Shown piece after piece: positions 1-25,607 of a DNA stretch of 25,607 bases (the stretch's first letter is position 1; the number at the start of each line of letters is the position of its first letter). The position numbers and the translations under genes were made by a program. Below the pieces are notes generated by a model. That model did no database searches. It saw only the letters and a program-made list of their open reading frames with translations, and was not told the DNA's origin. This DNA comes from Armatimonadota bacterium (lineage in GTDB: Bacteria; Armatimonadota; UBA5829; DTLH01). The stretch lies in contig JBBRAE010000034.1 of the NCBI GenBank assembly GCA_038207085.1, positions 1-25,607 of the forward strand, given 5' to 3'.

Positions 1-1
1 G

Positions 2-538
2 TCCCACCCGAAAAGAGCGGCTGCGCACATCCCATCCCACGTTTCTTGCAGTAAACACGTGTCCTTGGATGTCGCCGGGGCTGAAATGCCAGGCACTATA
101 GTGAAACTTCAGCCCGATCAGCCTTTCTTTTGCATCCCATAGATACGTGAAGTAGCCTTTGTCAATTACTGAGTTGAGAACTGTTCTGAAGCGCGGAGGA
201 TTCCCAACAATTTCAAATACGGAGATGAACTGAGCCGACCCGCCACACTTTGAGACTACTACGGCTTGGCTGTTTGTGGCATCTGGAAGTCTGACGATCC
301 TTTCGACACGAACTCCCCTGATCCGGGTGAGCACGTTCCACCCGTCTCCGATATTCTTTCTGATTACCAGGTCCTGCGGCCAGCACAGGTCAGAATTGGG
401 CTTGCTGTCGACAGCGGCAACATCATACGTATCTCGATTGCGCTCAAGACGCAGCACTTCGCCCGATGGATAGTCACAGACGGCAGACGAGCAGGCAATC
501 ACGAACAAAATCAGAGTTGTCAAGATACGGTGAAACAC
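2..538 (-). CDS. Hypothetical exported protein, 3'-truncated by window edge
   Basis: Not in the ORF track. Hand translation from GTG at 538 (GGAGG RBS just upstream) stays open to the window edge: MFHRILTTLILFVIACSSAVCDYPSGEV..., with a signal-peptide-like N-terminus. Confidence 0.75.
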   Translation of the reverse strand, partial: MFHRILTTLILFVIACSSAVCDYPSGEVLRLERNRDTYDVAAVDSKPNSDLCWPQDLVIRKNIGDGWNVLTRIRGVRVERIVRLPDATNSQAVVVSKCGGSAQFISVFEIVGNPPRFRTVLNSVIDKGYFTYLWDAKERLIGLKFHYSAWHFSPGDIQGHVFTARNVGWDVRSRSFRVG

Positions 539-564
539 GTGAACCCTCCATTATGTCCTACACC

Positions 565-593
565 AGTATAACGGATACAAAGAACGGATACAA
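565..593 (-). promoter_or_regulatory. Putative sigma70-type promoter of the exported-protein gene
   Basis: Minus strand TTGTAT (593-588), 17 bp spacer, TATACT (570-565). Confidence 0.5.
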
Positions 594-595
594 AG
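570..595. repeat. Perfect 13-bp tandem duplication AACGGATACAAAG x2
   Basis: 570-582 and 583-595 are identical. Confidence 0.9.
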
Positions 596-623
596 CGACG
601 GAGGTTTACAGATAGGGGTGGAG

Positions 624-652
624 TCAGCCGCCAACTGATAGCTGACGGCTGA
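624..652 (-). terminator. Stem-loop downstream of the isomerase gene, built from heptamer repeats
   Basis: Minus-strand RNA TCAGCCGTCAGCT-ATC-AGTTGGCGGCTGA forms a 13-bp stem with two G-U pairs, 8 nt after the stop codon. No clear U-tract. Confidence 0.45.
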
Positions 653-660
653 AAGCTCTC

Positions 661-2157
661 TTACACCTCGAACGGGTTTTCACCCGGATACCACATCGAC
701 TCAGGAAGCGGGACGTTGATGTTCGTTACGCCAAGGAGCTTGATCGCGTCGAATAGCACGTTTCCGCAGTGGTTGAACGCAACTGCGCCGTGGTGCGGGA
801 ACCGTTTGCCGATCAATATGTGGCGGTAGAAGCGGGCGAAGTTCGGGATCGCGAAGATTCCGAGGCCGCCGAAGCTCATCGGGTCGATGTCAAGAATCTG
901 ACCCTCAGCCACATAACTCACGAGTTCGCCTTCAGCGTTGCCCTGAAGCCTGAAGAAGGTCGTCGGGCCGGGCTGGAGCTGGCCTTCGAGCGTTCCGCGG
1001 GTAATGTCGGGCTCCTGTGTCGGGTCCTCCATCAGGCGGTTCATGATCAGCTGGAACTTCATCGAGCAGTTCTTCATGCAGCAACTAGGCGTGTTGCCGC
1101 AGTGGAATCCCATGAAAAGATCGACCACTTCGGCTCCGAAAAGCTCGGTCGATGCTTCGATCATATCGTTCGGGACTGTGTTATTGATATCGAGGATCGT
1201 CGCCGGGGTCTCGCTTGCAAGGTAGCACATATACTCGGAGAGCGCGCCGTAGATATCGACCTCGCATGCGACCGGGACGCCCCGGGCTGAGAGCCTGGAG
1301 TTGACGTAGCAGGGGACAAACCCAAACGCCTTCTCAAACGCAGGCCAGCACTTGTCGGCGAAGATCGCATACTTGCGGGAACCGAGGTTCTCTTCGGCGA
1401 AGCGAGTGAGCGCGAGCTCGAAGCGTGCAAGTTTCGGGAGCAGGTCGGGGTAGGTGTTCCCCGCCCCAAGCTCGTCGGCCATATCTTTTGCGATTGCGGC
1501 GATCTCGGGGTCGCTCTCGTTGACGGAGTTGTAGAGCACGAACAGGTCCAGCTCTGAGTTCTCCATCACCTCGACGCCGAGGTCGTAGAGCGGCTTGATC
1601 GGCGCGTTGCAGGCGAAGAAGTCCTGCGGGCGAGGCCCGAACGCGAAGATTTTCAGGTCCTTGACGCCTATGTAGATACGGGCGATAGTCTCAAATCGCT
1701 TGATCTTCTCAGCGAGCTCACCAGGGAGCCCCACAGGCATCTGCGGGATGTAGACGGGGACGTTTCGCAGACCCACGTTGTAGGACGCGTTCAGCATTCC
1801 GCAGTAGGCGTCGCCTCGGCCGTTGATGAGGTTCGTTTTGGTCTCTTCAGCTGCGGCGCAGATCATGACGGGGCCGTCGAACTTCTGAGCGAAGATCGTT
1901 GAAGGGCCTTCAGGTCCGAAGTTGCCGAGGTAGATCACCGCGGCGTTTGCCCCGGAGGCCTCGACCTCTTTAAGAGCTGCGAGCGTGTCTTTTTCGTTCT
2001 CGATGATGGTCTTGCAGGCATAGACCTCTACTCCTGCGCTTTTACAAGCATCGGCGACCATTCCAAGCCTTGTGCGGGTGAGCTCGATTGGGAAGCAGTC
2101 CCTGCTGACGCCAACGACGGCGAGTTTCACCTCGGGTGCATTGCCAAGTTTCGGCAT
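661..2157 (-). CDS. L-fucose/L-arabinose isomerase family protein
   Basis: 498 aa from ATG 2157 with GAGGAG RBS. Family motifs YLGNFGPE, RGDAYCG, KCWP, ACEVDIYGA, FHCGN and C-terminal PHHGA. Substrate cannot be assigned. Confidence 0.85.
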   Translation of the reverse strand: MPKLGNAPEVKLAVVGVSRDCFPIELTRTRLGMVADACKSAGVEVYACKTIIENEKDTLAALKEVEASGANAAVIYLGNFGPEGPSTIFAQKFDGPVMICAAAEETKTNLINGRGDAYCGMLNASYNVGLRNVPVYIPQMPVGLPGELAEKIKRFETIARIYIGVKDLKIFAFGPRPQDFFACNAPIKPLYDLGVEVMENSELDLFVLYNSVNESDPEIAAIAKDMADELGAGNTYPDLLPKLARFELALTRFAEENLGSRKYAIFADKCWPAFEKAFGFVPCYVNSRLSARGVPVACEVDIYGALSEYMCYLASETPATILDINNTVPNDMIEASTELFGAEVVDLFMGFHCGNTPSCCMKNCSMKFQLIMNRLMEDPTQEPDITRGTLEGQLQPGPTTFFRLQGNAEGELVSYVAEGQILDIDPMSFGGLGIFAIPNFARFYRHILIGKRFPHHGAVAFNHCGNVLFDAIKLLGVTNINVPLPESMWYPGENPFEV

Positions 2158-2307
2158 AAATAAACTCCTCTCGTGGATAACAAACAATCGTATTCGTTCT
2201 CGACGGCGCTATCTGCGCCGTCTCTTAGAGGCTGGCGCGTAGCGCCACCGGGGAGCGCGCACGCTCCAATTGTAATTATTCGCCACCGGGGTCAAAACAT
2301 CCTTTTC

Positions 2308-2336
2308 TTGACCCGACAATCCGAAATAGTTAAAAT
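2308..2336 (+). promoter_or_regulatory. Sigma70-type promoter of mntP
   Basis: TTGACC (2308-2313), 17 bp spacer, TAAAAT (2331-2336), about 30 bp before the start codon. Confidence 0.7.
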
Positions 2337-2365
2337 GTGAGGAGTTCTTTTGGGAGATTGTAAGC

Positions 2366-2926
2366 TTGGAAATCAGTATTGCTTTGGTGCTGCTTGCGCT
2401 TGCGCTTGGCAGCGACGCGTTCTCGGTGGCGGTGTGTGTGGGGCTTGCGGGTGCGACACCCAAACAAAAGCTTCGGCTTGCCTCCGGGTTTGGCGCTTTT
2501 CAGTTTTTGATGCCGATTGTGGGGCTTCTTGTAGGCCACATGTTCGGCAGAGTCGCGGGAGTGTATGCGTCCTACACCGGAGGGGGACTTCTGGTCGTGT
2601 TTGGCGCTGCGATGGTGTGGCGGTCGCTGTCGCACGGAATTACCTGTCCTGCGATGATTCACACCAGCGTCATCGCGCTTATTACAGCTTCTCTTGGTGT
2701 GAGTCTGGATGCTCTTGCAGTCGGTTTCGGTTACGGCTCGGGGATACAGGGGTCGCATATTCTGTTTGACAGCACGTTTATCGGCGCGGTCGCGTTTGTT
2801 ATGACGATCATCGGCGCGGAGCTTGGCGGGCAGATCGGCAAAGTGCTCCAGCAGCGCGCGCCTGTGGTCGGTGGGCTGATTCTTTTTGGTATCGGGGTCA
2901 GGATCATCATCCAGACTGCGACTTAG
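2366..2926 (+). CDS. mntP: Manganese efflux pump MntP family protein
   Basis: 186 aa hydrophobic protein with two repeats (LGSDAFSVAV / VSLDALAVG), FGAFQFLMP and a C-terminal GGLILFGIG. TTG start with GGGAG RBS. Confidence 0.9.
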   Translation: MEISIALVLLALALGSDAFSVAVCVGLAGATPKQKLRLASGFGAFQFLMPIVGLLVGHMFGRVAGVYASYTGGGLLVVFGAAMVWRSLSHGITCPAMIHTSVIALITASLGVSLDALAVGFGYGSGIQGSHILFDSTFIGAVAFVMTIIGAELGGQIGKVLQQRAPVVGGLILFGIGVRIIIQTAT

Positions 2927-2960
2927 AGTTTATGCTATCAGCCGCCTGTGTGAGCGGCGC

Positions 2961-3093
2961 ATGTTGGCTCGGATTTGCAATCCGGGTCCCAGAGGCAAGC
3001 ACGGGATCTGTGATCCCGATCTTTCGACCGTGCGCGGTCAACCGGCATCATAGATGCCTATCCGGCTACATCGTCCCGGATAACATATCCGGA
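2961..3093. repeat. Cluster of short REP-like palindromes
   Basis: CGGATT-TGC-AATCCG, GGGATC-TGT-GATCCC and CCGGATA-ACA-TATCCGG hairpins. The first shares its core with 20909-20933. Confidence 0.55.
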
Positions 3094-3374
3094 CGAACGT
3101 ACACCAACCTCCAACCTCCATCCCCCGTACCAATACCGGTTCTTCTTCCAAACCCCTGTTATGTGCTCTAAAGCGGGGCAGGGTGTGGATTATCTATTAC
3201 AGGATCGTTATTGTGACGGGCCTATCAGGACTTGACGACTCGGCATCGGATACCTCGAAGCAGGGGTGGATAATCTGCCCGCTTTCACATCCCAAGCCGC
3301 GCGTCCCGGAGATTGTGCCGGGGCCGGAGCCGCCAATGTCGCTTGTGAAATACAGCTCTAAGGAGGTTCTAGAC

Positions 3375-4499
3375 GTGCTGTCTCAGCTATTTGGTAAGGA
3401 CACTATCGTCGGCATTGATGTCGGGAGCAGCTGCATTAAGGCGGTTGAAATTGAGGCCGCGGGCTCAGGCTGGCGCCTTGTCAACGCAGCCCTGCAGCCT
3501 ACGCCTCCCGACTGTTGCCGCGACGGAACAATCACTGACACTGTGGAAGTGGCTCAGGCGCTAAAAGCACTCCTCAAGTCCGCGGGGATCCGTGCGTCCG
3601 GTGGGATTGCGGCTATTTCCGGCTCACAGGTAATCGTTCGACAGGTGCAGATGCCCAAGATGAGTGAAGTGCAGCTGCGCAAATCGATCAGGTTTGAAGC
3701 AAACCGCTACATCTCTTCATCTATGGAAGATAGCGTCGTCGAGTTCGAGATCATAGGCAACGTGCCCGATTCGGAAATGATGAACGTGATGCTCGTGGCC
3801 GCTCCAAGAGAACTTGTGCAGGGACGCGTTGCCGTGCTTGAAGCCGCGGGAATCGAGCCCATCTCTGTAGACGTCGAAGCGTTCTCGCTTATGAGATCAC
3901 TTGTTGAGTCCGGGAACTCCGAAGCCTACAAAGGCCGCACCGTGGCCCTTGTGGACATGGGAGCCTCCCACACCGACGTTAACATTATCTCAAATAGAGA
4001 GTTCGCGCTCACCAGAAGCATCCCTATCGCAGGGGACAGCTTCACCAACGCGATTCGCACCCTTACGGGCTCGACCGTCGAAGATGCCGAACGCGTCAAG
4101 TTTGAGATGACCGGCGAAGAGTCGATCGACAGACTTGCATCAGGCGAAGGCGACACCAGAAGCTGGAGAGTCGTTCAGCCGCTGCTTGATGAACTCCTGC
4201 GCGAGATTCGCAGGTCTATGCACTACTATCAGTCACAGTTCCCTGAAGGCCAGGAGGCGACTTCGGTGTCGAAGATCATCCTCTCTGGTGGAGCTGCGAG
4301 AATGCCGGGGATGGCGGCCTATATGGAATCCAGGCTGACTGTTCCCACCGAGATGGGCAACCCCTTCTCCGAAGGCTTGATCGGACCCGGACAGTTTACA
4401 CAGGACTTTATCAACGAATATGGCCCCGTGCTTGCTGTGTGCGCCGGACTTGCGCTGAAAGAAGAGATGACGCGGACCAAGCAGCCGGTCGCCGCGTGA
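3375..4499 (+). CDS. pilM: Type IV pilus assembly protein PilM
   Basis: Actin-like fold motifs VGIDVGSSCIKAVE, LVDMGASHT and ILSGGAA. Start reassigned to GTG 3375 after AAGGAGG. Confidence 0.92.
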   Translation: MLSQLFGKDTIVGIDVGSSCIKAVEIEAAGSGWRLVNAALQPTPPDCCRDGTITDTVEVAQALKALLKSAGIRASGGIAAISGSQVIVRQVQMPKMSEVQLRKSIRFEANRYISSSMEDSVVEFEIIGNVPDSEMMNVMLVAAPRELVQGRVAVLEAAGIEPISVDVEAFSLMRSLVESGNSEAYKGRTVALVDMGASHTDVNIISNREFALTRSIPIAGDSFTNAIRTLTGSTVEDAERVKFEMTGEESIDRLASGEGDTRSWRVVQPLLDELLREIRRSMHYYQSQFPEGQEATSVSKIILSGGAARMPGMAAYMESRLTVPTEMGNPFSEGLIGPGQFTQDFINEYGPVLAVCAGLALKEEMTRTKQPVAA

Positions 4500-4518
4500 T
4501 CGGAAAGGAGATCAAACG

Positions 4519-5118
4519 ATGCCATCTATTAATATGATCTCTCCCAGACGCGCGGAAAAACGCCGTCTGGAATCGAATCTGCGCAGACTGCTGGTTGCGA
4601 TCGTCGTAGAGGTTATGGTCGTTCTGGGTGTCTCGGGGATGATGGTCCTCAAGATATCCTCGACCAAGGCGGATATCTCCGGCCTGAATGCCGATATCGA
4701 CAAACTGCGGCCTACGCTGAGCAAAATCGAGTACTACAACAAAGAGATCAGTACGCTTAAGCCCAAGCTCGATACACTGAACTTGGCAAAGTCCGACACC
4801 CTCAGGTGGAGGCGGGTCCTTGACGACCTGAGCGCGAGCCTGCCGCAGAAGACGTGGCTCACAAGGCTTGCGGCCCAGGCGCCTTCCGATGCCACCAAAC
4901 CTGAGATACTCGTCAGCTTGAGCGGAGTCTCGGCAAGCCAGCAGCTTGTTGGCGAGACGATGCTTCGCATGCAGGACAAGGTTTCAGACTTTGACAAGCT
5001 TGACCTGAACTTCACTCAGAAGGCCAATGCAGGCAGCAGGGATGCTGTTGAGTTCCAGGTTGCGGCTATAGTCAAACTAGTCGCGGAGAAAGACAAAAAG
5101 GAGGTGGAGAAAAGTTGA
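4519..5118 (+). CDS. pilN: Type IV pilus assembly protein PilN
   Basis: N-terminal INMI motif (INLLP-like PilM-binding motif), one TM helix, coiled coil, LPQKTWLT. Directly follows pilM. Confidence 0.85.
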   Translation: MPSINMISPRRAEKRRLESNLRRLLVAIVVEVMVVLGVSGMMVLKISSTKADISGLNADIDKLRPTLSKIEYYNKEISTLKPKLDTLNLAKSDTLRWRRVLDDLSASLPQKTWLTRLAAQAPSDATKPEILVSLSGVSASQQLVGETMLRMQDKVSDFDKLDLNFTQKANAGSRDAVEFQVAAIVKLVAEKDKKEVEKS

Positions 5119-5858
5119 CACTTCCAGCGTTTAAGGCCAGCAAGCAGTCAATCATAGTGCTTGCTGTGGTGGCCAGTGTAATATTCCTACTCGGTGGCTT
5201 TGCATACTTCATGACATCAAAGCAGCTTGGCACTGTTGTCGCTGAACGAGACGACAAGCAGCGGCAGTGGAATGATGGTAAGAAGGTAGCAAGCCAGCTG
5301 AAGCAGGCTGAAGCCAAGTGTCTTCAGGCGCAAAGCGATATCAGTTATCTTGAGACTTCGGTTACAAGCCAGAAGTATATTCCGACTATGCTGAAGCAGA
5401 TTGAGGTTCTTGCCTCATCGCTTCATCTCAATGTGGTTTCGGTGCGACCGCAGGTGCTGCCGCCCGCGCCTCCTCCTACGATCAAACGGACGAGCGAGGA
5501 TCCGCAGGCAGCCCCACAACCGGGTGACGCCTCCGCGGCTCCCAAGGTGATCGCGTCCAAGCCTTATGACGAGATGCTTGTGAACGTAGAGGTCGAGGGT
5601 TCTTATTGGAATGCGCGCAATTTCATCAGCCGCCTTACCAAGTTCCCCAAGATTCTGGCGGTAAGTGCGATCACTATGTCGCCGTCGGATACGAGCACGT
5701 CGATGAGTTCGCCAAAGCTTCTCGTGACGTTGAGCTTGAAGGCCTTTGTCTTCCCTGTGGAAGACAGTAAAAAGGACCAACCCAAGCCTGAGGTGAAGCC
5801 CTTGGATCCGAAGACGGAGTCCGCGAGGGGCGAAGGGAGGTCCTGCAATGAAGGATAA
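5115..5858 (+). CDS. pilO: Type IV pilus assembly protein PilO
   Basis: TM helix, coiled coil, IPTMLKQIE and VEVEGSYWN...FISRLTKFPKIL. Overlaps the pilN stop by 4 bp. Confidence 0.82.
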   Translation: MTLPAFKASKQSIIVLAVVASVIFLLGGFAYFMTSKQLGTVVAERDDKQRQWNDGKKVASQLKQAEAKCLQAQSDISYLETSVTSQKYIPTMLKQIEVLASSLHLNVVSVRPQVLPPAPPPTIKRTSEDPQAAPQPGDASAAPKVIASKPYDEMLVNVEVEGSYWNARNFISRLTKFPKILAVSAITMSPSDTSTSMSSPKLLVTLSLKAFVFPVEDSKKDQPKPEVKPLDPKTESARGEGRSCNEG

Positions 5859-6501
5859 CAAGCAGGTGCAGCAGATGATCGCGCTCGGCGTCCTTGTTAC
5901 GCTCTGTGTCGGCGTCTTTGCCTTCCAGATGCTTCGTGGCAAGCATTCTGCGCCGCCTTCATCCAAGGTCGTAGTCGGCAAGCCTGACACGTCAAAATCG
6001 GTTGCGCCGCCCGTAGGGGCAGGTCCGGCCGAGGGCGTAGAGGCCGTCGCTGTTGCTGAGGTGAAAGACGATGGGCTGATGATGGCTCCGACCGGACACG
6101 ATCCGTTTGCTCCGGCGATGGACACATCGATTCGTATTGGATCGAGCACACCGTCTCCGTTCAAGATAGCAAGCTCGAGGACTGGCGGCAGAGTCCCGAA
6201 GATGGACTCGTTCTTTGAGTTCAAGGGCGACAACAACGCCGCAATCGAGCCGCTTCCTCCGGTCAACCCGAATGCATCGGGAGGCCAGGGGCAAATGAGT
6301 CAGCCGACTCCGCAGTTCGTGTTGACCGGTGTTATCACAGGGGACGTGAACGTAGCCATAATCAGGCTGAACGATGAAAGGCACATAGTCCGCATAGGAC
6401 AAACTATAGACGGCGAATATAGAGTCGTCAACATAACGGGAAACAGTGTAAAACTGGCTTGGGAAGGCCACAACGACATAGTCTTGGTGCTAGGAGGCTA
6501 A
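5848..6501 (+). CDS. PilP/GspC-like membrane-anchored pilus assembly protein
   Basis: N-terminal TM helix, HDPF motif, Pro-rich linker and a C-terminal beta domain (FVLTGVITG...AII...HIVRIGQTIDG). Sits between pilO and the secretin. Confidence 0.65.
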   Translation: MKDNKQVQQMIALGVLVTLCVGVFAFQMLRGKHSAPPSSKVVVGKPDTSKSVAPPVGAGPAEGVEAVAVAEVKDDGLMMAPTGHDPFAPAMDTSIRIGSSTPSPFKIASSRTGGRVPKMDSFFEFKGDNNAAIEPLPPVNPNASGGQGQMSQPTPQFVLTGVITGDVNVAIIRLNDERHIVRIGQTIDGEYRVVNITGNSVKLAWEGHNDIVLVLGG

Positions 6502-6504
6502 GGG

Positions 6505-8181
6505 ATGCGACGAACATTTAGCGGGGCGGGACCCGTAAGCGTGGTTAGCTGCGCAATTATCCTTTTAACAACAGTAACTGGCGCTCTTGGAGCGTCCGCG
6601 GGAGTAAAATCGGACGACGCCTACTGCAAGGCTGCTCCGGTCATCTCTGAGCCGAGCGCTGTAAGAGCGCCGATCGGAGCAGGCGCGGCCACATACAGGC
6701 CGACCGATTACACTCCGCGCAATATCTGCCTGGACTTTCACGCCGCGGACATCGCGGACGTCCTGAAGGCGCTTTCAGTGCAATCGACATCAAACATCGT
6801 GACGAGCCCCGACGTAAAGGGTCAGGTTACGGTGAGTCTGAACAAAGTGACCTTTGGCGAGGCAATGGACACGATCACCAAGCTCGCCGGGCTGAAATAT
6901 GCGATGACCGGTTCCGACACCTACGTTGTAGGCTCGGCTGCCGCTGTCGCAAACGTTCAGGGAATCGCCTCACAGGAGTCGATTACCGCAACCATTCCGC
7001 TTGCTTATGCGAGCGGCAAGGACGTTATGAATACCCTGCAGGTTCGGTTCCCCGAGCTCAAGTGTGGTGCTCCTGAGAAGGAAGCCACAGCGGGTCAGAC
7101 TTCGTTTATCCTGCTTTCGGGACCCAGGGACACAGTCCAGGCCGCGAAGGAAGTGGTGCTCAGCATCGAGGAGGCCCTCAAAGCCGACGCCAATCTCAGA
7201 GTCTCAGAGGTCGTGGATTTGAGGTTCGCCAACGCCGATCAGGTGATCAAGGCGATAGCGCTTTCGTTCCCGACGGTTTCTGCTGTAGTCGGCCCTACCA
7301 CCGGCTTTACCCAGAGACCTCCGCAGAACATCACGTTCACTTCTGCGGGCTTGTCTACGAGCGATGCCTGGTCCAAGCAGGATCCTACCCAGGATGCAAA
7401 GAGCATTGTTCTTTGTGGAGACCCAATCCAGATCGCGAAGGCCAAGGCTATCATTGCCCAGATGGACATTAGACCCAAACAGGTGCTGATCGAGGCCAAG
7501 GTCGCGGACATCACTATTGGAGACGAAAAGCGCCTTGGAATCTCCTGGAGCTGGACTAGTATCGGCTTCAGCGAGAGGACCAACGACAACGGCGGCGGCA
7601 ACGGCAGTTTCACTCGCCTGCCGTTTGACATCGAAGGCTCGCTTGACGCGATGTTTGCCAATAACGATGCGAAGCTCCTTGCAAATCCGACTATTGCGAC
7701 CCTTGATGGCAGGTCAGCTACGGTGTTTATCGGCGACGAGCTGAAGTACGTCGTTGGCATTAACGTCGCCCCGAACGGACAGAGCACGTTCCAGACGGAA
7801 ACCGCGATTATCGGTATCACCCTGCGTGTTATCGCGCGGCCCGATTCGGACGGGTATATCACCCTTGCCCTGCATCCCGAGGTCAGCGCGATCTCCGACT
7901 GGCTCAGCTTCACCACCGGCACCGGCGGCAACAACAATGAAGGCCAGGTGGCTTTGCCTCAGATCGCTCGCCGCTACACCGACCACATGGTTCGTGTGCG
8001 CGACGGTGAGACGATTGCGATCGGCGGCTTGATCAGGGATCAGGAGATCAACAACCTGAGCAAGATACCGTTCCTCGGGGACCTTCCGTTCCTCGGCAAC
8101 CTGTTCAAGCACAGGGAAAAGACAAAGACTCACTCCGACGTTGCGATCTTCATCAAGGCGTCTGTTATGAAAGACTCGTAG
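6505..8181 (+). CDS. pilQ: Outer-membrane secretin (PilQ/GspD family)
   Basis: Signal-like N-terminus, N0/N-domain repeats, QVLIEAKV, LLANPTIATLDG, VRDGETIAIGGLI and KIPFLGDLPFLGNLFK. Called pilQ from operon context. Confidence 0.88.
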   Translation: MRRTFSGAGPVSVVSCAIILLTTVTGALGASAGVKSDDAYCKAAPVISEPSAVRAPIGAGAATYRPTDYTPRNICLDFHAADIADVLKALSVQSTSNIVTSPDVKGQVTVSLNKVTFGEAMDTITKLAGLKYAMTGSDTYVVGSAAAVANVQGIASQESITATIPLAYASGKDVMNTLQVRFPELKCGAPEKEATAGQTSFILLSGPRDTVQAAKEVVLSIEEALKADANLRVSEVVDLRFANADQVIKAIALSFPTVSAVVGPTTGFTQRPPQNITFTSAGLSTSDAWSKQDPTQDAKSIVLCGDPIQIAKAKAIIAQMDIRPKQVLIEAKVADITIGDEKRLGISWSWTSIGFSERTNDNGGGNGSFTRLPFDIEGSLDAMFANNDAKLLANPTIATLDGRSATVFIGDELKYVVGINVAPNGQSTFQTETAIIGITLRVIARPDSDGYITLALHPEVSAISDWLSFTTGTGGNNNEGQVALPQIARRYTDHMVRVRDGETIAIGGLIRDQEINNLSKIPFLGDLPFLGNLFKHREKTKTHSDVAIFIKASVMKDS

Positions 8182-8191
8182 ATACTTGTTA

Positions 8192-8222
8192 TGCGGGCCG
8201 TAGGTTAGTCCTGCGGCTCGCA
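8192..8222 (+). terminator. Terminator-like hairpin after the secretin gene
   Basis: TGCGGGCCGTAGG-TTAGT-CCTGCGGCTCGCA, a 13-bp stem with G-U pairs and a weak U-tail. Confidence 0.55.
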
Positions 8223-8466
8223 GGTATTTCGGGGAGTCCCGGCATACGGTTGCGCGAAAGCTGGGAGTCGGGCTATCGACAGCGGGTGACGTTTTGGGGT
8301 GACGGTGGGTGATGGGATTACTACCATAGGGTGAACGAATATTTGCGCTCCCACGTGGGTTTCACCCCTGCAGCGTCAGGCACTGACGACGTGTGTCCGC
8401 AATGGCCCATTTTGCTTGTCACCCGTTTTCATCCAAAAAACTCGCTAAGTTTATCTCCATCCCCTG

Positions 8467-8493
8467 AAAAAGTGGGGGGTGAAAAGCCGATAA
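8467..8493 (+). promoter_or_regulatory. Candidate sigma28 (FliA/WhiG)-type promoter upstream of pilB
   Basis: Exact -10 GCCGATAA at 8486-8493, with AAAA 15 bp upstream where the consensus has TAAA. Confidence 0.4.
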
Positions 8494-8603
8494 AACTGTA
8501 GGGAGCGCAATGCGGCAGGGACGCGCAGCGTTTCCGAAGTTCAACTGACATTTCAAAGGCCGTGCGATGGGCTTATGCGCCAGATCGCGCGGGGTGTACC
8601 AGG

Positions 8604-10331
8604 ATGGCAAGACCACAGGCTTTTGGTGATATTTGTACGCGGCTGGGCCTCATTAAGGATGACCAGCTTAAGCAGGCTCTCGAGAAGCAGAAGCAGCTCT
8701 CAACTGAGGAGTCTCTTGGCGACGTGCTCGTCAACATGGGCTATATATCCGAAAAGGACCGCATTCGGTGCCTGGGTGAGCAGTGGGGGGTCCCGTTCAT
8801 TGACCTGACGGACTTCGATCCCGAGCCTGATATACTGAAGCTTGTAAGCCAGGAAGTCGCGCGGCGTCAAAAGGTCGTCCCGATCAGCCGCACAGACGGC
8901 AAGTTGTCCCTTGCCATGAAGAACCCGCTCGATATCTTCGCGATCGACGAGATAAGGCTCGTCACGGGGATAGAAGTCGAGCCGATGATCGCGACCGAAG
9001 AAGACTTGGTCTCCACCATAAACCGGTGCTACCGCGCTGGAGCGGGCTCAAGAGAGGCCGTAAACGATGTCATCCGTGACCTTGAAGGTGAGCAGATCAG
9101 CTTTAGCCAGTCCGATGGCGACGATGACGAAGATATTTCAATTGAGCAGCTTCGGGAACTCTCCGAAGAGGCGCCGGTCATCAGGCTTGCCAACCTGATC
9201 ATCAGCCGGGCGGTAGCGGACGGCGCAAGTGATATCCACATAGAGCCTACCAAGGACTCGGTGCGGGTGCGCTACAGGATAGACGGCATCCTGCACGAAG
9301 GGCTTGCCGCGCCAAGGAAGATTCAGGCGTCGCTTACGTCGAGAATCAAGATTATGGCGGAGATGGATATCGCCGAGAAACGCGCACCTCAGGACGGACG
9401 AATCGGCGCTACGCTCGACGGTCGGCAGTTTGACTTCCGAGTCTCGACGCTGCCATCGGTCTATGGAGAGAAGATCGTTCTTCGAGTTCTCGATAAGAGT
9501 TCGATCTCGGTCGGCTTGAACAAGCTCGGGCTCCTGCCGGAAACCCTTGAGAAGTTCGAGAGCCTGATCCTACGAACATACGGAATTATTCTTGTAACGG
9601 GGCCTACGGGAAGCGGCAAATCGACGACGCTTTACTCGGTGCTTTCCAAGGTCAACTCCGGTGAGAAGAACATCTTGACGATCGAAGACCCGGTCGAGTA
9701 TGAGCTTGGCGGAATCACCCAGACCCAGGTGAACAACAAGGCCGGCATGACATTTGCCAGGGGCCTTAGAACGATGCTTCGCCAGGACCCGAACATTATC
9801 ATGGTCGGTGAGATTCGAGACCAGGAAACGGCGCTGATTGCGACTGAGGCGGCTCTAACCGGCCACCTCGTCCTTTCGACCCTTCACACCAACGACGCCC
9901 CAGGCGCCGTCACACGAATGGTCGATATGGAGGTCGAGCCGTTCTTGATCGCTTCGGCTGTAATAGGCGTGCTTGCCCAGCGGCTTGTGCGCGTGATCTG
10001 CCCGAAGTGCAAGGAGCAGTATAAGCCGCCGGTCGACGCGGTCAAGCGCCTTGGAATTTCAACCGACGATGGCTCGCCGGTCACGTTCTACCGTGGGAGA
10101 GGCTGCGACCACTGCAAGGGCAGCGGTTACAAGGGCCGAATCGGCGTCTATGAGCTTATGCTGATAAACGACAGCGTCCGCGATCTGATCCTGAAGAGGT
10201 CGTCCTCCTACGAGATCAGGGATGCCGCGATCAAGGCGGGTATGAAGACGCTCAAAGAAGACGCGATGGAGAAAATCTTGCTCGGAACGACATCCCTTGA
10301 GGAGTCGCTGCGGGTTATCTATTCGGGCTAG
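8604..10331 (+). CDS. pilB: Type IV pilus extension ATPase PilB (GspE/PulE family) with MshEN-like N-terminus
   Basis: ASDIHIEP, Walker A GPTGSGKS, TIEDPVE, LRQDPNIIMVGEIRD, TGHLVLSTLHTND and zinc motif CPKC...CDHC. Start set at ATG 8604. Confidence 0.93.
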   Translation: MARPQAFGDICTRLGLIKDDQLKQALEKQKQLSTEESLGDVLVNMGYISEKDRIRCLGEQWGVPFIDLTDFDPEPDILKLVSQEVARRQKVVPISRTDGKLSLAMKNPLDIFAIDEIRLVTGIEVEPMIATEEDLVSTINRCYRAGAGSREAVNDVIRDLEGEQISFSQSDGDDDEDISIEQLRELSEEAPVIRLANLIISRAVADGASDIHIEPTKDSVRVRYRIDGILHEGLAAPRKIQASLTSRIKIMAEMDIAEKRAPQDGRIGATLDGRQFDFRVSTLPSVYGEKIVLRVLDKSSISVGLNKLGLLPETLEKFESLILRTYGIILVTGPTGSGKSTTLYSVLSKVNSGEKNILTIEDPVEYELGGITQTQVNNKAGMTFARGLRTMLRQDPNIIMVGEIRDQETALIATEAALTGHLVLSTLHTNDAPGAVTRMVDMEVEPFLIASAVIGVLAQRLVRVICPKCKEQYKPPVDAVKRLGISTDDGSPVTFYRGRGCDHCKGSGYKGRIGVYELMLINDSVRDLILKRSSSYEIRDAAIKAGMKTLKEDAMEKILLGTTSLEESLRVIYSG

Positions 10332-10372
10332 CTCGCATCATTCACTTCACGAATAGTCGGGCTGGTAATGAC

Positions 10373-11521
10373 ATGTTGGGGGAAATGGATACACGCATGG
10401 ACGCATTTGCTCTGGACAATATTGACGGGTACGCAACCGAGGCAGTGACCAGGTCAGTCGACCACGTTCACATTGACGATCTCCTGCGGGAGACCGTGGA
10501 ACGCGGCGCGTCGGACCTGCATATCTCTGTAGGGCTTCCCCCGACTATCCGAATCGACGGCAAGCTCGTGCATCTTGATTATCAGCCGCTCACTCCAAGT
10601 GAGACTCAGAGAGTAATGTACGATATTCTGTCTTCAGACCAGATCCAGTGGTTTGAGAAGACCCGGGAGCTCGACTTCTCTTACGGCGTAAGTGATGTCG
10701 GGCGCTTCAGGGTGAACGTGTATCGCCAGAGGAGCAGCGTCGGAGCTGCACTTCGGTCGATCCCGGCCCAGATTCCGTCAATGGAGCAGCTTCACCTGCC
10801 AAATATCCTTAGGGATCTTTGCAGAAAGCACAGTGGACTCATTCTCGTGACCGGCGCAACCGGAAGCGGCAAGTCGACCACCATTGCCTGTATGGTCGAC
10901 CATATCAACTCAGAGCGCGAGGTCCACATCATGACGATTGAGGACCCGATCGAGTATCTGCACCGGCACAAACGCGCGATGGTGAACCAGAGGGAGCTAA
11001 ACAGCGACACCGACTCCTTCGAAAACGCGCTTCGTGCGGTTCTCCGAGAAGACCCGGACGTGATTTTGGTCGGAGAAATGCGCGACCTTGAGACAATTTC
11101 CGCGGCGCTAACGCTTGCTGAGACCGGACACCTCGTGTTTGGCACTCTGCACACCAGAAACGCGCCGCAGGCGGTGGACAGGATGGTAGACGTCTTCCCA
11201 CCCCACCAGCAAGACCAGGTCAGGGTGATTCTTTCCAACACCCTGGAGGCTATAGTAGCCCAGCAGCTTCTGCCACGAATGGGTGGCGGCCGAGTAGCCG
11301 CCATCGAAGTCATGACCGCAACTTCCGCGGTTAGGAACCTCATAAGAGAAGGCAAGACCTTCCAACTGACATCGGTGATCGAAACGGGAGGCCAGTTGGG
11401 GATGCAGTCCATGGACAAAGTCCTTGCGGAACTGGTCCGAAACGGCAACGTGAACAAGGAAGAAGCTTTGACCCGGGCCATCGATCCCGAGAACTACCAG
11501 AGGTTCCTCCAGGGAGGCTAG
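10373..11521 (+). CDS. pilT: Type IV pilus retraction ATPase PilT
   Basis: ASDLHI, GATGSGKS, TIEDPIE, LREDPDVILVGEMRD, AETGHLVFGTLHT and AVRNLIRE (AIRNLIRE motif). The start could instead be 10385 or 10397. Confidence 0.95.
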   Translation: MLGEMDTRMDAFALDNIDGYATEAVTRSVDHVHIDDLLRETVERGASDLHISVGLPPTIRIDGKLVHLDYQPLTPSETQRVMYDILSSDQIQWFEKTRELDFSYGVSDVGRFRVNVYRQRSSVGAALRSIPAQIPSMEQLHLPNILRDLCRKHSGLILVTGATGSGKSTTIACMVDHINSEREVHIMTIEDPIEYLHRHKRAMVNQRELNSDTDSFENALRAVLREDPDVILVGEMRDLETISAALTLAETGHLVFGTLHTRNAPQAVDRMVDVFPPHQQDQVRVILSNTLEAIVAQQLLPRMGGGRVAAIEVMTATSAVRNLIREGKTFQLTSVIETGGQLGMQSMDKVLAELVRNGNVNKEEALTRAIDPENYQRFLQGG

Positions 11522-11523
11522 TA

Positions 11524-12729
11524 ATGTCGGTATTTATGTACACCGTGGTTGACACCGCGGGACGGACCGTGAAGGGTCGTATGGAGGCTGATAGCGAGCA
11601 GCTCGTTATGAACAAGCTGCATGAGCAGAACCTCCATATCCTGGGCGTCAACAGAGGCAAGGAAGCCAAGAAAGCTCCTACCTTTGGCAAGAAAAAAGTG
11701 AAGCTGAAGTCGATGGTGATCTTCAGCAGGCAGTTCTCGACGATGATCGACGCGGGAGTCTCCGTCGTGCGCTGCCTTGACATTCTGGAGTCGCAGTCAA
11801 AAGACGAGGTGTTGAAAGCCGCTGTCGGGCAGTGCAAGCGTGACGTAAAGTCGGGCCTGTCGCTTACCGATGCGTTCGGTAAGCACCCCAATGTCTTTTC
11901 CAGGCTCTATGTGAACATGGTCCGTGCGGCTGAGACCGGCGGTATTCTCGACCAGATTCTCGATAGGCTGGCGGGATTTCTTGAAACAGAGGACGAGATC
12001 AAAACCAAGATCAAGTCCGCTATGACTTATCCGATTCTAGTGCTATCGTTTTCTGGGATTATGGTGATGTCGCTCTTTATGTTCGTTCTGCCGAAGTTCA
12101 AAGAGATCTTTGTCAGCATGAACGTGAAACTGCCTCTTGCAACCAGGCTGCTCTTTGATGCCAGCGCGATATTGAGGAATAACTGGTGGCTCTTGGCGAT
12201 TCTCGCGATTGGTGGGCCTATCGCTTACAGGATGTACGCCAAGACCGACAAGGGGCGATATCAGATCGACCTGATCAAATTGAAGGTCCCGGTGGTCGGG
12301 GAGCTCGTTCAAAAAATAGCGGTCTCCCGGTTCTCCCGGACTTTCGCGACCTTGATTGCAAGCGGTGTGCCAATGATGCGCTCGCTTGAGATCGTCGGTG
12401 AGACGTCTGGAAACGTAGTTATCGCAAAAGCCGTAAGCAGCGCGAGGACTTCGATCCGCGAGGGTCAGAAGATCAGTGCTCCGCTTGCAGCAAGCGGGCT
12501 TTTCCCGCACATGGTTACGCATATGATCGACGTTGGTGAGGAGACCGGAAGGCTTTCCGAGATGCTCATCAAGGTCTCTGACTTCTATGACCGTGAGGTC
12601 GACTCCGCCGTAAAGGCTCTGACATCGCTTATCGAGCCTTGCCTTATCGTAGTCCTTGGCGGAATCGTCGGTTTTATCGCGGTCTCGATTATGGCGCCGA
12701 TCTTCAAGCTCGTGAGCGCCATCGGCTAA
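11524..12729 (+). CDS. pilC: Type IV pilus inner-membrane platform protein PilC (GspF family)
   Basis: FSRQFSTMIDAG, AAETGG, KIKSAMTYP, GEETGRL and LIEP motifs. Confidence 0.93.
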   Translation: MSVFMYTVVDTAGRTVKGRMEADSEQLVMNKLHEQNLHILGVNRGKEAKKAPTFGKKKVKLKSMVIFSRQFSTMIDAGVSVVRCLDILESQSKDEVLKAAVGQCKRDVKSGLSLTDAFGKHPNVFSRLYVNMVRAAETGGILDQILDRLAGFLETEDEIKTKIKSAMTYPILVLSFSGIMVMSLFMFVLPKFKEIFVSMNVKLPLATRLLFDASAILRNNWWLLAILAIGGPIAYRMYAKTDKGRYQIDLIKLKVPVVGELVQKIAVSRFSRTFATLIASGVPMMRSLEIVGETSGNVVIAKAVSSARTSIREGQKISAPLAASGLFPHMVTHMIDVGEETGRLSEMLIKVSDFYDREVDSAVKALTSLIEPCLIVVLGGIVGFIAVSIMAPIFKLVSAIG

Positions 12730-12734
12730 GAAGC

Positions 12735-12804
12735 GCAGAGTTCAGAGTGCAGAGTCGGGATAGATTTGTCCATACTCTGAACTCTTCACTCTGAACTCTG
12801 AACT
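12735..12804. repeat. Inverted heptamer tandem repeats (NCAGAGT x3 / ACTCTGA-like x4)
   Basis: gcagagt tcagagt gcagagt ... actctga actcttc actctga actctga. The two blocks are complementary. Confidence 0.8.
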
Positions 12805-12847
12805 TGTGAATAAGGAGTGCGCCCGACCCGAGGCGCGAAATGATGGT

Positions 12848-14191
12848 ATGATGCAGCCCGATCGCAGACGAAAGATAAATGAAGAGGGAGTTCAGGTCTT
12901 GCTGGCCGAGTACACCAGAACAAAGGATGTGCGGGTTCGCGACAAGATAGTACTCCAGTACAACAACCTCGTGGAGAGCATTGCGCGCAGGTTCTCGGGG
13001 GCTTTGGAGCCCGTGGAGGATCTGGCACAGGAGGGTTACATCGGCCTGATTACGGCCGTTGACCTATATGACGCCTCCAAGGGCGTGAAGTTTTCCACCT
13101 ACGCGACGCACTTTGTCATCGGACAGATCAAGCACTACCTCCGGGACAAGGGCAAGATCATCAAGGAACCGGCCTGGCTTCAGGAGATCAACCAGAAGAT
13201 GAGCCGGGTGATCGACTCGCTCGCCCAGAAGGACGGCAGGCCGCCCACCGAGGCTGAGATTGCCACGGTGATGGGTCTTCCAGAGGAGCAGGTCGCCGAA
13301 ATGCTGACGACGCGCGAGGTGTTCAAAGTATCATCCCTTGACAGCACTCTGGAGCGCGACGACGGCACCGGCACCGGAGGCACGGTAGACCCTGAGAAGA
13401 TCAAGGACAATAGGACAACAAGCTTCCAGCTTCCGCTCGAGGACAAGATCGTTCTTGAGACGGCTATGGAGCGGCTAAAAGACATCGAGCAGCAGGTGAT
13501 CCAGCACTTTTTCTTTGCTGACTTGAATCAGACAGAGATCGCGAAGAAGCTTGGCATCTCGTGCAATTATGTGTCACATATCTTGAGGAACAGCACGAAG
13601 AAGCTTAAGAAGATCCTGATGACCGATGAGATCCGTGACACCCAGATCCAGGCCACTCAGTTTTCTCGGCGTGTGACAGACCAGAACCGCGTCGCCGGGC
13701 ACCTGACCGTGGTAGACGGCCTGACCGGCATCTACAACCGACGCTATTATCTTGATCGTCTGAGCGAGGAAATCACACGCGCCAGCCGCTACGGGCATCC
13801 CGTAAGCGTGCTCCTTGCGAGGATAACGCTCCCCGAGAGCGTAGGCAAGCTCGCGAGGCTCATTCGCACCGACGACGTGATCCAGCAGGCCTCCGAACGC
13901 ATCCGCGGCTCGGTAAGAAAGGCCGATGTGATCGCAAGGATCGAAGACAACGTCTTCGCCCTGATCCTGCCCCACACCGGGCTTCAGGCCGAGCATGTGG
14001 CTTCAAGGGTTGAAAATATCCTCGGAGCAGAGGCGTTTGTGTCGCCGCACACGGGTGAATCGGTAAGGGCCGAGGTCCAGGTTGCCTGGGCAAGCTACCC
14101 AGAGCATGCCGGAACTGCCCGGAATCTGCTCTCAGCTGCGACCGACTCGCTTGAGATGGAAGACCTCTACGCACTGCCGCTTGCAGCTTAG
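12848..14191 (+). CDS. SigB/SigF/SigG-family RNA polymerase sigma factor fused to a degenerate C-terminal GGDEF domain
   Basis: Region 2 EDLAQEGYIGL...FSTYATHFVIGQIKHYLRD, region 3 RPPTEAEIA, region 4 NQTEIAKKLGISCNYVSHI. Then DGLTGIYNRR...RKAD-VIARI-EDNVF. Start ATG 12848 chosen by resemblance to SigB N-termini; the ORF track opens at GTG 12806. Confidence 0.9.
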   Translation: MMQPDRRRKINEEGVQVLLAEYTRTKDVRVRDKIVLQYNNLVESIARRFSGALEPVEDLAQEGYIGLITAVDLYDASKGVKFSTYATHFVIGQIKHYLRDKGKIIKEPAWLQEINQKMSRVIDSLAQKDGRPPTEAEIATVMGLPEEQVAEMLTTREVFKVSSLDSTLERDDGTGTGGTVDPEKIKDNRTTSFQLPLEDKIVLETAMERLKDIEQQVIQHFFFADLNQTEIAKKLGISCNYVSHILRNSTKKLKKILMTDEIRDTQIQATQFSRRVTDQNRVAGHLTVVDGLTGIYNRRYYLDRLSEEITRASRYGHPVSVLLARITLPESVGKLARLIRTDDVIQQASERIRGSVRKADVIARIEDNVFALILPHTGLQAEHVASRVENILGAEAFVSPHTGESVRAEVQVAWASYPEHAGTARNLLSAATDSLEMEDLYALPLAA

Positions 14192-14203
14192 TAAGTGCTA
14201 AAT

Positions 14204-14257
14204 ATGTTGGGTGGCGATTCGGAAATCGCCACCCAACATGAATCGCCACCCAACATG
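14204..14257. terminator. Perfect 16-bp hairpin with a duplicated right arm between convergent genes
   Basis: ATGTTGGGTGGCGATT-CGGA-AATCGCCACCCAACAT. The 17-mer AATCGCCACCCAACATG occurs at 14224-14240 and again at 14241-14257. Confidence 0.65.
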
Positions 14258-14277
14258 AACATGCGAAAACGCACCGA

Positions 14278-16209
14278 CTACCCGACGATCACCCTCATCA
14301 CCGCGGTGTCGTCGCGCATCGAGGTGACGCGGAGGTCGTCGATGTGGCTTACTAGATCTTCGGTGGACATCTGGCCCTGGGACATTTTAGCGCTGTAGAT
14401 GTTGATCAGCCCGATCAGGTCCAGGAAGCCATCTTTGCACTTTACTTCTACCAGCCCATCGGTTGCGAGGAGTATCTCGTCGCCTGTTTGGAGGGTGATC
14501 GTGTTTTCGGTGTAGGTGGCGAAGTCGATCGCGCCGACGATCGGGCCGGTTGGCTCAAGCTGGGTGATGGTGCGGTCCGCGTCGTGCCACACGAGGACCG
14601 GCTCGTGGCCGCCGTTTGCGTAGGTGAGCGTGCGATCTGTGCAGTCGAGGATGCCGAGGAACACCGTTACGAAGCTGTCCTCTTCGCTGTCCATCGCAAA
14701 CGCCTTGTTCAGTAGGGTGAGCATCGCGGCGGGGCTTTCGCTGTCGCACGCGGTGCCTCGAAGCGAGTATTTCGCCATAGCCATCTGGACCGCAGCGCGA
14801 AGCCCTTTGCCGGAAACATCCCCAATCACGATCCCGATCTTGCCGTCGCCGACAGGGAACACGTCATAGAAATCCCCCCCGATCCTGATCTCTTCAAAGG
14901 CCGCGCGGTAGATGGTCTCAAACCTGAAGCTGCCGATTCTCTCCGGGACGACGCCCAGGAGCCCGGTCTGGAGCGCCTCCGCGATCTTGTGCTCGCGCTC
15001 GTAGCTCGTTTGGAGTACCCCGCGGGCTTTCACCTGCTCAGTCACTTCAACAGCGACGATCCCTACGCCGATCATCTCCCCGTCGGACCGGCGCACGGGG
15101 ATGAACTCCGCGTCGAAGAACCGCTCCTCAGGGCGGCAGAACACGAACTCGTTCCAGGTGATGATCTCGCCTGTCGCAAGCACCTGATCGACCGCCTTTT
15201 CGGTGAGCTTTCCTCCGTCTCTGTGCCACACCTCGCTTGGGCGCTTGCCGACCGCCCCTTCGGTCGACACGCCGATCATCTCGGCTATCGCGCCGTTTGC
15301 GATGGAGAGCCTGCCTTCCATGTCAAGAAACGCAAGGCCTATCGGCACATCCCTGACAAACATGTCGAGCAGCGCGTTCTGCTCATCGATTCGGGTCTGC
15401 ATCTTGTGATGTGTGGTCACGTCCCTAATGACGACGACCGCACCTGTTATTGCGCCTGCGGGATTTCTGATCGGTGCGGCGGTAGCTCCTACGACGGTGT
15501 TTGGTCCGCTTTGTCCGTTCAAGATGTAAAGTTCTTCGGCGATTGATTGCCCGAGCATCGCCCGATTGACGGGGTGTTCCTGCATGCGAAGCGGCGTTCC
15601 GTTCATGCGTCGGACGTTTGCCATCTTGACCCAGGCGTCGAGTGGCTGTCCGACCTGACGGTTGAGCGGAACCATACGCTCGACGGTGGCGTTTGCGTAG
15701 GTGACGTAGAGGTCGGTGTCGACGACGATCACGCCGCCTGCCATACTTGAGAGGATGACCTCAAGCTCGGTGCGGCGTTGGTCCGCCGACTGTTTTGCCA
15801 CGGTGAGCTGGTCTGCAAAGGAGCGGACACGCCTGTTGGACCTGCGAATGAGCGAGGTAGCGAACCCGACTACGGCGGTTCCGAGCAGGAACGCGACAAG
15901 CCTCGCCCAGCTCTCCGTTCGCTCTGCGACGGGCCACAGTCCGTCCGGGAGCACGAAGAAGTAGGTGAAAGCGAGCATGCCGGTGACGAAGGCGACCACA
16001 GCCGGCCCTTCGCCAAAGAGGTAGGCGACGGCCATGATCAACAGGACATACGAGATAGGAAAACCGCCGAGTGGGAAATATGGCTGCAGTGCCAAGAGCC
16101 CTGCTGTAACCAACGCTTCAAGTGCAAGCGTCACCACATACCCCAACCATCGCGGCGCTATCACGTGTCCCTTCTCATCTGATGTTGCCCCGTACGAGGT
16201 TCCCGACAT
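14278..16209 (-). CDS. SpoIIE/RsbU-family PP2C phosphatase with N-terminal membrane sensor (DUF4118-like) and two PAS-like domains
   Basis: About four TM helices, then two PAS-like segments ending in IRDVT and VEVTE, then PP2C motifs IGGDFYD, GDVSGKG, ANGGHEP, LATDGL and RDDTA. Confidence 0.88.
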   Translation of the reverse strand: MSGTSYGATSDEKGHVIAPRWLGYVVTLALEALVTAGLLALQPYFPLGGFPISYVLLIMAVAYLFGEGPAVVAFVTGMLAFTYFFVLPDGLWPVAERTESWARLVAFLLGTAVVGFATSLIRRSNRRVRSFADQLTVAKQSADQRRTELEVILSSMAGGVIVVDTDLYVTYANATVERMVPLNRQVGQPLDAWVKMANVRRMNGTPLRMQEHPVNRAMLGQSIAEELYILNGQSGPNTVVGATAAPIRNPAGAITGAVVVIRDVTTHHKMQTRIDEQNALLDMFVRDVPIGLAFLDMEGRLSIANGAIAEMIGVSTEGAVGKRPSEVWHRDGGKLTEKAVDQVLATGEIITWNEFVFCRPEERFFDAEFIPVRRSDGEMIGVGIVAVEVTEQVKARGVLQTSYEREHKIAEALQTGLLGVVPERIGSFRFETIYRAAFEEIRIGGDFYDVFPVGDGKIGIVIGDVSGKGLRAAVQMAMAKYSLRGTACDSESPAAMLTLLNKAFAMDSEEDSFVTVFLGILDCTDRTLTYANGGHEPVLVWHDADRTITQLEPTGPIVGAIDFATYTENTITLQTGDEILLATDGLVEVKCKDGFLDLIGLINIYSAKMSQGQMSTEDLVSHIDDLRVTSMRDDTAVMRVIVG

Positions 16210-16284
16210 ACTGCATGGTCGTCCTTTGCAGGCTGGCTGTTAAGAAGGTGCGTTTTTCGATCAAGCGCGTAATCTTACTTTCTT

Positions 16285-16313
16285 ATATTACCCCGTGTTT
16301 TCTACAACGTCAA
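16285..16313 (-). promoter_or_regulatory. Sigma70-type promoter of the phosphatase gene
   Basis: Minus strand TTGACG (16313-16308), 17 bp spacer, TAATAT (16290-16285). Confidence 0.6.
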
Positions 16314-16401
16314 CCGGTCGATCTCAGCTTCTCATCTGTTTTTTGGGGGGAGGTGCGCACGTGAAGCTAAAGCATCACGCTGAGAAGATAGGAAGCAGGC
16401 A

Positions 16402-16438
16402 AAAGCAAGCTCCCGAATTACACTCTCAAGCTTGCTTT
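16402..16438 (-). terminator. Hairpin downstream of copA
   Basis: AAAGCAAGCT (16402-16411) and AGCTTGCTTT (16429-16438) form a 10-bp inverted repeat just after the copA stop. Confidence 0.4.
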
Positions 16439-16451
16439 AGCTCGCTTAGGG

Positions 16452-18887
<2,436 letters not shown>

Positions 18888-18901
18888 ATCAGGACTCCAG
18901 A

Positions 18902-19645
18902 CTACTTCTTGTCATCTTTGGGCTTGACCTTCACCCCGCCCGAGGAGTTCCCCATTTTGTCGAGGACAATCGAAACCGCGCCTACGAACCTTGTGAAGTC
19001 GAGTGTTCGGCGGTTGATGTCTTGCCTGACGCGTTCGTTGGAGGCGGGGCCGCGGAACATGTCGTCCACAAGCGCGCTTGATACTTCTATCTGCACCCCG
19101 CCGACGGTGCCTTTATTTATGATGTTCAGCCTGTTCCATGCCGAGGATTTGTCCGGGGTAGGCTTTGCCTGATAGCCCCTGTCAGAAAGCGACTTCACGA
19201 GCGCATCGCCGAGCTGGCGATAGTTGCCGCCGACATAGACGACACGGTCGGTTCCGGGAATTACATGAATTGCTATCGTCGCCCCATAATTCTTTGTAAC
19301 CCGCTGCAGTTCAGGCTCGTCATATCTTGCAGAGGACACGCAAAGAGACGATGAGTCCCGCTTCAGTCCGTTGAACGCGTAAGACCCATATCTGTTGTTT
19401 GCGATGGCTTCGGCGAGCTCTGACGACCCGGGCTCGATGTTCCCGCCGTGAGGCGCTGCGATGAGAAACGACCTGACACCTGGTTTGTAGACCACATTAA
19501 AGTCTACTCCGGGTTTCGCGGTCTTTATAAGTTCGGTGTAGGAGACATTACCAGTTTGGTCGGTTTCCTGCTGAACATCCGCAACGCAGACACCGGAGAA
19601 CATCAAAGCGGCAAGCGCCGCAGCAAAAGCAATGGTTTTCGTCAT
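18902..19645 (-). CDS. Secreted poly-gamma-glutamate hydrolase family (DUF867/PghP-like) protein
   Basis: [26 protein letters not shown] and GVQIE motifs. Signal peptide [22 protein letters not shown] from ATG 19645 with GGAGG RBS. Confidence 0.78.
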
Positions 19646-19695
19646 AGGGATCGCCTCCAAGTTCAATTCGTCCCGTCAAGTGATTCGTCACATAT

Positions 19696-19722
19696 ATTAT
19701 ACCAGACGACTTTCTTCGGCAA
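19696..19722 (-). promoter_or_regulatory. Extended -10 promoter for the hydrolase-copA unit
   Basis: Minus strand TG-G-TATAAT (-10 at 19701-19696), with TTGCCG 15 bp upstream. Confidence 0.55.
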
Positions 19723-19840
19723 TCGTTCTGCACAATTATGGAAAACTCGCATAATAGTTAGGGAACGACTGTAGAGCTGGGTCGTCTAGTTAAGAGTAGA
19801 TGGAATCAACCGGGCGACCGTGCGTTAGGAGGCACAAGAA

Positions 19841-20854
19841 ATGGTAAGAAAAACAGCATCCACGATTATCGCGGCGATGGTGGCAATGGCCGTTGTAGCT
19901 CCAGCCGGAGCGGCATCATTCGGTGGCAAAGCGCTTAAGGGCGTAGCCATCGGATACGTTGTCAAGCAGTCGGCGGGGGCGCTCGATAGCTTTATCAACA
20001 AAGTTACTCTGCAGCGCGGGGTTGCCCACAACCTCGACACCAAAGTGGTCCCGATCCTTTCCGTGGGAGAAAAGGGCTACGTCGGAGCCGTGCAGATCGC
20101 CGGACCCTGGGCCTATGTGAACGAAGTCAAGGCGGTTTTTCAGTATGAGCAGAACTTCGATAACGGCCGCTACAGGATCAAGGCTCTGGTCCCGAGCGGC
20201 AGCTTGAACCCGCTTCAGCTCAAGCGCATCGAAAAGGTCGGCGTGACCGCGTTGATCGATGTTTCCCTTTCCGGCGGTCTGAAGAACGAATATTACGGCA
20301 ATGGAGTCGGCGCCAGTCAGATCATCCGCGCCGCAGCGGTCGCCGTAGGCGTGAAAGCCGTCGCCAATCCACTAAATAAGTTCATCAACACTATCACCTT
20401 CAACAAGGGTGTGGCGACTGCGGTTGTGCCGATGGCAAGCTTCGGTGAGAAGGCCTACATCGGCGGTGTGCAGATTTCGGGTTCTGCAAGGACCTTTGAC
20501 GACGTGAAGGCGGTCTGGCAGTATGAGGACCTGTTCAAGAACGGTCAGTTCAGGGTGAAGATTCTCGTGCCGAGCAACTCGATCAACCCGCTCAAGCTGA
20601 AAAGAGTCCAGGGCGTCGGTATCACCGCAGTGATCGACACGAGCATCGCCGATCAGAAAGAAGCGAACAACAATAGTTGGGATGATCGCTCCCGGGATAA
20701 CAGGGACAATCGCGACAATCGCGACTATCGTGACTATCGCGACTATCGCGACTCCAGATATGATGACGTTCGCAAAGACAAGAAAAGCAAAGACAACTGC
20801 AAACATAAAGGCTGGGACGCTCGCCAGCATGACAAACACGACGATCGTGACTGA
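19841..20854 (+). CDS. Secreted hypothetical protein with two tandem copies of one domain and a charged low-complexity tail
   Basis: AGGAGG RBS and a signal peptide. The repeats are FINKVT...VVPILSVGEKGYVGAVQIAG...VKAVFQYE...KRIEKVGVTALID and FINTIT...VVPMASFGEKAYIGGVQISG...VKAVWQYE...KRVQGVGITAVID. Confidence 0.85.
   Translation: MVRKTASTIIAAMVAMAVVAPAGAASFGGKALKGVAIGYVVKQSAGALDSFINKVTLQRGVAHNLDTKVVPILSVGEKGYVGAVQIAGPWAYVNEVKAVFQYEQNFDNGRYRIKALVPSGSLNPLQLKRIEKVGVTALIDVSLSGGLKNEYYGNGVGASQIIRAAAVAVGVKAVANPLNKFINTITFNKGVATAVVPMASFGEKAYIGGVQISGSARTFDDVKAVWQYEDLFKNGQFRVKILVPSNSINPLKLKRVQGVGITAVIDTSIADQKEANNNSWDDRSRDNRDNRDNRDYRDYRDYRDSRYDDVRKDKKSKDNCKHKGWDARQHDKHDDRD
20693..20755 (+). repeat. 9-bp coding tandem repeat (RDN x3, RDY x3, RDS)
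   Basis: cgggataac agggacaat cgcgacaat cgcgactat cgtgactat cgcgactat cgcgactcc. Confidence 0.85.
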
Positions 20855-20869
20855 CGACTGAAATAGCAT

Positions 20870-21070
20870 ATAGATGGGACATGATGGACCCAATAGATGG
20901 GGCATGATGGACCGGGATTTGCAATCCCGGTCCTATCTTTGCGGGTCTTGATCTTGATCGTGCCGTGTCTCCAGACGCGGCACGCATATTTGAGGGGTCT
21001 CCAGACCCCGTTTCTCATGGTGCGGGGTCAGAGACCCTGGGAATGTCCACACCGGATCTGGAGAACCGGC
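20870..21070. repeat. Intergenic cluster: 23-bp-period tandem repeat plus REP-like palindromes
   Basis: ATAGATGGGRCATGATGGACC at 20870 and 20893; GGACCGGGATT-TGC-AATCCCGGTCC (20909-20933); GTGCCGTGTCT-CC-AGACGCGGCAC; GGGGTCT-CC-AGACCCC; GGGTC-AGA-GACCC. Confidence 0.7.
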
Positions 21071-21101
21071 GCGATCACGCTTCACGAATAAAGCGGGCTA
21101 A

Positions 21102-21548
21102 CTATTTGCTGGTGATCCTCCTGCGGTAGACATACCTGTGAACCTCCTGCCAGTAGACCTCGTAGAGCCCGTCCCAGGGCGACCCGCCCGACTGAAGCCG
21201 TTTTCTGATGATCCGCAGCCGACGCAGGACCTCGTCGTAGGGAATGTCGAAGCGTCGTGAGATGTCCACCGGGCTCCAGCCCTCAACCGCAAGTGCAAGC
21301 AGGGCGGCTTGGGCCTTGGAAAGCGTTGCCGAGTGCGCCATCTGGGCGAGCTGCTTTCGCACCAGGTAGTCAGCCGCAAGCTTTGGTATGGCGGTTTCAT
21401 CCATCTCGGGGATTCGCCTGTCCTCGAGTCTTATCTTTCGGGCGAGTTGGCGCTCTGTGTACACCCTCGTGCCATCGCTCTCGTCCATTAGCAGTTGGTC
21501 TGCTGTCTCGTCTTCTACAAAGGTCTTTTCAAGTTGCGCTGTGGCCAT
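21102..21548 (-). CDS. Hypothetical protein with a sigma region 4/LuxR-like helix-turn-helix
   Basis: 148 aa with AGGGAG RBS. The segment LSKAQAALLALAVEGWSPVDISRRFDIPYDEVLRRLRIIRKRL resembles a sigma-4/LuxR HTH. Confidence 0.7.
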   Translation of the reverse strand: MATAQLEKTFVEDETADQLLMDESDGTRVYTERQLARKIRLEDRRIPEMDETAIPKLAADYLVRKQLAQMAHSATLSKAQAALLALAVEGWSPVDISRRFDIPYDEVLRRLRIIRKRLQSGGSPWDGLYEVYWQEVHRYVYRRRITSK

Positions 21549-21575
21549 ATTGTTCTCCCTCTGAATCGTGGCAGT

Positions 21576-21589
21576 CGAACTGATGTTCG
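21576..21589. promoter_or_regulatory. LexA SOS box (Gram-positive type, CGAAC-N4-GTTCG)
   Basis: CGAACTGATGTTCG lies between the -10 box and the RBS of the HTH gene. Confidence 0.7.
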
Positions 21590-21597
21590 CTTGCTAG

Positions 21598-21626
21598 AAT
21601 ATACCATGTTCACAAACTGTTGTCAA
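21598..21626 (-). promoter_or_regulatory. Near-consensus sigma70 promoter of the HTH gene
   Basis: Minus strand TTGACA (21626-21621), 17 bp spacer ending TGG, TATATT (21603-21598). Confidence 0.75.
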
Positions 21627-21748
21627 CACAATTCTTAGCAATAAGACAGAAATATTTCCGTCTATGAAATAGTGGAACAAGAAGGAAAGATGAGGTACAG
21701 GGCATCCGGCGAGAAAAGCCAAAAGCCGAGTGCCGGAAGTGATCGACG

Positions 21749-22459
21749 ATGCGTGCAATTAAGATTGTTATAGCCATAACCTGGTGTTTGTTGACCGTTC
21801 TTACTCCGGCGCTTGCCGACTGGCCTGCGTCGATGGAGATCGGCGGCTTTGCAGTGACTGGGATAACCGGCACAACGGGTGACGACGGCTCGGGCAAGGC
21901 GACGGGCAGGATTGTGATCCCCGGTGACGGCACGTGCCCGGTCGACCTGGTGATGAACTCATCCGGTGCGGTTACAGGCAGCGCGAGGTCGGGCTTTACG
22001 CTGGGCGGAGTGCGGATCGGCGGCAGCTTTATGCTCGACGACGGCCACGGACTGCAGGGAACCGGCGTCATCTATACTACAGGCAAGCAGATCACCGACG
22101 CCACCATTTCAGTCGACCCTCAGTCCGGCGTTTCGGCAAACGGCAAAGTGAGCCTGGGCTCCGGGTTTGAAGTGAGCGTTACCTGCGAGGCGAGCTCGCG
22201 TGGAATCTCCGTCAAGGGGTCGTCCCAGCGGGACGCAACGCTCGATACCCCCATCGCGACCTACGTTTTCAAGGGAGAGGTTGAAGTCTCCTGCTCCGGT
22301 CAGGCGATTGTCACTACCGCTACAGGCGACGTCGAACGCAAAGGCAAGGTCGGCGGTATGACGAGCGAGTTCAAGGGCGTCTCCTGCCAGGTGGACCCGG
22401 CCTCCGGCGAGGGCGAGATGAACGTCGGCGGCACAAACATTACGATCGACCTCTGGTAA
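21749..22459 (+). CDS. Secreted Gly/Ser/Thr-rich, probably all-beta hypothetical protein
   Basis: Signal peptide ending ALA-D, alternating beta-strand pattern, C-terminal Trp. No family recognised. Confidence 0.75.
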   Translation: MRAIKIVIAITWCLLTVLTPALADWPASMEIGGFAVTGITGTTGDDGSGKATGRIVIPGDGTCPVDLVMNSSGAVTGSARSGFTLGGVRIGGSFMLDDGHGLQGTGVIYTTGKQITDATISVDPQSGVSANGKVSLGSGFEVSVTCEASSRGISVKGSSQRDATLDTPIATYVFKGEVEVSCSGQAIVTTATGDVERKGKVGGMTSEFKGVSCQVDPASGEGEMNVGGTNITIDLW

Positions 22460-22559
22460 ACCCTCTTCACTGGAACACTTCAGCTCGTTTCGCGGTCATA
22501 CTATTGGAGCCACGCTTTCACACTGGCGCAGATAGCGCCATAGTGCTCAGTCTGATAAC

Positions 22560-22588
22560 TTCCATTCTGTGCCGTAGTCTGCTATAAT
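22560..22588 (+). promoter_or_regulatory. Extended -10 promoter for the beta-propeller gene and dprA
   Basis: TG-C-TATAAT (-10 at 22583-22588), with TTCCAT 17 bp upstream. Confidence 0.55.
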
Positions 22589-22624
22589 CGTGCCAGGATG
22601 CTCGTTTTATTGGGGAGGAATCCG

Positions 22625-24313
22625 ATGACTTTCAGGCGTTTGCCCTTTGTCCTGATCGCTATGATCATCGCTGCCGGTGCGTGCTTTGGCACGGACGGCG
22701 ACTGGACGATGATTAGATACGACGAAGGCCAGAGTGGCTATACCGCGCAGAAACTCAACGCACCGCTGAGTCTGTGCTGGCAATACAATGGAACCAAGTT
22801 TGATAACAACCCTTCTTCACCTGCCGTGCTCGGTGGAATGGCGTTCTACGCCTCTGGAGACAGGGTTTATGCGCTCGACTCTAAGACGGGTGAGCTCAAA
22901 TGGCGCTACCCGTCGGCCGATGGGCTGAAGTCCGTGATCAAGACCGGGATTACGGCCTGGGGGGACCTCGTCATCTTCGGCGCAACCGATGGCAACGTCT
23001 ACGCGCTCGACCGCACCAGTGGCCGCCCTGTGTGGGCTTTTGCCACCCAGAGGCCGGTGCGCTCGACTCCGATCGTGTATAACGGCATCGTCTACGTCGG
23101 AAGCGACGACAACAGCCTGTATGCGCTCGACGCCAAGAGCGGGACTCAGGTCTGGAGTGGGCCATTCCGCACCAATGACGACGTTCATACTCCTCCCGCG
23201 TTTGCGACCGGTATGGTGATCTTCACGTGTATGGATGCAAACATCTACGGCGCGAACGAAGCGAGCGGACGGATGCGCTGGGTCTATCAGTTGCCGATGT
23301 CGGCGATCAAGTGCGGGCCTGTTGTTTCAAACAATCAAGTCTACATCGCCGCAGGCCGAGCGATCCACGTGCTGAGCGCTAAGAACGGTCAGATCCGCTA
23401 CAGGATCGACCTCGAAAGTGACGTTGCCGCTCCGATCGCTATGGCCGGGAACGACATCTACGTTGTGGGTCGCAACCGAAAGCTGTACGCTTACAACGCG
23501 GGCATGTCCGGCTTCAAGCTGAAGTGGGCCGAACCCGTAACTATCGGCGTTCCCACCTCGGCTCCTCCCACCGTTGCAGGCGACGTGGTGTACGTCGGAA
23601 GCTCCAAGGGGATGATCGGCGCATACTCCACCGAAGACGGCAAGCTGCTTTGGCGCTACAACATTGCCCCGTCCGTGATCGGAAACGGCGGCAAGTCGTC
23701 CGCGTTTACCAGCATCACGGCACCGATGGCCGCAGCCGACGGCGCGCTCTTCGTCGTAACCGATGATGGGACGCTGAGCTGCTTTAGAGCTTCCTCGCCG
23801 GACCAGGCAGCCCCGAAGATTTTCAACGTGAACCCTCCGTCCGGTGTGTCGATGAACGGCTTTCCGCCGCTCACAATCTCCGGGATACTTTATGACGAGT
23901 CCTCCGGCATCGACGAGAGCACGATTGAGGTGCTTCTTGATACCGAGAAAAAGGACTTCGTATATGACCCTTCGACCCTGCTTGTCTACTGGAGCAAGCC
24001 GGTCACCCAGCCGCTCACAGCGCTTAGCGATGGACGGCACAACCTGACTATCCGGGCCAAGGACTGGAAGGGCAACCAGCTGAACTACACATGGAGCATT
24101 TCCATAGACAACAGCCTGTCGCGCCGGGCTATGCCAAAATCGGTTAAGCCTGTTGCCTCCAAGGCCCCGCGGAATAGCGGCAGTCCGGCCAGCCCAAGCA
24201 GTAGTGGGATCACCGGCAAGCCTGGTGGGATGAGCCCGGGCGCTTCGGGCGCCGATTCTGGCCCGCCTCCTCCTCCAGGGATGGATGCTCCTCCGATGCC
24301 TGGGGCTCCGTAG
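22625..24313 (+). CDS. PQQ-binding-like beta-propeller repeat protein (BamB-like) with C-terminal Ig-like domain and Pro-rich tail
   Basis: Repeated YALDxxTG/SG...W blades, a signal peptide, DGRHNLTIRAKDWKGN and a PPPPP tail. ATG 22625 follows GGGAGG. Confidence 0.85.
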   Translation: MTFRRLPFVLIAMIIAAGACFGTDGDWTMIRYDEGQSGYTAQKLNAPLSLCWQYNGTKFDNNPSSPAVLGGMAFYASGDRVYALDSKTGELKWRYPSADGLKSVIKTGITAWGDLVIFGATDGNVYALDRTSGRPVWAFATQRPVRSTPIVYNGIVYVGSDDNSLYALDAKSGTQVWSGPFRTNDDVHTPPAFATGMVIFTCMDANIYGANEASGRMRWVYQLPMSAIKCGPVVSNNQVYIAAGRAIHVLSAKNGQIRYRIDLESDVAAPIAMAGNDIYVVGRNRKLYAYNAGMSGFKLKWAEPVTIGVPTSAPPTVAGDVVYVGSSKGMIGAYSTEDGKLLWRYNIAPSVIGNGGKSSAFTSITAPMAAADGALFVVTDDGTLSCFRASSPDQAAPKIFNVNPPSGVSMNGFPPLTISGILYDESSGIDESTIEVLLDTEKKDFVYDPSTLLVYWSKPVTQPLTALSDGRHNLTIRAKDWKGNQLNYTWSISIDNSLSRRAMPKSVKPVASKAPRNSGSPASPSSSGITGKPGGMSPGASGADSGPPPPPGMDAPPMPGAP

Positions 24314-24316
24314 GGG

Positions 24317-25408
24317 ATGAATCAAGATGAGATACGGGGTTGGCTGAGGCTAAGCAGGCTTGAGCTTGTTCCACGCAGGGCGTTTGACCTTGTGAGGAGC
24401 TTCGGCAGCCCCGATGCGATATTTGGCGCAAGTGAGGCCGAGCTAAAGGCGATCGACGGCATGACAGTGCGAGCCGTCGCCAAGGTGCTCGGCCCTGAGC
24501 CTGCCGGGATCGACCAGCAGATCGGTATTCTGGGGGAGTGGGAGATCACCATGCTCTCCATAAACGACCCCGACTACCCCGCAAACCTCCGTCAGATCTA
24601 TGATCCGCCCGCTGTGCTCTACGTGCGCGGGACGCTTGAGGAGTCCGACCGGTTCTCTGTATCGATCGTCGGCTCGCGGCGTGCTTCGATCTATGGCAAG
24701 ACAATGTCTGAGCGCATCGCAAAGGACCTCTCCTCCCGTGGAATCTGCATGGTAAGCGGCGGCGCAAGAGGAATCGACGCTGCGGCCCATCAGGGCGCGC
24801 TTAAGGGCGGTGGCAGGACGATTGCCGTGCTCGGGTGCGGTGTAGATATCGCCTACCCAAGTGAGCACAAGGCGCTCTACTCCAAAATCGCCGAAAGCGG
24901 CGCGGTTGTCTCTGAGTTTTCGCCCGGGACCCCGCCTGAGGCCTGGCGCTTCCCATCACGCAACCGAATCATCAGCGGCCTCTCAAGTGGTGTTCTGGTC
25001 ATCCAGGCTCCAAAGGACTCCGGTGCGCTGATCACTGCAAAATACGCCGCCGAGCATGGCCGCGACATATTCGCCCTCCCTGGAAACGTCGACGACATCC
25101 GAAACGATGGCTGTCATGCCCTGATCCGCGACGGCGCAACGCTTGTAACCGGCGCAGATGACATCCTCCGCGAGATCGGTGTCCAGCCCGGCGAAGAGCG
25201 CAAGCCCCAGATGTCGCTTCCGATGGGTTCGCTTTCTGACATCGAGCGAAAGCTCGTTGAGCTGCTTTCGCTGCAACCTAAACACGTCGACCAGATGATC
25301 GAAGAAAGCAGCCTCCCCGCACCCACCGTCACCGGAACGCTCACGATGCTTGAGATGAAAGGCTTAGTGAAGCGAGTGCCGGGAAACGCGTATGTGCGGG
25401 CTTTGTAG
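24317..25408 (+). CDS. dprA: DNA-processing protein DprA
   Basis: YPANLRQIYDPPAVLYVRG, IVGSR, VSGGARGID, FPSRNRIISGLS, SGALITA and a C-terminal winged helix (LTMLEMKG). Confidence 0.95.
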   Translation: MNQDEIRGWLRLSRLELVPRRAFDLVRSFGSPDAIFGASEAELKAIDGMTVRAVAKVLGPEPAGIDQQIGILGEWEITMLSINDPDYPANLRQIYDPPAVLYVRGTLEESDRFSVSIVGSRRASIYGKTMSERIAKDLSSRGICMVSGGARGIDAAAHQGALKGGGRTIAVLGCGVDIAYPSEHKALYSKIAESGAVVSEFSPGTPPEAWRFPSRNRIISGLSSGVLVIQAPKDSGALITAKYAAEHGRDIFALPGNVDDIRNDGCHALIRDGATLVTGADDILREIGVQPGEERKPQMSLPMGSLSDIERKLVELLSLQPKHVDQMIEESSLPAPTVTGTLTMLEMKGLVKRVPGNAYVRAL

Positions 25409-25429
25409 AAACCAAGGGGTGACTGGGTC

Positions 25430-25461
25430 GGCAATGGCCGGCTCATAGACCGGCCACTGCC
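25430..25461. terminator. Hairpin between dprA and a convergent gene
   Basis: GGCAATGGCCGG-N8-CCGGCCACTGCC, 11 of 12 positions paired. Confidence 0.55.
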
Positions 25462-25467
25462 ACTTCC

Positions 25468-25605
25468 CTACGATCTCACAATGATCGTCGCCGGATACGC
25501 CGAGCCCGCGAGCGGGATTGTCGTAATTCTGAACTGCCTGGACTCACCGGGTTGGAGCCTGATACGTGTAACCTCGAACTCCGCCGGTGGCAGGACGAAC
25601 CTCGC
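25468..25605 (-). CDS. C-terminal end of a hypothetical protein, 5'-truncated
   Basis: Hand translation ARFVLPPAEFEVTRIRLQPGESRQFRITTIPLAGSAYPATIIVRS* ends just before the shared hairpin. Confidence 0.5.
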   Translation of the reverse strand, partial: ARFVLPPAEFEVTRIRLQPGESRQFRITTIPLAGSAYPATIIVRS

Positions 25606-25607
25606 GC

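Follow-up and report, generated by a model that had tools for sequence, protein, structure and literature searches.

A group 3 sigma factor fused to a degenerate GGDEF domain in Armatimonadota: a candidate for direct control of a sigma factor by c-di-GMP

INTRODUCTION

c-di-GMP is known to reach transcription through ordinary transcription factors or, in Actinobacteria, by way of an anti-sigma factor that requires the messenger in order to keep hold of its sigma factor. PopA, PelD, and SgmT are receptors with degenerate GGDEF domains that bind c-di-GMP through the I-site. According to published accounts, c-di-GMP controls a group 3 sigma factor in Streptomyces, in an RsiG-(c-di-GMP)2-WhiG complex (PMC7005675); in Rubrobacter, both a group 3 sigma factor and type IV pili are under its control by way of a separate anti-sigma factor, in an (RsiG)2-(c-di-GMP)2-WhiG complex, the output of which also includes cyclase and phosphodiesterase genes (PMC8325347). 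In cyanobacteria, SigF, a sigma factor of group 3, transcribes pilA1 (PMC2532724).

Here, we analyze a stretch of 25,607 nucleotides (the window) from an Armatimonadota bacterium (assembly GCA_038207085.1, contig JBBRAE010000034.1, positions 1 to 25,607), in which a type IV pilus cluster ends with a gene for a sigma factor joined to a GGDEF domain. An earlier note on this DNA had proposed that c-di-GMP binding to the GGDEF domain controls sigma activity in cis, and its author knew of no characterized example; likewise, no description of a sigma factor with a c-di-GMP-binding GGDEF domain was found in the literature searched.

RESULTS

One reading frame encodes sigma regions 2 to 4 and a GGDEF domain

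A frame scan indicated an uninterrupted open frame at 12806..14191 (+), the earliest start of which was the GTG at 12806. The stored gene call was 430 residues long, which by arithmetic places its start near the TTG at 12899. As the alignments of the listed homologs begin at residues 2 to 8 when counted from ATG 12848, that start was preferred (Table 1). Pfam found Sigma70_r2, Sigma70_r3, Sigma70_r4, and GGDEF in the product, with each of the three sigma matches above its own cut-off. The frame scan and the domain scan agreed with the single open reading frame that the earlier note had read as sigma regions 2 to 4 plus GGDEF. The sequence DGLTGIYNRR, given there as the start of the GGDEF fold, was located at 13715 as claimed and corresponds to residue 290. 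The linker that the note had called short was also present, but it was about 30 residues long and was modeled as one helix with region 4.2. The linker contained the conserved polar residues T259, E261, R263, D264, Q266, Q268, and R275.

Table 1. Positions in the window of the sigma-GGDEF gene, its parts, and its surroundings
Feature	Position	Strand	Details
Type IV pilus cluster	3183..12729	+	pilM, pilN, pilO, pilP-like, pilQ secretin, pilB (MshEN domain), pilT, pilC; Pfam
Exact GCCGATAA, FliA/WhiG-type −10 consensus	8486..8493	+	68 nt before pilB start
Hairpin between pilC and sigma gene	12736..12800	+	−51.8 kcal/mol, z −5.4
Sigma-GGDEF fusion gene	12848..14191	+	447 aa plus stop
Sigma region 2	12950..13156	+	Residues 35-103; PF04542 (Sigma70_r2), 64.8 bits
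Sigma region 3	13193..13366	+	Residues 116-173; PF04539 (Sigma70_r3), 42.9 bits
Acidic, Gly-rich loop between regions 3 and 4	13328..13420	+	Residues 161-191; pLDDT <50
Sigma region 4	13463..13612	+	Residues 206-255; PF04545 (Sigma70_r4), 46.8 bits; helix-turn-helix for −35 element
Linker	13613..13708	+	Residues 256-287; predicted helix continuous with region 4.2 recognition helix
Degenerate GGDEF domain	13709..14152	+	Residues 288-435; PF00990, 71.4 bits versus cut-off 23.8
RxxD I-site motif RKAD	13916-13927	+	Residues 357-360 (R357, D360); aligns with PleD RAID R359-D362
Decayed A-site EDNVF replacing GG(D/E)EF	13943-13957	+	Residues 366-370; aligns with PleD GGEEF 368-372
R387, third primary I-site residue	14006..14008	+	Aligns with PleD R390
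C-terminal Ala-Ala	14183..14188	+	120/120 close homologs (among matches listed); 22/71 distant representatives
Palindrome just past stop codon, between convergent genes	14206..14237	.	Dispersed repeat family
PAS-PP2C phosphatase gene, neighbor of sigma gene	14278-16209		Basis Pfam

The best NCBIfam model for the protein was that of SigB/F/G (TIGR02980), at 183.3 bits and below the cut-off of 234.35, and the runner-up was NF005644 (named SigF), at 173 bits. The FliA/WhiG model, TIGR02479, scored 116.7 bits against a cut-off of 189.6, and by these scores the protein is nearer to SigB/F than to FliA/WhiG. Moreover, region 3 was present, which indicates a group 3 sigma factor and not an extracytoplasmic function (ECF) sigma factor. 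The best reading is that the gene encodes a group 3, SigB/SigF-like sigma factor, though one that falls under the NCBI threshold for TIGR02980.

Sigma region 2 binds the core enzyme and recognizes the −10 element. Across 68 diverse homologs, the protein as a whole had only 12 invariant columns, and 10 of them lay at residues 58 to 110, eight within region 2 and the others just after it. The region 4.2 helix and the region 4 stretch ISCNYVSHILRN were invariant in the 120 close homologs among the matches listed. This pattern of conservation indicates strong constraint on the sigma part of the fusion.

The fusion is real and recurs in related genomes

The same four Pfam domains were found in all of the at least 120 homologs listed. 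Thus, the search for homologs of the same architecture, which the earlier note had called for, returned them in abundance: all 120 of the close matches listed and 70 of the 150 listed representatives at 50% identity, plus the query. Of 141 Armatimonadota genomes sampled, 80 had a match spanning the junction; in 60 of the 141 there was no match at an E value of 1e-20, and two families were blank throughout (0 of 12 and 0 of 5 genomes). In a tree of the sigma domains, all 61 fused rows fell into one clade (SH-aLRT, 98), in which some relatives carried C-terminal tails 140 to 220 residues long but without a detectable GGDEF domain. Gains and losses counted on that tree (25 changes) were discarded, as several of the "unfused" rows were fragments or had long unassigned tails.

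The earlier note would have given up the fusion had it proved absent or split in related genomes or reads. It was unsplit in the relatives, and public contigs of two samples covered the junction with zero differences, with a contig from the second sample bridging it. We conclude that the fusion is real and not an artifact and that it recurs in hundreds of independent assemblies. The sigma-GGDEF design appears to be kept across much of the phylum.

The GGDEF active site has decayed and the I-site residues are retained

Residue equivalences to PleD were taken from a HMMER alignment (E value, 4e-11). The alignment bore out the reading of the active-site pentapeptide as EDNVF in both position and sequence, and it likewise placed RKAD five residues ahead of the A-site, as in PleD. 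The metal-binding strand read LLARITL, as had been claimed, at residues 322 to 328, with R325 aligned to PleD D327. Residues D327, N335, K442, and R446 of PleD make metal, base, and phosphate contacts; their counterparts here are R325, G333, L440, and P444. A fold search superposed the GGDEF part on PleD (9g85_C) at 1.9 Å over 155 columns and matched it to 4urs_A with a target TM of 0.80. Both the profile, above its gathering score, and the fold are those of a GGDEF domain, and both the GG(D/E)EF sequence and the metal-binding aspartate of an active cyclase are missing. The sequence also has what marks the degenerate GGDEF receptors, namely, RxxD five residues before the A-site and a counterpart of PleD R390.

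The earlier note had staked its proposal on conservation of RxxD set against decay of the A-site, and the homologs followed that pattern. RxxD, R387, and R364 were each invariant in the 120 close homologs among the matches listed, none of which had GG[DE]EF. Among 69 distant representatives, RxxD was found in 63, R387 in 64, and GG[DE]EF in none; the six without RxxD had HxxD (four), PxxP (one), or SxxY (one). Counted by residue over 71 aligned representatives including the query, R357 was arginine in 63, D360 was aspartate in 67, and R387 was arginine in 64. Moreover, R357 and D360 were two of the 12 columns invariant across the diverse homologs, and the counterparts of PleD D327, N335, G369, E370, E371, K442, and R446 drifted freely across the family. 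We conclude that the GGDEF domain is in all likelihood enzymatically dead and keeps only a predicted c-di-GMP pocket of R357, D360, and R387.

The protein could still be a weak diguanylate cyclase, with which the well-preserved fold would agree, or the fusion could be an assembly or frameshift artifact. We give this pair of explanations almost no weight, as GG[DE]EF was absent from both homolog sets, the metal-binding aspartate is replaced, and the fusion is found in so many assemblies, with two samples' contigs across the junction. Another possibility is that the residues conserved at the I-site have some other ligand and that the pocket holds ppGpp, a cyclic dinucleotide other than c-di-GMP, or, at what is left of the A-site, GTP. 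Consistent with a different ligand, the counterpart of PleD D344, which we take to be a guanine-binding residue, was aspartate or glutamate in all 120 close homologs among the matches listed, and Protein Data Bank entry 9g85 is, by its title, PleD with both c-di-GMP and ppGpp. However, the free variation at the D327, N335, K442, and R446 counterparts makes a conserved GTP site unlikely, and the conserved residues match the c-di-GMP I-site, such that we consider another nucleotide very improbable. The sequence instead suggests that c-di-GMP acts directly on the sigma factor.

A continuous helix joins region 4.2 to the GGDEF domain

An AlphaFold model of the protein (pTM, 0.50) indicated a single continuous helix at residues 239 to 284 that spans the last helix of region 4.2 and the linker. 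That model placed the GGDEF domain in no confident contact with the sigma domains, region 4 included. The fold search found the unit of helix plus GGDEF domain similar to SiaD, DgcR, and other stalk-plus-GGDEF cyclases. A dimer prediction for two copies of residues 236 to 447 with two c-di-GMP molecules scored 0.28, short of the mark of 0.42, a value that counts neither for nor against a dimer.

The lack of confident docking in the model would also fit an output other than RNA polymerase or promoter binding: c-di-GMP might bind the I-site and change the stability or the location of the sigma factor, and conservation of the I-site fits either output equally. In the stability version, the messenger would govern exposure of the C-terminal Ala-Ala to a ClpXP-type protease, and in the location version, the protein would be recruited to the pilus machine. 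C-terminal Ala-Ala is a ClpX signal, and the degenerate GGDEF receptors PopA and SgmT are models for recruitment. The Ala-Ala end is universal in the close homologs (Table 1); however, 49 of the 71 distant representatives have a different C-terminal ending, and a degron therefore cannot be the mechanism for the whole family. For comparison with the ssrA tag, ARAGORN found no tmRNA in 83 contigs, and all Rfam RF00023 matches fell below the cut-off. On balance, we regard control through stability or location as unlikely and direct control of sigma activity as the better account of the domain.

Anti-sigma genes and partner-switching proteins

Pfam detected no anti-sigma gene in the window, and none was found among 28 neighbor proteins scanned from 13 loci without pilC. 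Elsewhere in the same genome, an unfused SigB/F paralog (contig C15, 13273-13998) has an RsbW-type kinase gene directly upstream (C15, 14057-14419). The genome contains 23 matches to RsbW-like kinases; about ten small kinases of this type are encoded elsewhere in it, and one of these could still act on the sigma-GGDEF protein.

Such kinases would fit a reading in which the dead GGDEF domain is only a protein-protein interaction or dimerization module, or a relic, with no nucleotide bound in either case, and the sigma factor is regulated by unlinked partner-switching proteins. In keeping with that arrangement, a PAS-PP2C phosphatase gene adjoins the sigma gene, some clade members have tails without a recognizable GGDEF domain, and the helix-GGDEF unit resembles that of SiaD and DgcR. 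The phosphatase gene, however, was ruled out as a conserved partner, as it recurs in 1 of 80 loci and lies elsewhere in that locus, and the loci examined had no adjacent anti-sigma gene. Moreover, a relic or a plain module would not be expected to hold on to precisely the three residues of the I-site as all of the catalytic positions drift. We consider a nucleotide-free domain improbable and return to one that binds c-di-GMP. The messenger is probably available in this organism, as the genome encodes 10 GGDEF domains with both RxxD and GG[DE]EF, as well as 3 EAL domains.

The sigma gene is associated with type IV pilus genes

In 41 of 80 related loci, pilC lies immediately 5′ of the sigma-GGDEF gene on the same strand. 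In three loci, the next gene within about 400 nt after the sigma gene is a pilin gene, coordinates place a pilin gene after it in eight genomes as well, and in Vulcanimicrobiota an unfused relative sits between pilC and a pilin gene. No prepilin motif was found within the window, and in genomes of the same order the pilins come after a second pilC-like gene, with no promoter gap.

An exact match to the FliA/WhiG-type −10 consensus, as given in PMC8325347, lies ahead of pilB (Table 1), and exact GCCGATAA occurs again upstream of pilB in two other loci. We consider GCCGATAA a candidate promoter for pilB-pilT-pilC and perhaps for the sigma gene too. A pilin promoter motif of other lineages, CATCTCA-N18-TGGAATAA, was not found within 350 nt of the 15 pilin-like genes in this genome or ahead of pilin genes in genomes of its order, and a relaxed bipartite search of the genome gave 31 matches versus 5 in a reversed control, most of them inside long open frames. 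In two genomes, the exact motif also precedes a mixed set of genes, the products of which are a binding protein, a protein of unknown kind, a MerR-like protein, and a secreted protein of large size, and no clear regulon emerged from the exact-motif genes of the two. With regard to autoregulation, the intergenic stretch 5′ of this sigma gene contained no TGG[AG]A[TAC]A, and 2 of 77 upstream regions contained one, both about 190 to 200 nt upstream and probably inside pilC.

Two structured elements flank the sigma gene (Table 1). An arm of the hairpin on its 5′ side has 18 copies in the genome at no more than one mismatch, and its membership in a dispersed repeat family led us to reject the hairpin as a regulatory RNA of specific function. 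The palindrome on the 3′ side has 32 genome copies at no more than one mismatch.

DISCUSSION

Judging from sequence and modeled structure, we think it probable that a group 3 sigma factor is gated in cis by c-di-GMP within a pilus circuit, without a separate anti-sigma factor. The protein would be a working group 3 sigma factor in which the last DNA-binding helix continues as a conserved helix into the dead GGDEF domain, and c-di-GMP made by the cell's own cyclases would bind the pocket formed by R357, D360, and R387. The bound messenger would alter the position or the pairing of the C-terminal domain, and the altered domain would switch the sigma factor between active and inactive states with no need for a separate anti-sigma factor. 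The sigma gene would be one component of the type IV pilus circuit, with the major pilin gene and other pilus genes as its most likely targets. The analysis establishes the architecture and how well it is conserved, the selective keeping of the I-site, the tie to pilus genes, and the presence in the genome of genes for c-di-GMP turnover; from these, we infer nucleotide binding, any influence on how RNA polymerase or the promoter is bound, which way control runs, and the regulon.

A bolder version, which we put forward tentatively, is that the protein would be the first case of a sigma factor acting as a second-messenger receptor in its own right, its GGDEF domain being moved or paired by way of the rigid helix such that promoter or core binding is switched directly. 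A cascade could follow, in which a FliA/WhiG-type promoter would drive pilB-pilT-pilC together with the sigma gene and the gated sigma factor would then set expression of pilin and other surface-behavior genes.

If the proposal holds, a sigma factor with its own c-di-GMP pocket would give the messenger the shortest possible route to promoter choice. Such a factor would carry the one-component concept over from ECF sigma factors to group 3 and would give degenerate GGDEF receptors a new class of output. It would also offer a first handle on the control of pili and surface behavior in the little-studied Armatimonadota, in a large family for which the key residues are known beforehand. As cultured Armatimonadota exist, the idea of a c-di-GMP-gated sigma factor may be directly testable there.

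The locus resembles several known systems in part. Like PopA, PelD, and SgmT, the protein has a dead A-site, RxxD five residues upstream of it, and a counterpart of PleD R390; the outputs of those three are a receiver domain, a membrane or GAF module, and a kinase, none of which is a sigma factor, unlike the output here. Like ECF (group 4) sigma factors that are extended at the C terminus, it has no linked anti-sigma factor, and the extension would take over sensing and regulation. ECF sigma factors, however, lack region 3 and carry extensions of the SnoaL-like, TPR, or Cys-rich type, and neither GGDEF nor c-di-GMP occurs in the review text on such proteins; region 3 is present here, and the likeness is thus conceptual and not one of membership. 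As in cyanobacteria, a SigF-like group 3 sigma factor would be dedicated to pilin expression and motility; the available part of the description of cyanobacterial SigF (PMC2532724), on which rather than on sequence the comparison is based, mentions no sensor domain. As in the RsiG-WhiG systems, the sigma factor is of group 3, and this pilus cluster likewise has a FliA/WhiG-type −10 box. In those systems, the protein that binds c-di-GMP is a coiled-coil anti-sigma factor, separate from the sigma factor, and it does so with E(X)3S(X)2R(X)3Q(X)3D motifs, a motif absent from the sigma-GGDEF protein even with conservative substitutions allowed, whereas here a GGDEF I-site with a covalent link to the sigma factor is the candidate sensor.

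A single reading frame encodes a sigma factor joined to a GGDEF domain

The earlier note had described one uninterrupted gene for a sigma factor that ends in a GGDEF domain, and this was confirmed by Pfam, which assigned sigma regions 2, 3, and 4 and the GGDEF domain to the product, P0001, of a single unbroken plus-strand frame extending from 12806 to the stop codon at 14189-14191. Translation from the ATG at 12848 yields 447 residues, and 12848 is the likely start because homologs align from residues 2 to 8 of that form; the stored gene call is 430 amino acids long, and its start would fall near the TTG at 12899. The top NCBIfam model was SigB/F/G, at 183.3 bits and under its own cut-off of 234.35, and the models named SigF and FliA/WhiG scored 173 and 116.7 bits, respectively. 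HMMER alignment with the cyclase PleD paired RKAD (residues 357-360) with the I-site RAID (359-362), as had been proposed, and also paired EDNVF (366-370) with the A-site GGEEF (368-372), R325 with D327, G333 with N335, and R387 with R390. The motif coordinates proposed earlier all agreed with the sequence and its translation.

Features of the sigma-GGDEF protein, its neighborhood, and related loci (nucleotide positions are those of the window unless a locus is named)
Feature	Position	Strand	Remarks
Sigma70_r2	P0001 residues 35-103		Pfam
Sigma70_r3	P0001 residues 116-173		Pfam
Sigma70_r4	P0001 residues 206-255		Pfam
GGDEF	P0001 residues 288-435		Pfam, 71.4 bits against a cut-off of 23.8
Linker helix	13613-13708		Polar face conserved in close homologs: T259, E261, R263, D264, Q266, Q268, R275
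PilB gene	8562-10331		MshEN domain at residues 75-160, 82.6 bits
GCCGATAA, exact	8486-8493	+	pilB starts 68 nt downstream, at 8562
Upstream hairpin	12736-12800		Palindromic repeat family dispersed in the genome; arm in 18 copies with at most one mismatch
Downstream hairpin	14206-14237		Palindromic repeat family dispersed in the genome; arm in 32 copies with at most one mismatch
DUF4118, two PAS, and PP2C (SpoIIE) phosphatase gene	14278-16209	-	Convergent; RsbU/RsbP-like architecture
CATCTCA-N18-TGGAATAA	L051:8400-8430, L054:8395-8425, L112-L123, and others (related loci)		Before major pilin genes

An AlphaFold2 model of P0001 built from a 68-row alignment had a mean pLDDT of 86.2 and a pTM of 0.50. 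The model predicted a single helix at residues 239-284, such that the region 4.2 recognition helix would extend across the linker as far as the beginning of the GGDEF domain. The modelled GGDEF domain has an intact fold and superimposed on PleD at 1.9 Å over 155 columns, with a TM-score of 0.80 normalized to the target 4urs_A, and the fold search also retrieved the stalk-helix cyclases SiaD, DgcR, and WspR. Because pTM was low, the model does not predict how the GGDEF domain is placed against the sigma domains, and it speaks neither for nor against the occlusion of region 4 that the earlier note had raised. Polar residues of the linker are nearly constant among the 120 listed close homologs (T259 in 119, E261 in 119, Q266 in 118, and R275 in 117), and the linker helix held no known motif, the RsiG motif included.

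The I-site is retained and the A-site is lost

The earlier note had proposed weighing RxxD conservation among homologs against A-site decay, and the comparison came out in favor of its reading. Residues R357, D360, R364, and R387 were invariant in the 120 listed close homologs, query included, none of which carried GG[DE]EF; GETSF was the most frequent A-site form, and the counterpart of the metal-binding aspartate was aspartate in only 38. Across 68 diverse homologs, no more than 12 columns of the entire protein were invariant: 10 at residues 58-110, within sigma region 2 or shortly beyond it, plus R357 and D360. Moreover, among the 69 listed distant representatives with the relevant columns present, RxxD was found in 63 (the exceptions being HxxD in four, PxxP in one, and SxxY in one), R387 was retained in 64, GG[DE]EF occurred in none, and no residue was favored at the counterparts of PleD D327, N335, G369, E370, E371, K442, and R446. 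Such a pattern would be expected of an I-site receptor for c-di-GMP; neither an enzyme nor a relic in decay would be expected to show it. The weaker alternatives include residual catalysis, against which the uniform lack of GG[DE]EF speaks, an interaction module that binds no ligand, and a pocket for a different nucleotide.

The genome also appears equipped to supply the ligand. It contains 13 GGDEF matches, 10 of which combine RxxD with GG[DE]EF, and three EAL domains, a gene complement which indicates that c-di-GMP is produced and broken down in the organism. We propose that c-di-GMP would bind the I-site of the fusion protein and that the bound messenger would switch the sigma factor in cis, which is the best-supported reading and one that we hold with moderate confidence.

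The main rival accepts c-di-GMP binding and makes the stability or location of the sigma factor the output. It was prompted by a C-terminal Ala-Ala (14183-14188) that is invariant in the 120 listed close homologs, mostly as K/R-K/R-A-A, and that could be a protease recognition tail; the pair is present, however, in only 22 of the 71 listed distant representatives. A tmRNA with which to compare the tail was not found in the assembly.

The fusion is real and old

A word-indexed protein search listed 120 matches (53 to 86% identity, approximately 445 amino acids), all of which had three sigma domains plus GGDEF, and the named proteins among them came from Armatimonadota metagenome bins. Of the 150 proteins listed by a filter-free search against 1.84 billion cluster representatives, 70, plus the query, had a GGDEF-like C-terminal domain, at identities down to approximately 31%. 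When one genome per species was scanned, 80 loci with relatives of the fusion were obtained, distributed over Chthonomonadales, Fimbriimonadales, Armatimonadales, Capsulimonadaceae, Abditibacteria, and other groups; the labels of two read Actinomycetes or Actinomycetota, but an Armatimonadota-like pilC adjoins both. When residues 200-447 were used as the query, 81 of 141 sampled Armatimonadota genomes matched at an E value of 1e-20 or better, and 80 of these matches covered region 4, linker, and GGDEF in open frames of roughly 400 to 560 amino acids. At that threshold, some genome families gave no match, among them f7 (0/12), f19 (0/5), f21 (0/4), and f24 (0/4).

In a maximum-likelihood tree built from 137 sigma domains, all 61 fused rows fell into one clade of 93 rows (SH-aLRT 98), and the 44 rows outside were unfused SigB/F-like factors. 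Thirty-two rows of the clade had no detected GGDEF domain, among them fragments as well as proteins whose tails of 140 to 220 residues are unassigned, so the tree gives no reliable count of losses; the tails of P0137, P0190, P0199, P0200, P0205, P0213, P0229, and P0232 had no Pfam match. Such tails may be further decayed GGDEF domains or replacements.

That the fusion is an artefact is a further weaker alternative. The architecture recurs in related genomes, and the junction is bridged by contigs from two public samples: a 4,991-nt contig of X1, possibly the source sample, matched 12700-14238 with zero differences, and a 239-nt contig of X2 matched 13561-13799, likewise with zero differences. 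We conclude that the fusion is real and old.

The sigma-GGDEF gene is associated with pilus genes

The single-copy fusion gene ends a same-strand pilus cluster of pilM, pilN, pilO, a pilP-like gene, pilQ, pilB, pilT, and pilC. A same-strand pilC lies directly upstream in 41 of the 80 related loci and is divergent in one further locus; several of the remainder had too little upstream DNA for a judgment. Among 13 loci without pilC, the neighbors were heterogeneous and included no anti-sigma gene, and an AI-2E transporter gene upstream was common to three Abditibacteria loci. The MshEN family binds c-di-GMP in MshE-type ATPases, and because PilB carries this domain, the cluster may, by analogy, have a second entry point for c-di-GMP. 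The convergent PAS-PAS-PP2C gene was considered as a conserved partner and regarded as incidental, as only in this genome does it adjoin the sigma gene, and just one of the 80 loci has a match, elsewhere in the locus. A repeat copy of the flanking-hairpin type also lies upstream of a pilin gene at C24:26136.

The genome also encodes one unfused SigB/F-like paralog (40% identity to residues 13-258) with an RsbW-type kinase gene directly upstream (the two together at G000:C15:13273-14419, minus strand), the classical arrangement, which the fused gene lacks. In Vulcanimicrobiota (L072:2972-4493 and L077), a related sigma factor without GGDEF sits between pilC and a pilin gene preceded by AATGGGTATAT; it shares 46% identity across residues 18-262, and an acidic stretch of approximately 80 residues extends its N terminus. 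Downstream is a membrane protein that is prepilin peptidase-like by resemblance. The position of this unfused relative suggests that a pilus-linked SigF-like factor predates the fusion.

Candidate promoters differ among lineages

A study of WhiG in Rubrobacter identifies GCCGATAA as the consensus -10 element of flagellar/WhiG promoters (PMC8325347). Besides its occurrence before pilB in the window, GCCGATAA was found upstream of pilB exactly in L017 and L039 and with one mismatch in L018, L019, and L092, and was absent there in L046, L054, L062, and L085. Seventeen sites lie outside long open frames in the window's genome, which encodes two sigma factors over the FliA/WhiG cut-off, and the genes behind them include one for a GAF-GGDEF-REC-HD-GYP protein and one for a MotA/ExbB protein, a set that resembles the published Rubrobacter WhiG regulon (PMC8325347). 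Given these sites and sigma factors, pilB-pilT-pilC, and perhaps the sigma gene too, may be driven by a FliA/WhiG-type factor; inclusion of the sigma gene would perhaps need read-through of the upstream hairpin.

Elsewhere in the phylum, in other families, the sigma-GGDEF gene has a pilin gene no more than approximately 400 nt behind it, and the gap contains a bipartite motif, CATCTCA-N18-TGGAATAA, whose boxes are kept and whose spacer has diverged. Of 52 pilin-like upstream regions, 19, from 17 of 30 loci, contained the -10-like box or a close variant of it. The exact motif is rare, with nine matches in five genomes versus none for a reversed control, and five of the nine are the sigma-adjacent pilin promoters. 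A -10 box starting with GG fits group-3 sigma factors. GGTAA is present at -12 in the pilA1 promoter of cyanobacterial SigF (PMC2532724). Searches of the window's own genome did not recover the bipartite motif, and because the region 4.2 helix differs by lineage (ISCNYVSHILRN versus ISVNYASYLLRR), a -35 box different from that of the CATCTCA lineages is possible there. Separately, a fused member at L078:3580-4773 (the same DNA as genome G071) reads SVTY in place of RxxD, yet three pilin genes lie in tandem behind it, and a TATGGAATA box precedes each of at least the first two. The bipartite motif supports a pilin target for some of the lineages only, and sigma-GGDEF would be one candidate for its reader.

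Comparison with known systems

No description of a sigma-GGDEF fusion was found in the titles and abstract openings of the full-text literature searched, a collection with limited coverage of subscription journals. P0001 is not an ECF factor, because region 3 is present, and the text of an ECF review contains zero occurrences of GGDEF or c-di-GMP (PMC8999054); in the one paper that mentions GGDEF and Sigma70_r2 together, Sigma70_r2 serves only for finding ECF factors. We conclude that the protein is a real, conserved, and apparently undescribed pairing of two known modules. In domain terms, we take its nearest counterparts to be the I-site receptors with dead GGDEF domains, PopA, PelD, and SgmT. 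The RsiG-WhiG switch differs in that c-di-GMP binding falls to an anti-sigma factor encoded apart from the sigma factor, and the binding motif of that protein is absent from P0001.
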